A stretch of DNA of 64,000 nucleotides from Pseudomonadota bacterium (GTDB lineage Bacteria; Bdellovibrionota; Bdellovibrionia; Bdellovibrionales; Bdellovibrionaceae), in contig JBEGVH010000009.1 of NCBI GenBank assembly GCA_041178425.1, positions 128,001 through 192,000 of the forward strand, in the 5' to 3' direction. Shown in pieces: positions 1-64,000 of this stretch (position 1 is its first letter; each line of letters begins with the position of its first letter). The notes under the pieces are model-generated. The model saw only the letters and a list, made by a program, of their open reading frames with translations. It had not been told where the DNA came from and ran no database searches. A program made the translations under genes and the position numbers.

Positions 1-1218
1 GGGTTGAGCTTTTCTTAAATCGAGTGCCACACCCGAGGCTCTTAAAAGTGGCCCAGTATATCCCCACTCGATCGCATTTTCAGCCGACACAGGTCCCACG
101 CCTTCCGTTCTCTTACGAAAGATCTTATTACCAATCATGAGTTTGTCGATCTCATCAATCTCTGCACTCATACGCTTACAAAATGCAAGGACCTCATCAA
201 ACCATCCCGCCGGGGCATCTTGCGCCATTCCCCCAACGCGAGTCAGTGCAACCGTCAAACGAGCACCACACAGTCTTTCAAAAAGCGTGTAGGCTTCTTC
301 ACGGTAGGTGAACAAGTGAAAGAAGCTCGTCAAAGCGCCAAGATCGACACCACCGGTTCCGACCGCAATGATATGGTCGATGACCCGAGAAATCTCGCAA
401 AGAACAATACGCATAGCCTGCGCACGAGCCGGAATCTCAACTCCAAGAAGACGTTCTACGGCTTTACAGTATCCAACGTTATTCATAGGCGCTGAACAGT
501 AGTTCAAACGATCTGTATAAGGAATTACCTGATTATAAGGATGAGTTTCTGCCATCTTTTCGAAGCAGCGGTGAAGAAAGCCAATATCGACGCCCGCTCG
601 AACGATGGTTTCACCATCGAGTTCTGCCATCACACGAAGGGTACCGTGCATCGCTGGATGTGAGGGACCAATGTTGATCGGCACCAAATTCTCATTCAAA
701 ATGGAACCATCTTGACCCTTTACATTATCAAAATGAATGGGAAGCACCTCGGTGGCATGCTGCTGATGATCTGCTTCGTAATCTTTACGAAGCGGGTGCC
801 CCTTAAATTGATGGTGAGTTAAAATTCGACGAAGATTAGGATGCCCTTCAAAAACAATCCCAAACATATCGTAGGCTTCTCGTTCGAACCAATCAGCACC
901 TTTCCAAATTCCAGTCGCTGTTTGCAAGGTTTCACCCTCACCCACCATCACCTTTATTCGAAGACGAGTATTATCTTTGGAAGAAAATAAATGATAGACC
1001 ACATCAAAGCGTTTTTCTCGCGCAGGATAGTCGACCCCACAAATATCCATTAAGAAGTCGAAATGCTCTTTCAACTTTAAAATTCTCAATCCCGATACGA
1101 TATTATCTTTGGAGAGAAGAAGAACATGATCTCCCACTGCCTCGAAAAATTGAGCTTCAGGAAAACGATTTAAATCATTTTTGATTGCTTGAATTTTTGA
1201 CTTCATCAAATCACTCAT
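1..1218 (-). CDS. nuoCD: NADH-quinone oxidoreductase fused subunit C/D (partial, runs off left edge; missing from ORF track)
   Basis: Manual translation from ATG at 1218 (ATGA overlap with nuoB stop) is open to position 1: NuoC motifs [28 protein letters not shown] followed by NuoD motifs [30 protein letters not shown]. Confidence 0.95.
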
Positions 1219-1772
1219 TTTTCTACCATTCCCTCTGGCGCATTCCACTGATCTTTCCATGGACGCGGATGTTTATCGGTAATCATTTTTTGCAAAGCCA
1301 TAACCCCATCAAGAACAGCTTCTGGAGTCGGAGGACAACCCGGAACATAAATATCCACTGGAATAACTTTATCGCATCCTTGGAGAACGTGATAAGCACG
1401 ATAAAAGCCACCAGAACTTGCGCATGCACCCATCGCGATAACATATTTGGGCTCTAGCATTTGTTGATAAATCCGGACGAGAACAGGGGCCATTTTTTCC
1501 GTAATGGTACCCGCAACCAACAAGAGATCGGCCTGTCGTGGAGAAAAACGAACAACCTCCGCACCAAAGCGAGCAAGGTCATACTTGGGTCCCATGACTG
1601 ACATCAATTCAATACCGCAACAAGCAGTACCGTATGGGAGTGGCCAAAGAGCGTTTTTTCTTCCCCAAGCGACGATATCTTCAAGCCGTGTGGTAAGGGC
1701 GAAAGATCGAGACAGATCTTCAGCCGATTGATCTCCTACAAAGTGAGAACCTTCTGATTGAGTTTGCTGCAT
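1215..1772 (-). CDS. nuoB: NADH-quinone oxidoreductase subunit B
   Basis: [31 protein letters not shown]2-cluster motifs. Confidence 0.97.
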
Positions 1773-2136
1773 ATTCTCCTCAAACTAAGTAACTTTTGTT
1801 TACTTAAATCTTTATCTAAATATCTTTAAAGCCATTTTTGCATTTCATCACTATTTACAGTAACCCTTAAATCTTACCCAAACCCTCAAGAAGGTCTACT
1901 CGCGTCGAAAATTTTAGACGCAAGGCATAGTCATGGAATTTTTGGCCAAAGTATCAATTGATTTTTAGCTTGTCATGAACTTAACCGCCTTTAGAAACAA
2001 GGTGTTATAAATTCAACTAATCAACATCTCTTAGATTTTTTTATTTGAAACTACCCCAGTTTCAACCCACACTTCTGCATTAAACGGGTGTTTTCGAATG
2101 AGGGATTTGAAAGCACTCCCAGAGGAGGGAATCAGA

Positions 2137-3612
2137 ATGAACAAAAGGATTTTGGGTGCCATCACCCTAGCGGCTTTTATTGCGTCTGCCGCAAACGCAG
2201 GAACTAAAGAATATCTTGTGAAACTTGCCCCTGGTGCTGTTGAGAACTTCAGCATCATGCAAACGCTTGCTCAGCAAGCAGGCAAAACTGAAGTGATTGC
2301 TAATGATTGGGTGAAAATCACCGATACCAAAGGCACATTGGACATCAATGTCTTGTCTAGAAATAACGGTTGGGTTGAGTATGTACAACCTAACTATCGC
2401 ATTAAACTCATTGAAAACTATCGAACTAATGATCGCGCCCTTTTAAATAAAGTAGCTGCCCTAATGGCGACAGCTCCCGAGGCCGATAAAAAGAAAGACA
2501 ACCCTAACTTTCCACCAACCCCACAACCATCAAGAGGGGATGATCCTCTCTTTAATAAGCAATGGGGAATGATCGACAACCATGTTAAGGAAGCTTGGAA
2601 ATCTAATCTTCTTGCTCCCGAAAAACAACGTCAGATGATTGTTGCCGTTATTGATACAGGCGTTGATTACACTCATGAGGATCTTCTACCCAATATGTGG
2701 AGAAACCCTGGCGAAACAGGAACAGATGCTCAAGGTCGCAGCAAAGAAACCAATGGAGTTGATGATGACAATAATGGATTCATCGATGACGTTGTAGGCT
2801 GGGATTTTGCGGCCAACGACAATAAACCCTACGACCTTGCTGTGGATCCAATGCAACTTCTTATGGGCGGCGGAAATCCAGGTCACGGAACCCACTGCGC
2901 TGGAAACGTTGGCGCTGCTGCTGACAATGGTAAAGGCATCGTTGGGGTTGCTCCTAACGTAAAAATTATGGCGCTTCGATTTCTCACCGAAAAAGGTGGT
3001 GGAACTACAGCGGATGCGATTAAGTCGATTAAGTATGCGGTTGATAACGGGGCTATGATCACGTCGAATTCTTGGGGTTCTGAGGGCGAAGACCCACAGG
3101 CGGGCGAAGAAAACAAAGCCCTTCGCGACATGATCCAGTACGCTGAAAACAAGGGAACTCTCTTTATTGCAGCGGCAGGTAACGGTCACCAAGGCGTTGG
3201 CTACGACAACGATAGCGATGCAAAACCAGCTTATCCAGCTAGTTACGACCATGAATCAATCATTAGCGTTGCAGCTATTGATAACCAAGATCAATTGGGC
3301 GGTTTCTCCAACTGGGGTCTACGCACAGTCGATATTGGCGCACCCGGTGTAAAAGTATTTTCGACAACGGTTGGAAACAACTACTCTGATACCGTTATTG
3401 ATTTAATGGGGTTTACTGCCTACTGGGATGGGACTTCAATGGCAACACCTCACGTTGCTGGAGCGGCCGCTCTTTACTGGTCTTCTCACCCTGAAAAAGA
3501 TTGGAGACAAGTAAAGGCAGCCATTTACCAAAGCGTTAAAAAAGTTCCGGCTCTTTCGAATAAGGTTTCTACAGGTGGAAAACTTGATGTTTTAAACTTA
3601 ATACGCCAGTAA
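2137..3612 (+). CDS. Secreted subtilisin-like S8 serine protease
   Basis: Catalytic triad motifs VIDTG, HGTHCAG, GTSMATP; signal peptide MNKRILGAITLAAFIASAANA; start moved to ATG 2137 after RBS GAGGAGG. Confidence 0.95.
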   Translation: MNKRILGAITLAAFIASAANAGTKEYLVKLAPGAVENFSIMQTLAQQAGKTEVIANDWVKITDTKGTLDINVLSRNNGWVEYVQPNYRIKLIENYRTNDRALLNKVAALMATAPEADKKKDNPNFPPTPQPSRGDDPLFNKQWGMIDNHVKEAWKSNLLAPEKQRQMIVAVIDTGVDYTHEDLLPNMWRNPGETGTDAQGRSKETNGVDDDNNGFIDDVVGWDFAANDNKPYDLAVDPMQLLMGGGNPGHGTHCAGNVGAAADNGKGIVGVAPNVKIMALRFLTEKGGGTTADAIKSIKYAVDNGAMITSNSWGSEGEDPQAGEENKALRDMIQYAENKGTLFIAAAGNGHQGVGYDNDSDAKPAYPASYDHESIISVAAIDNQDQLGGFSNWGLRTVDIGAPGVKVFSTTVGNNYSDTVIDLMGFTAYWDGTSMATPHVAGAAALYWSSHPEKDWRQVKAAIYQSVKKVPALSNKVSTGGKLDVLNLIRQ

Positions 3613-3633
3613 CAATCGCCATTATATTAATAC

Positions 3634-3672
3634 AAAAAAAAAGGGGCGCCCTCGATGGGGCGTCCTTTTTTT
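3634..3672 (+). terminator. Rho-independent terminator (likely bidirectional)
   Basis: A-run, GGGGCGCCC / GGGCGTCC stem, then T7, just downstream of the S8 protease stop. Confidence 0.85.
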
Positions 3673-3740
3673 ATGCCCTAAATGACTTTTAAGAACTCGT
3701 TTCAGTTGCCATTTCAGACAATTAAACAAACAATGTTTGA

Positions 3741-4655
3741 ATGAAGGCTATTAATCTCTATCAAACTCTCGGATCCCAAAGAAGCCTCTGGCTCCTATCC
3801 ACCCTAAACGTGTTGATGATCGCCGTTGTGATCTCCTTACAGATTTCGTGCAGCAATTCGCGCGGCGGGCGAAATCCCACCGCAAATTCTACCGGCCTCG
3901 TTGAAAAGAAAGATCTCATTCAGAGAGTGACTATTGCTGGGTTCATTGAACCGCTCCGCACCACCACCATCGCCGCTCCTTACACTGGCTATATTAAAAA
4001 GCTTTATATTAATGTTGGAGACCCAGTTAAAGTTGGCACTTCACTCGTTAGTGTGACTCAGTCACTCTTAGGAACTCAAGAAGTCTATCCCATGCGATCA
4101 CCAATAAATGGTATCATCGTTCAGATCAATAAGTCCGAGGGTGAGTTTGTTAGAGACGGTGACATTAAAGATTTCATTCTCCGAATTGACGACCCCAGTC
4201 AGTACATTATCAAAGCCCAAACGCCAGAAATCGATCGCATCAAATTGAGAGTTGGGCAAAACGCCATCATAAAGGTGAATGCCATTAACGGTAAAACCTA
4301 TAAAGGAGTTATTCGATCTATCGCTCAAGCGCCCTCTGTTAAAGATAGCCGTAATTCTTCGACCGTCGAATACAGTACGATCGTTGATATCCTCGACGCC
4401 GATGAGCTGATCCGCACTGGAATGAGTACTCTCATCGATTTAATCGTAGAGAAAAAAGAAAAGGCTCTGACTCTTCGACACGAATTCATTCAACGAGATA
4501 AAAATGGTTTTTTTGTCACTAAAGCTAATGGCGACCGACAAAATATTACCGTTGGCATTCAAAATGAAGAGGCCTTTGAGATTCTCTCTGGACTCAATGA
4601 GGGCGACTCAGTCAAGGCCGTTGATTTTAGCTTATGGTCGGGAGGGCGCGACTAA
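3741..4655 (+). CDS. macA: MacA-like efflux periplasmic adaptor subunit
   Basis: Lipoyl half-motifs IAAPYTGYIKKLYINVGDPV and MRSPINGIIV; C-terminal EILSGLNEGD; translationally coupled to a MacB-like gene. Confidence 0.85.
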   Translation: MKAINLYQTLGSQRSLWLLSTLNVLMIAVVISLQISCSNSRGGRNPTANSTGLVEKKDLIQRVTIAGFIEPLRTTTIAAPYTGYIKKLYINVGDPVKVGTSLVSVTQSLLGTQEVYPMRSPINGIIVQINKSEGEFVRDGDIKDFILRIDDPSQYIIKAQTPEIDRIKLRVGQNAIIKVNAINGKTYKGVIRSIAQAPSVKDSRNSSTVEYSTIVDILDADELIRTGMSTLIDLIVEKKEKALTLRHEFIQRDKNGFFVTKANGDRQNITVGIQNEEAFEILSGLNEGDSVKAVDFSLWSGGRD

Positions 4656-6724
4656 TGCCGCTTTTGGAGATTGAAAACCTCTCTTTCTCCTATCGCTCGG
4701 TCACGTTAAATGAGGAGCCTTCTCAGCGGGCCTCCTCACAGACGATTTTAAAAAACATTAATCTACAAGTTAAACAAGGGGAGCTCATTGCTATTCAGGG
4801 CCCCTCTGGAAGTGGGAAATCAACACTCCTTGCTTTGCTTGCGGGCTTCTTGCAGTTGCAATCCGGGGATATTCGGCTCAACAAGCAATCCTTCTCTTCA
4901 CTTGATGACAATCAAATGTCTCGCCTAAGAAACCAGAATATTGGGTATGTGTTTCAACAGTTTCATTTGCTCCCAAAGCTCACTGTTGTTGAAAATATTT
5001 TACTACCTGGGCAATACAATTCTGAAGCTTCACCGATAGAACTCAGACAGCGAGCTCTCTCTCTCGCCCAGTATCTTGGGCTCGAACACCGCTTAGACCA
5101 TCACCCAAACCAGCTATCTGGGGGACAGCAACAAAGAGTTGCAATTGCTAGAGCACTTCTCCATGATCCAGACCTCATTCTTGCCGATGAACCAACAGGT
5201 AATCTCGACTCAAAGTCCGCAGAAAATATCATGGAACTTCTTATTGATCTCAATAAGAAGGGAAAAACAATTCTCATTATCACTCACTCAGACGACATTG
5301 CCCAGCGCTGCGGGAGAATTATCCAAATCAAGGATGGGCAAATAACTGACTCCGAAATTGATCATTCCCTCAGACCTACCCCCCAACATCAAAGCCACCA
5401 AGAAGGCACAGAAAAGAACGACCAATCACAGCACCTGGAAAATCTAAGGAAAGAAATACGAACTCTTTTTTCCCCCGCAATTGTTCGTCAATCGTATCAT
5501 GATTTGATCCAAAACAAAATGCGTTCATTTCTCACGATGATTGGTATTATTGTTGGTGTGGCATCCGTACTGTCTATGATCACCCTCGGTCACTTTATTA
5601 AAGAAAAGGTTCTTGAATCTTATGCCGCTATGGGAATCAACACGGTCATGTTCATGGGTCATCCCAACTGGAATGTCAAAGCCTCGGATTCCACCGGAGT
5701 TTACTTTAAATCCTTTCATTGGGAGAACGACATTCTACCTCTTGCTAAAATATTTCCCGACATAGATAGCATGACCCCCATCATTCAAAGCTATCGGGCC
5801 ACACTCTCTTACGGCGGACGCACTATCGACACCGATGCCCGCCCCGTCGGTGTCAATGAAAAGGCCTTTCTCATTTCAGATCGCAAACTAAAAATGGGTC
5901 GAGGACTCAGCCCCTTTCATGTTGAAAATCGAAATGCAGTTTGTGTGATTGGAGCCGAGGTTGCCGAGAAATTATTTTTTCCTCACTCACCGATCGGACA
6001 AATTCTAAATGTTCAAGGCAACAGCACAAGTTACGGATGCCAGGTGATCGGAGTCTTGGAGTCAATTTCAAGCAATAAGGGCTGGAGCAATCCTAATTTG
6101 GAGGTTTACCTCCCCTACACTCTTTTTCAAACTCTTGCCGAAAATCCTTGGGAGGCAGAGATCAACCGCGTTCTCATTAAACTAAGAGAGGGTGCTGAAA
6201 TCTCACAAGTGGGTAAAAGCATACAGGGCTATTTTAACCTTCGCTATGGTAAAAGTGGTCGGTTTCGCGTTCATAACGATAGTGTGATGATTGCCCAACT
6301 TCAAAAATTTCTTTCTCTCTTCACTATCGCTCTTGGTGCCATCGCAATGATTTGTCTTCTTGTTGGAGGCGTTGGAATCACTAATATGATGCTAGCCTCA
6401 ATTGCTGAACGATTTCGCGAAATCGGACTAAGAAAAGCCCTCGGCGCTACTCACGAACGAATCCGTCAACATATTCTAATGGAATCGATTCTCCTCTGTG
6501 GAGGAGCCGGAGTTATTGGCCTTTTGATTGGATTTGCTTTTTGCCAATTGGTTGTTTTTATCACGGCACAGTTTGCGAGCAATATTACCTTTCAATGGCG
6601 CTTGGATCTTTGGGCTTTTGTCACTTCGTTTATTTCCATTTGTGTGGTTGGAGTCCTTAGCGGACTCGCTCCGGCCCTTCGTGCGCAAAAGCTTCAGATT
6701 CTAGAGGCACTCAGAGCCGATTAG
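4655..6724 (+). CDS. macB: MacB-like ABC transporter (ATPase + FtsX-type permease fusion)
   Basis: Walker A GPSGSGKS, LSGGQQQRVAIARAL, ADEPTGNLD; RSFLTMIGIIVGV; GGVGITNMML..ERFREIGLRKALGA; TAATG overlap with macA. Confidence 0.92.
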   Translation: MPLLEIENLSFSYRSVTLNEEPSQRASSQTILKNINLQVKQGELIAIQGPSGSGKSTLLALLAGFLQLQSGDIRLNKQSFSSLDDNQMSRLRNQNIGYVFQQFHLLPKLTVVENILLPGQYNSEASPIELRQRALSLAQYLGLEHRLDHHPNQLSGGQQQRVAIARALLHDPDLILADEPTGNLDSKSAENIMELLIDLNKKGKTILIITHSDDIAQRCGRIIQIKDGQITDSEIDHSLRPTPQHQSHQEGTEKNDQSQHLENLRKEIRTLFSPAIVRQSYHDLIQNKMRSFLTMIGIIVGVASVLSMITLGHFIKEKVLESYAAMGINTVMFMGHPNWNVKASDSTGVYFKSFHWENDILPLAKIFPDIDSMTPIIQSYRATLSYGGRTIDTDARPVGVNEKAFLISDRKLKMGRGLSPFHVENRNAVCVIGAEVAEKLFFPHSPIGQILNVQGNSTSYGCQVIGVLESISSNKGWSNPNLEVYLPYTLFQTLAENPWEAEINRVLIKLREGAEISQVGKSIQGYFNLRYGKSGRFRVHNDSVMIAQLQKFLSLFTIALGAIAMICLLVGGVGITNMMLASIAERFREIGLRKALGATHERIRQHILMESILLCGGAGVIGLLIGFAFCQLVVFITAQFASNITFQWRLDLWAFVTSFISICVVGVLSGLAPALRAQKLQILEALRAD

Positions 6725-6843
6725 AAAGGGGCTAGAATTTAAATCGGCGTTATTTCTCCCAAAAGAGACACCGTCCAAAGTCTAGAGTCATGATTTCTGC
6801 GACCTAAGTCCTATCTAGATTTTTCACACCTCGACCGAAAAGA

Positions 6844-7737
6844 ATGGGAATGATCTTTCTCCGGCAATTCTTTTTAGGAATAAGCAGTATCTTTTTGATA
6901 ACCACGTTCTCGTGGTTATCGACTTCATTTGCTGAAACTCCTCGAATTATTCAAAACTTCACTTCTGATGGCTGTTCAGTTTACAAATCGCTCTCACACG
7001 CTAATTGGGAGTTTTGTTGTGTTGCACATGATTTTGCGTACTGGAAAGGCGGCACACAAGCCGAAAAAAGAATGGCCGATTTAAAATTTCATCAATGCCT
7101 CAAAGATCGTAATGCCACCGATGTTGAATTGGAAACTTGGTTTACTGCAGTCTATGAATTTGGTGACGATCGCTGGGGAAGTGGCTGGGTACCAAAACAC
7201 AAACCCACCTTTACTGAGTTAACACTGCTCGAAAAACAAACGGTGCGGTTAAAAATAAAATCGATGGAAAGGGAGTGTACCGATCTTTCGGAGGAAACTC
7301 TTTGCGGCAACGAAAAAAGCAAACCTTCAAAAAACAAATCTCAATGTATCAAAACAATAAGAGTTCCCCTTCTTGAAGATTATGACTCCCTCGAAAAATG
7401 CACTCACGGCATCGTTAGAACTGTTGAGCTTAATCCACCGAATGACCCTAAAAATAAAATCAAGTCTATTAAGTCTTTGTCTTGTTACAAAATTCAAAAA
7501 AAAGACGACTCCAGCAAAACGGAACACACTCTTATATTTTCGCCTGAGTGCGAGGACGGCTATTTTGTTTTTGAGGATCGAAAGGGCGCAACCCAAGCTC
7601 CTTTTTTTGTTTTACAAGGATTTGGCTCTTGCAAGGACAAAATCAAACCGCAAAAGAGCTGTGTCGACCGAACCAATCTTCGCTACGAATACTTTGTTCC
7701 GGAGGATTTAAGCCCTTCGAAAAGCGGTCAACGCTAG
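6844..7737 (+). CDS. Secreted protein with N-terminal phospholipase A2-like domain and Cys-rich C-terminal region
   Basis: Signal peptide; FTSDGCS...CCVAHDFAYW...ADLKFHQCL resembles the PLA2 CCxxHDxxY / AD..F..C pattern. Confidence 0.55.
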   Translation: MGMIFLRQFFLGISSIFLITTFSWLSTSFAETPRIIQNFTSDGCSVYKSLSHANWEFCCVAHDFAYWKGGTQAEKRMADLKFHQCLKDRNATDVELETWFTAVYEFGDDRWGSGWVPKHKPTFTELTLLEKQTVRLKIKSMERECTDLSEETLCGNEKSKPSKNKSQCIKTIRVPLLEDYDSLEKCTHGIVRTVELNPPNDPKNKIKSIKSLSCYKIQKKDDSSKTEHTLIFSPECEDGYFVFEDRKGATQAPFFVLQGFGSCKDKIKPQKSCVDRTNLRYEYFVPEDLSPSKSGQR

Positions 7738-7846
7738 ACTCTCCAGCTGGCCTAGTACTTTCTCCACTGAACATGATTGATGATCTTCATCGTTGAACAC
7801 TTTTCGCCTACTATGTTAGGAGTTAAGGTTAAACCTGGAGAGCCCT

Positions 7847-8404
7847 ATGTTTGAAATCGTATGGAAATCTTTTCTTCTCGTTACCGCCACCGAAATGGGT
7901 GATAAAACGCAGTTACTCGCTTTGGTACTCACGGCTCGCTTTCGTAAACCTTGGGTCATTATGGCGGGAATCCTGGTTGCAACTATTTTTAATCATGGGT
8001 TGGCCGCTTTCGCCGGACAATGGGTCTCTCAGTCTCTATCTCCATCCGTCTTGAAGTGGGTCTTAGCCGCAAGCTTTTTTGGATTCGCGTTTTGGGTTCT
8101 CATTCCCGACAAAGACGATGAAAAAGTGCACTCCTCAACGGCTAGCGCCTTCTTTGTAACATTGGTGTCATTCTTTTTTGCGGAGATGGGAGACAAAACC
8201 CAGTTGTCCACCGTGGCTCTCGCTGCTCGATTCGGTGACATTGCATGGGTGACACTCGGAACTACGCTTGGAATGTTGGTGGCTGATGGGCTGGCCGTTT
8301 TTCTTGGCGAAAGAATTACGAAAGTTATTTCCATGAAGTGGATGCGAAGAGTGACGAGCATACTCTTTTTACTTTTCGGCCTTTTAATTCTGGTAGCTCA
8401 ATAA
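7847..8404 (+). CDS. TMEM165/GDT1 (UPF0016) family Mn2+/Ca2+ transporter
   Basis: Two EMGDKTQL signature motifs; hydrophobic helices. Confidence 0.95.
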   Translation: MFEIVWKSFLLVTATEMGDKTQLLALVLTARFRKPWVIMAGILVATIFNHGLAAFAGQWVSQSLSPSVLKWVLAASFFGFAFWVLIPDKDDEKVHSSTASAFFVTLVSFFFAEMGDKTQLSTVALAARFGDIAWVTLGTTLGMLVADGLAVFLGERITKVISMKWMRRVTSILFLLFGLLILVAQ

Positions 8405-9157
8405 TTAGTTGAGACAATCGCAAACAAAAGACTTTACAGCGTCTCGACGACATTTTACCAAGTGCCCCTCATCTTTTAACGAAAGACTCTGGATACCTTC
8501 GTTCACTTTCTCTACACCTAGCTGTAAACCACCCTGAAGTTGAATAAGGCGAGTTTCGGTTATTTTTCCTGGAGTTCCCTGAGTCTGAAGGCTATCAAAT
8601 GAGGCCATGTCACGCCCGATTCCCTCAGGAAGATCTATCGGCCTAGGAAAACCATCTTCATCTGTCTCGTGCCAATAAACATCGCTTCCCTCTTCGGGAC
8701 TTATCCACTCGTAAACTAGCGTTCGCAGCAATCCTGTTTTCATGCGCAATTCTACTTTTTTCTCTAAGAGTAGATCTTCTTGAACAGGACCCAATTGATT
8801 TTGGAGACTCGTCACCAATTGGCTTAAGTCTCCTCCGCCAGAATTAACATTACTCAGTGGACCATCGCCAAAACAAACTTTAATTTCATCAAGAATAGGG
8901 CTCGCAAGATCAGCTCCAAGAACCCCTTCCGCTTTGGGTGCTTGACTGGCCGTTCTCGAAGTCTCAGGCCGCGGAATGCTCGATCCCCAAAAGGGCTCGG
9001 GCAATGGAGGTTCAGAGTCTTTTTTTAAATAATTATTAGTTACACGAGGAGCCTTCGGCTCGGGGCGCCCATATTTGAGCCACCATTGGTATGGGAATTC
9101 ATATCCCCAAAAAAGCAGTAATCCCAAAAACACTGAGATCAAAAGGCCTTTTCTCAT
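8405..9157 (-). CDS. Hypothetical membrane-anchored/exported protein
   Basis: 250-aa ORF, N-terminal hydrophobic helix, C-terminal cysteines. Confidence 0.7.
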   Translation of the reverse strand: MRKGLLISVFLGLLLFWGYEFPYQWWLKYGRPEPKAPRVTNNYLKKDSEPPLPEPFWGSSIPRPETSRTASQAPKAEGVLGADLASPILDEIKVCFGDGPLSNVNSGGGDLSQLVTSLQNQLGPVQEDLLLEKKVELRMKTGLLRTLVYEWISPEEGSDVYWHETDEDGFPRPIDLPEGIGRDMASFDSLQTQGTPGKITETRLIQLQGGLQLGVEKVNEGIQSLSLKDEGHLVKCRRDAVKSFVCDCLN

Positions 9158-9296
9158 AAACCCCTTAGATCATGGTCGAGGGGTAGGGAGCAACCCGTTG
9201 AGATTCTCTCTGAAAAATGGCCAATTTTTGTGTCGTATTGAGACACCCTTCATTCCTATACTAGGCCCACCGAGGCAAATGAACCATAATTGAGCT

Positions 9297-10094
9297 ATGG
9301 GGGCCCTCGTGACGTCTGGCAAATTAAGTCTATTTCTTGTAATTCTTTCGTTATGCTTGGCGACGTTTCAGGCCGAAGCTAAACAAGGACGGCGGAGATC
9401 AGGTTCCATAGAAGGTATGAGATTCCCTGCTCAAGAGGCAGGAACCGGAGAGAATGAAGAGGATGTTTTCGACCCCTTTGCCGATTTTTCAGAATTTGAG
9501 TCGAATCGCGACGAAGAAGAAGACCTTAACTTTTTTAAGAATGGGCGAATGTTAACTCTTGGTTTTCAAGGGGGTATGACAAACTTCACCAAAGAAATGG
9601 CAGAAAAATATCAGTCGACCTTTCGCTATGGTCTTTTTATCAGTTACTTCTTTGATCTCAACTTTGCCATCCAGCTTCACTGGCACTCAGCCGATGCGCC
9701 TATTGCATACCGCTCGCTCATCGATACCCGAACAGGCAATGCGAGTTTTAGTAACCTTGGTTTTTCCGTTAAATATTTTTTGAATACTCAAAACGTCACA
9801 AAGGGCCTCGCCAATCTGAATCCCTATTTTCTCGTGGGAATGTCTAATTACGCAAGAACCATCCGTTTCGGTAGTATTAATGGATCGATAAAAGACTCAT
9901 CCACTGGCTTTAATGGCGGCATGGGCATTGAAGTTCCGATGATGCGCAAAAAACTTTTTTGGGGTCTTCAGCTTAACTATGACCTTGTGAGTTTTAAAGA
10001 CGAAAACATTCCCGAAGTCATCGAAGGCAACAACTATGGCACGGCGAAGGGTGACATGTGGAATGTGATAGGAACCGTTGGTATCAACTTTTAG
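9297..10094 (+). CDS. Outer-membrane beta-barrel protein
   Basis: Signal peptide, acidic linker, alternating amphipathic strands (PYFLVGMSNY, GFNGGMGIEV), C-terminal Phe (VGINF). Confidence 0.75.
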   Translation: MGALVTSGKLSLFLVILSLCLATFQAEAKQGRRRSGSIEGMRFPAQEAGTGENEEDVFDPFADFSEFESNRDEEEDLNFFKNGRMLTLGFQGGMTNFTKEMAEKYQSTFRYGLFISYFFDLNFAIQLHWHSADAPIAYRSLIDTRTGNASFSNLGFSVKYFLNTQNVTKGLANLNPYFLVGMSNYARTIRFGSINGSIKDSSTGFNGGMGIEVPMMRKKLFWGLQLNYDLVSFKDENIPEVIEGNNYGTAKGDMWNVIGTVGINF

Positions 10095-10095
10095 T

Positions 10096-11442
10096 TTAAA
10101 AAAATCGAAACACAAATCCCAACACTATAACCACGGGCACAAAATATTTTAAACTCCACCGCCAAGGTCCATAAAGGGAAGAACTATTAAGGTGTTCGGG
10201 GTTGCAGAATTCTTGCTCCTTTGGAGCCTCTGGAATAATTGCCGAGATCACAAAACTCACACATAAAGCCACCAAAGGTAGGGCCCAAGTGATCAAGACC
10301 GTATCAATATTTTCAAGTAACCCTCTCCCGCCCATTTGAATTTGACTTAAATTACTACTCGAAAAAGCTGGAATTGTTGCAATTAAAAACGCAAAAACAC
10401 AACTAATCATCGTCGACTTACGACGACCAAGACGAGGAAAACGATCTCCCATATTTGAAACAACAGCTTCAAGCAATCCAATGCTTGCACCCAGTGAGGC
10501 CAGATATAAACACAAAAAGAAAACCAAACCCAAATAGGGGCCGGCTTTACTCATCATAAAAAAAGCAGGTAACGCTTCGAAAATCAAAGTGGGATCGGTC
10601 AATCGAGCTTGTGATACCTGCAAAGCCATAGGAAAGACCAATAACCCTGCCAAGAGTGAAATCATTGTGTCGGTGAAGGCTACTCGAAATCCGGCCGTTG
10701 GCACGTGATCATTGTCATTCATGTAGCTTCCGAAGGTGACCATGGTTCCGAATCCAACAGAGAGAGTGAAGAAAACATGACCGAGAGCTGAGATTAGCGA
10801 GGATGAGTTCAATTTTGAAAAATCAGGATAAAATATGAATCGCAACGCCTGCCCAGCTGTTGGCAAGGCCAACGAACGTGCCACTAAATAAACTAGTAAG
10901 ATAATAAAGAGTGGCATCATGTTTCCAATCCACTTCTCGACGCCCTCTTGCACACCCTTGACCACAACAATGAAAACTATCAGAAGGTGAACACTCGCCA
11001 GCCCTGCCTGCAAAAGCCCGTTTGCCATCAGCGCTGCTAGAAAATCGTTTTGTTCCACGTTAGCGCGCACAAAACCCGACAAAAATTGCATGGCAAAATG
11101 AAGCACCCAACCACTTATTACGGCGTAATAACTGAGAATAATCAGAGATAAAATAACACTAATCGGTGCGATAAATTGAAGAAGCCTAACATTGGCCCCT
11201 TTAATCTGAGGTGCTGCCCCCATTAGACTTCTTTGGGTAAACTTTCCGAGCAGTAATTCTCCAACCAAAAGGGGTAAACCAACTGAGAGCGCCAACACTA
11301 AGTAAAGGAGCACGAAGGCTCCTCCACCGTTTTCCCCAACGACGTATGGAAAACGCCACACATTGCCGAGCCCACATGCAGAGCCTATGGCAACCAGATA
11401 AAAGCCCAATCGAGTTGCCCACAGGCTGCGCTTCGTTCTCAT
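10096..11442 (-). CDS. Sodium-dependent transporter, NSS/SNF family
   Basis: GSACGLGNVWRFPY, GGGAF, FFTLSVGFG signature motifs. Confidence 0.95.
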   Translation of the reverse strand: MRTKRSLWATRLGFYLVAIGSACGLGNVWRFPYVVGENGGGAFVLLYLVLALSVGLPLLVGELLLGKFTQRSLMGAAPQIKGANVRLLQFIAPISVILSLIILSYYAVISGWVLHFAMQFLSGFVRANVEQNDFLAALMANGLLQAGLASVHLLIVFIVVVKGVQEGVEKWIGNMMPLFIILLVYLVARSLALPTAGQALRFIFYPDFSKLNSSSLISALGHVFFTLSVGFGTMVTFGSYMNDNDHVPTAGFRVAFTDTMISLLAGLLVFPMALQVSQARLTDPTLIFEALPAFFMMSKAGPYLGLVFFLCLYLASLGASIGLLEAVVSNMGDRFPRLGRRKSTMISCVFAFLIATIPAFSSSNLSQIQMGGRGLLENIDTVLITWALPLVALCVSFVISAIIPEAPKEQEFCNPEHLNSSSLYGPWRWSLKYFVPVVIVLGFVFRFF

Positions 11443-12791
11443 CGCCCCTCTCCACCTCCGCTTTTCATGACGAAAATGCGTATTGGAATTCCGTGAAGAT
11501 CAAATCGGCTCTTGAGATGCTTCATCAAAAACCGACGATACTGTGGAGTCACACCGTCGGGGTGGTTGGCAAAAGCAATAAACGACGGTGGTTTTTGGAA
11601 TGTTTGAGTTAAGTAGTAGAACTTAACATTCGTTGTTCCCCATACGGGGGCAGGAGCTTTTCGAATAGTTTCAAAAAAGAAATCATTAAGCTCTGCCGTT
11701 TGAATGCGCGTTTCAAGTTTAACAGAAACATCTTCGATTGTTTTAAGGAGCGCTTCTAGCCCAGAGCCAGTCACTGCACTTGTAAAGACGATAGGTATGT
11801 CTGAGAAGAAATGAAGTTCTTCCTCAACGCGACCTCTAAACCAATCCCTGTAGCCCTCCACCTTATCTTTGGCCGTATCTGATTTATTAGCAACTAAGAC
11901 CACAGCTTTGTGATTTTCTAAAATATGCTGCAATATTTTTGCATCTTGATCGGTAGGTCCAATATTACCGTCGATGACCAACAAGATAATCTGAGCTCGA
12001 CGAATCGACTCCTGAGATTTAAAAGCTGACAAGATCTCTATATCATCCTCTCGTCGTGCCGATCGACGAAGACCAGCAGTATCTACAAGAACATATTGAC
12101 TACCATTATAAATAAAAGGTGTATCGACCGAATCAACGGTGGTGCCCGCGATATCACTCACGATCATACGGTTCTCACCGGTAAGAGCATTTACGATTGA
12201 ACTCTTTCCTACGTTGGGTTTACCCACAATGGCTAAGCGAGGGCCACGCTGAAGATCTTGTTTAAATTCTGGTAAATTTTTATGTAGCCACTCCAAGAGT
12301 TCACTAAGTCCTCGGCGTTGCTCAAAGGAGGTCGCCACGAGGTCTTCGCCAAACTCATAAAACTCTGCTTTAACAAGATCTTCATCTCGGCCGCTATCGA
12401 CCTTGTTAACAACGATCAACAACTTTTTACCAACCGTTTTGGCAATTCGCACCACTTCACGATCTTCAGGTATCAAGCCAGCGCGTCCATCCATTACAAC
12501 AACCAGGAGATCGACGTCCGAAAGAAACTCGACGACTTGTTCGCGAATAAGTTGCGAAAAGGTATCAGGAGCTTCTGTAAGCCCACCTGTATCTACGATA
12601 AGAAACTTTTTTCCCCAAATTTCTGCAACTTCTAATTGGATATCGCGAGTCACACCGGGCTGATCTTTAACGACAGCCTTTCTGGTCTCGGTCAACAAGT
12701 TAAACAATGTAGATTTACCAACATTGGGGCGACCAATGATAGCCACTTTGGGAAAATCACCCTGCATACTTTCACTTGGTTGAAATGACAT
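11439..12791 (-). CDS. der: Ribosome biogenesis GTPase Der
   Basis: Tandem G domains (GRPNVGKS..DTGG..NKVD; GKPNVGKS..DTAG..NKSD) plus KH-like C-terminus. Confidence 0.97.
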   Translation of the reverse strand: MSFQPSESMQGDFPKVAIIGRPNVGKSTLFNLLTETRKAVVKDQPGVTRDIQLEVAEIWGKKFLIVDTGGLTEAPDTFSQLIREQVVEFLSDVDLLVVVMDGRAGLIPEDREVVRIAKTVGKKLLIVVNKVDSGRDEDLVKAEFYEFGEDLVATSFEQRRGLSELLEWLHKNLPEFKQDLQRGPRLAIVGKPNVGKSSIVNALTGENRMIVSDIAGTTVDSVDTPFIYNGSQYVLVDTAGLRRSARREDDIEILSAFKSQESIRRAQIILLVIDGNIGPTDQDAKILQHILENHKAVVLVANKSDTAKDKVEGYRDWFRGRVEEELHFFSDIPIVFTSAVTGSGLEALLKTIEDVSVKLETRIQTAELNDFFFETIRKAPAPVWGTTNVKFYYLTQTFQKPPSFIAFANHPDGVTPQYRRFLMKHLKSRFDLHGIPIRIFVMKSGGGEGR

Positions 12792-13674
12792 AACCCAACT
12801 CCTCCATCATTTGCTGATTACCCATCCAATTCGGACGAATCGCTACGTGAAACTGCAGAAACACTTTGCTACCCATGAGTTTCTCAATGTCTTTTCGAGC
12901 CTCTGTTCCAATTTTTTTCAAAGTAGCGCCGCCCTTTCCAATGACTATACCTTTGTGAGTATCCTTGCTCACCAAAATCTCAAAGGAGAGATGGGGAATC
13001 GCTTCTGTTTCATCGAATTTTATCATTCGCACAGCCATCTGGTAAGGAAGCTCTTTTTCAAGAAACTCAAAACACTTTTCTCGAACCAATTCGACTGCGA
13101 GCTCCCGCATTGTATGGGGCGTGAAAATCTCACTGTCATAAAGTGGGCCAGGGTTCCCAGGAAGGTTCTCTCGGCAAAACTGTAAAATGTCAGCTGTGGG
13201 CACGCCCTCTTCATGAGAGCAGGTTCCGGTAAAATACTTTCCCTTACGAAGTTCAACTTTTTCAATAATCTTACCGAGGCGATGGGCCTTTTCCTGAAGG
13301 TCGGTCTTGTTTATAAAAACAGCCCATGGTTTGCGATGGTGGGCAACCATATCAAGAATTTCATCCACTTGTTCTGGGGTCTCCGTATCAAGACTCACAA
13401 TCGCTAACAGAACATCACTCTCTTCAATAACCGATTGTAATTCTTTTTGCAAAAATGGATTGATCCCAGAGCTCGTTTTCACAAGGCCAGGAGCATCTAC
13501 AAAAACTACTTGGGTCTCTTCTGTTGTTACTATTCCCAAAACACGTCGACGAGTCGTTTGTGGTTTGGGTGTGACCGCTGCTACTTTCTCATCAACTATT
13601 CGGTTGAGAAAACTACTCTTTCCTGCATTTGGGTGCCCTATTAATCCGACAAAGCCCGCTTTAAATTCACTCAT
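12772..13674 (-). CDS. era: GTPase Era
   Basis: GHPNAGKS, PQTTR, NKTD, KH motif IVIGKGGATLK; ATG at 13674 preferred (TTG at 13683 possible). Confidence 0.97.
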   Translation of the reverse strand: MSEFKAGFVGLIGHPNAGKSSFLNRIVDEKVAAVTPKPQTTRRRVLGIVTTEETQVVFVDAPGLVKTSSGINPFLQKELQSVIEESDVLLAIVSLDTETPEQVDEILDMVAHHRKPWAVFINKTDLQEKAHRLGKIIEKVELRKGKYFTGTCSHEEGVPTADILQFCRENLPGNPGPLYDSEIFTPHTMRELAVELVREKCFEFLEKELPYQMAVRMIKFDETEAIPHLSFEILVSKDTHKGIVIGKGGATLKKIGTEARKDIEKLMGSKVFLQFHVAIRPNWMGNQQMMEELGYVISTK

Positions 13675-13709
13675 TTCAATCAACCTTCCTCAATGTCTGC
13701 GTCTTAAAT

Positions 13710-14408
13710 TTAAACTTTTATTTCTCGACCTAAGAATTCCTCTAAGGCCACTTGTGCAGCGTTTTGTTCTGCTTGTTTTTTACTTTTGCCTTCGCCAAAG
13801 GCGAGCACTTTATCAACGACTCGAACACTCACTCTGAAGGTACGATCATGAGGAGGGCCAGATTCACTTTCTAAAACATAGGTTGGCGTTTGCAAAAGCT
13901 CCTTTTGCACCACTTCTTGCAAGCGTGTTTTATAATCTTTGCGATACTCTTGTTCGGTTCCCTGATTTTGCACCCGCTGATGGAAGAACTGAGCCACCAC
14001 CCTGAATGCTTGTTCGTAACCACTATCGAGATAAATGGCTCCAATCAGTGCCTCGAGAGCGCTCGCTATCAATCGCGGTTTAAGGGCGCCACCACTCAAT
14101 CGCTCACCTTTTCCTAGGATCAATAATTCAGAAAGTCCCAGATCCTGCCCAATCACAGCTAAGGTACCCTCGCTCACCAAAGCAGCGCGGCGATGGGAGA
14201 GTGGGCCCTCTTGCTCATTGGGATAGGAGCGCCAAAGTAAATCGCTCACCGCAAGATCAAGAACTGCATCACCAAGGAATTCGAGCCTTTCGTTATCGAC
14301 GCCCTCTGACCTACCATGTTCAACGGCAAAACTTCGATGGGTGAGCGCCTGCTCTAATAACTGAGCGCTCTTAAACTGATAATTGATTTTATTCATGAGA
14401 TTATTCAT
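13710..14408 (-). CDS. rnc: Ribonuclease III
   Basis: NERLEFLGDAVL signature; C-terminal dsRBD DYKTRLQE..GPPH..GKSKKQAEQ. Confidence 0.98.
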   Translation of the reverse strand: MNNLMNKINYQFKSAQLLEQALTHRSFAVEHGRSEGVDNERLEFLGDAVLDLAVSDLLWRSYPNEQEGPLSHRRAALVSEGTLAVIGQDLGLSELLILGKGERLSGGALKPRLIASALEALIGAIYLDSGYEQAFRVVAQFFHQRVQNQGTEQEYRKDYKTRLQEVVQKELLQTPTYVLESESGPPHDRTFRVSVRVVDKVLAFGEGKSKKQAEQNAAQVALEEFLGREIKV

Positions 14409-15744
14409 GAATCACCCGCTCTCCCTTAAGTGAAATCTCAAAACTCGATAGCGAAGGGCGCATCCAATCGGAAACGGTAACATCGATTTCAGATCCAGGC
14501 GCCAAGAGAGAGCCACTCTGAGCCACTTGAACGGGCCAGTAGTCTCTCGAGAGACCATGAATGATCCCTTCCTGGTTTTTAAGAATGAGTATCTTTTTTG
14601 AGGTACCAACCTGAAGTGCGGCCTCTTCTTGATGGCGAGCCATCGATAAATCCCGCAGAAATTCAGAACGACGACGACGTTCCGAGACCGCAACTGTCTC
14701 GCTCATCTGCGCCGCTCTCGTTCCCGACCGCTCACTGTAAGGAAACACGTGTAGACGTGTCCATGGTGTATCTTTTAAAAGTTCGTAGGTTTTCAAAAAG
14801 CGTTCATCTGTTTCGGTTGGAAATCCAACAATAACATCCATTCCAATAAATGCATCTGGAAGTCGACGCCGAATGGTCTCGAGCGATGTACGCACATCTT
14901 TTGCAGAGTACTTTCGCTTCATATCTTTCAAAACCTGATCTTCTGCGCTCTGAATACTCATGTGAAAATGAGGACAAAGCCTTGAATCACTATACAGGTC
15001 TAATAATCTCTCCGAAACTTCTACAGGCTCCAGTGAGGTTAAACGAATTCGTTGAATTGCAGTTCGCTTCAATACGGTTTCAATTAAATCTTCTAGCAGT
15101 AGTTCTTCATTGGCTTTCGCATCGGAATAATCGCCAATGTGAACACCTGTCAAAACCACTTCATTGTATCCTGCTCTCTCAAGATCTTTGATTCGAGTCA
15201 CTAGAACATCGATTGGAATACTTCGACTCTTTCCCCGCGCATAGGGAATGATACAATAGGTACAAAAACTATTACATCCATCTTGTATTTTAAGAAAGGC
15301 TCTCGTGTGTTGGCTCTCTTCACCCCCACCTGCTTCGAGGTCTTCTTTTCTAAAAATATTGGATTTAAAAATTTTTTCTTTAATCTCACCCTTGAAATAC
15401 TGCTCTATAATTTCGGGCAAGAAATTCTTGTGAGAATTAGCCACCACTAGATCGGCACCCGGCAAGGATTCATAAACATTCGTATCGACCTGTGCCGAAC
15501 ACCCGGTCACGACCACCGTGGAGAAAGGGTCTTTGGCCTTAATGCGCCGAATACTCTTAACTGCCTCTTTGGTCGCCTCTGCAGTGACCGCACAGGTATT
15601 AAGAATGTGAATTCTGCGATCGTGCCAGTTCTGATTGAATCCCCATCGTTGGAGATTTTTTTCCATCAAGCCACTATCGTAAGTATTGACCTTACAACCA
15701 AAGGTATAAATTTTGTAATTTGGTTTGGTAAGTTGATTATCCAT
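14401..15744 (-). CDS. mtaB: tRNA t6A37 methylthiotransferase MtaB
   Basis: TFGCKVN, NTCAVT, radical SAM KIQDGCNSFCTYC, LHVFPYSERSGT; TAATG coupling to mnmA stop. Confidence 0.92.
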   Translation of the reverse strand: MDNQLTKPNYKIYTFGCKVNTYDSGLMEKNLQRWGFNQNWHDRRIHILNTCAVTAEATKEAVKSIRRIKAKDPFSTVVVTGCSAQVDTNVYESLPGADLVVANSHKNFLPEIIEQYFKGEIKEKIFKSNIFRKEDLEAGGGEESQHTRAFLKIQDGCNSFCTYCIIPYARGKSRSIPIDVLVTRIKDLERAGYNEVVLTGVHIGDYSDAKANEELLLEDLIETVLKRTAIQRIRLTSLEPVEVSERLLDLYSDSRLCPHFHMSIQSAEDQVLKDMKRKYSAKDVRTSLETIRRRLPDAFIGMDVIVGFPTETDERFLKTYELLKDTPWTRLHVFPYSERSGTRAAQMSETVAVSERRRRSEFLRDLSMARHQEEAALQVGTSKKILILKNQEGIIHGLSRDYWPVQVAQSGSLLAPGSEIDVTVSDWMRPSLSSFEISLKGERVIHE

Positions 15745-16826
15745 TAGAGAATCCAACCTCCACCAACAAGTTCTCTGTCACGATAAAAAACGGCTGCCTG
15801 CCCCGGAGTGATCGCACGCTGGGGTTCAGCAAACTTTAATCGATAACCCTTTTCAGATTTAGAGATTGTGGCCATGGAACCAGGGTGTTGATAACGAATT
15901 TTGACTCTGAGGTCTTCGCCCTCTGACCAATGAGTTAGCCAGTTAACGTTTTGGATTTCTAATTCAGAGTGAAAGAGAAATTTTTCATCTCCCACCCAAA
16001 CAGTCTGAGTTTCAGCATCGAGTTTAATCACAAATAATTTTTCGTGAAAGGTCATCCCTAAACCACGACTTTGTCCGAGCGTGAACTGATAGATTCCACG
16101 ATGTTCTCCCATTATTTCACCCTCGGGGTAACGTCGAATATAGCCTGCCTTGAGGTCTTTCTTATCTACGTGCTCTTCAACAAAAGTTGTGTAGCCCCGA
16201 TCACCCACAAAACAAATTCCCGTCGAATCTTTCTTTTTGGCCACACAAAGCCCTCTCGCTTCTGCTATGGCCCTGACTTCGGGCTTTTTCAAGTGTCCGA
16301 TGGGAAACATGATTTTCCCTAGAATCTCTTTTTTTAGGGTGAAAAGAAAATAGGTCTGATCTTTCCAGTCATCAGTGCTGGTAAAAATAGCTTCTTCATT
16401 CCATGCATTCTTTACCACTTGTGCATAGTGACCCGTTGCCAAATAATCGCAGTCGAGTTCTTTCATTTTTTGTACGAGGTGATCAAACTTCAAAAAGGTA
16501 TTGCAATTCACGCAAGGAAGCGGAGTTTGCCCCTTTAAGTAAGAATTCAAAAAAGGATCGATCACCGCAGATTTAAATTTTGCCTCACAATTAATAACAT
16601 AAAAAGGAATGTCTAAACGATCGGCGACGCTTCTAGCATCATCGACATCTGTACTTGAGCAGCATGTTCCATGACCTTCCTCAATATCACATTGAGAATA
16701 ATCCCAGACTTGCATCGTGGCGCCGATCACCTGATAACCTTGTTCAACTAAAAGAGCTGCAGCAACAGAGCTATCCACTCCTCCACTCATCGCCACCAGA
16801 ACTCTTTTCTTGTTATTCTTTTCCAT
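15744..16826 (-). CDS. mnmA: tRNA 2-thiouridylase MnmA
   Basis: AMSGGVDSS PP-loop, ATGHYA, KDQTYFL, DSTGICF, ITPGQAAVFY. Confidence 0.97.
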   Translation of the reverse strand: MEKNNKKRVLVAMSGGVDSSVAAALLVEQGYQVIGATMQVWDYSQCDIEEGHGTCCSSTDVDDARSVADRLDIPFYVINCEAKFKSAVIDPFLNSYLKGQTPLPCVNCNTFLKFDHLVQKMKELDCDYLATGHYAQVVKNAWNEEAIFTSTDDWKDQTYFLFTLKKEILGKIMFPIGHLKKPEVRAIAEARGLCVAKKKDSTGICFVGDRGYTTFVEEHVDKKDLKAGYIRRYPEGEIMGEHRGIYQFTLGQSRGLGMTFHEKLFVIKLDAETQTVWVGDEKFLFHSELEIQNVNWLTHWSEGEDLRVKIRYQHPGSMATISKSEKGYRLKFAEPQRAITPGQAAVFYRDRELVGGGWIL

Positions 16827-16869
16827 ATACTTTCTCACTCAATAAATGACGTATAAACTCTTGCAAGAA

Positions 16870-18051
16870 TTACTTTAACGAACGTAAATGCAGTACAATT
16901 TCTTTAAGTACGACAACAAAGCGATCCAGATCATCTTTTTGGGTGTCCCAACCAAAACTCACCCGCAAACTACTTTGTGCCTCTTCTCGGCTGAGGCCCA
17001 TCGCTAACAAAACCGGGCTCGGCTCTGGAGATCCACTGCTGCATGCAGCACCCGTACTGACGGCAAAGCCTGCCAAGTCAAGCCTCATCAACAATGTTTC
17101 CCCATCAACGCCCTCAATAACAAGGGAGCTGGTGTTAGGTAATCGAGGGGCCTTGTCTGCTGTGATGCTGACTCCGGAGAGGACCTTCAACAACTGCCCC
17201 TCAAAATAAGCTCTCAGCTCTGAACGACTTAAGTGATGTTCATAGACGTTCTCCAGGTGAGGGACGATTTCTTGAATGGATCGAAGAGCCAGAATATTCT
17301 CCGTCCCACCTCGACGCTGGCGCTCCTGTCCCCCTCCTGTGATTTGACTACAGAGAGGAGAATTCTTTTTTATATACAACCAACCCGCCCCTTTGAGCGC
17401 ATGAAATTTGTGTGCCGAAAAACTCGCGTAATCAACACCACATTGGTTCAAATGAATACTGAGTTTTCCCAAGGCTTGAACGGCATCAGTATGAACCCGA
17501 ACACCCTTTTGTTTCGAATACTGAACTATTTTTTCTATTGGGAGGATTGTGCCCGTTTCGTTATTGGCAATCATCATCGAAACTAAAACAGTCTCTTCGC
17601 TGAAGGCTGTTTCAAATTCGCTCCAAGCGAATTCTCCATCGCGATTCACAGAAATTCGACTCACTCTCACACCAAGTTTCTCCAATTCGTCTAGCGTTTT
17701 CTTTACGCTTGGATGTTCGATGGTGCTGGTGATAAAATGGATTTTATTGATTGAACGACCTTGCCTTAAATAATGTTCAAACGTTCCGCGCAAAACTAAA
17801 TTGTTTGATTCGGAGCCGCCGCTGGTAAAAACCAACTCCAAAGGGTGGCACCCAAGACCCTTGGCCAATTTTTCTCGAGTTTCTCGCAAGATCGTTTTAG
17901 AGCCTCGCCCAGCCCAATGAATAGAACTCGGATTTCCCCAGACTTTGAGCCATTCCTGAATATTCTCAGAAATGGTCATCAACGGAGGAGTGGTTGCATT
18001 GTGGTCGAGATACACTCGACCTTCAGAGGGCTTTAAAAGTTTTATTGTCAT
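16870..18051 (-). CDS. iscS: Cysteine desulfurase (IscS/NifS family)
   Basis: YLDHNATT, GNPSS, HTDAVQ, SAHKFH (PLP Lys), STGAACSSG; upstream of mnmA. Confidence 0.92.
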   Translation of the reverse strand: MTIKLLKPSEGRVYLDHNATTPPLMTISENIQEWLKVWGNPSSIHWAGRGSKTILRETREKLAKGLGCHPLELVFTSGGSESNNLVLRGTFEHYLRQGRSINKIHFITSTIEHPSVKKTLDELEKLGVRVSRISVNRDGEFAWSEFETAFSEETVLVSMMIANNETGTILPIEKIVQYSKQKGVRVHTDAVQALGKLSIHLNQCGVDYASFSAHKFHALKGAGWLYIKKNSPLCSQITGGGQERQRRGGTENILALRSIQEIVPHLENVYEHHLSRSELRAYFEGQLLKVLSGVSITADKAPRLPNTSSLVIEGVDGETLLMRLDLAGFAVSTGAACSSGSPEPSPVLLAMGLSREEAQSSLRVSFGWDTQKDDLDRFVVVLKEIVLHLRSLK

Positions 18052-18100
18052 GACGCAGGCAACCTACCATAAACAAAGGCCTTTTCACAAGGGAAGAAAC

Positions 18101-18128
18101 TAAAGCTTCTCTCTCTGTTAGCCGATAG
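18101..18128 (+). promoter_or_regulatory. Putative sigma-28 (FliA) promoter
   Basis: TAAA-N16-GCCGATAG, 7 nt upstream of ATG 18136. Confidence 0.65.
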
Positions 18129-18135
18129 CAGGATC

Positions 18136-19383
18136 ATGAATGACGTGTTTTGGAAAACCAAATTTCCTGAGGTTTATCAGTCAGTCCAGGCTTTACCTGA
18201 GGCCCAAGCCCGAGATCCCCAGGAATGGACTCAGTTGGCCATTGAGAGCAGTCTTTTAAGCTCGGAGGACTACCTCCCGGTAGCTCAAAATTATTATTCC
18301 CTAGCGGTTTTAAATGATCGTTTTTTCACAGAACAATTTACGACACTGGTCTATGAAAAATACAAATCTGAGTTCAATTGGAGCTCAACGGCAGTGCCTT
18401 TTGCTGAATGGGATGGCGTTGTTTTTGTCGCCTGCCTAGATCCCCACCAGGTTCCCTCGAATCTAGAAACCGTTTACCGGCCGATATTAGCCTCCTACGA
18501 AGGCCTTACATGGGCCTGGAATCGATTGCACCAACAGCAAACAGACCTCGAAGAAACAAAGTTCGCTGAAACGGAACGCACTTCTCCCGCTCCGAAAACG
18601 CCACCTCCGCCTCCGCCGGCAGCAGATTCCTTAGCCACATTTACACCGCCACCAACCGTATCATCTGGGATCCAATCAACACAAAATCTGTTTGAACTCG
18701 TTGATACTCCAAGTGAGGCAACCTCCGAAGAGGAATTGCTCAGCTCGGAACCGCAGCCAGAGGCAGAATTTGAAATGCCTGAAGGGCTTTCGTTTGGACT
18801 TGCACCAGCACCAAGCACACCACCGCCTCCTCCACCTCAGGCTCCCCCGGCACCACCCAAGCGGCAAGTGGCACCACCGCCTTCGCCTAGAAATGATTTG
18901 AGAGATTTTGAAAGAACGGCGGCCCAGCAATTAAATATTAAAATCAATCCTGATCAGGCCATCGAAGAAGAACTCATGCTATGTTTTGCAAAAGCTTTTC
19001 AAAACTACAGAAACTTAATGATTCTGAAAGTACATGGTGATCAAGCAATTCCTTTTCGGTGGGATCCCAGCTACCGACCACCAAAGTCTGTAGAGCCCGT
19101 TAACCTTAGTAAACCAAGCGTATTTAGAATTGTATCAAAAACTCAAAAACCTTTTCACGGACCCGTCGTCCTCAACGACACCAATAAGGCTTTTTTTGCG
19201 GCCTGGTTCGGCGGCCTTCAACCGGGATTCCTAACGATTATTCCCCTCTTTTTTGATGGAGAAATGGCAGGAATGATTTTAGCGGCAGCCGATCAAATGC
19301 CTGACTCTAAGGGAAGCCTGAATTTGATGCAAACAACAGCGCAAAAGGTGGAGTCTACTTTTGGTGCGAGAATAGCCGTTTAA
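18136..19383 (+). CDS. Hypothetical protein: GspE/PilB-N-terminal-like domain, Pro/Glu-rich linker, GAF-like C-terminal domain
   Basis: AVPFAEWDGVVFVACLDP resembles T2SSE_N; poly-Pro tracts; IIPLFFDGEMAGMILA resembles the end of a GAF domain; domain calls are inference. Confidence 0.6.
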   Translation: MNDVFWKTKFPEVYQSVQALPEAQARDPQEWTQLAIESSLLSSEDYLPVAQNYYSLAVLNDRFFTEQFTTLVYEKYKSEFNWSSTAVPFAEWDGVVFVACLDPHQVPSNLETVYRPILASYEGLTWAWNRLHQQQTDLEETKFAETERTSPAPKTPPPPPPAADSLATFTPPPTVSSGIQSTQNLFELVDTPSEATSEEELLSSEPQPEAEFEMPEGLSFGLAPAPSTPPPPPPQAPPAPPKRQVAPPPSPRNDLRDFERTAAQQLNIKINPDQAIEEELMLCFAKAFQNYRNLMILKVHGDQAIPFRWDPSYRPPKSVEPVNLSKPSVFRIVSKTQKPFHGPVVLNDTNKAFFAAWFGGLQPGFLTIIPLFFDGEMAGMILAAADQMPDSKGSLNLMQTTAQKVESTFGARIAV

Positions 19384-19415
19384 ACTATTCTCACCCGAGT
19401 ACGCGGGGAATGATC

Positions 19416-20267
19416 CTAGCGTACCGATGGTTCTGTTGATTGTTTTTTAAAAACAAGAACTAGATAGGTCTTATACTTGGCAAAAGTCACCGAATCCTGA
19501 TGGGAGTATTTTTCTTTGAGAAAAATCAGCTTATCTCTCATAAAAAACGCCATAAGCTTGTAAACCCATGAAAACTTTCTTCGAACAAATTCAAAAATAG
19601 CCTCACAAACAGGAAACACCTTGGTAAATATAATTTCCTGATACAGATCCATGGTTGGCGCCGTTTCTTTGGTAATATCTTCTTTGTTTACAAGTTCAAA
19701 ACCGGCATTTTTAGCAACCTGTATAAATGACTCAAGCCTGTGACCTGACTTACTCAAATAGGGTTGGTCAATGTCGCGAGTAATAAAAAAATCAACGGCC
19801 ATCACATAGCCACCGGGTTTCACATGTTTTGAATGTAACTTCCAACCTTCTTGAGGGTTGATGTACTGGCAAGACTCCGACATTAGTACCAGGTCAACAC
19901 TTTCAGGTGCCACGTCTTTCACGTTTTCGTAAAGTCCCACGTGAGTTTTTACTTTTTGATTTGTTGCCGCTTTCGTTTTTTCCAAGAGATAAGGATCTGG
20001 ATCAATGCAGGCCACTTGGTAACCCGCCGTCACCATGGCTTTAGCGTTACCACCAGCTCCACAGCCAACATCAAGAATTGAGCGGACGTCTTTGGGAATT
20101 GAAGCGAGAATTTTTTCTGTGTATTTCTGTTGGGCCATTTTTAGCCCGTCGACGTTAATAGGAATTCCAGGTTCAAAATATCCGTAGTGGAGGTAGTCTA
20201 GCCCAAAGAGTTTTTGAGCTAGTTTTAATAAAATATCGTTATAGTAAGTTTTTGAATGTTGTTTCAT
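19416..20267 (-). CDS. Class I SAM-dependent methyltransferase (sterol/tocopherol MT-like N-terminus)
   Basis: LHYGYF, ILDVGCGAGG, VKPGG motifs. Confidence 0.9.
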   Translation of the reverse strand: MKQHSKTYYNDILLKLAQKLFGLDYLHYGYFEPGIPINVDGLKMAQQKYTEKILASIPKDVRSILDVGCGAGGNAKAMVTAGYQVACIDPDPYLLEKTKAATNQKVKTHVGLYENVKDVAPESVDLVLMSESCQYINPQEGWKLHSKHVKPGGYVMAVDFFITRDIDQPYLSKSGHRLESFIQVAKNAGFELVNKEDITKETAPTMDLYQEIIFTKVFPVCEAIFEFVRRKFSWVYKLMAFFMRDKLIFLKEKYSHQDSVTFAKYKTYLVLVFKKQSTEPSVR

Positions 20268-20320
20268 AGCTTAAAAGATCTAGCAGACTTTATTCGCAAT
20301 CGACAACGCTTTTATCTCAC

Positions 20321-21025
20321 TTAAGGATTATTCTTGTAAATCACCTCAGCATCGAGATCCTTCCACTTGCTTCCATCTTTTCGTTTTGGCGCAACTCGTC
20401 CAATCATACCCAACAATTCTTTACCGTCATTGCTAAATTTAAAAATAACTGGATCTACAAGGGCAGCGATCACAAAACTGGTTGGCTTGAACTTCAACAA
20501 GACAACATCTCTTCCATCGAGTTTTTCTTGCCCCACTTTGAAAAGAGAAAATCCTACCGTCTCCTGCCGATCCCAAACACCAAAACGAATATCAACAGTC
20601 TCGCCGGCCACAATTTTTTGCCATTGGGTGGCAACGTAGGGCGCGAGCGTGTGCCCGACCACGAAGTTTTCGGGAAACGTCTCTGTAGCTGCTTCTTTTT
20701 TGCTACCGTTGTCTTCAAAATTAAAGATCACTTTGCTTCCATCAACAACAATAGACCCTTTTCGACCCGTCTGGCGATGAGTAACGTCGTACCGTTTTAA
20801 CTTTGCCCCCTGACGCTCAGACGACTCTTCTACAGCCACTTGGCCACTTAAGTCGGAAAAATGAGCCGAAGCTTTCGTAACGCCAGACGAATCAGAAATT
20901 TCATTCTTAAAGTTATAAAGTAACTCTTTTCTATTTGAATCCTTTTTAAAGACTTGGCCGATCACCGTTTCGGCGTGAACCTGATTTGCAAGAGCAAAAA
21001 TAAAAATAACAGACATTAACTTCAT
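20321..21025 (-). CDS. Secreted beta-rich hypothetical protein
   Basis: Signal peptide MKLMSVIFIFALANQVHA; RBS GGAGG before ATG 21025. Confidence 0.75.
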   Translation of the reverse strand: MKLMSVIFIFALANQVHAETVIGQVFKKDSNRKELLYNFKNEISDSSGVTKASAHFSDLSGQVAVEESSERQGAKLKRYDVTHRQTGRKGSIVVDGSKVIFNFEDNGSKKEAATETFPENFVVGHTLAPYVATQWQKIVAGETVDIRFGVWDRQETVGFSLFKVGQEKLDGRDVVLLKFKPTSFVIAALVDPVIFKFSNDGKELLGMIGRVAPKRKDGSKWKDLDAEVIYKNNP

Positions 21026-21086
21026 GTAGGTTTCCTCCACTCATTTACGATAAACAACCAAGGAGGAAATTCAACCTTCTTTTTAC

Positions 21087-21584
21087 CTAGTCGTCCACTC
21101 TTTGTGGAATCACTTTTTTAGTAAAATCGTCTAGCTGCCGACTTTGTTCAAGCTGCTGATCACGATGTTGATTCCAATTCACATGATCAGGAACATCAAC
21201 GGTCTCCGTTGGTGCCGAGATGACCATGGGGGCATGAGTCTTTAACTTAGGCCGCCCTCCTTTTTTTGATTTCCAAACTTTTTGGGCTCTCATTTCCTCT
21301 GATCTAGAATCTTCTATCTCGGCACTCAAGTCGGTGTTTGTGCGAGGTATCTCACTAACAGGAACAGGGCGACCGGCAATCTCTCGCACCCCTTTTGTTT
21401 TTACCGGTTTCAACCGAACTGACATTTCATTGGGAACAGACGAAGGCCGAGTAAGCTTTTTAAACTCGGTTCCACCACCCCGACTAATTGATGAGCGACT
21501 CTGGCGCTCAGTCGACGAGAGTCCTTTCGCCATAACATTTGCACTCAAAAACATAACAAAAGCTAGGTAGAAAGATCTAATCAC
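21087..21584 (-). CDS. Secreted basic, low-complexity hypothetical protein
   Basis: Signal peptide ending ANVMA; RBS-like AGGAG/GGAG upstream. Confidence 0.65.
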   Translation of the reverse strand: MIRSFYLAFVMFLSANVMAKGLSSTERQSRSSISRGGGTEFKKLTRPSSVPNEMSVRLKPVKTKGVREIAGRPVPVSEIPRTNTDLSAEIEDSRSEEMRAQKVWKSKKGGRPKLKTHAPMVISAPTETVDVPDHVNWNQHRDQQLEQSRQLDDFTKKVIPQRVDD

Positions 21585-21743
21585 TCCACTCTCCTGTTTC
21601 TCTTATAGTAACCAGACTTTGATTTAGTTTCCAGTTTGCTCGCTGCGCCACAAAATACTGGCGCAAACGAACAGATCTAAGTCCTTTAATGAAACGAACG
21701 CCATTGCCGGCCCCAAATAGTGCAGCACGCCAAATCCAAACAC

Positions 21744-21770
21744 TAAAGTTTTTAACTTTTCGTCCGAAAA
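21744..21770 (+). promoter_or_regulatory. Putative sigma-28 promoter of the MotB/MotA/FHA operon
   Basis: TAAAGTTT -35 (extended consensus), 15-nt spacer after TAAA, TCCGAAAA -10. Confidence 0.6.
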
Positions 21771-21789
21771 AGAGACTAAGGGAAAATAT

Positions 21790-23208
21790 ATGAGCTTAAA
21801 CTACCAGCATGAAAAAAAGAAACATCAGGAAAACTTTTGGACTTCCTATGCTGACCTATACAGTACCCTCTTTACTATCTTTCTTTTTATTTACGTTGCT
21901 TCGACCCTTAAGCAAGGCACTAGAACTCTCGAACAGGTTCAAGATAAAAAATATTTAGTAAATCAAATTGAAGATCTAAAGCAGCAATTAAAGGTCTACG
22001 AAGCACTCAAAGACAACTACATGAAAAAAGAAGCGTCAGGAGAAGAAAGCGCTCTTTACGATGAACTCATAGGCAAGCTGGATCTATTGCAAGAAGAGGC
22101 TAAAAACGAAAAAGAAGCCCTTCGTCGAAAAGCGATGGAAAACGAGCGCAAAGAAAAAGCACTCAATAAATATCAACAGCTCATTCGGAATATGATCAAC
22201 TCGAATGTCATCGCTAAAACAAAAATTCAATATCGCAATGAATTAATATCAGAAAAAGAGACTTTGATAGAAAAGCAAAACACAGAAATCGCCACCTTAG
22301 ACGCCGACGTTGCTGCTAAACGAACTGAACTAGCCAGCAAAGAGCAACAGCTCAACCAAGTAAGCGAAGAGCTACGGCAAAAAGAACTTAAACTCACTGA
22401 AGCCAAGGGGCAATACGACCTTTCTCTCGCGGACGCTCGTCAGAAATTTCAAAACGAACTTAATTCGGCTCAAAATAGTTTTAACGAAGCCATAAACAAA
22501 GAACGACTGTCTGGAGCTGAAAGGGCTGCAAGAGAAAAATCGTTCCGCGACCAGATGAGCGCAAGAGAGAAAGCCTACGAAGGACAATTGGCCGCTCTTA
22601 AATCGAAATACGATAGCACTCAAGGTGAACTCCGAAAAGCCATCGATCAGATTAACACCCGAAAGAAACTCACTGACCAGATCAAAAATCGATTTGCTAA
22701 AAATGGAATTCAGATTGAAATAGATGAAAAATCTGGCGAGGTCGTGCTCGACTTTAAAGATAGCTATTTCGAAACTGGCAAAGCTATTTTAAAGACCGAA
22801 ATGATTGAAAACCTCAGACGATTTATACCCCTGTACACAGATGGGCTTTTCGAAGACGATGCCACCGCTAATAAAATTGCTTCTGTTGAAATCATCGGCT
22901 TTGCCTCACCTACCTACAAGGGAAAATACGTAGATCCATCAAGCCTAGAGGCGTCTAACCGTGATGCCGTCAATTACAATCTCGATTTAAGTTATGCGAG
23001 AGCCAAGGCTATATTTACGTATGTTGCCAATACCGATAAATTGCAGTTCAAAAACCAACAGCGGTTCATGGGCTTGGTAAAAGTCACAGGACGAAGTTTT
23101 CTCGCTCAAAAAACAGATGTTAATGGAGCGGCAGTGGATGATTTTTGCAAGGTCAATGACTGCAAAAAAGAGCAAAAGGTAATTATTAAATTTAATTTAA
23201 AGGATTAA
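21790..23208 (+). CDS. MotB/ZorB-like protein: TM with conserved Asp, long periplasmic coiled coil, OmpA-like peptidoglycan-binding domain
   Basis: FWTSYADLYSTLFTIFLFIYV (Asp22); about 260-aa heptad-rich region; C-terminal FETGKAIL..IIGFAS..YNLDLSYARAKAI. Confidence 0.8.
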   Translation: MSLNYQHEKKKHQENFWTSYADLYSTLFTIFLFIYVASTLKQGTRTLEQVQDKKYLVNQIEDLKQQLKVYEALKDNYMKKEASGEESALYDELIGKLDLLQEEAKNEKEALRRKAMENERKEKALNKYQQLIRNMINSNVIAKTKIQYRNELISEKETLIEKQNTEIATLDADVAAKRTELASKEQQLNQVSEELRQKELKLTEAKGQYDLSLADARQKFQNELNSAQNSFNEAINKERLSGAERAAREKSFRDQMSAREKAYEGQLAALKSKYDSTQGELRKAIDQINTRKKLTDQIKNRFAKNGIQIEIDEKSGEVVLDFKDSYFETGKAILKTEMIENLRRFIPLYTDGLFEDDATANKIASVEIIGFASPTYKGKYVDPSSLEASNRDAVNYNLDLSYARAKAIFTYVANTDKLQFKNQQRFMGLVKVTGRSFLAQKTDVNGAAVDDFCKVNDCKKEQKVIIKFNLKD

Positions 23209-23229
23209 TTCTCAATTAGGAGGAAGAAA

Positions 23230-24183
23230 ATGACAGCTGGAGTTGGCGCGGTGACGCCGGAATTAAGTCTCCTCGATATTTTGTTTAAGCTGATGTCGAT
23301 GGGCCTAATGGGATTCATGCTCACTGTTTTTATTGTCGGAGCTATTGCTCGCATCCTCATTTTCTACACCGTTAAAAGACACGAATGGTTCACCATTGAA
23401 TTTCTAAAGCGAATTCGATCGGCGATGGATGCAAGAAAAGATGACACTCCTTTTGGGTCTTTCTATGGCAATACACGCAAACTCTTAGAGAGAACTTACT
23501 ATGAGGTTTTCAAAGTTCGCTCGGTGATGAAACGTCGCCGTCCCGATCTCCTTATGGATCCAATGGATCGTTGGTTCCTTATTAAACAAGGCAGTGCGTG
23601 GCTCATCCATGAAGTCTTGCGTAACATTCGTTTTTTAAGACCTGGGATGCATCCAAAAATGCATGAACTGACGAGATCAATTATTCAGGCGAACCCCGCA
23701 TACAACCGAATTTTTGGAATTTTTCCTGTGGGGACCCTTACTGAAGTTACCAATCTCCTGCCTGGCCTTTTTGTTATCGGAGGTATTTTGGGAACCTTCC
23801 TCGGAATCAAAAATGCACTCCCTGAATTAGCAGCCCTGGATCTCGAAAATCCTGACGCAACAAAAACAGCAATCGCAAGTTTTCTGACAGCAATTACCTT
23901 TAAGATGAACTCTTCGATCTTTGGTATTCTTTACTCCGTCGCTTTCTCATTATTGAATTCATGGCTCGCCCCCGAGCGCGTTTTTGTCAACACGGTTGAC
24001 CTCTTTGAAAGCGGTTTAGATACCATTTGGAATCTTTCTGATCACACCGTCGGTCATTCAGCTCAACCTGATTTTGATGAAAACAAAGATCCAATGGAAG
24101 CTCTGGCTTCTGAATTTTTGAGGGATGAAATCGATCGGCAATCGGGAATTTTAACAAATAGGGGCCTTAATAAAGCTTCTTAA
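23230..24183 (+). CDS. MotA/TolQ/ExbB/ZorA-like ion-channel subunit
   Basis: N-terminal TM, cytoplasmic domain, then LPGLFVIGGILGTFLGI and FKMNSSIFGILYS helices typical of the MotA/ExbB/ZorA family; RBS AGGAGG. Confidence 0.78.
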   Translation: MTAGVGAVTPELSLLDILFKLMSMGLMGFMLTVFIVGAIARILIFYTVKRHEWFTIEFLKRIRSAMDARKDDTPFGSFYGNTRKLLERTYYEVFKVRSVMKRRRPDLLMDPMDRWFLIKQGSAWLIHEVLRNIRFLRPGMHPKMHELTRSIIQANPAYNRIFGIFPVGTLTEVTNLLPGLFVIGGILGTFLGIKNALPELAALDLENPDATKTAIASFLTAITFKMNSSIFGILYSVAFSLLNSWLAPERVFVNTVDLFESGLDTIWNLSDHTVGHSAQPDFDENKDPMEALASEFLRDEIDRQSGILTNRGLNKAS

Positions 24184-24215
24184 GCGGAAGCAAAAATTAG
24201 GTTATTGAGGAATGT

Positions 24216-26813
24216 ATGTTTAAAAGAAATCCACAATTCATCGTATACCTTAACAGTGATGGCAACCTACCGCCAATTTCTATCCACGAAAAAAAATTCG
24301 TGATTGGCAGAAAGCCTACTCATCCGGTCTCAATTCCTGATGCCAGCATTAGTAGGGATCACTTGGAAGTCATCGTTCAAGATGGCCAAATTTATGTCAT
24401 GGATCTTGAAACCTCCAATGGCACAAGAGTTGATGGAATACTCATTCCCGGAAATATTCCCACCCCGTATAGACCGGGCCAGAGCCTCTATCTAGGACAC
24501 TCAAATGTCTCAATAACCATCGAACTTTTCGAGGACCAAAAAGGAAAAACTAAATCGGCCCCAACTACACCAAGGGTCGCGGTCACCAACACAAGCCAAA
24601 CATTTGCTCAAGAGAAAAAAATCTATTCTCCACAGCCGGCAATGGTCACTCACCATCACCACGAAGAGGATGATCAGTCTCCTTCTGTTGCTCAATCGTC
24701 GAAAAAACCCGATGTAATCAAACAAAACACAAGAGGAATACAAACGGTCCAAACATCTCAATCAGCCCATCGAAATATTCCTCATGCTCCAGCCAACGAA
24801 CCGTCGTCGGCAGCCCCTCATCACAACGAAGCGACGTCCCCCTTGGGTGCTCAGAAGCCCTCTCAAGAACTTAAATCACAGGAGCTACCTCCCAACGATC
24901 TAGAAGCGCTTAAGCAGTCGGTTGCCGTCCTCATGGTTCAAATCGATCACCTTAAGGCACAGGTCATCAAACATCAAACCGACAAGATCGCGACCGAAGC
25001 CCTCTACAAGCAAGAGAGCACGCGCCTCGAAAAAATTCAAGAAGAGCTCCGAAGCGAAGAACACAAACAAAGAACAATTCGCCAAGACCTTGAAATCAAA
25101 CAAAACTTACTAAAAGAAACTGAAGAAAAGCATAAAATGCTAGTTCTTTCGAATCAGTCGCTGGTTGAAGACACAAAAGCGGCTCTCGAAAAAGCACGCT
25201 CCCGCGAAGTAGAGTTGAATGTTCTCATTGAACAAGCACGGAAAGACCATCAAGAAGCCATTGACTTTGCAAAAAATCATAGAGCCGATGCCGAATCTTA
25301 TTCAACGCAGATGCGCACCGATGCCGAGCGCTATTCGAATCAGCTAAGAACAGAAGCTGAGGTTTATGCCAAAGACACTCGCGAAGAAGCCGAGAAGTAC
25401 TCTAAGAGTGTTCGAGATGAAGCTGAAACCTATTCGAAAACCACCAGAGAAGAGGCTGATGAATGGGCCACAAGACTTCGCAGTTCAACTGACGCTGAGG
25501 TTCGCAAAAAGATTGATTCTCTCCAAGAAGAAACCAACAAGATTTTTGCTGAACGTGAACAAACCTACTTAGAGCTCAAGGCGCGACAAGAGGCTCAGCT
25601 TGAGGATATTAAAAAAGCCGAATCCACAAAGATTAAGAACGTTCAAAATCTTGATGCTACATTTAAAAAACGCACCGAAGAGCTCGAAGAAACTTATCGC
25701 ACAAGAAAAGATCAAGTAGAACGGGATTTCTATGAAAAACGTGAGATCTTGGAGCGTGAACTCTCGCAACGACGCACAAGTATGGAACGGGAGCTACTCG
25801 AAAGACGTGAAGCACTTGAAAAAGAGGCCAACGATCGACGAAGCCAAATTGAGAGCGATGCTCAAGAACTTAGAAGCATTAGGGATCGCGAGTACAAAGA
25901 ACTGAAAACCCAACAGGATGCTTACTTGATTGATGTGAGAACACGAGAAGAAGACAGACTTAAAGGAATCGTTGACGAATCAAGAAAGGTCATTAAAGAG
26001 CAATTTAGTATTAAAAATGAAAACATCAACAAGGCTTTCAATGACTATTTTGAAGAACAAATTAAATTAGCCCCCACAGAGTCTCGAGAGCAGCTACCGA
26101 AACTCCAACAGGATTTGCAGAAAATTCTCCGCGAAGCTCTGACCGAGGAATTTAGCGGCGAAGACAAGCAAATTAAACAGTTGTTTGAGTATGATCCAAA
26201 ACATCAGAAAAAACATAAAACTTTCTGGAAGCGCTTTGCAGTAACCGCCGCCATTATCGTCACGGTGGGTGGCTACCTTGTCAATAATCCGAAACAGGTC
26301 ACTGAGAGCGCCATCACTTTTTCAGAAACGGTAAACACCATCGACCAGGAGAACAAAAAAGTACAAGCGGAGTACCTCAATAAAATTAAAGAGCAAAGTG
26401 TTTATCACCCCGACCAGACTCCTAGTTTTAAGGATACCTACACAGACAACGTTCTCTTCACCAGTCGCTACGTGGAGTTTGAAAATGATGAGCAGTACAA
26501 ATCCCAATGGATTGTGGCAATCAAAGAGTACCTTACTCAAGAAGCCAAGATTCAGGACGATAAAGCAGATGAGCTTATTTCTAAAGAAGGAGCGTTGATT
26601 AACTCGCTTTCTGGTGAAGTTGCCACCATCGATGCTCGACAAGCCGACAAAGGAATCGCTCGAATGCGCGAAATCGAAATACCTTTCATAGTTCTCTTGA
26701 CCCAATCAATGAACGATGAGATCAGAAAGGGCTATCAGGAGAAGAAACAAGCTTTTTATGAGCGCTTCATTAATGATCCCGCTAAATTTCGAGGTCCCGC
26801 CCAGAGCAAATAA
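24216..26813 (+). CDS. FHA-domain, long coiled-coil, single-TM membrane protein
   Basis: FHA motifs IGR, SISRDH, DLETSNGT; disordered linker; about 430-aa coiled coil; TM FAVTAAIIVTVGGYLV (about 26235-26282); helical C-terminal domain. Confidence 0.85.
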   Translation: MFKRNPQFIVYLNSDGNLPPISIHEKKFVIGRKPTHPVSIPDASISRDHLEVIVQDGQIYVMDLETSNGTRVDGILIPGNIPTPYRPGQSLYLGHSNVSITIELFEDQKGKTKSAPTTPRVAVTNTSQTFAQEKKIYSPQPAMVTHHHHEEDDQSPSVAQSSKKPDVIKQNTRGIQTVQTSQSAHRNIPHAPANEPSSAAPHHNEATSPLGAQKPSQELKSQELPPNDLEALKQSVAVLMVQIDHLKAQVIKHQTDKIATEALYKQESTRLEKIQEELRSEEHKQRTIRQDLEIKQNLLKETEEKHKMLVLSNQSLVEDTKAALEKARSREVELNVLIEQARKDHQEAIDFAKNHRADAESYSTQMRTDAERYSNQLRTEAEVYAKDTREEAEKYSKSVRDEAETYSKTTREEADEWATRLRSSTDAEVRKKIDSLQEETNKIFAEREQTYLELKARQEAQLEDIKKAESTKIKNVQNLDATFKKRTEELEETYRTRKDQVERDFYEKREILERELSQRRTSMERELLERREALEKEANDRRSQIESDAQELRSIRDREYKELKTQQDAYLIDVRTREEDRLKGIVDESRKVIKEQFSIKNENINKAFNDYFEEQIKLAPTESREQLPKLQQDLQKILREALTEEFSGEDKQIKQLFEYDPKHQKKHKTFWKRFAVTAAIIVTVGGYLVNNPKQVTESAITFSETVNTIDQENKKVQAEYLNKIKEQSVYHPDQTPSFKDTYTDNVLFTSRYVEFENDEQYKSQWIVAIKEYLTQEAKIQDDKADELISKEGALINSLSGEVATIDARQADKGIARMREIEIPFIVLLTQSMNDEIRKGYQEKKQAFYERFINDPAKFRGPAQSK
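25290..25487 (+). repeat. Six tandem 11-aa (33-bp) hendecad repeats in the FHA protein
   Basis: AESYSTQMRTD AERYSNQLRTE AEVYAKDTREE AEKYSKSVRDE AETYSKTTREE ADEWATRLRSS. Confidence 0.85.
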
Positions 26814-26846
26814 GGCCATGACCGCCATTGAATTAAAGGATAAAAA

Positions 26847-27824
26847 ATGAAGGCTTTTGATATCAGCAAAAGCCTTCTTGTTTCTTTTAGCCCTTTTGAA
26901 GGGCGATGTTTCTTTCTTAGCTTTGAGAATTACGAAGACGATTTGAAATCCGAGCTAAATCTAAATAAAAAGTGTAAAATCATCAAAACGATGGGTCGAC
27001 TTTTTCTTGTCGAAGGATGGATCCGCCCGGCACTATGGGCTCAATCCCATTGGCTTCATCCCGAAGTAACTAACATAGCTTCTATCGGCGAAGCTGCCAA
27101 ATTTTTGAAATCAACTTTTCCGCGCTGGTCGCTCTTTTCTGTTGATGCCCATCGGCGATCCCAGTTAATTTGGGAGAAGCTCCCTAGAGTCACCTCTCCA
27201 CAAATAGAGTTTTTGCAGGATTGGAATCGTAAAGATCATGGAGCCTGGACACTCGAAGATTCCAACACTCTCTGGTATAGCACCCACGTGATTCCTGCCC
27301 TTCCCATCGGAGAATTTAACTTTAAAGAGGATAAGGTGAACCCTCCATCGCGGGCCTACAATAAACTCTGGGAGCTATTCACCCTCCATGGATACAGACC
27401 AAACAAAGGGGAAAAGGTCCTCGATATGGGAAGTTGCCCCGGTGGTTGGACTTGGGTTCTTCAAGGAGTTGGTTGCCAAGTGATAAGCGTCGACAAAGCT
27501 CCAATCGATCCTAAAATCGAATCTCTTCCGCGAGTAAGGTACCTAAAAAGAGACGCTTTTGCCCTGGATCCAAAAGATGTCGGTCCGATTGACTGTTTTT
27601 TTTCAGACATTATTTGTTATCCAGAAAAGCTCCTAGAACTTGTTCAAAAATGGAGACTCTCTGGCTTCTGCCATCGGTTTGTCTGCACCATCAAATTCCG
27701 GGGAAAAACTGATTTCGAGACTCTGCAAAAATTTGCGGATATTCCAAGCTCCAAACTCATTCATCTCTCGGTCAACAAACACGAAGTCACTTGGATTTGT
27801 GGTTTTGACAATAAAGAAAACTAG
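26847..27824 (+). CDS. FtsJ/RlmM-like SAM-dependent RNA methyltransferase
   Basis: PSRAYNKLWE, LDMGSCPGGWT, SVDKA, SDII, K-D-K-E-type tetrad with HEVT. Confidence 0.85.
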   Translation: MKAFDISKSLLVSFSPFEGRCFFLSFENYEDDLKSELNLNKKCKIIKTMGRLFLVEGWIRPALWAQSHWLHPEVTNIASIGEAAKFLKSTFPRWSLFSVDAHRRSQLIWEKLPRVTSPQIEFLQDWNRKDHGAWTLEDSNTLWYSTHVIPALPIGEFNFKEDKVNPPSRAYNKLWELFTLHGYRPNKGEKVLDMGSCPGGWTWVLQGVGCQVISVDKAPIDPKIESLPRVRYLKRDAFALDPKDVGPIDCFFSDIICYPEKLLELVQKWRLSGFCHRFVCTIKFRGKTDFETLQKFADIPSSKLIHLSVNKHEVTWICGFDNKEN

Positions 27825-27940
27825 GCGGCTAGAATCCTTTTTTCTGCATCCAGACAAGCGATTTTATTTGAATTCTATCTCTAGAGATTGCTAGACCTGG
27901 AGTATGAGGAACTTTTAAAGAGTTCCGTTGGGGAGAAAAT

Positions 27941-28834
27941 ATGCTCAAAATAAAAACTACGTCTCTTATATTCGTCATCTTTTCGTTCTACGCTGCGACC
28001 TCGATATCGCAATCCTTATTTCAACCGAATGTGATTTTCGGCGACGATAATCGACAAGAGATGTATAGCACGTCACCCTTTTGGCAACAAATCGGCCAAG
28101 GAATTGCCGGCAAAGTGTCCAATGAACACATTCAAACCTCAGGGAGTGATTATACTCTGTCTGGAACGGAGCTTAACAGACGCGTCTGCCCCACAAATAA
28201 ATTTGCCGATCAAATCACGGTTCCAAGCTGCAGTGGCTTCCTTGCCACTCCAACACACCTCATCACGGCAGGCCACTGTATCAAGAGTCAGGCTGACTGC
28301 GATAACTATACATGGGTCTTTGGGTATCAGAAGCAAAACGAAACCGATAAACAGTACACTCAAATCAAACGCGATCAGGTTTACCGTTGTAAAAAAATCC
28401 AGAGTAGAAAGTTTGAAAATTTCGGTGCGACCGATTACGCTATTATCGAATTGGACCGCCCAGTAGAAAACCGCCAGCCCCTTCAGCTTGGTTTCGATAC
28501 GGTTCCTTACCCCGGCATGCAGGTGACTAGCATGGGTCATCCACTGGGATTACCCATGAAGTTTATTGATGGTGCATCCGTTATTCAACTCGTCGATAAC
28601 AATCTCACCATTGCCACCGACCTAGATGCTTTCCAAGGAAATTCAGGCTCGCCGGTGTTCGATGCTACCACGGGGGTCGTGATTGGTATCACCTCACATG
28701 GGCATGCAGATCACATTAGGGATCCCGAGAAAAACTGCAAGATCGTTCGTGTGTGTATGCCTGGCGATAACTGCCACTTATCAGCTAATTCGAGCATTAC
28801 TAATCTTAGTGGTGAAGATGTTTTAAAAAAGTAA
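27941..28834 (+). CDS. Secreted trypsin-like S1 serine protease
   Basis: Signal peptide; VIFGDDNR; TAGHC, DYAIIEL, GNSGSPV triad. Confidence 0.93.
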   Translation: MLKIKTTSLIFVIFSFYAATSISQSLFQPNVIFGDDNRQEMYSTSPFWQQIGQGIAGKVSNEHIQTSGSDYTLSGTELNRRVCPTNKFADQITVPSCSGFLATPTHLITAGHCIKSQADCDNYTWVFGYQKQNETDKQYTQIKRDQVYRCKKIQSRKFENFGATDYAIIELDRPVENRQPLQLGFDTVPYPGMQVTSMGHPLGLPMKFIDGASVIQLVDNNLTIATDLDAFQGNSGSPVFDATTGVVIGITSHGHADHIRDPEKNCKIVRVCMPGDNCHLSANSSITNLSGEDVLKK

Positions 28835-28844
28835 TCTCTACTTC

Positions 28845-28878
28845 AAAAGGGAACTCACAAGCCATCGAGTTCCCTTTT
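28845..28878. terminator. Bidirectional intrinsic terminator between convergent genes
   Basis: AAAAGGGAACTC-N10-GAGTTCCCTTTT perfect 12-bp inverted repeat. Confidence 0.85.
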
Positions 28879-28880
28879 AA

Positions 28881-30485
28881 TCAGAACTGAGTGAGGCTCA
28901 TTTTCTTTACGATTCCGTAGTAGTACTTTTGAAAACTAGCGCCATCTAAAGGCATTTTCATCATTTTTACCACCTCACTACGGCTCCATTTTTTTGATCG
29001 ATAGAGTAGGTACAATTTTTCCCCCAACATAGCTCCAAGAAGCTTGGCGGCCTCTGTAAATGTGAAATCATCATACTCCCCTTTTTTAAGCCCAAGCAGA
29101 CCACCATGGGTAAAGTAGCTCACTTCGCGAACCTTCTGATTGATAGCAAGAATTAAGATCTTACGATTCTTTCCTTTTGAGTCCGAACCAACGAGAGATT
29201 TTCTCAGATCCTCAAGGGTATTTGTTTTTCTTTTGTGATTAATGATCTTTGATCCAAAATAGGCTATCGCTTGAATCCAAATCTGACGCTCAAAATCTTT
29301 ATCTCCGGCAACATAGAGAGAGCCCCTTTTTGACAGAAAGGCATGGACCAACTCTCCCGCCAAGGCCGCTGTATGATTGACTGTAACCCTGCCTAGGTAT
29401 CCTGCCTGTAAGTGAGGAATATAAAAGCTTTTCTGTTGCGATATCCAACCTTGTACAACGAGCCACTCCGTTTTCTTAAGCTGGTCCCGGATTCTCGAAT
29501 AAAGTTGAGTGTCTTCTGCGGTATAAATTGCAGGATAAAGATCTTTGAGCTTCAACTTAAATTCGGACCCCAGAAAAACAACCAACTTTGCCACATGATC
29601 AGTGTGGTCAATATCGCCCTCCCAATCATCTATTTGCCGATCGTAAGTGTTTTCGAGAAAAAGCAAATAGCTTTGCCATTTGACCCAAGGAGGAACTGAT
29701 TGAACACAAAAATCACCGCTCCTAAGTTGCAAATACTCAAGCCTATTCTCCAGTCCGCGACTGAGAGCATGAAAATACAACTCTTCGTCGTTCTGAAAAA
29801 CCCTCTTAATTTTTTTTGCAGGAATCCCGACATTTTTTTTGATCGCGGCCGGTAGTTGTCCACTCGAAAGATGGAGATCTCCATAAATAATAACGATCTT
29901 TCTATGGGGAAAACGTCGATGAATTTTTCGCAAGCAAATAGCCGAAAAATTTTCTCTTGTTTTAATCGATTTGATTTTAGTTTGCCGGAGTCCCCAATTT
30001 ATACCAAAAAGGGGGATTTTATTTTTGATGGCCCAATCAACAATAGGCTTATAGTGTTCCCAAGGGAACCCCCATGTTTTGGCCCAGGAGATTTTTTCTA
30101 AAAAAGCTTTTTCACTGATTTTTCCGTGCCAGTAGGCATCAACGTATTTTTGATGCCTCGATTGAAAGAATTCAACAGCCAAAACGGGATAATCATCTTG
30201 AGGCCAATCTCGAAGTATCCTTAGATGTGCTCTTTGTGATTGCTGAAGAGCATGAAAGTCTCCCATTAAAATAAAGGATGCAGACTTAACCCCCAGATAG
30301 AGCTCCCCCTTCGAAATGGCTCTCCAGGATTGATTTAATTCTTTTGCGTATTTTCTCTCGAGGGGAAGAAATTCTTTCCAAGTTTCAGCCAGAAGTTTGT
30401 GCACATCGGCCTTGATTTGCAGGTACAATTTTTTTCGAATCTGCACCCATTCACGTGTTGCTTTATCAAAAAACTTAGATGACAT
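28881..30485 (-). CDS. ChaN/PhuW-like (EreA/TIKI superfamily) domain protein with C-terminal extension
   Basis: ILMGDFH, LAVEFF, WGFPWEHYKPI, IYGDLHL resemble ChaN; no lipoprotein signal. Confidence 0.7.
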   Translation of the reverse strand: MSSKFFDKATREWVQIRKKLYLQIKADVHKLLAETWKEFLPLERKYAKELNQSWRAISKGELYLGVKSASFILMGDFHALQQSQRAHLRILRDWPQDDYPVLAVEFFQSRHQKYVDAYWHGKISEKAFLEKISWAKTWGFPWEHYKPIVDWAIKNKIPLFGINWGLRQTKIKSIKTRENFSAICLRKIHRRFPHRKIVIIYGDLHLSSGQLPAAIKKNVGIPAKKIKRVFQNDEELYFHALSRGLENRLEYLQLRSGDFCVQSVPPWVKWQSYLLFLENTYDRQIDDWEGDIDHTDHVAKLVVFLGSEFKLKLKDLYPAIYTAEDTQLYSRIRDQLKKTEWLVVQGWISQQKSFYIPHLQAGYLGRVTVNHTAALAGELVHAFLSKRGSLYVAGDKDFERQIWIQAIAYFGSKIINHKRKTNTLEDLRKSLVGSDSKGKNRKILILAINQKVREVSYFTHGGLLGLKKGEYDDFTFTEAAKLLGAMLGEKLYLLYRSKKWSRSEVVKMMKMPLDGASFQKYYYGIVKKMSLTQF

Positions 30486-30543
30486 TTGTACCTATTGTTT
30501 CACCCCCGGTGGTTGATTTCAATCATAATGAAGAGGTTTTAAT

Positions 30544-31740
30544 ATGCGCCGACAAACCAGCAGCACTCTCAACATGACCTTAGCCCTCATCACAAGTTTG
30601 GCCGCTCTTGCTGTTCATTTTTATCTCACTAAGCATTTTCATGAACTTCACTTAGGTCTGTCATCAGGGTCAGCGGCTTGCAATATCAATAAAACATTTA
30701 ACTGCGACGCCGTCTCTGCCTCAAACTTTTCATCCTTAGGCGGTATTCCCATTGCACTTTGGGGACTGACCACGCAAATTGTTCTCCTTATTTTAACTCT
30801 TACTTTTGTCTTAGGTCTTTCGTCGAAGAAAGACCTCGTTGGTCGTTGCGCCGCCTACCTCAGTGCTTTTATTGCTGTAGCCTCCATTGTTATGGGCGCT
30901 ATCAGCCTTGCGTTTTTGCAAGCGTACTGTCTCTTTTGCCTTTTCGCCTACGCTCTGAGTTTTGTTAATTTTTATGCGTTATGGAATCTCAATGATAGAG
31001 TGAACTTCAACAATTTGGCGAAAGACCTTAAAGACGCTGCATCTGATTTTAAGTGGATAGGAATTTTAACAGCAGGTATCGTGCCCCTCACGTTTCTGTT
31101 GAATAGCATGATTCTCGATAATTACGGAGGATCTCTCATAAAGGATGCTGCAGAATCATCCTTTTACGGATGGCAGGGTAATCCTGATAATAATTTCTCA
31201 GAAGAGGGTCTTAGCAAGGGACCAGCAGCCAATGCTCGAATGACCATCGTGGAATTCGCAGATTTTCTTTGTCCTCATTGTAAGCATGCTTATCCTAGCT
31301 TGAAGGTTTTTGCTGATTCGCACCCTGACGTTCGAGTGATCTACAAACTTTTTCCTCTGGATGGAAACTGTAATGCAGCAACCGAAATGCCTAAAGGAGA
31401 TGGCACTCGCTGTCTTTTGGCCAAGACGGCATATTGTGCAGAAAAATTAGGTCAAAAAGGCCTAGCCGTCTACGAGGCTATTTTTAATAAGCAAGAGGAG
31501 TTTCACGGTGCAGGTAATGCTGCCAATCTCGTAAAAACAATCGTCGAAGACAATGGTCTCGATAATAATAGGATGGAAGAATGCCGAAATAGCGAAGAAA
31601 CACACAATAAGATTCTACAACAGTCACAAGAGGGACTTTCGGCAAAGATCGAAGGCACACCAACCATCTTTGTAAACGGCAAACACCTGTCACGCGGGCA
31701 ACTACTTCCTGTACTACAAAGGGTTTATAATTCTCTCTAA
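30544..31740 (+). CDS. VKOR-DsbA (thioredoxin) fusion protein
   Basis: Loop Cys pair CNINKTFNC, membrane CLFC, DsbA EFADFLCPHC and cis-Pro GTPT. Confidence 0.92.
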   Translation: MRRQTSSTLNMTLALITSLAALAVHFYLTKHFHELHLGLSSGSAACNINKTFNCDAVSASNFSSLGGIPIALWGLTTQIVLLILTLTFVLGLSSKKDLVGRCAAYLSAFIAVASIVMGAISLAFLQAYCLFCLFAYALSFVNFYALWNLNDRVNFNNLAKDLKDAASDFKWIGILTAGIVPLTFLLNSMILDNYGGSLIKDAAESSFYGWQGNPDNNFSEEGLSKGPAANARMTIVEFADFLCPHCKHAYPSLKVFADSHPDVRVIYKLFPLDGNCNAATEMPKGDGTRCLLAKTAYCAEKLGQKGLAVYEAIFNKQEEFHGAGNAANLVKTIVEDNGLDNNRMEECRNSEETHNKILQQSQEGLSAKIEGTPTIFVNGKHLSRGQLLPVLQRVYNSL

Positions 31741-31764
31741 AAAGACGCACGACCTTATTGATAC

Positions 31765-32292
31765 TCAACGCCCGAGGAGCCGTAGGATTTTATCACCAAG
31801 ATTGGTAATCGTCTGGTCGACATAGATTCCAATCACTCCTCCAAAACCACCAATAATTTCTAAGACAAAACCTGCAATAGCAGTTACAACCATAGCATAA
31901 AAAAAGGCTCTTACGACCCAGAGGGTGGAACGAGAGTCTTCATTTTTGAGCCGCCCCACTTTTCGATGCATTTTGGATACTGTTTTTTGAAGTTCAACAA
32001 AGTGTTCGTTGGCACGATCAGAAAGATCTCTCTGCTTTGCACGAGTCAGACTGCTCATCCCCGGAAAACTTTTTTTAGTTCGTATGGCATTTACCAGATC
32101 AATGCAATGAAGCACTATTCGTTCCATCTCAATCTTAAATCGAGGATAAGGAGAGGGCTGATTGAGAAAGTTATGAAGAATATCGACAGCCTCATCAAAT
32201 GACCCTGCAATGACCGCATTCAATACGGCCTCACTGAGTTCATCAACACTCATTTCACCCAAGGTCTGTTCGTGCTTTTTTGCTGCTCCCAT
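31765..32292 (-). CDS. Hypothetical membrane protein
   Basis: 175 aa, helical N-terminus, C-terminal hydrophobic segment. Confidence 0.7.
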   Translation of the reverse strand: MGAAKKHEQTLGEMSVDELSEAVLNAVIAGSFDEAVDILHNFLNQPSPYPRFKIEMERIVLHCIDLVNAIRTKKSFPGMSSLTRAKQRDLSDRANEHFVELQKTVSKMHRKVGRLKNEDSRSTLWVVRAFFYAMVVTAIAGFVLEIIGGFGGVIGIYVDQTITNLGDKILRLLGR

Positions 32293-32299
32293 AATGTCT

Positions 32300-32326
32300 T
32301 TATCGACACCTCTACCCTCATTCTAA
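32300..32326 (-). promoter_or_regulatory. Putative sigma-28 promoter
   Basis: TTAG-N15-GTCGATAA, 7 nt upstream of ATG 32292. Confidence 0.45.
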
Positions 32327-32486
32327 AGTCCTGAGTTGATGCCAAAACTCGTTGTTTCTTTTCCTACAGGCTCATCGAAGGTCTTGACTCTGGACCGCCC
32401 AGACGAAGTGCTCGTTCCCGGTTTACTTTTTGACAGAACCTAAGGCCGATTCAATAATAGACTTACCGACAGCTACTCGACATTCG

Positions 32487-32500
32487 TTGATCGAGATCAA
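32487..32500. promoter_or_regulatory. Perfect FNR/CRP-family consensus box
   Basis: TTGAT-CGAG-ATCAA in the intergenic region between divergent genes. Confidence 0.4.
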
Positions 32501-32529
32501 TCGTGACCGTTTTTTCAAGGAGTGAAACT

Positions 32530-33708
32530 ATGGAACGTCGATTAATGTTAGCAAAAAAATATCAACATCTTTCAGGCTCTGAAAGCTTGGAAAATTCATT
32601 TGATTTAAATGAAGATAATCCGAACTTAACGAAGCTTCCCACGGCTAAAGTAAAGTCGGGCGCCATCGAGAGTCTACTCTCTCAGAACGAAGATCTCTCC
32701 GCTCGACTAAAAGTTTTGCTGCGTCGATTGGCAAGCATCGAAGAAGAAAATCTAAAACTGACCCAAGAACATCGCGAAATGAAACATCAAGTGACAGGGC
32801 TTGCAGATCAAGCCTCTGTTTACAGGGAAAAAGAACATACTTGGCGCGAAAGGACTATTACTGCCGAGGAGGCCCTCGACATGCAGCAGTCGGAACTTCG
32901 CCAAAAAGAAGTCGAATTTGCTAAGCTCCGAGCTCAAGAATGGGAAACGCGAGAGCACCTTCAGAGTCAAATGCAAAAAACTGAACGCTCTTTCCTTCGC
33001 CTACTGCGGTATCGCGCCCGAGTGAGAAACTGGGGCCATCCAGCACTCAAGCGACTTCAGAATCTACTTGCCGAAAAAGAACAGCGCATCGAGCAATTCA
33101 AAAGAGAATTACAGAATACTGAAATTCAGAGTCAAAACTTAATTCACAAAAATCTTGAACAGGTTCGCAAAGGTCGCGAGGCCGTACGAGCCATTGAAGA
33201 AGAGAAACTTCAAATTGTTGCTCAGTTTGAACAGCAACGAGACGACCTTAAAGCGGAGATACTAACTCTTAATGAAACAACTGTTGAATTGCGCAAAAAG
33301 GCTTCGCTGCTCGATCGTAGCTTGGAACGACAAGATTATTTAGAAAACCGCCTCATTTTTGCGGAACGAGAAAATCAGGATTTACGCGAACGCTACAATC
33401 AGGAATTCAATCAGGTTCAAGTTCAAATGCACGATTGGCGAACCAAGGCTCAAAAACTCGAGGCCGAGAACGAATACCTCGCGAAAGCCAAAGCGGAATT
33501 CGAGGGGCAGTACCATCGCACCCGTGAAGTGGCTAGTCGCCTAGAGGAGCAAATGGACGCTCTACGTATTTTATGGAAAGAAAAAGTACATGAAAACGAG
33601 CGGCTTCGTAATAATTTGCAGGCTGTTGACTCGATCAATTCGGAGCTCTCACTAAAAATCAATGAGCTCAGTGACTTTAATCTCGCAAACATGCCGGAGC
33701 CGATCTGA
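32530..33708 (+). CDS. Cytoplasmic all-coiled-coil protein
   Basis: Continuous E/K/Q/L/R heptad-rich sequence; RBS AAGGAG before ATG 32530; no TM or signal. Confidence 0.8.
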   Translation: MERRLMLAKKYQHLSGSESLENSFDLNEDNPNLTKLPTAKVKSGAIESLLSQNEDLSARLKVLLRRLASIEEENLKLTQEHREMKHQVTGLADQASVYREKEHTWRERTITAEEALDMQQSELRQKEVEFAKLRAQEWETREHLQSQMQKTERSFLRLLRYRARVRNWGHPALKRLQNLLAEKEQRIEQFKRELQNTEIQSQNLIHKNLEQVRKGREAVRAIEEEKLQIVAQFEQQRDDLKAEILTLNETTVELRKKASLLDRSLERQDYLENRLIFAERENQDLRERYNQEFNQVQVQMHDWRTKAQKLEAENEYLAKAKAEFEGQYHRTREVASRLEEQMDALRILWKEKVHENERLRNNLQAVDSINSELSLKINELSDFNLANMPEPI

Positions 33709-33810
33709 CAAAGAGGCTCTATGACATGTAACAAGAATTCTTGAATCTTCACCGTTATTTAAATAAGCTTCAAGGCAGAGCGACACTTATCAACAACAGG
33801 GGGAGATGAG

Positions 33811-36237
33811 TTGAGGTCTTCGATCTTCACGACATTTTTTCTTCTGAATTTGGTTATATCATTTGTTTCTCCGTTCTCCTTTGGCCAAACATCTTTTGAT
33901 GGCATCCTCATTCAAGCTGATTCTGGCGAGAGAAATCTACAAAACAGGTCCGTCGAGCTATCGGGAAACATTCAAATTATTTTCAATGGCCAACATTTGA
34001 GTGCCGATCGCGCTACGATCTATCAAGATCGTAGCGAAATTGAAGCTGAAGGACACATACTTTTTACGACAGCGAAGACAACTCTTGGTGGCAATAAAAT
34101 AGTCATCAACTACAAAACCAACAAAGGCTCCGTCTACTCAGGGTTTATTCAGTCAGGTCAGGTTATTTTTGAGGGGTCAGTCATTGAAAAGAGGGGCGAA
34201 GACGAATATTTTGCCCTACAAAGCCAATACACATCCTGTACAACCTGTCCGGCGGCATGGAGTTTTGCTGGTCAATCGATCGAAGCAGAAATCGGCGGTT
34301 ATGCCCTCATAAAAAATAGCTTTCTTTATTTCGGCACTGTCCCCGTCATCTGGCTGCCATATCTGATTGTTCCCTTAAAGAGCGAACGGCAGACTGGGCT
34401 CTTGACTCCTAGTGTGGAATACTCAAAGCGCGAAGGACTGAGTCTTGCGCAACCTTTTTTCTGGGCGATATCGAAACACCAAGACGCCACTTTTACCGTT
34501 CAGAGCTACGCGAACCGAGGAATGAAAACGCTCACGAATTACAGATATATCCTTGATAAAAATAGTTCGGGCGAACTGGATGCCGGATATATTCGCGATA
34601 GTTACTTTGGAACAAGTAAACGTTTTTCTACCTTCATGCCCGAAACATCTCGAATCAATCGTTGGTTTATGCGATACCGGCATTACTACGTTCTTCCGGA
34701 GAATTGGATCCAGAGAGCTGAAATCAACAACGCGAGTGACCTTCAATACACGAATGATTTTCCGTTTGAAACTCATAGCCTGGGCGATCCTGCCATGGAA
34801 TCAAGACTCTCACTCACAAAAAATTCAGAGGACCAACATTTCAGCATAGATACCTCTTATTATGTGAATCTACTGAAGGCTAATCCTTCGGCGTCTAATA
34901 ATGACAGTGTTCATCGCTTGCCAGAAATCAGCCTTATTTCGACGAAAAAACCGCTAGGAGACAGTGGATTTCTCTTTAACTACCAGCTTCGTTACACCCA
35001 TTTTGCCCGAAATGAGTTTGCTTATGATGACCTCTCGTCAGGCAACGATTCCGAGGGAAAATTCAATCGCCAAGTCACCTACCGATGTGCAAATGGCGCC
35101 ACAGGAACAGATCCAAAATGGGAATACGATCCAACTTGTAAGCCAGTCAGAGACGGAGAATTTAATCCTGGAACTGATCTCATTCGCTCGGGTCAACGAT
35201 TAATTTTTGAGCCAAGTCTGACTCGTCCTTTTCAGCTTGGAGCCTTCTTCAATCTTATCCCTCGCCTTTCTTTTCGTGAATCTCACTACCGTTTTGGTAT
35301 CGAAGATGTTCCAGATCTTACCCGCCAGTTTCTAAGAACTGAATTAAGGTTGCAAACAACATTTAGTCGAATTTTTGGTGATTTGAGCGATCCGTATTCC
35401 CAACGCTATAAACATGAATTTCAACCAGAGGTCATTTCAACCTCAGTGCCTTGGTTGAGTCAGCCTTATCATCCGTTTTTGGGTTTTACTCAATCTTCTG
35501 AAATTCCTTTTTTCTCGCGCGAAGCGGCCTCCAACTCTGATCTTTATGGCGACAATGGCATTCAATTTGACTATGACGACAGACTTTTTGATCGCAATTT
35601 GGTCACCTATCGTGTGATCAATAAGATTACCAAAAAATCCTGGGATGAGGCTCAATCGGCCGCCACTTACGATCGTCTTTTGACTTGGCAACTGAGCCAA
35701 ACCTACGATGTTTATGAAGCTCAAAGCGGAGGAACCCCTCGACCGTGGTCAGACATTGAAAGCATATTGAATATAAATCTTAATCACTTTAATACATATA
35801 CAAAAATCAACTTCTTTCCCTATCAAAAGCTAGCAGATACATCATCGCAGGTTACAATGAATGATGATCGCGGAAACTACTTAAAACTAGGGCTGACACG
35901 CAAATATCAGCCAGACAATGAAGGGGTCATCGACGTCAAAAAACGAACCGAAGACTATTTGCTTCAGGTTGGAACCACTGCAAAATATGTGAATCTCGCC
36001 GGACGAGTGATTTATAACGGTAACGAGTATTTAGCCGCCCAAGATACCACTCGTATCAAGGCTCTCACCTATGCGGTCATTCTACGTCCACCTGGTAATT
36101 GCTGGGGAATTCACTTCTTACAACACAGCGATGTATCTACTCGCAATACAACTTACAAACTTCAGTTCGATTTTTTATTTGATGGAAAAGCCTCAACACA
36201 GTCGCCAACAAAACTCTTGGAAACTTACGGTTTTTAG
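33811..36237 (+). CDS. lptD: LPS-assembly protein LptD
   Basis: Signal peptide, OstA-like N-terminus, YTSCTTC..W, WLPYL..P..SERQTGLL, QPFFWAI, C-terminal NCWG. Confidence 0.9.
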   Translation: MRSSIFTTFFLLNLVISFVSPFSFGQTSFDGILIQADSGERNLQNRSVELSGNIQIIFNGQHLSADRATIYQDRSEIEAEGHILFTTAKTTLGGNKIVINYKTNKGSVYSGFIQSGQVIFEGSVIEKRGEDEYFALQSQYTSCTTCPAAWSFAGQSIEAEIGGYALIKNSFLYFGTVPVIWLPYLIVPLKSERQTGLLTPSVEYSKREGLSLAQPFFWAISKHQDATFTVQSYANRGMKTLTNYRYILDKNSSGELDAGYIRDSYFGTSKRFSTFMPETSRINRWFMRYRHYYVLPENWIQRAEINNASDLQYTNDFPFETHSLGDPAMESRLSLTKNSEDQHFSIDTSYYVNLLKANPSASNNDSVHRLPEISLISTKKPLGDSGFLFNYQLRYTHFARNEFAYDDLSSGNDSEGKFNRQVTYRCANGATGTDPKWEYDPTCKPVRDGEFNPGTDLIRSGQRLIFEPSLTRPFQLGAFFNLIPRLSFRESHYRFGIEDVPDLTRQFLRTELRLQTTFSRIFGDLSDPYSQRYKHEFQPEVISTSVPWLSQPYHPFLGFTQSSEIPFFSREAASNSDLYGDNGIQFDYDDRLFDRNLVTYRVINKITKKSWDEAQSAATYDRLLTWQLSQTYDVYEAQSGGTPRPWSDIESILNINLNHFNTYTKINFFPYQKLADTSSQVTMNDDRGNYLKLGLTRKYQPDNEGVIDVKKRTEDYLLQVGTTAKYVNLAGRVIYNGNEYLAAQDTTRIKALTYAVILRPPGNCWGIHFLQHSDVSTRNTTYKLQFDFLFDGKASTQSPTKLLETYGF

Positions 36238-36250
36238 TTCTAATGCTTAA

Positions 36251-37351
36251 TTACTGATACTCAAAGTAGGCTGCACAAGCTCCTTCGGAAGACACCATCG
36301 GCGCCCCCATAGGATTTTGCGGATGGCACTTGGTTCCGAAAAAAGGGCATTGCTTCGGCTTGATCAATCCCTGAAGAACTTCGGCCGCTCTGCAATCATT
36401 GATCGTCGTAGAACTAGAAAAATCAAGGCCACTCCACTTTTTGCGCGCATCGAATCTCTCATATTCTGGCCTCAAATCTAACCCACTCGAGGGAATTTTT
36501 CCAATGCCTCGCCACTCTTGATTCACTAATTGAAAAACCTTTTGCAGTGTCTGTTGAGCCACAGGATTTCCCTCTGGCTTCACCATTCTAGAGTACTGAA
36601 TATCGACAACGCACTCCCCTTTTTCGAGTAATTCCACAGTTCTTCGAATTCCTAAAAGCACATCGACCGGCTCAAAACCAGTAATTACGATAGGCACACC
36701 ATATTTTTGTGCCAGGGGTTCGTACTCACGAGATCCCATCACTGTGCAAACATGACCGGCAGCGAGAAAACCTTGCACGCGCGTTGCTGGATTATCCATG
36801 ATCGCGGCGATCGCTGGTGGAACGCGCACCTGATGAGTTAACAAATAGAAATTAATTAAACCTAACTTTTCTGCTTGGAGTAAGGCGATCGCATTCGGTA
36901 AAGAGGTGGTTTCAAATCCCACGGCAAGAAAGACGACTGTTTTTTCGCGATTTCTCTCGGCCAACTTGACGGCATCCAGGGGAGAATACACGACTTCAAC
37001 CTCTCCCCCTTGGGCACGGGCCTGAAGAAGAGAACCATTGAAGCCCGGAACCCTCAGCATATCTCCAAAACTGGCTAACACAACACCTTCTTGAAGACAA
37101 AGATGGATAGCCCTGTCGATAACACTCTGAGGAGTCACACAAACAGGACATCCGGGCCCATGAATCATTTGAATTTCTTGAGGGAGGATTTGCTCAAGCT
37201 GATATTTTACAATCGAATGAGTCTGACCTCCGCAGACTTCCATAATTCTCCAAGACTGACGACAAATACTTTTAATTTGTTGAGTGATGGCTCGAATTGA
37301 CTGAGACTCTCTAAACTCCTCAAGGTACTTCACTGGCCTAATCCTCGCCAT
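36251..37351 (-). CDS. hypD: Hydrogenase maturation protein HypD
   Basis: MEVCGGQTH, GPGCPVC, GFETT, AGHV, C-terminal Fe-S Cys and MVSSEGACAAY. Confidence 0.97.
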   Translation of the reverse strand: MARIRPVKYLEEFRESQSIRAITQQIKSICRQSWRIMEVCGGQTHSIVKYQLEQILPQEIQMIHGPGCPVCVTPQSVIDRAIHLCLQEGVVLASFGDMLRVPGFNGSLLQARAQGGEVEVVYSPLDAVKLAERNREKTVVFLAVGFETTSLPNAIALLQAEKLGLINFYLLTHQVRVPPAIAAIMDNPATRVQGFLAAGHVCTVMGSREYEPLAQKYGVPIVITGFEPVDVLLGIRRTVELLEKGECVVDIQYSRMVKPEGNPVAQQTLQKVFQLVNQEWRGIGKIPSSGLDLRPEYERFDARKKWSGLDFSSSTTINDCRAAEVLQGLIKPKQCPFFGTKCHPQNPMGAPMVSSEGACAAYFEYQ

Positions 37352-37574
37352 CTCTCATGAGTGCGAGTTCCTGAATAATTTTATTTGCTTCAGCCTCATC
37401 AATAATCTGCAAAGCCACTCCCGCATGAGCAATCACATAATCGCCCACGGTTGCTTCGGGCACACAGGCCAGACTGATTGTACGCTGAATGCCGCCAAAA
37501 TCCACCTCGGCCGACCTGTCAATAGCATCAAGTTCGTTCAATTTTATTATCAACCCTGGAACCGCCAAACACAT
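37338..37574 (-). CDS. hypC: Hydrogenase chaperone HypC
   Basis: MCLAVPG N-terminus; VGDYVIAHAG. Confidence 0.97.
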   Translation of the reverse strand: MCLAVPGLIIKLNELDAIDRSAEVDFGGIQRTISLACVPEATVGDYVIAHAGVALQIIDEAEANKIIQELALMRDGED

Positions 37575-37589
37575 TCAAGTAAGTCCTCT

Positions 37590-38384
37590 CTAGAGCAATC
37601 GAATCGCTTCAAGTCGTTGTTCTATCCATAGGATAAGACTATCTAGTCCCTCTTCCTTAATGGCGCTGGTCTCAAACAGGGGTGCCATCGAATTGAGGCG
37701 CCTGACCTGTGATTTTGCTTTCTGTAGAGACCACTGCAGATGTGGAACTAAATCCATTTTAGTTAAAATGATAGCCTGAGCTTGAGAAAAAAGGACCGGA
37801 TACTTGACCGGCTTATCCTCACCTTCTGTGGTCGAAAGCAGAGCCACTTTGGCCGCCTCACCAAGATCAAAGGCCGACGGGCAAACAAGATTGCCCACGT
37901 TTTCAATAATTAAAACATCGGTTTCCGGAGAGATAAAAGTTCCTAACTCTTTTTGAATATGAGGGGCATCGAGGTGACAGGAGCTATGGGTGTTAATTTG
38001 CTTCACCAAGGCCCCTTTATTCTGTAGTCGATCGGCATCTAAACTAGTAGCTTGATCGCCGACAAGCACAGCCACTCTGAATTTTTTTGAGAGGAGCTGC
38101 AAAAGCTTTTCTAAAAGAAGAGTTTTTCCACTCCCTGGCGAACTGATGAAATTGAGACAAAGAATTTTATTATCGAGAAACCAAACACGATTGTTCTGTG
38201 CAATCTCATCGTTTTTTGCAAGCACAGCAAGAGTAGTATCTATGACCACTTTCTTTGCTGAGTGAACAGAGTGATGATTCGTGTGATCGTGATCGTGATC
38301 GTGACTGTGCCATGTGCCGTCTTCGTGTTGGTGCCAACTTGAGTTCTGTTCTGCTTTTACGCTACAACCACAATCTTTACACAT
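37590..38384 (-). CDS. hypB: Hydrogenase nickel incorporation GTPase HypB
   Basis: MCKDCGC, His-rich tract, SSPGSGKT, CHLDA, ENVGNLVCP, EGEDKPVKYP, TKMD. Confidence 0.97.
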   Translation of the reverse strand: MCKDCGCSVKAEQNSSWHQHEDGTWHSHDHDHDHTNHHSVHSAKKVVIDTTLAVLAKNDEIAQNNRVWFLDNKILCLNFISSPGSGKTLLLEKLLQLLSKKFRVAVLVGDQATSLDADRLQNKGALVKQINTHSSCHLDAPHIQKELGTFISPETDVLIIENVGNLVCPSAFDLGEAAKVALLSTTEGEDKPVKYPVLFSQAQAIILTKMDLVPHLQWSLQKAKSQVRRLNSMAPLFETSAIKEEGLDSLILWIEQRLEAIRLL

Positions 38385-38727
38385 GAGGTTCTCCTTCGAT
38401 TTTTTGAATTAAAAAATCAGTTCCATCGATGGTCTCCGTATCGTTACTGCCACAGGATCGACACTGAATATGCCAATCATCAACTTTTTGTTCTAATCCA
38501 CAGGCCATACACCGAATACGCCAGGGCACCGACGTAATGTGCATCTTCAAATGCGCCCAATCACTCGAGGGAATAAAGAGATTGTAAGCGGACTCTAGAA
38601 AACTAATATCGACTCCGGCCATTTCTCCGACCGAGACATACACGTCGGTGATCGACGATAAATTGTACTTTTGTTTCATGTCGCTGAGTTGATCAAGCAT
38701 ATTTTCAAGTAAGCTCAACTCGTGCAT
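38377..38727 (-). CDS. hypA: Hydrogenase nickel metallochaperone HypA
   Basis: MHELS N-terminus; CMAC and CRSC zinc motifs. Confidence 0.96.
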   Translation of the reverse strand: MHELSLLENMLDQLSDMKQKYNLSSITDVYVSVGEMAGVDISFLESAYNLFIPSSDWAHLKMHITSVPWRIRCMACGLEQKVDDWHIQCRSCGSNDTETIDGTDFLIQKIEGEPHV

Positions 38728-39785
38728 TAGCAGATCCTCGGTAACAACTCACCCGGAGGAAGCATCCAACGACGGCTCACACCACTGGGGAGCTTCAAGC
38801 GACACAAACCTGGATCGCTCTCTCCAACAACAGTTCCTATCACGGCGGCCGTTGATGAATGAGAAAACGTTTTTAAAAGCTTTACTGTCTCAGTGGCTTG
38901 TGTCGGCGAAACAAAGAGTAAACAAGCGCCTTCGTTCGCCATCGAATGAACATCTAGGCCTAAAAGTTCGCAGGCACTCGCCACATCTTTTTGTTTGGGA
39001 ATCAGCTGTTCCTCTAACTCAATTTGCTTTTGCCCGGTCGATGCAATCTCTACCGCGGCAGCCAGCAATCCCCCACGCGTGAGATCTCGCGCACAGTGAA
39101 TCGCAATATCGTTTTCGACTAAAGCTTTAGTCATACTGACAAGTTCATGGCAATCACTTTGAATCGAACTTTTTAAACCCAATTGATTACGTGCACATAA
39201 AATGGCGGTTCCATGATTACCAATTTCTCGCGATAAAATAGCAATGTCTCCTACCTGCAGCCTTTTTGGCTGCCAGGCACAAGGTGCGATTTTTAAACCA
39301 ATTCCGGAGGTGTTAATAAAAATCTTATCGCCTTTTCCTCTTGGAACAACTTTTGTATCGCCGCAGGTTACTTTAAGATTGAGGGCCTTTAGCTCTTGGG
39401 CCATAGACCTTAAGACTTTGCGAAAGTCAGAAAGCAAAAAACCCTCTTCAAGAATGAACGCCACTGATATTGCTACGGGCTCAGCGCCCATCATTGCAAG
39501 GTCATTGACAGTTCCAACAATACTTAACTTTCCAATATCACCGCCTGGAAAAAAAATCGGATCAACAACGAAGGAATCGGTCGTAAAAACAAGATCCTCC
39601 GGTCCCCATCTCTCACGAATTGGCAATGTGACAAACCCTGCGTCGAGTTCATGAAGAAAGAGAGAATCACCTAACTCCGGGCCAATAACGTAGCGTAATA
39701 AATCGCTCGTCATACGTCCACCGCTTCCATGTCCGATGATGATGTGGTCAAATTGGTATTGAGGCAAAGGGCAATTCAAATTCAT
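38727..39785 (-). CDS. hypE: Carbamoyl dehydratase HypE
   Basis: HGSGG, TTDSFVV, GDIG..VNDLAMMGA, GDTKVV, RDLTRGG, ANEG, C-terminal PRIC. Confidence 0.97.
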   Translation of the reverse strand: MNLNCPLPQYQFDHIIIGHGSGGRMTSDLLRYVIGPELGDSLFLHELDAGFVTLPIRERWGPEDLVFTTDSFVVDPIFFPGGDIGKLSIVGTVNDLAMMGAEPVAISVAFILEEGFLLSDFRKVLRSMAQELKALNLKVTCGDTKVVPRGKGDKIFINTSGIGLKIAPCAWQPKRLQVGDIAILSREIGNHGTAILCARNQLGLKSSIQSDCHELVSMTKALVENDIAIHCARDLTRGGLLAAAVEIASTGQKQIELEEQLIPKQKDVASACELLGLDVHSMANEGACLLFVSPTQATETVKLLKTFSHSSTAAVIGTVVGESDPGLCRLKLPSGVSRRWMLPPGELLPRIC

Positions 39786-39830
39786 AGGCTGAGCCTACCC
39801 TCTAATCTCCTTTTTGAAAATCAAAACGTC

Positions 39831-42119
39831 TTAAAGGGAGCTTTTTTGACTCCTGAGTTGGCCAATCGCAACACCACCATCGTTAATTGGAACCCGGCTT
39901 GGCACCAGAACCCTAAAATTCCTCCTTACCCCTTCTTTCATAATTCCTCCGAGCAGAATTCGGTTTTGAAATACGCCACCTCCTAAAACCAATGTCTTTT
40001 GATTGAGGTGCTCTGCGAGCGAAAAACAACTGTCTATGAGTACATGGTGAAAATCAATTGCCTTTTGATTAGGAGATTCTCCGCGAAGATAAGATCTCGC
40101 TGCTGAACGAATCCATTCTCTCCAATCTAAAAGGGAAAAATTGTTCTGCAAAACCCAAGGATCGCAAGAGGATACCGACGGGCTCACACTCTCAGCGGCA
40201 AATTCGAGTTTCATCGCTGCTTCGGCATCAAATGAATTTTCTTGTGCAATGCCAAGAAGGGCCGCAACACCCTCAAAAAAACGACCCATACTTGTGCAGA
40301 CAGGGGAGTTGATTTTTTTTTGCCACATTTGCTGAAGTATCTCAAAGTCCTGAACCTGCTTCGTCGATTGAGCTTTTAAAAACCACTCTTTTGCCAAACC
40401 AACATCAACGTCGAACAAGAGCGCTAAGGCCACTCGCCATGGCGCGCGCACGGCGGAGCTTCCCCCCAGCAAAAGAAAGGGTCTCAACGAAGCCACTCTC
40501 AATAAATCATTGGAGCGCGGATCATTCAAAAAGAATTCTCCTCCCCATATCGTACCATCATCGCCGTAACCAGTGCCATCCCAGGCGACCCCCAAAAAAG
40601 AGCTATCGATTTGATTTTCAACCAAGGTTGAATAGATATGAGCTCGGTGATGTTGAATACTATTTTTTGGTAAGTTCAAGGCTTCGCTTTGTGTCTGAAT
40701 CCATTCCGAAGTAAAGTAACCTGGGTGTTTATCGTGAATAAAGCCATCGGGATTCCATTGGTAAAATTTTGAGTATTCTCGGAATTCACTTTGATAGAGC
40801 TCCTGACTTAACTCACTCTCCATATCTCCTAGATGTTGACTCAAAATGATTTTGTTTTTCGCCTGCAAGGCAAAGGTAGCTTTCATATGGGGACCACTCG
40901 CGAAAAGTCTTTCACTCCCATTCGCTTTGAACAGCAAAGGAGCTAGACCACGAGCGGCTCTCAAAACAAAAACTTGTCCTTCGGTAACTTGAACCACAGA
41001 GTCATCGATAGGGCGAGCAATTGGTCGATCATGAACCAAAAAATAATCAGCAACTCCTCGAAGCCTTTCAAAAACATCGGGCTCACTTGAGACCATTGGT
41101 TCGTCAGACAAATTAGCGCTGGTAACAACCAAGGGACCTTCAAATAGTTGGAGTAACCAGTGATGCAGCGGAGTATTGGGTAAAAAGACACCCAAATAAG
41201 GGTTCTCTGGAGCCACTTCCTCGCTTAAGGATTCACCCTCCTTCTTTTTTTTCAAAAGAACAATCGGGGCAGCCTCAGATTGTAACTGAGCTTTTTCGAT
41301 TTCATTCACTTCACAATAAATACCAACCTCAATAATATTGCTCACCATCACTGCAAAGGGTTTTCTCGCTCTCACCTTTCTCGCTCTCAAAGCGAGTAAG
41401 GCCTGTGAGTTTTTGGCATCAACTACTAATTGATAGCCGCCAATTCCTTTGACGGCGACAATTTTACCGCACTTCAGTTGTTCAACTGCTTTTTCTAAGG
41501 CTGAAAACCCCTGCGCCAGCTCCGTTTGATCTGAAGCAAACATTGTGAGTTTAGGGCCACAATCGGCACAGGCGTTAGGTTGAGCATGGAATCGACGATC
41601 ACGTGGATTCTCAAATTCTCTTAGACAGGCGTTACACTGAATGAAGGCAGACATTGTTGTTTGAGAGCGGTCATAGGGTAAACCAGTGATGATTGAGAAT
41701 CGAGGTCCGCAGTGAGTGCAATTAGTAAATAAATATCGGTAGCGTCTATTCGAGGGATCGTTAATTTCGCTCACGCACTGTGAACAGGTTGCCAGATCCG
41801 GTAAAACATCAGCGGCAAAATTGGCTGTCAATTCGCTCTCTCTTATCTCAAAGCTATCAAATGGCGGATCGGTGTCTCTACTCGTTGAAACAGAGATATC
41901 GTCGATCTGAGCCATTTTGGGTTTCTCCGCCCTTAGCCGACGAATAAAAAGCTTCTGTGTCTCTTCACTGCAATCAATAACAACATTAACACCCTCGGTA
42001 TCATTATTGACCCATCCCTTTAAGTTTAATTCCAGGGCTAAATTGAACACGAACGGGCGGAAGCCAATACCTTGAACAATCCCTCTAATGCGTAAATGAT
42101 GACGATTAATGAAGTTCAT
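39831..42119 (-). CDS. hypF: Carbamoyltransferase HypF
   Basis: Acylphosphatase GIVQGIGFRPFV, zinc fingers (CSQC/CTHC/CNAC/CADC), KGIGG, QHHRAH, DGTGYG, TSMGR, NDGG. Confidence 0.97.
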   Translation of the reverse strand: MNFINRHHLRIRGIVQGIGFRPFVFNLALELNLKGWVNNDTEGVNVVIDCSEETQKLFIRRLRAEKPKMAQIDDISVSTSRDTDPPFDSFEIRESELTANFAADVLPDLATCSQCVSEINDPSNRRYRYLFTNCTHCGPRFSIITGLPYDRSQTTMSAFIQCNACLREFENPRDRRFHAQPNACADCGPKLTMFASDQTELAQGFSALEKAVEQLKCGKIVAVKGIGGYQLVVDAKNSQALLALRARKVRARKPFAVMVSNIIEVGIYCEVNEIEKAQLQSEAAPIVLLKKKKEGESLSEEVAPENPYLGVFLPNTPLHHWLLQLFEGPLVVTSANLSDEPMVSSEPDVFERLRGVADYFLVHDRPIARPIDDSVVQVTEGQVFVLRAARGLAPLLFKANGSERLFASGPHMKATFALQAKNKIILSQHLGDMESELSQELYQSEFREYSKFYQWNPDGFIHDKHPGYFTSEWIQTQSEALNLPKNSIQHHRAHIYSTLVENQIDSSFLGVAWDGTGYGDDGTIWGGEFFLNDPRSNDLLRVASLRPFLLLGGSSAVRAPWRVALALLFDVDVGLAKEWFLKAQSTKQVQDFEILQQMWQKKINSPVCTSMGRFFEGVAALLGIAQENSFDAEAAMKLEFAAESVSPSVSSCDPWVLQNNFSLLDWREWIRSAARSYLRGESPNQKAIDFHHVLIDSCFSLAEHLNQKTLVLGGGVFQNRILLGGIMKEGVRRNFRVLVPSRVPINDGGVAIGQLRSQKSSL

Positions 42120-42289
42120 AAGTTGATTCTATTGCAAAACATCGCTGGCGAAAAGTCTTCTTGTGTGAATTGAGTTTCATCGGCGGCAATAAAGGCCATT
42201 ATCGGTTAATTCTCAATCAGACGGTCATTTTGATCCCTCCCCTTGATTTGCTTAATACAAGCGATTAGGCTCTCCTAATCGGAGGTTCT

Positions 42290-43213
42290 ATGATTTTAAG
42301 ATTTGTTGTCTTTTGGCTCACACTCTGTATTTCTTCCCTTGGCTTTTCTCTCACTGAATTAGCTCTCAATTGGAAAGCGGAGCCAGAATTTGGTGGCTTT
42401 TATGAAGCTATTCCGCTCTTAAGAAATCAAGGAATCGAACTTAAAATATCTGAAGGTGGCTCAAGCTCTCCTACAATACAAATGCTGGGAGCCAAACAAG
42501 TTCCCCTTGCTATCGTTAGTGGCGATGAACTCGTCACCGCTAGGGATCGCGGTATTGATCTTGTTGCTGTGTTCGCCGTCTACCAGACCAACCCCCAAGG
42601 ACTGATGGTTAAAGAAACCACTCCCTTCAAAACCATCGAACAACTTTTGAATGCACCATCAATGACTATTGGCATGCAAATGGGTCTTCCTTACGTGGCC
42701 TATCTGAAAAAGAAATTTCCAAACATCAAAGCTCGGCTCGTTCCCTATCAAGGAGGGATTGGCCCCTTTTTGGCGCAGAAAGATTATGCCCAACAATGTT
42801 TTGTCACCGCCGAGGCCCTCGCCGCCAATAAAGCCGGCACTAAAGTAAGAACTTTTACTTTAGACCAAGTAGGTTTTAATCCCTACCTCACTGTCGTTGC
42901 CGTTCACAAAGATTCTCTCCTTAAAAACAAACTAGAAATTACCAAAATTGTTTCGGCATTTCGTGTTGGCTGGGAAAACTACCTCAAAAATCCAATCGCC
43001 ACAGATAAGCTCATGAATAAGCTCAATCCCTCGATGACATTAGAAACTTTTTCCGAATCAGGAAAAGCTCAGCTGTCTTTAATCAAGCCCACTGAGAATT
43101 TTGCGGTTGGATCGATGACGGCGGTTCGATGGAAAACTTTGGCAGATCAACTTAAAGATCTAGGCTTAATTAAAGTGGTTCAGAATCCAGATAATTATTT
43201 CATTAACCTCTAG
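42290..43213 (+). CDS. ABC substrate-binding protein, NMT1/THI5-like family
   Basis: LNWKAEPEFGGFY, AVFAVYQTNPQGLM, GFNPY; signal peptide; RBS GGAGG. Confidence 0.85.
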   Translation: MILRFVVFWLTLCISSLGFSLTELALNWKAEPEFGGFYEAIPLLRNQGIELKISEGGSSSPTIQMLGAKQVPLAIVSGDELVTARDRGIDLVAVFAVYQTNPQGLMVKETTPFKTIEQLLNAPSMTIGMQMGLPYVAYLKKKFPNIKARLVPYQGGIGPFLAQKDYAQQCFVTAEALAANKAGTKVRTFTLDQVGFNPYLTVVAVHKDSLLKNKLEITKIVSAFRVGWENYLKNPIATDKLMNKLNPSMTLETFSESGKAQLSLIKPTENFAVGSMTAVRWKTLADQLKDLGLIKVVQNPDNYFINL

Positions 43214-43980
43214 TTTGCACAGGCAGGCTCGCGCCATTGCGGCCAACGCTGACGAATTTTTTCAGCATTGGCTTGCTGTTCTTGTTCAAGTTCGTTCAAT
43301 TGCAATTGCAACTGGTCTGCTAGATTCTTACAGATCGAAGAGTCTCGATTGGAAGCTTCATTGCATTGTGCCTTAAGGTCGGCATAAAACTTTTGTCGTT
43401 CTTGAAAAGACTTTTTAGCAGAACAAAAGTTTGCAGTTTCAGGCGCCGAGTGGTCTGCGAAAGCGACTTCCATTTGACTGATTTTTGCTTGGATTTTTTG
43501 GCTGATCTTTTTGTGCTCTTGGGCCTGCCTTTTAGAAGCGTCCAGATCGGACGCTACAAAATTTAAGATTCGCTTATGGCCCGAAAAATCACTCTTTGGC
43601 AAACGTTTCATCAACTGAGTTAGCTCTAGACTATAAAACTTTATCTTTTCAGGATCACGAAAGTCTGTTGGAGCCTTCATATACTTTTCAATAGCCCTAA
43701 CGAATTCGGTTCGTTGCCCCAGTTTTTTCTCGTAAACCATGAGCTGTTTTGCCCAAATGTTTAGAACCTCCCAGCGCCTCTGATAAACAGTTTCATTGAG
43801 CCATTGACGAGTTTTGGGGTAAGCGGACTGATTCGCCCATAACTGGTAAGTATCATTAACCTCTTGGGCATAGGATTGGCTAAACACTATAAAGGCCTGT
43901 TGCTGGGAATATCCATGCCCAACAAAAAGTGCGCACCCTAAAACACCAAACATTAAAAGATTCAGTAAAATCTGTCTCAT
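43210..43980 (-). CDS. Hypothetical exported helical/coiled-coil protein
   Basis: N-terminal hydrophobic segment, Gln-rich helices, four C-terminal Cys. Confidence 0.7.
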   Translation of the reverse strand: MRQILLNLLMFGVLGCALFVGHGYSQQQAFIVFSQSYAQEVNDTYQLWANQSAYPKTRQWLNETVYQRRWEVLNIWAKQLMVYEKKLGQRTEFVRAIEKYMKAPTDFRDPEKIKFYSLELTQLMKRLPKSDFSGHKRILNFVASDLDASKRQAQEHKKISQKIQAKISQMEVAFADHSAPETANFCSAKKSFQERQKFYADLKAQCNEASNRDSSICKNLADQLQLQLNELEQEQQANAEKIRQRWPQWREPACAN

Positions 43981-43991
43981 ACCTATAACCT

Positions 43992-44019
43992 ATTTCGGCC
44001 ACTTGTACTTTCTTTTTTA
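43992..44019 (-). promoter_or_regulatory. Putative sigma-28 promoter
   Basis: TAAA-N16-GCCGAAAT, 11 nt upstream of ATG 43980. Confidence 0.5.
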
Positions 44020-44119
44020 CGGTCTATTGGTCTGGGTCTTTGACTGAACATTAAAAACCTTGCTGATTGACTGCGGCAATATCTTCTATTTTTATAGACC
44101 AAAGAGGTCGGAGGACCAA

Positions 44120-44848
44120 ATGCATCCAACCAAGACACGCTTCACAAGCCAGAGCTTTTATTGGAACAATTATTTTATCACTGAGCACACGCCACTGGAG
44201 CCAATGAAAGGCCAGTTTGTCTTACTGCATGGGTTTCCAGCTTGGGTTTCTAAAAACTATGACATCGGCGAGCTATTAGCGCTCTTAGGATACAAGGTCT
44301 TCATCCCCCATCACCAAGGTCTAGGGCAATCCCATGGCAACTTTGAATTTCTCAAGAATATCAAGGAGACCAGCCAACTAATTAAAGCCATCAAGGAACG
44401 AAATCCTCTTCTTCCCTTTTCGCTCCTTGGCCATAGTTGGGGGGCCTACCTGTCGCTCCGACATCTCCATGAAATCACAGATAAGCTCGTTCTCCTGGCC
44501 CCCCTTGCTCACTTCCCAAAGGACAGGCGAAGAGATCTCTTGCTTGAAAATCTTTATGAAAAAAACAAACAAGACATTCCATCGTATGATTTAGCGCAAT
44601 TAAAAGCCGTCTTTGAAAAATTAGAACAAGAAATGGATTACTCAATCCTGAATACTGAACTCTGGACCAAAAAATCTCTTCTAATTTATGGAGCAAATGA
44701 TGAAGTGATTTCTTCGGATTTGATGACGGATTTTGCCTCATCTCTTCGATCGCCTCAACATACAACGAAGGTCACTGACGATGATCATCGTTTGTCGAAG
44801 CGACGACAGATTTTAGAGATGATAAAAAACTGGGTAACTATTCTTTAG
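44120..44848 (+). CDS. Alpha/beta hydrolase
   Basis: LLHGFP, GLGQS, nucleophile GHSWG, GANDEVI, DDH; RBS GGAGG before ATG 44120. Confidence 0.88.
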   Translation: MHPTKTRFTSQSFYWNNYFITEHTPLEPMKGQFVLLHGFPAWVSKNYDIGELLALLGYKVFIPHHQGLGQSHGNFEFLKNIKETSQLIKAIKERNPLLPFSLLGHSWGAYLSLRHLHEITDKLVLLAPLAHFPKDRRRDLLLENLYEKNKQDIPSYDLAQLKAVFEKLEQEMDYSILNTELWTKKSLLIYGANDEVISSDLMTDFASSLRSPQHTTKVTDDDHRLSKRRQILEMIKNWVTIL

Positions 44849-46253
44849 CCGATAGCTTTTTGTATTTACCCAATTTTTGCAACTGCCCCTCAATGGCAGC
44901 TCCGTCTCCATAGACAATGATATCCAACCGCTCTGGTTGAAAATACTTTTTCAGAATTGAATTTACTTGAGCCAGCTTCAATGAGTTGACGTTACTGACG
45001 TACTGGGTGAGATAGGAGTCCTCGATCCCATAATAACGAAGCACAAGCATTTGATAGGCCAATGAGTCCATGGTTTCAACAGCCCGGGGAAACTGCCCAA
45101 TCATAACTGATTTAGCAGCCTGCAATTCCTCATCTGTAATTCCTTGATCTGCGAAAGTCTTAAAAACATCAAGAGTCGCAGAAATCGTCTCGCCCACTTT
45201 GTCGTTTCTTGTGAACGTTTGAATCATAAATGGTCCCGAGAAGCGCCGAGCTTCAAAGGCCGAAGAAATACCGTAGGTAAGTCCGAGATCATCTCTCACT
45301 CGCTGATTTAATCGGCTCGCGAAAGCTCCACCTAAAACCATATTAGCCGCTCGTAAACTAAGAAAGTCGGGATGAGAGCGATCGATAAAAACATGGCCAA
45401 TTCGAACTTGTGCCTGCACCAATCCTCTTTTTGATTTCAAATAGGTGCCCGCAACAGGACTCGCCGGGGGGCCCCATGCAATAGGAGCTTTCTTTTTGTC
45501 TGACAGCCAGGTAATGACCTTTGCCTTCATCTGCTGCTTAAAAAGCTCATCAAAGTCACCAACGACCGCAATGGTTGTGTTCTCGGGAATAAAATTATTT
45601 TTATAAAATTCAATCACGTCTTTACGTTGTATCTGCTCGAGGCTCGAAATTTCACCCATTGTTGGCAAAGCATAGGGGTGACTTTGAAATAACAGGCGCG
45701 AGAAGATCTTATCTGAATACTGATCGGCATCGTCTTCAATTTTTGCTAGGGAACTTTGAATTTGCTTTTTCATCCGCGCAAATTCTTTTTGTTCGAAACG
45801 TGGGTTCATTAAAATATCTAAGAACGAATCCAAGAGTATCTCTTTGGTATAAGAAAGGCCACGAAGCGATAAGGTGGTGTAATCATAACCGGGATTGATC
45901 GACAAATCAGCCCCTAAGCCTTCGAGTTTTTCGGCAATATCGACACTCGAATACTTTTTAGTTCCTTCATCTAGAAGACTCGATGTTAAGAAGGATAAAC
46001 CAGATTTGTTTTTTGGATCTCTGATGGCACCACTGTTAACAAGCGCAATCAAACTGACCTTCGGTAAGGTTGTATCTTTAATAAAAAGAAGCTTTAAACC
46101 ATTTGAAAGTTCAACTTCACTGGTCTCAGGGAGTCGAACACCCTGCGTAAACTGACTAGCCCCACGAGAAGAAGACAAGGAGCTACACCCCTGCCACACG
46201 CCAACCATTGCCATTAACAAAATAAGAATTCCCATTTTTTTCATACTGATCAC
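44838..46253 (-). CDS. M16 family peptidase, non-catalytic subunit (probable lipoprotein)
   Basis: LSNGL..GLSFLTSSLLDEGT (HxxEH absent), GGAFASRLNQRVR..GLTY; lipobox-like VWQGC. Confidence 0.88.
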   Translation of the reverse strand: MISMKKMGILILLMAMVGVWQGCSSLSSSRGASQFTQGVRLPETSEVELSNGLKLLFIKDTTLPKVSLIALVNSGAIRDPKNKSGLSFLTSSLLDEGTKKYSSVDIAEKLEGLGADLSINPGYDYTTLSLRGLSYTKEILLDSFLDILMNPRFEQKEFARMKKQIQSSLAKIEDDADQYSDKIFSRLLFQSHPYALPTMGEISSLEQIQRKDVIEFYKNNFIPENTTIAVVGDFDELFKQQMKAKVITWLSDKKKAPIAWGPPASPVAGTYLKSKRGLVQAQVRIGHVFIDRSHPDFLSLRAANMVLGGAFASRLNQRVRDDLGLTYGISSAFEARRFSGPFMIQTFTRNDKVGETISATLDVFKTFADQGITDEELQAAKSVMIGQFPRAVETMDSLAYQMLVLRYYGIEDSYLTQYVSNVNSLKLAQVNSILKKYFQPERLDIIVYGDGAAIEGQLQKLGKYKKLSAKE

Positions 46254-46261
46254 TTTCCCTG

Positions 46262-47665
46262 TTATTTTCTGTCAACGGTTACAGAATTGAATTTTTCTTG
46301 AGCGATGTACGATTTGACCCTCTCGATATCCTCTACCGACACTTTTAAATATCTATCAATGTCCCTAAAAAATTCTCTGTAATCTCCAAGCAATACTTCA
46401 TTCATTGCCAAAATCCTCGCTTTACCGTCATTCGTTCTGAGCGAGTCGATATAGTCACTAAGAACCATATTCTTTGCTTTTAGAAGCTCTTCTGGCTTGA
46501 TTGGCAGCTTGCGAAGTCTCTCTAACTGAGCTTCAAGGCTGGTGCGAATCTGATCGGCTTTTGATCCTGGCTTAGCTACAACTTGAATATAAAACATTCC
46601 TGAGTCTTGCAAAGTGTAGTGCCCACTCGCTGCGGAAAGTGCAACCTGCTGTTTGTAAACAAGCTCCTGATAGAGTCGCGATGATTTGCCTTGGCCAAAA
46701 ATAGAGCTCAACAAATCTAATGCATAGGCATCATCGACACCCCCCTTGACCGTTAAACTGCCCCACATTAATTCGGGCCCCTGCACCGGAAAGGGCACTC
46801 TAGTGGAGACAACCTTGGAGTCTTTATCGTTCATAGCCACAAGCCGCGAAGGACGCTCAGGGCTTTTTAAAGATCCGTAGTATTTTTTGATGAGTTTTTT
46901 GACTTGATTGACATCAAAATCACCGACAATGACGACAACGGCATTAGAGGGAACGTACCATTTACTATAAAATCGTTTTAGTTTTTCGATATTAAAACCA
47001 CTAATGTCTTGAGCTGTTCCAATGACGGGAAGACCATAGTTACTATTCTGAAACACGGCACTGGTCAGCTTTTCCCAACCCATGCCACTGGGATCGTTAT
47101 CGTAGCGCATACGACGCTCTTCTTTAACGACTTCTCTCTCTTTTTGAAATTCATCATCGACGATTTGAAGCGACTGCAGTCGATCAGCTTCCATGTCCAT
47201 GATTAATTCTAATTTTGAGCTCGGCAGAATTTCAAAGTAGCCAGTATAATCTTGAGTGGTGAAGGCGTTGTTCACAATACCGTTGGCCTGAAGAACTCGA
47301 TCAAAATCTTTATTGGGAAATCGCTGAGTGCCCTTAAACATCATATGTTCAAACATATGTGCTAAACCTGACTCCCCTGGGAGTTCGTCTTTTGCTCCCA
47401 CTCGAAACCAAGTATGATAAGAGACCATGGGAATGGATCTTTGAGAATGCAACAAAAACACCATTCCATTCGACAACGTTACTCTTTCAACGGGAAATTC
47501 AAGCTTAATGGCTTTTTGGGGAATACTCATAGGCAGCCCAACAACTGCACCCGTTTTAACCTCATGTTCATCGTTGTGTTTATCGAGCGAAACCCGAGGG
47601 TCACTCTCACCAAAAGCTGAAACCGAAAGACTCAAAAGCAACCCTATAAGAACGGATTTTAACAT
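46262..47665 (-). CDS. M16 family zinc peptidase, catalytic subunit
   Basis: GLAHMFEHMMFKGT (HxxEH), NAFT, EREVVKEERR; signal peptide from ATG 47665. Confidence 0.93.
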   Translation of the reverse strand: MLKSVLIGLLLSLSVSAFGESDPRVSLDKHNDEHEVKTGAVVGLPMSIPQKAIKLEFPVERVTLSNGMVFLLHSQRSIPMVSYHTWFRVGAKDELPGESGLAHMFEHMMFKGTQRFPNKDFDRVLQANGIVNNAFTTQDYTGYFEILPSSKLELIMDMEADRLQSLQIVDDEFQKEREVVKEERRMRYDNDPSGMGWEKLTSAVFQNSNYGLPVIGTAQDISGFNIEKLKRFYSKWYVPSNAVVVIVGDFDVNQVKKLIKKYYGSLKSPERPSRLVAMNDKDSKVVSTRVPFPVQGPELMWGSLTVKGGVDDAYALDLLSSIFGQGKSSRLYQELVYKQQVALSAASGHYTLQDSGMFYIQVVAKPGSKADQIRTSLEAQLERLRKLPIKPEELLKAKNMVLSDYIDSLRTNDGKARILAMNEVLLGDYREFFRDIDRYLKVSVEDIERVKSYIAQEKFNSVTVDRK

Positions 47666-47792
47666 ACACTCTCCCCCTTCTAAAAGACTCGAAGGAGACC
47701 TATTAAAGAACAACTAATTACGCCCCGCAAGACACCAATTCTTTAGAAATTAGACTAAGTTATCAATAGAGTTTATTTAGAAATGAGTGACT

Positions 47793-48305
47793 TTATTCTA
47801 TTCTGAATTTAGAGAAAAAAATGTCTTTCACAATACCTTTTTTGAGAATCGCATTGACGGCATCAGCAAACTGTTCTTTTAAAAATAACTTGCCTTGCAC
47901 AGAAGCGATATCATCATAGGATTTATTTTGAATTATCTGGAGAATCTGATCGCGAGCTTTTGCCTGATTATCCGAATCAATAAGCTCCTCATAGCCTTCA
48001 TGGTTCATCATCTCAAAAGACACTTCAACCTCAATGGCGCGCACGGGACTATCATCTAAATTGGCTTTGAAGGGCTCCATAGTGTAAATCATCGGAAGCT
48101 TTTCGATTTCTGCCTGTTCAGCATCAAGGCGCTCTGAAGCTTGTTCATTCGTGTACACAGGCGGGTTCCAACCAATTGTTCCCTTGTAGGCAAAAAACAA
48201 TCCCGCTCCAGACACTCCAAGATTAACGACGGCGAAAACAAGACTTAAAATTAGCCCCGTTTTATCTTTTTTGGGTTCTTGATCCGGTTTTTTTTCTTCA
48301 GACAA
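47793..48305 (-). CDS. fliL: Flagellar basal body-associated FliL family protein
   Basis: N-terminal TM, MEPFKANL, RDQILQII..K, GKLFLKE, VKDIFFSKF; TTG start after AAGGAG. Confidence 0.88.
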   Translation of the reverse strand: MSEEKKPDQEPKKDKTGLILSLVFAVVNLGVSGAGLFFAYKGTIGWNPPVYTNEQASERLDAEQAEIEKLPMIYTMEPFKANLDDSPVRAIEVEVSFEMMNHEGYEELIDSDNQAKARDQILQIIQNKSYDDIASVQGKLFLKEQFADAVNAILKKGIVKDIFFSKFRIE

Positions 48306-48325
48306 GGCCGCACTCCTTAACAAAC

Positions 48326-48352
48326 TTATCGGTCAACCAACTCAGTTTCTTA
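48326..48352 (-). promoter_or_regulatory. Putative sigma-28 promoter of fliL
   Basis: TAAG-N15-ACCGATAA upstream of a flagellar gene. Confidence 0.7.
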
Positions 48353-48370
48353 AGTGCAATAAAGGCCTCG

Positions 48371-48427
48371 AAAAAAAAGAAAAACCGATGTTTTGAAGCT
48401 CAATTGGCGAACTTTAAAACATCGGTT
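48371..48427 (-). terminator. Intrinsic terminator of the sppA-HIT-rhomboid-small ORF operon
   Basis: Minus strand AACCGATGTTTTAAAGTTC-loop-GAGCTTCAAAACATCGGTT followed by TTTCTTTTTTTT. Confidence 0.8.
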
Positions 48428-48501
48428 CTTTAAACGGTGATAAAATCTCATCTTGATACACCCTCTTGACGATAAATCAAGAGGACGCTTCGGGATTGAT
48501 T

Positions 48502-48702
48502 CTAGTGACTCTCTTCTTCGGATTCTTCTAACTCTTCTACTTCTTCAGCTTCTACTTCAGGGGGAGCAACAAGATTGGCACTATCTTCTAATTGAGCCAA
48601 AAACTTATTATAGTCTTCTTTGGTAATAAAACCTTGAGATAAATTATATTCCAATAAACGGATATCGAACTTCATTTTGTTCATTGCTTTTTCGAAAGAC
48701 AT
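48502..48702 (-). CDS. Small acidic hypothetical protein
   Basis: 66 aa, RBS GGAG, last gene of operon; FDIRLLEYNL..G.I...Y...L..LED pattern. Confidence 0.75.
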   Translation of the reverse strand: MSFEKAMNKMKFDIRLLEYNLSQGFITKEDYNKFLAQLEDSANLVAPPEVEAEEVEELEESEEESH

Positions 48703-48711
48703 TCTACACTC

Positions 48712-49479
48712 CTAGTTCCAATATTTGGGACCTTTATGATTATCTGATGAATCAGGATTATCGTTATCTACAATAAGGCGCAAATTTCGTCCACGTTTTT
48801 TTGATGCCAAGCGTCTCTGATTCCAATCTTTTCCTTTAAGAAGCAGATATCCTGACAATAAGCCTGTCAAATGAGCAAGATAGGCCGTTTCTCCCCCTAC
48901 CGGACTACTGCCCATCAGCGACAAAAACTGAATCGCACCTAAAAGCAATACAAAATATTTTGCCGGCATTGGAAACACCATCATAAAGGCTACGATTCGA
49001 TCTCCGAATAACTTTCCATAAGCCAATAAAAGCCCGAAAATGGCTCCTGACGCTCCAACGACAGGTGTTAAAAGCCCCAAAGGCGTACCGTTGTATACCA
49101 GAGAGTAAAAACCCATACCCAAACAATAGAAAATCCCAGCTCCTATTCCAGAAAAAAGATAATAAACAAGAAAGTATTTACTACCCCAAACTTGCTCCAA
49201 CTCGGCCCCAAGCCACCAAAGCATCAGCATATTAAAGACGATGTGACTCCAGTCGGCAGAATGCAAAAACATATAGGTTAATGGTTGCCAAAAGTAATGA
49301 TCAACAATCAGTTTTCCGGGAATCAGAGCAAAAACCGAGCTAAAAGAAAAAAATTCTAAAAGGCGATCAAGTAGAAGCTGACCTCCGATCCAAACAATCA
49401 CATTAATGATGATCAGTTTTTTAACCGTCGGGGTCATAGGCATCACTACCGGCACCCCTGGGCCACCGCGATAATTCAT
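48712..49479 (-). CDS. Rhomboid family intramembrane serine protease
   Basis: WQPLTYMFLH, HIVFNML, VGASGA, AHLTG; ATGA overlap with HIT gene. Confidence 0.95.
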   Translation of the reverse strand: MNYRGGPGVPVVMPMTPTVKKLIIINVIVWIGGQLLLDRLLEFFSFSSVFALIPGKLIVDHYFWQPLTYMFLHSADWSHIVFNMLMLWWLGAELEQVWGSKYFLVYYLFSGIGAGIFYCLGMGFYSLVYNGTPLGLLTPVVGASGAIFGLLLAYGKLFGDRIVAFMMVFPMPAKYFVLLLGAIQFLSLMGSSPVGGETAYLAHLTGLLSGYLLLKGKDWNQRRLASKKRGRNLRLIVDNDNPDSSDNHKGPKYWN

Positions 49480-50027
49480 AAAACCTCCCGCCATGCTTCT
49501 TTTAATCGATGGTACGAGGACTCTAAACTTTCAACAACCACTTTCGTTTCCGCAATTAAAGGAAAAAAGTTTACATCGCCAAACCAACGCGGAATGACAT
49601 GCCAATGAAGATGATTTGGAATCCCCGCTCCCGCCACAGCTCCGTGATTCATTCCCACGTTCATCCCCTCACAGCCATAAACATGGGCGATCACCTTCAT
49701 GGCCTTACGGAGCATGGCCATCAAATCCTCGTATTCGGCTTCGGTAAGCGCTGTTATATCCCCACAATGTCGCCGAGGAATTATTAAAAGATGGCCATTG
49801 TTGTAAGGAAACTTATTCATGACAACCATACTGTATTTAGTTTTAACCAGAGTGAGCGTTTCGAGAGATTCCCTTTTTTTAGCGCAACCACAAAATACGC
49901 ACCCTTTTGGCTTTACCAGTTTACGAACATATCTGTAACGATCAGGACGAATCATTAGATCACGCTCTTGTGGCCAAATATCTCCAATTCCCAAAGACTT
50001 TTTTGATTTTTGTTTCTTGATCGCCAT
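49476..50027 (-). CDS. HIT family nucleotide hydrolase (Ap4A phosphorylase-like)
   Basis: CVFC, NKFPYNNGHLLIIP, AGAGIPNHLHWHVIPRW. Confidence 0.93.
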   Translation of the reverse strand: MAIKKQKSKKSLGIGDIWPQERDLMIRPDRYRYVRKLVKPKGCVFCGCAKKRESLETLTLVKTKYSMVVMNKFPYNNGHLLIIPRRHCGDITALTEAEYEDLMAMLRKAMKVIAHVYGCEGMNVGMNHGAVAGAGIPNHLHWHVIPRWFGDVNFFPLIAETKVVVESLESSYHRLKEAWREVL

Positions 50028-50986
50028 TAATCCATAACCTCATCTAACCAAACACCTGGCATAATAGCCATTGGCTGATTAAAACCCTTGAGCTTTAAAA
50101 ATTGGATGAGCTTTTTCTGTGGAGTAATCGACCACTCGCTACTCTCTTCATCCTCTCCTTCGAGAATTCGTTCGAGCAGGGACGGTTGTTTTTTTGGTGG
50201 TTCAAAGAGCTCATAATCTTTTTTTACCTTGGCCAAATCGGCCAAAAGGGCTGCGGCATCATCAATCGATCCAACTTGATCAGCAAATCCCAACTTAACC
50301 GCTTGCTCACCATTAAAGACGCGACCGTCAGCGTAGGCATCTAATACCTGTTCATCGAGTTTTCGCGCTTCTTTCACAGCTCCTCTGAACTGCTGATACG
50401 TTTCGGAAATCAAGTTTTGAAAATAGGCCTTTTCTTCTTCTTTCATCGGTCGGTATTCAGAACCTGCATCTTTAAGCTTGCCAGAGGTAATTGCAAATCG
50501 ATCAATTTTTGCCCAACCGTAGAGTTTTTCGAGGTTGGCGAATTCCATGATAACTCCAATCGAACCGATGAGCGTACCATTGGAAACTACAATTTTATCA
50601 GCCGCCATCGAAATATAGTATCCACCGCTCGCATTCAGACTGGGGGAATAAACCACAATCGGTTTTTTTGTTTTTTCTTTAAACTGTTTTAGAGCACGAT
50701 AAATCTCCTCCGCCGGTCCAACGGCACCACCCGGTGAATTTATTCGAAGTAGAATTCCTTTAACGGAATCTTGATCGCGATATTTTTTTAGTTTTTTCAG
50801 AAATTTCTCGCTATCAAGAATAACTCCTTTGATATCAAGAACGAGCAAATTGGATTTTGAACCAATGGTAGGACCATCTCCCTCTTCGTATCCAGCGATA
50901 AACGAAAGTCCGATCACGAGCGCTACGACCGCAGCAAAAAGAAAACCCATAAACAAAAAAACAAACCAAGGATTGCGTCTCATCAT
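50027..50986 (-). CDS. sppA: Signal peptide peptidase SppA (36K type)
   Basis: LRINSPGG, ASGGYYI, GSIGVI, DGRVFNGEQA..GFAD. Confidence 0.95.
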   Translation of the reverse strand: MMRRNPWFVFLFMGFLFAAVVALVIGLSFIAGYEEGDGPTIGSKSNLLVLDIKGVILDSEKFLKKLKKYRDQDSVKGILLRINSPGGAVGPAEEIYRALKQFKEKTKKPIVVYSPSLNASGGYYISMAADKIVVSNGTLIGSIGVIMEFANLEKLYGWAKIDRFAITSGKLKDAGSEYRPMKEEEKAYFQNLISETYQQFRGAVKEARKLDEQVLDAYADGRVFNGEQAVKLGFADQVGSIDDAAALLADLAKVKKDYELFEPPKKQPSLLERILEGEDEESSEWSITPQKKLIQFLKLKGFNQPMAIMPGVWLDEVMD

Positions 50987-51152
50987 ATTGCCTCCGCTCC
51001 GGAAAATTTCACCTCAACTCATGGGCTTACGTCAAACCTTACCCTTCGGCAAAACTGACGCTAAGCATGGTCTTCCGGGAGAAAATTTGCAATGGCATCT
51101 CTCTTCCATTAAGGATGTTCGATCTGTTGAGAAGACAAGAGAGGAGCTATCG

Positions 51153-52250
51153 ATGAGCGCAATGGACACCCATGAGGCTGCAAACACGGTTGTTATCAGA
51201 AAAACTTTGAGTGGGACTCGCAAGCTTCATCCCCCGTCAGAGGCTCTTGGCTTCGGGAAGTATTTCACGGATCACATGCTCACGATCTCCTACAAAAACA
51301 ACTCTTGGCAAACACCAGAGATTACACCGTATCAAAACTTCTCCCTTGACCCTGCTTCGTCGGTTCTTCACTACGGTCAGGCCCTCTTTGAGGGAATGAA
51401 AGCCTTTCGCCAAGAGTCAGGGAAAGTTACGCTTTTTCGACCAGATTATAACTGCCGCCGAATGAATCTGGGTGCGCACCGACTGTGTATGCCAACCATC
51501 CCAAAATCACTTTTTGAAAACGGTATCAAAGAGCTTATTCGGGTCGATTCAGAATGGGTTCCCAACGAGCCGCATTGCTCTCTTTACGTTCGCCCAACAA
51601 TGATCGGTACCGAGGGCTTTTTAGGTGTTCGACCCTCCGACGAATATATCTTTTTTGCGATTCTTTCGCCCGTCGGGTCCTACTACGGACAGGGAATGCA
51701 AGCCGGTGTGAAGATTTGGATCGAAGAAGACTTTGTCAGAGCGGCTCCAGGAGGACTCGGGGCCACCAAAGCCGCAGCCAATTACGCTAATAGCCTCTAT
51801 GCAGCCCACGAAGCAAAAAAGAGAGGTTTTGCCCAGGTCCTTTGGCTAGATGTCAGCCATCAATTCATTGAAGAAGTGGGAACAATGAATGTTTTTTTTA
51901 AATTAGAAGACAAAATTATCACCCCACCCTTGGGAGGAACAATCTTGGCAGGTGGGGTTCGGGATAGCGCCATTCAATTGCTGCAAGACTGGAATATCCC
52001 CGTTGAGGAAAGGCCGGTCACCCTTAAGGAAATTCAAGACGCTGCTCGATTAGGAACACTTAAGGAGATTTTTGGAACCGGCACGGCGGCAGTGATAACT
52101 GCCGTCGAAGAATTACACATGAAAAATGGAGAAAACATCATACTCCCACAAAAAGGTATGGGTCCAGTCTCGCAACGACTATTTGATACCCTCAATGGAA
52201 TTCAGAGAGGTATAATTTCTGATAAGTATGGGTGGCTCGTTCATATCTAG
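51153..52250 (+). CDS. ilvE: Branched-chain amino acid aminotransferase
   Basis: FGKYFTDHM, LHYGQALFEGMKA, YVRP, KAAANYA, EEVGTMN, GTAAVI; RBS GAGGAG before ATG 51153. Confidence 0.95.
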   Translation: MSAMDTHEAANTVVIRKTLSGTRKLHPPSEALGFGKYFTDHMLTISYKNNSWQTPEITPYQNFSLDPASSVLHYGQALFEGMKAFRQESGKVTLFRPDYNCRRMNLGAHRLCMPTIPKSLFENGIKELIRVDSEWVPNEPHCSLYVRPTMIGTEGFLGVRPSDEYIFFAILSPVGSYYGQGMQAGVKIWIEEDFVRAAPGGLGATKAAANYANSLYAAHEAKKRGFAQVLWLDVSHQFIEEVGTMNVFFKLEDKIITPPLGGTILAGGVRDSAIQLLQDWNIPVEERPVTLKEIQDAARLGTLKEIFGTGTAAVITAVEELHMKNGENIILPQKGMGPVSQRLFDTLNGIQRGIISDKYGWLVHI

Positions 52251-52328
52251 TGGCGAACGTTTTTCTACTAAAGAAAATAACTTTATAGATTTTTCGCCAA
52301 CGACATCGCCGGAGCCAGAGGGAGAACG

Positions 52329-53408
52329 GTGAAAAAAATAGTGGTTGGCACCCTAGGAAGTCTAACCTTTCTAGGATTCTTTTTTCTTAGTTTTGTATGG
52401 TTAACGACGGAACGCTTTGCAGACATCGAGCCCGTTGAAATTAAGTGCACCAAAGAGGCCCCTGCCTTAAACCCTAACAAACCTCTTAAGGTCCTGAGCT
52501 GGAATATTCAGTTTCTCGCGGGCAAAAACTACATCTTTTTTTACGACGCCGCCGATGGCTCTGGCAAAGACGAAGCCCCCTCTCGCGAAGATATCAAAAT
52601 TACTCTCAACGAAGTCACACGAATAATTAAAGATGAGAGCCCCGACGTTGTTCTGCTGCAAGAGGTAGATGTCGATGCCAAGAGAACGGCTCACCAAGAT
52701 CAAGTCGAACTGCTCCTCAAAACCTTAGCTCCCCTCTATCCTTGCTCTGCAGACACCTACTATTGGCGCGCCGGCTTTGCGCCCCACCCTAAAATTATGG
52801 GCAGTATAGGCATGAAGCTGGCAACTTTTTCAAAATATAGAATCACCAGTGCATCAAGACATGCACTCGGTGAGTTTCCTGCTAATTTTGTTGTTCGGCA
52901 ATTTCGACCAAAGAGAGCCATTCTCGATAGCTCCTTGCAAACAACCACTGGCGCAAGCATTCGGATTCTGAACACCCATCTCGAGGCCTACTCCCAAGGG
53001 TCTGATCTTATGCAATACCAAGTCAGAAAAACAGCCGAATTACTGAGTTCTATCGAAAACGCCAGCACGCCGTGGATTCTCGGAGGAGATTTTAATCTTC
53101 TTATGCCAGGCCGCAGTTATTCAGATCTCAGCAATAGTCAACGCTCTTACTATCAGATTGAAAGTGAATTCAAAGTGCTTGCCGACAGATTTTCGACAAT
53201 TCCAAGTAAAAGCGATATTAACGGTGAGCAATTCCAAATGTGGTACACGCATTTTCCAAATGATCCCGAAGTGAAGGGGCCCGATCGAACCATTGACTAT
53301 ATCCTCTACGGTAAAAAGATGATGCCGACTTATTACCAAGTTCGTTCTCGTGACACTCAAAAGATTTCTGATCACTTGCCTTTAATCGCAACCTTTGAGA
53401 TTCATTAA
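52329..53408 (+). CDS. Endonuclease/exonuclease/phosphatase family protein, membrane-anchored
   Basis: SWNI, LQEVD, NTHLEA, GGDFN, IDYI, SDHLP; N-terminal TM. Confidence 0.92.
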   Translation: MKKIVVGTLGSLTFLGFFFLSFVWLTTERFADIEPVEIKCTKEAPALNPNKPLKVLSWNIQFLAGKNYIFFYDAADGSGKDEAPSREDIKITLNEVTRIIKDESPDVVLLQEVDVDAKRTAHQDQVELLLKTLAPLYPCSADTYYWRAGFAPHPKIMGSIGMKLATFSKYRITSASRHALGEFPANFVVRQFRPKRAILDSSLQTTTGASIRILNTHLEAYSQGSDLMQYQVRKTAELLSSIENASTPWILGGDFNLLMPGRSYSDLSNSQRSYYQIESEFKVLADRFSTIPSKSDINGEQFQMWYTHFPNDPEVKGPDRTIDYILYGKKMMPTYYQVRSRDTQKISDHLPLIATFEIH

Positions 53409-53438
53409 TCTCTAATAAACTATCGAAGGATGCGAACT

Positions 53439-53768
53439 ATGCCACACCTGCGTTTTAGGGCTGTAAATTCAGAGGTTGTTCAAACATTGAGTTCGACTCT
53501 GCCACAAGAGCTTTCTCAAACGATGAATACAGATGCCGATAATTTTACTTTTGAATCTGTCGCAACAGATTTTTTTTCCAACGGCCAGGCCACATCGAGC
53601 TACCCATTCGTTGAAGTGCTATGGTTTGAACGCACTCAAGAGGTTCAAAATTTGTCGGCCACAGTTATTACCGATCATGTAAAAAAATTGACCGCAGCCC
53701 AAGACGTCGTCGTTGTTTTTATCGCTCTAAATAAAAAAGCTTATTATGAGAACGGAAAGCACTTTTAA
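53439..53768 (+). CDS. DUF1904 family (tautomerase-like) protein
   Basis: N-terminal MPHLRFRA, YPFVEVLWFER, C-terminal YYENGKHF. Confidence 0.85.
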   Translation: MPHLRFRAVNSEVVQTLSSTLPQELSQTMNTDADNFTFESVATDFFSNGQATSSYPFVEVLWFERTQEVQNLSATVITDHVKKLTAAQDVVVVFIALNKKAYYENGKHF

Positions 53769-53917
53769 TTGATTCAAGCTTCTTGCTCAAAAGCCATCGT
53801 CTGACCTGGGAGATCCAGCCGAAACAGACGTCTTAAAATAATACGATTCGTTGGCTCTAAAAAAAATTAGTCTCAGTCCAACCTCCATCGAAAAAAATCG
53901 ATATATAATGAGCTTGA

Positions 53918-54952
53918 ATGAAGGCGTTTTTCTTTTACCTCAATTATTGGCGTGGTTACTTTTTTGCTTGTTTGACTTTCTTGGGTGGACTTGTTGGGGG
54001 CTATTGGAGCTTTCTTGGCCTGGGCATCATCTTTGTTCTCCACCCTTTGATGGATAATCTGATTCAACGAAACATCAATATACCTCCCTTCCGTCTCAGA
54101 TCCAAATGGTCGGTGGCGCCTCTGGTCTTCGCCCTACCTTTTCTTTGCCTGTTTAGCTTTGGAGGACTTCTGCTGGCTATGCAAGCCAATCAATTAGAAA
54201 TGATCGGTCTAATACTCTCTTTTGGAACGATCCTGGGAGTTTTAGGAATTAATACGGCTCATGAGTTGGTTCACAGACGCGAAGGATGGTTACGCCATCT
54301 AGGCATGGGCATTTTAACCATAGTGAATTTCACCCACTGGGAAACCGAACATGTGTATGGGCACCATAAAAACGTTGCAACGCCCGACGATTCAGCCACT
54401 GCGAGAAAAAATGAGTGGATTTACATTTATTATTTTCGCTCCTATTTTGGTGGACTCATGAGCTCTATCAGGATTGAAAATCAGAGACTCAAAAATAAAA
54501 AATCTTTTAATCCGTGGCAGAATCGAATTTATTGGTTTGGTCTTCTGCAGTTGCTGATCACAATTTTTGTTTACGTTATTTCTGGCTCCGCGGGCCTTTT
54601 ATTCTGGATAGGACAAAGCATAATGGCTATTTTGCTTCTTCAAACGGTCGACTATATAGAACACTATGGCTTATTGAGACAGAAAAATGAGATGGGAGTT
54701 TACGAACCCGTTAAAACAAACCACTCTTGGGATAGCTACAAAGCTTGGACCAATTACACACTCTTCAATTTAGGCTTCCATTCCCACCACCATCATAAGG
54801 CCTCACTGCCATACACGGAATTGCAAGCACAACCCACGGCCATGCATTTACCTCTTGGTTACTCTGCTATGGCACTTTTGGCATTGGTACCACCCTTGTT
54901 TTTTATGGTGATGAACCCTAAATTAAAGAAAGTAGATGGCACCCAAAACTAA
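53918..54952 (+). CDS. alkB: Alkane 1-monooxygenase (AlkB-type membrane di-iron hydroxylase)
   Basis: NTAHELVH, EHVYGHHKNVATPDD.ATAR, DYIEHYGL, HSW, HSHHH, LPLGY..M..LALVPP. Confidence 0.88.
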   Translation: MKAFFFYLNYWRGYFFACLTFLGGLVGGYWSFLGLGIIFVLHPLMDNLIQRNINIPPFRLRSKWSVAPLVFALPFLCLFSFGGLLLAMQANQLEMIGLILSFGTILGVLGINTAHELVHRREGWLRHLGMGILTIVNFTHWETEHVYGHHKNVATPDDSATARKNEWIYIYYFRSYFGGLMSSIRIENQRLKNKKSFNPWQNRIYWFGLLQLLITIFVYVISGSAGLLFWIGQSIMAILLLQTVDYIEHYGLLRQKNEMGVYEPVKTNHSWDSYKAWTNYTLFNLGFHSHHHHKASLPYTELQAQPTAMHLPLGYSAMALLALVPPLFFMVMNPKLKKVDGTQN

Positions 54953-55816
54953 CTGAAATGTTTGTTTTGAAAAATCCATACCCGAACTTTTACTTGGAAA
55001 ATTAACAACGTCTACTTTAAAGGTGGTAAATTTTCGCCCCAACCGCATATTGTATCCCGCTGAACCAATGGGGGTCACTTCAGTTTTAGACTTTTCAGTA
55101 CTTATTGTTGAAGAAAAGCTTGAAGGCAAATAAAGACCTAATCCTCCGCCAACCCAGAGGCCTTCTGTGCGCCCCTCCAAGAGGTAACGGGCTAAAGCTT
55201 CAACAGCAATATAACTGGCCGTCTCTTTGTAGTTGAAGGCCTCAGAATCCAGAGTGGCGGTTCCTGACACGCTAAACGGATGAATGCCCACAGAGCCCAG
55301 CAACACCCAAGGAGGTTTAATAGGGTAATCCACAACAAACCTGTAGCCAATAGCGTTCCCCGCAAAGGATCCTGCCCCAACCGATGCTAAATTTAAGTAT
55401 CGAGAGGTCATGATAAAGTCGGCGCCGAATCCGTAAAACATCTGCCGTGAACCCTGAGCCTCAACTCTTGGATTCGGGCGAACCATGGCAGAACTTTCGT
55501 TTTTTGAACGACGATCGGGTGGAGTTCGTTGTTGAGCAAGCTCCGTCGAGTCTCCGGCCTTCCCTCGACCCTTTAGCAATTTGCCAAGAGCTCTATTGCC
55601 CTTGATCTTTAAAACTTGAAATAAACCGATTTCTTTATTGGAACTGTTATCAAGAATAAAGTACTTGTCTCCCGGCGACGGCGCCGACTCTCCATCAAAA
55701 TTAAAGATAACCTTTGCTCCTGTTATTTTCTCCACTGACCCAGCAATGGCCGAAGAACAAACAAAACTCACAGACAACGAATAGACAGAAATGATGAACT
55801 TAATATTTTTTTTCAC
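54923..55816 (-). CDS. Secreted protein with C-terminal outer-membrane beta-barrel
   Basis: Signal peptide, small N-terminal beta domain, amphipathic strands (GLWVGGGLGLY), aromatic C-terminus. Confidence 0.65.
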   Translation of the reverse strand: MKKNIKFIISVYSLSVSFVCSSAIAGSVEKITGAKVIFNFDGESAPSPGDKYFILDNSSNKEIGLFQVLKIKGNRALGKLLKGRGKAGDSTELAQQRTPPDRRSKNESSAMVRPNPRVEAQGSRQMFYGFGADFIMTSRYLNLASVGAGSFAGNAIGYRFVVDYPIKPPWVLLGSVGIHPFSVSGTATLDSEAFNYKETASYIAVEALARYLLEGRTEGLWVGGGLGLYLPSSFSSTISTEKSKTEVTPIGSAGYNMRLGRKFTTFKVDVVNFPSKSSGMDFSKQTFQLVLGAIYFL

Positions 55817-55883
55817 TTCTATATTGTCTCCATAGTTATGCCATTAGACAACCAGACCTTAGGTTAGGTTTTTGAAACTCGCT

Positions 55884-56555
55884 TTATTTCCAATCACGAT
55901 TAACAAACAAGCGAAGGCAACGAGCAGAGGGCGAGCCTGCACTTAAGACAAACTCATTCATTTTCCAAGGCTCTTTTTTAAAACGAGGGCTATGGTGATA
56001 TAAAAAATAATGCATAATATATTTGGCATCCGAAGCCTCGGACGTCGAACTTGCTAAAGAACTGCTACTTACCTTTCGAAAAATGGCGTTCCAGAGCTTT
56101 TCATCCTGTGGGCACAAGAAATCATTAATGCGAGACTCAGAGTAGGTATTTAAGGAAGAGGCAAACTGATCTTTTTGAAAAACGACGCTTTTTACATTTC
56201 CTCTTCGGCGCACCCGATTCTCGATCACCAACGAAATGGCATTCGCCAATTTATCATTTTCGTCAGGGCAATTGGCGGCTAGGGTTTCGGCATAAATGAG
56301 TCTTGCTTTGAGTTCATCATCCGAATCAGAGTTCAAGGCTTCTTGGATTTTTTTGTATTTCTCCTTTGAGTTTTTATTGACTTGAATAGAAATCTTCACT
56401 TCTGAAATTTGTTTTTGATCGAGGCATCGCGGAAGCTCAGTTAGTTTTATGTTTTGTTGCGAGGTAGCTGGATGTGAGGTGCCGACTTCCTCGGCTAAAA
56501 CGAGAGTACAAAACAATAAACCGCTGACAGCAACCACGACTCTTCGACTTAACAT
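55884..56555 (-). CDS. Cell wall hydrolase, SleB/Hydrolase_2 family
   Basis: Signal peptide; ARLIYAE (catalytic Glu), VIENRV, SVVFQKDQFAS. Confidence 0.72.
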   Translation of the reverse strand: MLSRRVVVAVSGLLFCTLVLAEEVGTSHPATSQQNIKLTELPRCLDQKQISEVKISIQVNKNSKEKYKKIQEALNSDSDDELKARLIYAETLAANCPDENDKLANAISLVIENRVRRRGNVKSVVFQKDQFASSLNTYSESRINDFLCPQDEKLWNAIFRKVSSSSLASSTSEASDAKYIMHYFLYHHSPRFKKEPWKMNEFVLSAGSPSARCLRLFVNRDWK

Positions 56556-56699
56556 ACCTACTCCAATGCCATTGAATACGCTTATCGGTACAGTTTGAAG
56601 ACTCGCTTCTCACCACGCAAGCAAAGACACACCGACCCTAGAAGGCCCTTGGCTATTTACCCGGTCATAAGGAGATTTTTTACCCCCCACCATCGAAAA

Positions 56700-56715
56700 T
56701 GGCACTTGGTTTGCT
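56700..56715 (+). promoter_or_regulatory. Sigma-54 (-24/-12) promoter
   Basis: TGGCAC-TTGGT-TTGCT exact consensus, 79 nt upstream of ATG 56795. Confidence 0.75.
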
Positions 56716-56794
56716 AATTTGTAAGTGCGTGGGCTAAAAGTGTTACCAGTTCAAATAAAACCCTTCTAGCCCCCCCACAAAGGGAAGTAGGAAT

Positions 56795-57868
56795 ATGAAA
56801 ACTAAACAAAAATTGATTTTTTGCCTAATTGTTATTGTTTTGCATAGTCGACTTTCTGACTTTTTTCCAAAAAATCCGTTCGAAAGGAAAGTGTCTCAAA
56901 TCGAGAACGTTTCTCGTTTTCCAGCCTCTGAAACCAATGAAAACGATCGCCTTTACGAATTCAAGTCTCGCCTCATTGATATAGAGACCAATAATAACAT
57001 GAATTTTTATCAATTTCAGAACGACATGAAGAATCTATTTAATGAATACCACGACGTTCTCACTGATCTTGCTCCGGAGTCGCTCATGCGACCTGCTGTC
57101 GATAACAATGGAACCCCTTTGATTGTTACCAAAGACCTCACCAATGCCGAGTATCTTATTGAAAATCGCTTTGCTTTTTTATCTTTTGCAAAGCGTTCAA
57201 AAGACGATGATAGAGAACTTGAGTTGAGAAAGTCTATCGCCATTCTTAATGAATTCAAAAAGCGTTTCCCCAATGAATTCGAAAAGGTTCAATACAGCCT
57301 TGTCTCGGGCTATGCCTACGGAGACTGCGGCAGTCGCGAACCAGGCGTTTGCCGCCCCAAATCTTTAATTGACCATCTAAAAAAACAGCTCAAAGCCGAG
57401 GGAACTCCTGTCATCAAGGAGGAGATGATCGACCTCATTCCAAATCTTGATCTTGACCCTGGTACAATAAAAGACATAAAGACCCCCTCCGCCAACGCAA
57501 AAGATGCATGTAAACGCTCTTATAAGAAAATTCTAGCTGCCGTAGAAGAGCAACTTCTCCAAAAGCCAACTGGCCAGCGCCTCGTCTTTAGCGGAGAGGG
57601 TGCGGTAAACAGAAACCTCTATCTTTCAGACATCAATAAAATTGATGTCTCAATGGAGTATCAGGGCGCCCGTGTTTCATCTCTGAGTATTCAATGCATA
57701 ACAAGCAAGGGGGAGATCACCTTAGACATTCTGAACCCCAAACATAAAGGTGAGTTTATCGATTGGATCAACAAACGACGCACCCAAGGCTCTTCTAAAG
57801 CAAAATCAAAAAGCGGAGCCCAAAGGCTGCCAAATCCTACCCCTCCTGATCACAGTGGTGCCCTCTGA
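56795..57868 (+). CDS. Hypothetical exported/membrane-anchored protein
   Basis: 357 aa, N-terminal hydrophobic segment, RFPAS motif, no recognised domain. Confidence 0.75.
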   Translation: MKTKQKLIFCLIVIVLHSRLSDFFPKNPFERKVSQIENVSRFPASETNENDRLYEFKSRLIDIETNNNMNFYQFQNDMKNLFNEYHDVLTDLAPESLMRPAVDNNGTPLIVTKDLTNAEYLIENRFAFLSFAKRSKDDDRELELRKSIAILNEFKKRFPNEFEKVQYSLVSGYAYGDCGSREPGVCRPKSLIDHLKKQLKAEGTPVIKEEMIDLIPNLDLDPGTIKDIKTPSANAKDACKRSYKKILAAVEEQLLQKPTGQRLVFSGEGAVNRNLYLSDINKIDVSMEYQGARVSSLSIQCITSKGEITLDILNPKHKGEFIDWINKRRTQGSSKAKSKSGAQRLPNPTPPDHSGAL

Positions 57869-58035
57869 CCCCTCAAAAAGCTGGGTCCAGCGGCCACGTC
57901 TGCTCACAAAGGGGGCGCAGCTCTACCCACATAGGAATTTGGTAGACCATCCCCTCTCGTTAATATTATATTTCAGTTGTTTATTCCTAGAATTATCACC
58001 GGTTTTTTAAAATGAACCGAAAGGAACTGAAAACA

Positions 58036-59427
58036 ATGGAAACTACTCTGGTAAAAACAGTCTATCGAGAAACAGAAAAGTTTTTAGATAAAGAAATCCA
58101 TCTTTCTGGATGGGTACGTAAAATTCGTGATCAGAAAAATTTTGGGTTCATCGAATTGAATGACGGAACTTTTTTTAAAGGGCTCCAAGTCGTATTTGAT
58201 ACCAAGCTCGCGAATTTTGAGGAAGTGGCCAAACTTCCAATTTCTAGCTCGATTCATGTCTTCGGAAAACTAGTAAAATCCCAAGGGGCTGGACAAGCCT
58301 TTGAAGTGATCGCTCACAAAATTGAAATTGTTCAAGTGGCCGATCTTAAATACCCCCTTCAGAACAAACGTCACAGTTTCGAATTCTTGCGAGAAATTGC
58401 GCATCTTCGCCCTCGCACCAACACTTTTTCTGCGGTGTTTCGAGTTCGCTCCGTCTTAGCTTTTGCTATCCATAAATTTTTCCAAGAAAACGGCTTCGTC
58501 AACGTTCACACTCCTATTATCACGGGCTCTGACTGTGAAGGTGCGGGTGAAATGTTTCGAGTCACTACACTCAAACTTGACAAGCCTCCTCGCAAGGCCG
58601 ATGGCACTATCGATAGTTCCCAGGACTTTTTTGGAAAAGAAACGAACCTCACCGTGAGTGGCCAATTGAATGGAGAGACTTATTGTGCGGCGTTCAGAAA
58701 CATCTATACCTTCGGTCCTACTTTCCGCGCTGAGAACTCAAATACATCAAGACACGCCGCTGAGTTTTGGATGATTGAACCTGAGATCGCCTTTGCTGAT
58801 CTGTCTGCCGACATGGAACTCGGCGAAGCCATGATCAAGTACATCGTTCGTTACGTGATGGATCAGTGCCCCGAAGAAATGGAATTTTTCAACCAATATA
58901 TTGAGAAGGGTCTGTTCGATAAACTCAACAACCTACTAAACAACGACTTTGCTCGCGTGACATACACTGAGGCGCTAGAGATCCTTAAAAAATCTGGAAA
59001 AAAATTCGAATACCCTGTTGATTGGGGCATCGATATGCAATCAGAACACGAACGCTACCTCGCAGAGGAACACTTTAAAAAACCCGTGTTCGTAACAGAT
59101 TATCCAAAAGAAATTAAAGCTTTCTACATGAAACTTAATGAGGATGGAAAAACCGTGCGTGCCATGGACCTTCTTGCACCGGGGATTGGCGAAATCATTG
59201 GCGGCTCTCAAAGAGAAGACCATCTGGAAACTCTCGAAGCTCGAATGAAAGAAGTGGGTTTAAATCCCGAAGACTATTCATTCTATCTCGATTTACGCCG
59301 CTATGGCAGCTTCCCTCATGCGGGATTCGGTCTCGGTTTTGAGAGAATGATGATGTACCTCACTGGCATGACAAACATCCGTGACGTCATTCCGTTCCCT
59401 CGAACGCCAAATAATGCTTTGTTTTAA
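58036..59427 (+). CDS. asnS: Asparagine--tRNA ligase
   Basis: OB-fold [52 protein letters not shown]. Confidence 0.98.
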
Positions 59428-59432
59428 AGGAT

Positions 59433-59466
59433 AAAAAAAAGGGTAACCACTTGGTTACCCTTTTTT
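59433..59466. terminator. Bidirectional intrinsic terminator
   Basis: AAAAAAAAGGGTAACCA-CT-TGGTTACCCTTTTTT between convergent genes. Confidence 0.9.
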
Positions 59467-59482
59467 GATTAGATCCTCTCTC

Positions 59483-60148
59483 TTAAAAACAGCGCCACTC
59501 TTCTCCCCATCGGTCCTGTAGCAACGGAAGAATTTCTAATCGAAGTCCATTCTCTAGAGTGACTTCTAGATTGTTATAACCAAGATTAAGAAAATTAGTT
59601 CCTCGGTTAATCGCCTCCATCGCCGCATCAACTCGCGGAGAGGACTGGAGTGCCTCAATAAATCTGCCTATACCTCCTCCTCCATAACAAATAGTTCTTA
59701 CAAACTCATTGAGCTCTATTTCCATTGAATTGAAACGTCTCACAAAGATGTTTTCTAGATTGAGTGTCGTTGTGTTTGTATAGATATAGTAACGAGCTTC
59801 AAAGTCTTTCACCTTAAACACTTCCAAAGTACCCGTTCCCAAGCGGGGCGGATAGCTCACAAGCCTTTCAACGTTATTCTTATCTCCACTAAAAAACCCA
59901 TGAGCCACAATCACCTGTTGCTTGTTCATGAGATCACAGTTTTTTGCACGGGGGTAAAAATAGATTTCTTTTCTTAAGCCATTGTCTAAAGCCGATCTCT
60001 CGAGGAGCCCGATGAGCTTGTGCTGAATGTTTTGCTGGCATTGCTCTAGCGTTACGGGCACATAAGCCCTCATATACACCGTCTCTGCCTTCACCAGTGA
60101 AATTGGCATTGCTATAAAGAAGAGACCTAACATCAACAAATTTTTCAT
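59483..60148 (-). CDS. Secreted hypothetical protein
   Basis: Signal peptide MKNLLMLGLFFIAMPISLVKA from ATG 60148. Confidence 0.7.
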   Translation of the reverse strand: MKNLLMLGLFFIAMPISLVKAETVYMRAYVPVTLEQCQQNIQHKLIGLLERSALDNGLRKEIYFYPRAKNCDLMNKQQVIVAHGFFSGDKNNVERLVSYPPRLGTGTLEVFKVKDFEARYYIYTNTTTLNLENIFVRRFNSMEIELNEFVRTICYGGGGIGRFIEALQSSPRVDAAMEAINRGTNFLNLGYNNLEVTLENGLRLEILPLLQDRWGEEWRCF

Positions 60149-60317
60149 GCATTTAACCTTTCGGCCCCTTTTGGGACCTCTGAAATTCGGATTTTCATTA
60201 GGCATTAACTAACTTTTAGACTCGAGGCCGTCAACGCCGAAGCCAGTACTCTTTCTCTTTTACCAACCCAAAAATCGGTATGTTTCTTGATCTCTAGGGT
60301 GACCAGTCGAGGTCAAG

Positions 60318-62663
60318 ATGGGTCAGATCAAATTTAACCAAGGAAAGGAGCGCCGAAGTGGCGTTCTACTGACGACACTTCTAACACTCGCCTTGCAATT
60401 GCCGGCACTCGCGGGAGCAAACTCCGTCCGCCTTTGCGTAGAAACGCTCCAGCCAACGGCCGCTAACTCTTCTTCAGAAGACCTGGCGCCCCTCAAACAA
60501 GCCATTTTAGAAACTTATATAGACTCCCTTTCTATTAGCCTTATGGAACAAGGGCAAAAGGACCTCTCCAATCGACTTAAATTTGCGAAATCAGGCCTCT
60601 TAAAAGATCTGGCCCAAACCCCTTGGAACTCTCAAACAGAGCTTTTGATAGACCTCACTCGTCGATCGCAGGTTCGCCTCCAAACCGACTCCCAAGAGCA
60701 ATACTTTGTACGAAAGGCTGCCAAGCATGCTATTTCCTACCTGGATCTGAAGAACGCTCCCTTCTTTACAATCCTTCATGACCTTCGTTTTTCGAGCCAG
60801 CAAGACGATGTGCAATTTTCATTTGGTCACAGTCGCGACTCTTTTAGTCGCGACCTTGCTCACACAAATTGGTCGGGTATTGAATTTTATATTGCTAATC
60901 GCTTGGGGCCCCTCTCTGCTGTTCTCGATAACCTCACCCCTGCAGACCGAGTAATTCTTTCAAATATTTCGATCGATTCCCTCTCGCCATTTTTTGGTGA
61001 TGGTGACCAAATAGCTCGGCTCGAACTACCTTTGGCAAGCTATGAAAAAGAAATCTACTGGGTGATTCACCCTCACCAACGTCGCACTCTTTTAATCACA
61101 AATTTTGGTGGTAGTTTTTACCTCCAGCATTTCGAGGCGATGGTTCGACGCCGCCTCTTAAAAAATGATGGTAATATTCCTGTTGTTCGCATCGAATCAC
61201 CTAAGCTCTATGAGAAAAAATCAAACCAACTCCTGCAGTTTGTAGTGGCCCATTCGGCCTCTTTCGCCGATGTGACAGCTATTGCCATTGGCTACACAGA
61301 GGCCGTGCACAAGCAGTTTGCACCTTACCTGCATCAAGAAATAAATTCCACAGGCATCGAAACTCAATCCAAACTCTGGAGTGCAAATATTTACAAACTT
61401 CCGAATGGTGAAACCCTAGCTCTCCTCAAAGGCGATGTAGGAACCCATGGCGAGGTTTTGGGTCGGCAGGTAGAAAAGGCCCTTACCGCACTTCCAAAGT
61501 TGCGAAAATTCTTTTTTGGCGGCTCTGGTGGAAGTTTAAAATCAACGATGCCTTACAGTTTGAAATTTCCAAACTTTGTTGAAACGCCCAATGGAAAAAT
61601 TAAAAATCTCTTCAAAGATGCTTCGTGGAATTTTGGCCACTTCAGCGTAGAAACGCCCCTTATTGAAACCCCTCAATTACTCCATACCAAATTGCACCAA
61701 GATCTTGGCACCGTCGACATGGAGGTGAGTACTTTAGCCGCAATACTTGATAAACATGGTATCGAGCTTGGCTCTGCCATTTTAGTTACCGACTATCCTC
61801 TTTCGCGCCGTGTTTTTGAAAAAGTGCAACTCGGTGATCAAGACTTTCAAGCGAAGAGACAAGCCCGAGCCCTCTATGCCCAGGCCATCGAGCTATCTCT
61901 ACGAGGGCAAAACGAACTTTTAATTCAACCCATTGAGCAAAAGAATCAGAAAAACCTTAGTACCTTATCGAAAGGCTATCTCGAAACTATTCGCCGCCGG
62001 GTCCGTTGGCCTCTAACCCCCGAGGAGGAGCGTCTCCTTGAAAAATATGAAAACTTGCCCTGGCGAACCGTGATTCGAGTGAGTCCTGGCAGACTTCACT
62101 GGATGCTCCAAGATCAGGTTTTGCTGTCAACCAAACAGGTCACTCACTTTTACAATGCACCGGTGAAGCCATTCACCCCCGACATTGAAGAACAAATGTT
62201 TGGTGCCTATGATTATGTTTTTGCTCAATATGGATTTAATCTCGGACATCCCCAGTATGGAGAGATTGTCATTGAACTCAAAGACGATGTTCCCGTCAAG
62301 CGGGGCTGGGCGACTCCTTTTTCGGGATGGTACGCAAAAAATAAAACGGACTCTCCAGAGGCGGCGCTCAAGTATCTAAGTTCCAGGGTCGTGAACGGAA
62401 CTGACCTCAAAGAGCTAATGAAGCTGCGATGGATTGATTATATTCAAAGGCTTTCAGCCCCAGAGCGGCAATCCCTCCTGGACGCTTCGCCCGAAGACTT
62501 GATGACCTCTTGCCGACAACTGAGTTGCGACAAAATGGAGGTAAAAATTCCTTCGTTTATTGATCTCGACGAAATAAAACGTGTTTACCTCCCCGAGCAC
62601 CTAAGATCGGCCTTTGAGGATCGCTTGAAAAACGAAGGCCTCGAAACGATAAATTTACCCTAA
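60318..62663 (+). CDS. Probably secreted multidomain protein: nucleoside phosphorylase/nucleosidase-like domain plus DUF3626/DarT-like ART-fold domain
   Basis: Signal-like LLTTLLTLALQLPALA; FFFGGSGGSL, SVETPLIET, VDMEVSTL, AILVTDYP; then RLHWMLQDQVLLS, EEQMFG.YDYVF, QYGEIVIELK, MEVKIPSFIDLDEIKRVY. ORF is solid, domain calls are inference. Confidence 0.6.
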   Translation: MGQIKFNQGKERRSGVLLTTLLTLALQLPALAGANSVRLCVETLQPTAANSSSEDLAPLKQAILETYIDSLSISLMEQGQKDLSNRLKFAKSGLLKDLAQTPWNSQTELLIDLTRRSQVRLQTDSQEQYFVRKAAKHAISYLDLKNAPFFTILHDLRFSSQQDDVQFSFGHSRDSFSRDLAHTNWSGIEFYIANRLGPLSAVLDNLTPADRVILSNISIDSLSPFFGDGDQIARLELPLASYEKEIYWVIHPHQRRTLLITNFGGSFYLQHFEAMVRRRLLKNDGNIPVVRIESPKLYEKKSNQLLQFVVAHSASFADVTAIAIGYTEAVHKQFAPYLHQEINSTGIETQSKLWSANIYKLPNGETLALLKGDVGTHGEVLGRQVEKALTALPKLRKFFFGGSGGSLKSTMPYSLKFPNFVETPNGKIKNLFKDASWNFGHFSVETPLIETPQLLHTKLHQDLGTVDMEVSTLAAILDKHGIELGSAILVTDYPLSRRVFEKVQLGDQDFQAKRQARALYAQAIELSLRGQNELLIQPIEQKNQKNLSTLSKGYLETIRRRVRWPLTPEEERLLEKYENLPWRTVIRVSPGRLHWMLQDQVLLSTKQVTHFYNAPVKPFTPDIEEQMFGAYDYVFAQYGFNLGHPQYGEIVIELKDDVPVKRGWATPFSGWYAKNKTDSPEAALKYLSSRVVNGTDLKELMKLRWIDYIQRLSAPERQSLLDASPEDLMTSCRQLSCDKMEVKIPSFIDLDEIKRVYLPEHLRSAFEDRLKNEGLETINLP

Positions 62664-62710
62664 GAAAGAAAAGATAATTGTTGCCGGTTGAGCGATTCGT
62701 TGACGTTAAA

Positions 62711-63448
62711 TCACCGAGATGAGCCCCTTCGCTTTTTGCCAAGATAGGTCGCGCGCATTTTCTCAGGGAGTCTTTCGATGGCGTAGCGAAGCATGGTTCT
62801 CGGCATTTTCGCAGAATTTTGATTCAGAAAATTAAGCAACACCGACTCATTGCGCTTGCCGATCTCTCGCAGCATCCAGCCTGTCGCTTTGTGAATCAAA
62901 TCGTGCTGATCATTGAGTAGTTTTTTGGAAATCCAAAGCGTCTCTTCAAAATCATTTAAGCGAATAAAATAAAAAGTTGAGACAATCGCAATTCGCCGTT
63001 CCCAGAGATCCTCAGAGCCGGAAAGTTGTCGCAACAGGCGACGATCACGATCAAAGAGGTAGCCTCCGACAATCGCTGGTGCCGTCACATCCACAAGATC
63101 CCAATTATTGATGGCGCTTCGATGATTGAGGTAAAAATCAAAAGTAGCTCTCATTGAAAGAGCGTCGTTCTTGCTTTGTGCTTTCTTAAACTGAAGAGTC
63201 AAAATAACAAGGGCGAGCATTCGCTCCTCGTGCAGAGGTGAGCCCAACAAAGGGATTAGCTCTACGGGTGAAATTGAAACAAACTCAACGGCGATGACTC
63301 TGATCTCTGGCATCGTCACACCCAAAAAGATGTCACCATGCCCATACTCACCCGGGCCCGTTTTAAAAAAACTTTGGAGAACTTTTGCTTTGGCAGGCTT
63401 GGCGTTCGCTTTTAATCTTTGTTTTAAAATCGCTGCGGTCATTTGCAA
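62711..63448 (-). CDS. DNA alkylation repair protein (AlkD-like HEAT-repeat family)
   Basis: FFKTGPGEYG.GDIFLGV, NNWDLVD, LWERRIAIVST, DLIHKATGWMLREIGK, MPRTMLRYAIE. Confidence 0.92.
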   Translation of the reverse strand: MQMTAAILKQRLKANAKPAKAKVLQSFFKTGPGEYGHGDIFLGVTMPEIRVIAVEFVSISPVELIPLLGSPLHEERMLALVILTLQFKKAQSKNDALSMRATFDFYLNHRSAINNWDLVDVTAPAIVGGYLFDRDRRLLRQLSGSEDLWERRIAIVSTFYFIRLNDFEETLWISKKLLNDQHDLIHKATGWMLREIGKRNESVLLNFLNQNSAKMPRTMLRYAIERLPEKMRATYLGKKRRGSSR

Positions 63449-63654
63449 TTCTTCATGGTTAATAGTGGGAAATTGTCATTTAATTATATGTTAGCAATAA
63501 GCAAAGTACCCAGGCAATCCAAGTACTAAACCAAAAGCTATTAACAGAAGGAAAAGTTTTAGAATATTTAAAAGCATGTGACGGCAGCCGGATCAACTCC
63601 CCTGAAAGACCGCAGAAATGGAAATTTATCCAAAAGGCCTTCGTTTCAGAAAGA

Positions 63655-63676
63655 GAGGCCTAGCAAACTAGGCCTC
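63655..63676 (-). terminator. Probable intrinsic terminator
   Basis: GAGGCCTAG-N4-CTAGGCCTC hairpin just after the stop of the edge ORF, followed by TCTTTC on the minus strand. Confidence 0.6.
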
Positions 63677-63685
63677 ATTGTTGTC

Positions 63686-64000
63686 TTAAAGTTGTCTAGT
63701 GAATGTCACTTCTCCCCAAGAGTTTCCGGTGCCAGCGGCAGCGCTGGTGGTTGTAAAGGTCTTGTTTTGAGTGGAGCTCATGCTTCCAGTGGGATCAAAA
63801 CCAAAAATAGTGCCCGTAAGCTGGGTTCCCAAGTTGTAACGAATATCCCAATTTGAGCTTGAGTTTCTGGTAATCGCGGTGCTGTCGAGCGCGCCTGGAG
63901 TGGTCGTTGAATAATTGGCCCCTTTAATCACGGTGAATGAATTATCATCATCAGGCATTAAGGACGCAAGGATGGGATTGCCTGAGGGGTCAAGTATCAG
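63686..64000 (-). CDS. C-terminal fragment of a Ser/Thr/Gly-rich beta-strand (likely extracellular) protein; runs off right edge
   Basis: Frame is open from 64000 (LILDPSGNPILASLMPDDD...WGEVTFTRQL*). Confidence 0.7.
   Translation of the reverse strand: MILDPSGNPILASLMPDDDNSFTVIKGANYSTTTPGALDSTAITRNSSSNWDIRYNLGTQLTGTIFGFDPTGSMSSTQNKTFTTTSAAAGTGNSWGEVTFTRQL

Follow-up and report, generated by a model that had tools for sequence, protein, structure and literature searches.

A candidate ZorAB-type motor operon with an FHA-rod membrane protein as third component in the Bdellovibrionaceae

Is an ion-driven envelope motor encoded by three adjacent genes of a Bdellovibrionaceae genome and, if so, to which of the known motors is it related and what does it do? 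The genes lie in a window of 64,000 nt (assembly GCA_041178425.1, contig JBEGVH010000009.1, positions 128,001-192,000 of the forward strand), whose numbering is used here. The initial annotation had proposed a wall-anchored motor or sensor, outside the known systems, that is gated by phosphorylation and used in the attack phase, or a non-defence relative of Zorya. This interpretation is partly supported by the analysis presented here.

Organization of the locus

Gene B (21790..23208, 472 aa), gene A (23230..24183, 317 aa) and gene C (24216..26813, 865 aa) were delimited as ORFs on the + strand and correspond to Bd1167, Bd1168 and Bd1169 of Bdellovibrio bacteriovorus. Profile and PDB comparisons identified B as a ZorB-like subunit, profile and fold comparisons identified A as a ZorA-like channel subunit, and Pfam and hydropathy gave C its FHA-rod-TM-periplasmic layout. 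The ORF coordinates confirm the co-oriented cluster first described, with gaps of 21 nt (B-A) and 32 nt (A-C), and the three genes are a single unit. Directly 3' of gene C, a hairpin of 11 bp with runs of T on the two strands (26849..26877, strand unassigned, pattern match only) extends into the beginning of the following ORF and is a possible terminator of the B-A-C unit.

A candidate sigma-28 (FliA)-like promoter, TAAA-N15-TCCGAAAA (21744..21770, + strand), ends 19 nt 5' of the start codon of gene B and agrees with the sigma-28 consensus at 10 of 12 positions. Scores of at least 10 were obtained in 14 of 81 orthologous upstream regions versus 1.6% of shuffles, and three congeners show the same arrangement 5' of B; the whole genome, however, contains 15 copies of the strict pattern, and three shuffles 8-11. 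In published data the HD100 start site of the orthologous operon is graded 'no FliA site'.

Genes B and A

The features first noted in B were all recovered: a short N-terminus is followed by a TM helix (17-41) with Asp22 in the motif WTSYAD, a coiled-coil stalk (about 45-300) and an OmpA-like domain (about 301-472). No proline occurs in residues 45-300, and the stalks of the family show a 3.5-residue repeat and range from 271 to 422 residues (91 sequences). Asp22 is kept in 73 of 73 sequences, and the Cys453/Cys458 pair, within the OmpA-like predicted peptidoglycan-binding domain, is invariant. Pfam matches were to MotB_plug (E 4e-5, 23.5 bits against a cut-off of 24) and, under the cut-off, to OmpA (E 0.003), while the top two matches in the PDB profile search were ZorB.

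Gene A encodes three hydrophobic helices (26-44, 175-193 and 229-247), with a 130-residue cytoplasmic domain separating TM1 from TM2, and carries the GILGTFLG and SSIFG sequences of the channel helices initially recognized. The protein ends 50 residues past Trp267, without a long tail; in 88 family members 40-174 residues (median 52) follow the TM3 extension. A had no match in the copy of Pfam searched, and it is not among the nine PF01618 matches of the genome. In the PDB profile search all six matches at E<0.001 were ZorA (best 5.8e-8), with no MotA match. Pro178, Thr189 and Ser229 of A, each present in 73 of 73 sequences, are aligned with ZorA Pro136, Thr147 and Ser184; PMC11946911 reports the role of these residues and of the TM Asp in ZorAB, where the Thr, the Ser and the Asp conduct ions. 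Ion conduction is not necessary in every relative, since some distant relatives of A lack the Thr or the Gly motif. An hhalign comparison of A with the ZorA-like gene of locus L190 gave no match.

The predicted fold of A (pLDDT 82) pointed in the same direction. ZorA occupied Foldseek ranks 1-5 (E 0.005-0.016) and VIA-align ranks 1-3 (Z 11.4, rmsd 3.9, 208 aligned), with ExbB at Z 9.7 and TolQ at Z 9.1. This preference of the model may be slight, the Z margin over ExbB/TolQ being below 2 and a Z of 11 modest for a helical protein. The comparison with known motors that had been proposed for this locus thus ranks ZorA and ZorB best: A and B are most like members of the ZorA/ZorB branch, their nearest solved relatives being ZorA/ZorB rather than MotAB.

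Gene C

The layout originally described for C was confirmed. Its FHA domain (29-94, Pfam E 2e-10) has the pocket residues G31-R32, S46-x-x-H49 and N68-G69, and the corresponding GR, SxxH and NG residues are all present in 69 of 78 full-length sequences. Kinases were found in 61 of 61 related genomes, and a Pfam search identified three in the source genome that a motif scan had missed. Given the intact pocket and these kinases, phosphorylation gating through the FHA domain appears plausible on sequence grounds.

A Pro-rich linker (106-225) leads to a charged helical rod of 430 residues (226-655), in which five repeats of 11 residues lie at 356-406; the rods of the family show a 3.6-3.7 repeat. 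A single, weakly hydrophobic candidate TM helix (about 674-692) comes next, poorly conserved and detected by hydropathy in 55 of 78 sequences, then a stalk helix and a well-predicted, all-helical periplasmic domain (about 730-858). The TM region has no conserved Ser/His and no SHLS motif, and no TonB-like domain was found at the C-terminus. No Pfam family is common to more than 2 of 73 members in the periplasmic domain, which gave zero Foldseek matches and no usable Atlas match. Structural comparison aligned it with seven globin-like chains (Z 5.6-7.1, rmsd about 4, 95-112 residues); the family of C shows no conserved His, and Foldseek and Pfam gave no support for this likeness. A relationship of C to Sec63 (E 0.003) was rejected because the match was limited to the TM/helix region.

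Distribution and gene neighbourhood

Of 61 related genomes, the same 41 contain both A and B. The periplasmic domain of C was found in 40 of these 41 and in none of the other 20; the one exception is a 77%-complete genome whose contig breaks off inside C. The order B-A-C occurs in 93 of 103 distinct loci, with family median gaps of 12 and 19 nt. The three genes are therefore co-conserved. Inter-protein covariation over 73 paired rows (effective number 24) gave top scores no higher than those of shuffled pairings, A-B included, and a complex prediction with two B fragments (14-185) and C (660-860) scored 0.01, a value taken as evidence in neither direction.

Across the phylum, 111 of the 251 genomes carry the module, and one group has paralogues. 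The module-free relatives have smaller genomes (median 2.95 versus 3.61 Mb). A quick family tree showed some mixing of family labels; it was rooted at the midpoint, contained no ZorA outgroups and does not indicate the direction of descent. The flanks vary, at most 4 of 40 loci sharing any one flanking family, and among conserved neighbours there were no tol-pal, TonB receptor or glt genes. Among 91 flanking proteins at 29 loci there was no Zor or other defence component; the seven PADLOC-positive proteins were set aside as housekeeping look-alikes. In a divergent clade, 6 of the 7 loci viewed encode a cNMP-binding protein in place of C, and at one locus the third gene contains a receiver domain, so that the third slot can be regarded as a signalling module.

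Expression and fitness in Bdellovibrio bacteriovorus

The orthologous operon of strain HD100, Bd1167-1169, matches locus L140 in lengths, gaps, promoter and gene order. Its products are annotated as 'microtubule binding' (Bd1167), 'hypothetical' (Bd1168) and a large 'Ala/Glu-rich' protein (Bd1169). A 2010 study by Fenton on ccrp may discuss Bd1167, perhaps with an earlier knockout. We found no paper in the literature presenting Bd1167-Bd1169 as a motor, and the three genes are unmentioned in the text and two supplements of the RomR/DivIVA proximity paper.

In the published transcriptome Bd1167, Bd1168 and Bd1169 form a three-gene operon with one start site and are up 26-, 55- and 36-fold in attack phase. 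All three proteins are made, the published proteome listing 41, 16 and 52 peptides, respectively; they reach a minimum at 3-4 h inside prey and recover before exit. As far as expression is concerned, the attack-phase use suggested initially is thus supported. In published Tn-seq data, insertions in Bd1167-1169 had W values of 1.5-2.0 in four prey conditions (E. coli and V. cholerae, each planktonic or as a biofilm). Taking these values as a fitness gain was dropped, as the median W of 90 other rows was 1.86 (2 of 68 table parts, VCPL column, 'ND' rows excluded). Within those data, the neutral fitness argues against an essential role in invasion or division and against a requirement for the module in laboratory predation. 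That the module is required for prey invasion or division, two of the uses suggested at first, is less likely on this account, and also because 20 of 61 relatives do without it. Neutral laboratory fitness together with absence from smaller genomes would fit a conditional function.

A tentative model and its alternatives

The reading that we favour, with somewhat less than even confidence, is a signal-gated, wall-tethered ZorAB-type 5:2 motor that works with C and senses envelope strain in attack-phase cells. Five A subunits would surround two B subunits in the inner membrane, driven by protons, with the OmpA-like tips of B holding the cell's own wall. The stalk of B would measure about 38 nm if straight, and the membrane-to-wall distance in E. 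coli is about 9 nm, so the stalk is probably slack or folded at rest and would leave the channel shut until the membrane leaves the wall. Separation by osmotic shock, squeezing or puncture would then pull the stalk taut and open the channel, after which A would rotate around B. C may stand in for the ZorA tail that A lacks: it would couple to the motor through its TM helix and periplasmic domain and extend its rod of 11-residue repeats into the cytoplasm, and a phosphothreonine partner bound by the FHA domain would place or gate the complex. A bolder version, which we consider doubtful, is that a Zorya-type rotary motor has become a developmental envelope strain gauge instead of an immune device, with a 40-60 nm B tether setting the membrane-wall distance at which the channel opens, the rod moved from A to C, and a swappable input (phosphothreonine, cyclic nucleotide or receiver domain). 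If true, it could represent a non-defence ancestor of Zorya or its domesticated form.

Attack-phase transcription and the increase of the proteins ahead of exit would also suit a redundant polar or surface force generator, in which the motor pulls the wall or moves C to aid gliding, prey contact, entry or exit. This reading takes AglRQS with the FHA-TM protein GltG as its model and C as force transducer, which its FHA-rod-TM-periplasmic layout resembles. By analogy, the rod could be a polar scaffold: Scy, FilP and DivIVA have the same 3.6-3.7 repeat. Attack-phase polar structures awaiting identification do exist, although the part of 10.1101/2022.06.13.496000 that was consulted does not connect them to Bd1167-1169. 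However, the Tn-seq fitness is neutral whether prey are planktonic or in biofilms, AgmX/PglI-type gliding domains occur in 61 of 61 genomes including all 20 module-free ones, C has no TonB-like domain, and the wall anchor makes B a stator rather than a mobile ExbD-type arm; we regard this explanation as unlikely. We think it slightly less probable still that the module is a domesticated anti-phage system that senses envelope puncture like ZorAB and acts via distant effectors or ion leakage. Its nearest relatives are indeed ZorA and ZorB, fitness is neutral without phage, the free-living stage in which it is made is presumably the phage-exposed one, and its patchy distribution, paralogues and mixed tree labels would be consistent with such a role. 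Against it, the flanks carry no defence components, a ZorC domain occurs in 3 of 61 genomes, only one of which has the module, on another contig, and the long tail that Zorya defence requires, according to PMC11946911, is missing from A. Moreover, the module is single copy in two-thirds of relatives, had no match in 72,556 plasmids and 50,697 phages, and its GC content (42.6%) is close to that of the genome (44.3%).

A passive periplasmic or cytoskeletal tether (a 'crescentin-like' Bd1167), holding membrane to wall with no ion flow, is improbable: Asp22, Thr189 and Ser229 are invariant despite the wide range of stalk lengths, and B sits in the membrane and has a predicted wall-binding domain, unlike a cytoplasmic filament. 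Least credible by far is an additional flagellar stator, to which the MotB_plug and OmpA matches of B and the sigma-28-like promoter would point, for genome G039 (one contig, 99% complete) keeps an intact operon while FlgI, FliG and flagellin matches are all absent, FlgI is present in 16 of 20 module-free genomes, and A lacks a MotA profile match and a place among the PF01618 proteins. The module would be a motor of the ZorAB branch that has no defence effectors, and the analysis re-annotates three proteins that are abundant in the attack phase of a model predator open to genetic work.

Comparison with known systems

The top sequence and fold matches of the module are ZorA-ZorB (8QYD, E. coli type I; 8VVN, Shewanella type I; 8VVI, Sulfuricurvum type II). 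A shares with ZorA its three TM helices and aligned Pro/Thr/Ser, and B shares with ZorB the TM aspartate, a similar N-terminus and an OmpA-like domain with cysteines. Yet the gene order is reversed (B-A), the A tail is short whereas that of ZorA comprises hundreds of residues, the third gene encodes an FHA-rod-TM protein with no ZorC/D/E/F/G, and scores lie far below the Zorya NCBIfam cut-offs (38 versus 500 and 31 versus 400). The proposed kinship with Zorya thus holds at the level of the branch for both subunits but not as orthology to any Zorya subtype. In PMC11946911 the wall-binding domain of ZorB is described as fused to the TM helix without a linker, so the trigger geometry of ZorB cannot be transferred unchanged to B with its long stalk; if that stalk sets the trigger distance, it bears on how ZorAB-type motors switch on.

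With MotAB/PomAB the module shares the TM aspartate and predicted wall-binding domain of B and a predicted 5:2 design. However, A has three TM helices where MotA has four and a torque-generating domain, a very long rigid stalk replaces the plug and linker, and the operon is retained in the flagellum-less G039. ExbBD-TonB, TolQR-TolA and AglRQS-GltG also combine a three-TM A subunit of related fold with a third, single-pass partner, and GltG carries an FHA domain. The module differs from them in the OmpA-like anchor of B and in C, which lacks SHLS and TonB-like domains and whose rod is predicted to be cytoplasmic. The first view that the locus fits no known 5:2 system is upheld by the B-A order, the short A tail and the lack of adjacent Zor, flagellar or Ton/Tol genes. 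Sequence comparison therefore supports the module being neither a flagellar stator, nor Ton/Tol, AglRQS or a Zorya subtype; the few 5:2 ion motors known so far would gain an architecture not described before.

A conserved three-gene operon

The genes of the module lie in the window as B (21790-23208, forward strand, 472 aa), A (23230-24183, forward, 317 aa) and C (24216-26813, forward, 865 aa), and ORF calls and domain searches bore out the reading frames, gaps and domains proposed in the initial annotation. In B, a transmembrane helix bearing Asp22 is followed by a 256-residue stalk that contains no proline and then by an OmpA-like domain. There are three transmembrane helices in A. C is built of an FHA domain, a linker rich in proline, a charged rod of 430 residues, a single transmembrane helix and a helical domain at its C-terminus. 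A hairpin is located 3' of C, and FliA is encoded in the genome. The sigma-28-like promoter annotated 5' of B is present and its motif is enriched at orthologues (at least 10 of 12 matches in 14 of 81 upstream regions, versus 1.6% of shuffles), but the strict pattern barely exceeds chance genome-wide, with 15 occurrences against 8-11 in shuffles.

Among 61 genomes (the window's own and 60 relatives), A is present in single copy in 41 and B in the same 41, while the periplasmic domain of C occurs in 40 of these and in none of the remaining 20; the three genes are thus co-conserved. The 103 distinct A loci compared came from 40 relatives together with the top 80 of 362 matches, and 93 of them show the order B-A-C. 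Of the others, six run off their contigs, three have another or an unrecognised gene after A and one has B miscalled through the ORF filter; two further loci gave no A call. No conserved flanks were detected, any given family recurring at 4 of 40 loci at most. Named matches belong to Bdellovibrionota, except for four assembled genomes labelled otherwise, which nest among Bdellovibrionota in the tree. Phylum-wide, a match with E <= 0.001 is present in 111 of 251 genomes, a figure that includes weak matches to other motors, and searches of plasmid and phage sequence collections returned no match.

Upstream of B are two divergently transcribed hypothetical genes (20321-21040 and 21087-21584, reverse strand), whose products start like signal peptides and match nothing in Pfam. 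The gene for the 239-aa product adjoins B in all four congeners. Elsewhere, the 415-aa product of 18136-19383 (forward) matches MshEN weakly (E 0.027) and has a long Pro-rich linker and no ATPase domain. In the product of 30544-31740 (forward), a membrane protein is joined to a thioredoxin-like domain with a CxxC motif, an arrangement that by eye resembles VKOR-DsbA. A coiled-coil protein of 401 aa is encoded at 32503-33708 (forward), with an LptD-like gene downstream of it.

The predicted motor core

In NCBIfam and PADLOC, A matched only ZorA models and the best motor models for B were those of ZorB, all far under cut-off; PF28082 (ZorA-like_t1) is carried by some A relatives. PDB profile searches returned only ZorA for A and ranked ZorB first for B, and two methods placed ZorA at the top for the predicted model of A, with ExbB and TolQ close behind. 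ZorA Pro136, Thr147, Ser184, Asp217 and Tyr220 align to Pro178, Thr189, Ser229, Asp264 and Trp267 of A, which are conserved in all 73 sequences of the family except for Asp264 (64/73). Since Asp, Thr and Ser form the ZorAB ion path (accessible text of PMC11946911 and PMC11890865), these matches and residues make it very probable, on homology and conservation, that the module has as its core a predicted proton-driven 5:2 motor. Glu87 and Glu92 of A are invariant and may echo the ZorA calcium site, with a spacing that differs from that of ZorA.

Some A relatives (P0143, P0168, P0171, P0208, P0211, P0212) are extended at the C-terminus by a long stretch that is acidic, rich in proline and probably disordered, and the GTF threonine has been lost from others (P0220, P0239, P0274, P0280). 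L187:1020-2708 and L188:43-2576 encode A-like proteins that are more distant (563-654 aa) and have no PADLOC match at 1e-6; a 187-aa gene upstream of the latter encodes a B-like helix in which the aspartate is seemingly absent.

Gene C and its replacements

C varies from 654 to 1440 residues. Of 78 sequences, 69 retain an intact FHA pocket, and Ser/Thr kinase domains were found in 61/61 genomes. Its periplasmic domain is well predicted (pLDDT >95 in most blocks), and structure comparison gave a weak globin-like echo and nothing stronger. The rod has a 3.6-3.7-residue repeat, compared with 3.5 in the B stalk, and repeats of 3.6-3.7 residues favour right-handed bundles. The ZorA tail is described as such a bundle (available part of PMC11946911); the likeness is resemblance, not homology.

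A divergent clade from two families of the phylum (E about 1e-35; loci L151-L155 and L169, with A at about 6900-7900) has a longer B (704-1758 aa), a tail-less A and tightly packed genes, and keeps the motor Asp, Thr and Ser. Its third gene encodes a stand-alone protein of 152-164 residues in six of the seven loci viewed, and the three scanned were all cNMP-binding domains. At L158:6298-9584, B-A is followed by a response-regulator receiver protein (genome G149, with three paralogous modules); six more loci lack a recognisable partner.

Expression and fitness in Bdellovibrio bacteriovorus

At the Bd5 locus, A is 301 aa long, the gaps measure 12 and 0 nt, and the gene that follows encodes 206 aa; the locus agrees with HD100 Bd1167-1170 in lengths, gaps, annotation and promoter sequence. 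Use in the attack phase, suggested initially, is supported by the orthologues Bd1167, Bd1168 and Bd1169 (B, A and C), whose transcripts rise 26-, 55- and 36-fold in that phase by our interpretation of the table columns; the consulted part of that source calls a single start site for the three and no FliA site (PMC3627812). On prey entry, Bd1167, there labelled 'crescentin-like', and Bd1168 drop to about 0.6 (excerpts of PMC2797640). Peptides numbered 41, 16 and 52, respectively, and the proteins reached a trough at 3-4 h and recovered by 5-6 h (portions of PMC12546842). In the rows available from the Tn-seq table, fitness values (W) are 1.5-2.0 for each gene in a host-independent strain on four prey conditions, against a median of 1.86 for 90 other rows and <0.1 for predation genes (PMC6561027); the genes are therefore dispensable for axenic growth and pooled laboratory predation, in a pooled screen, which can overlook effects that are small, redundant or confined to surfaces.

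Possible function and comparison with known systems

The module is real and uncharacterised: our search of openly accessible literature found no description of it in Bdellovibrio or as an orphan ZorAB, the available text of PMC12505986, PMC12204202, PMC8938487, PMC11025332 and PMC13689555 does not treat it, and a September 2026 review does not mention Bd116x. The reading we favour, tentatively, is a wall-tethered motor that would open upon a change in membrane-to-wall geometry, with C as gate and transducer, and would serve the survival of free-living cells; we infer the trigger, the binding of C and the output. Less probable, given the near-median W values, is a force generator at the surface or pole that is redundant. 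Phage defence, which the ZorA and ZorB matches recall, appears somewhat less probable still, and a passive tether is unlikely beside the conserved motor residues.

A flagellar stator, the reading that the promoter motif might suggest, is very improbable: G039 retains the operon and FliA despite having no FlgI, FliG or flagellin match, and so the module is not a flagellar stator. G039 and G044 are single-contig genomes of the order in which sigma-28 is kept without flagella, FliA being present and FlgI, FliG and flagellin unmatched in both. G035 is the one genome having both the module (L057:7010-10660, with A and C each in pieces through decay or assembly error) and, on a separate contig, a type I-like Zorya locus (L190:1951-7879; ZorD, A, B, ZorC, with zorD first). 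No Zorya effectors were found in the genes flanking the module and, compared with Zorya, its gene order is reversed, its A tail is short (median 52 residues) and its B bears a heptad stalk of 271-422 residues; therefore, the module is not a Zorya system.
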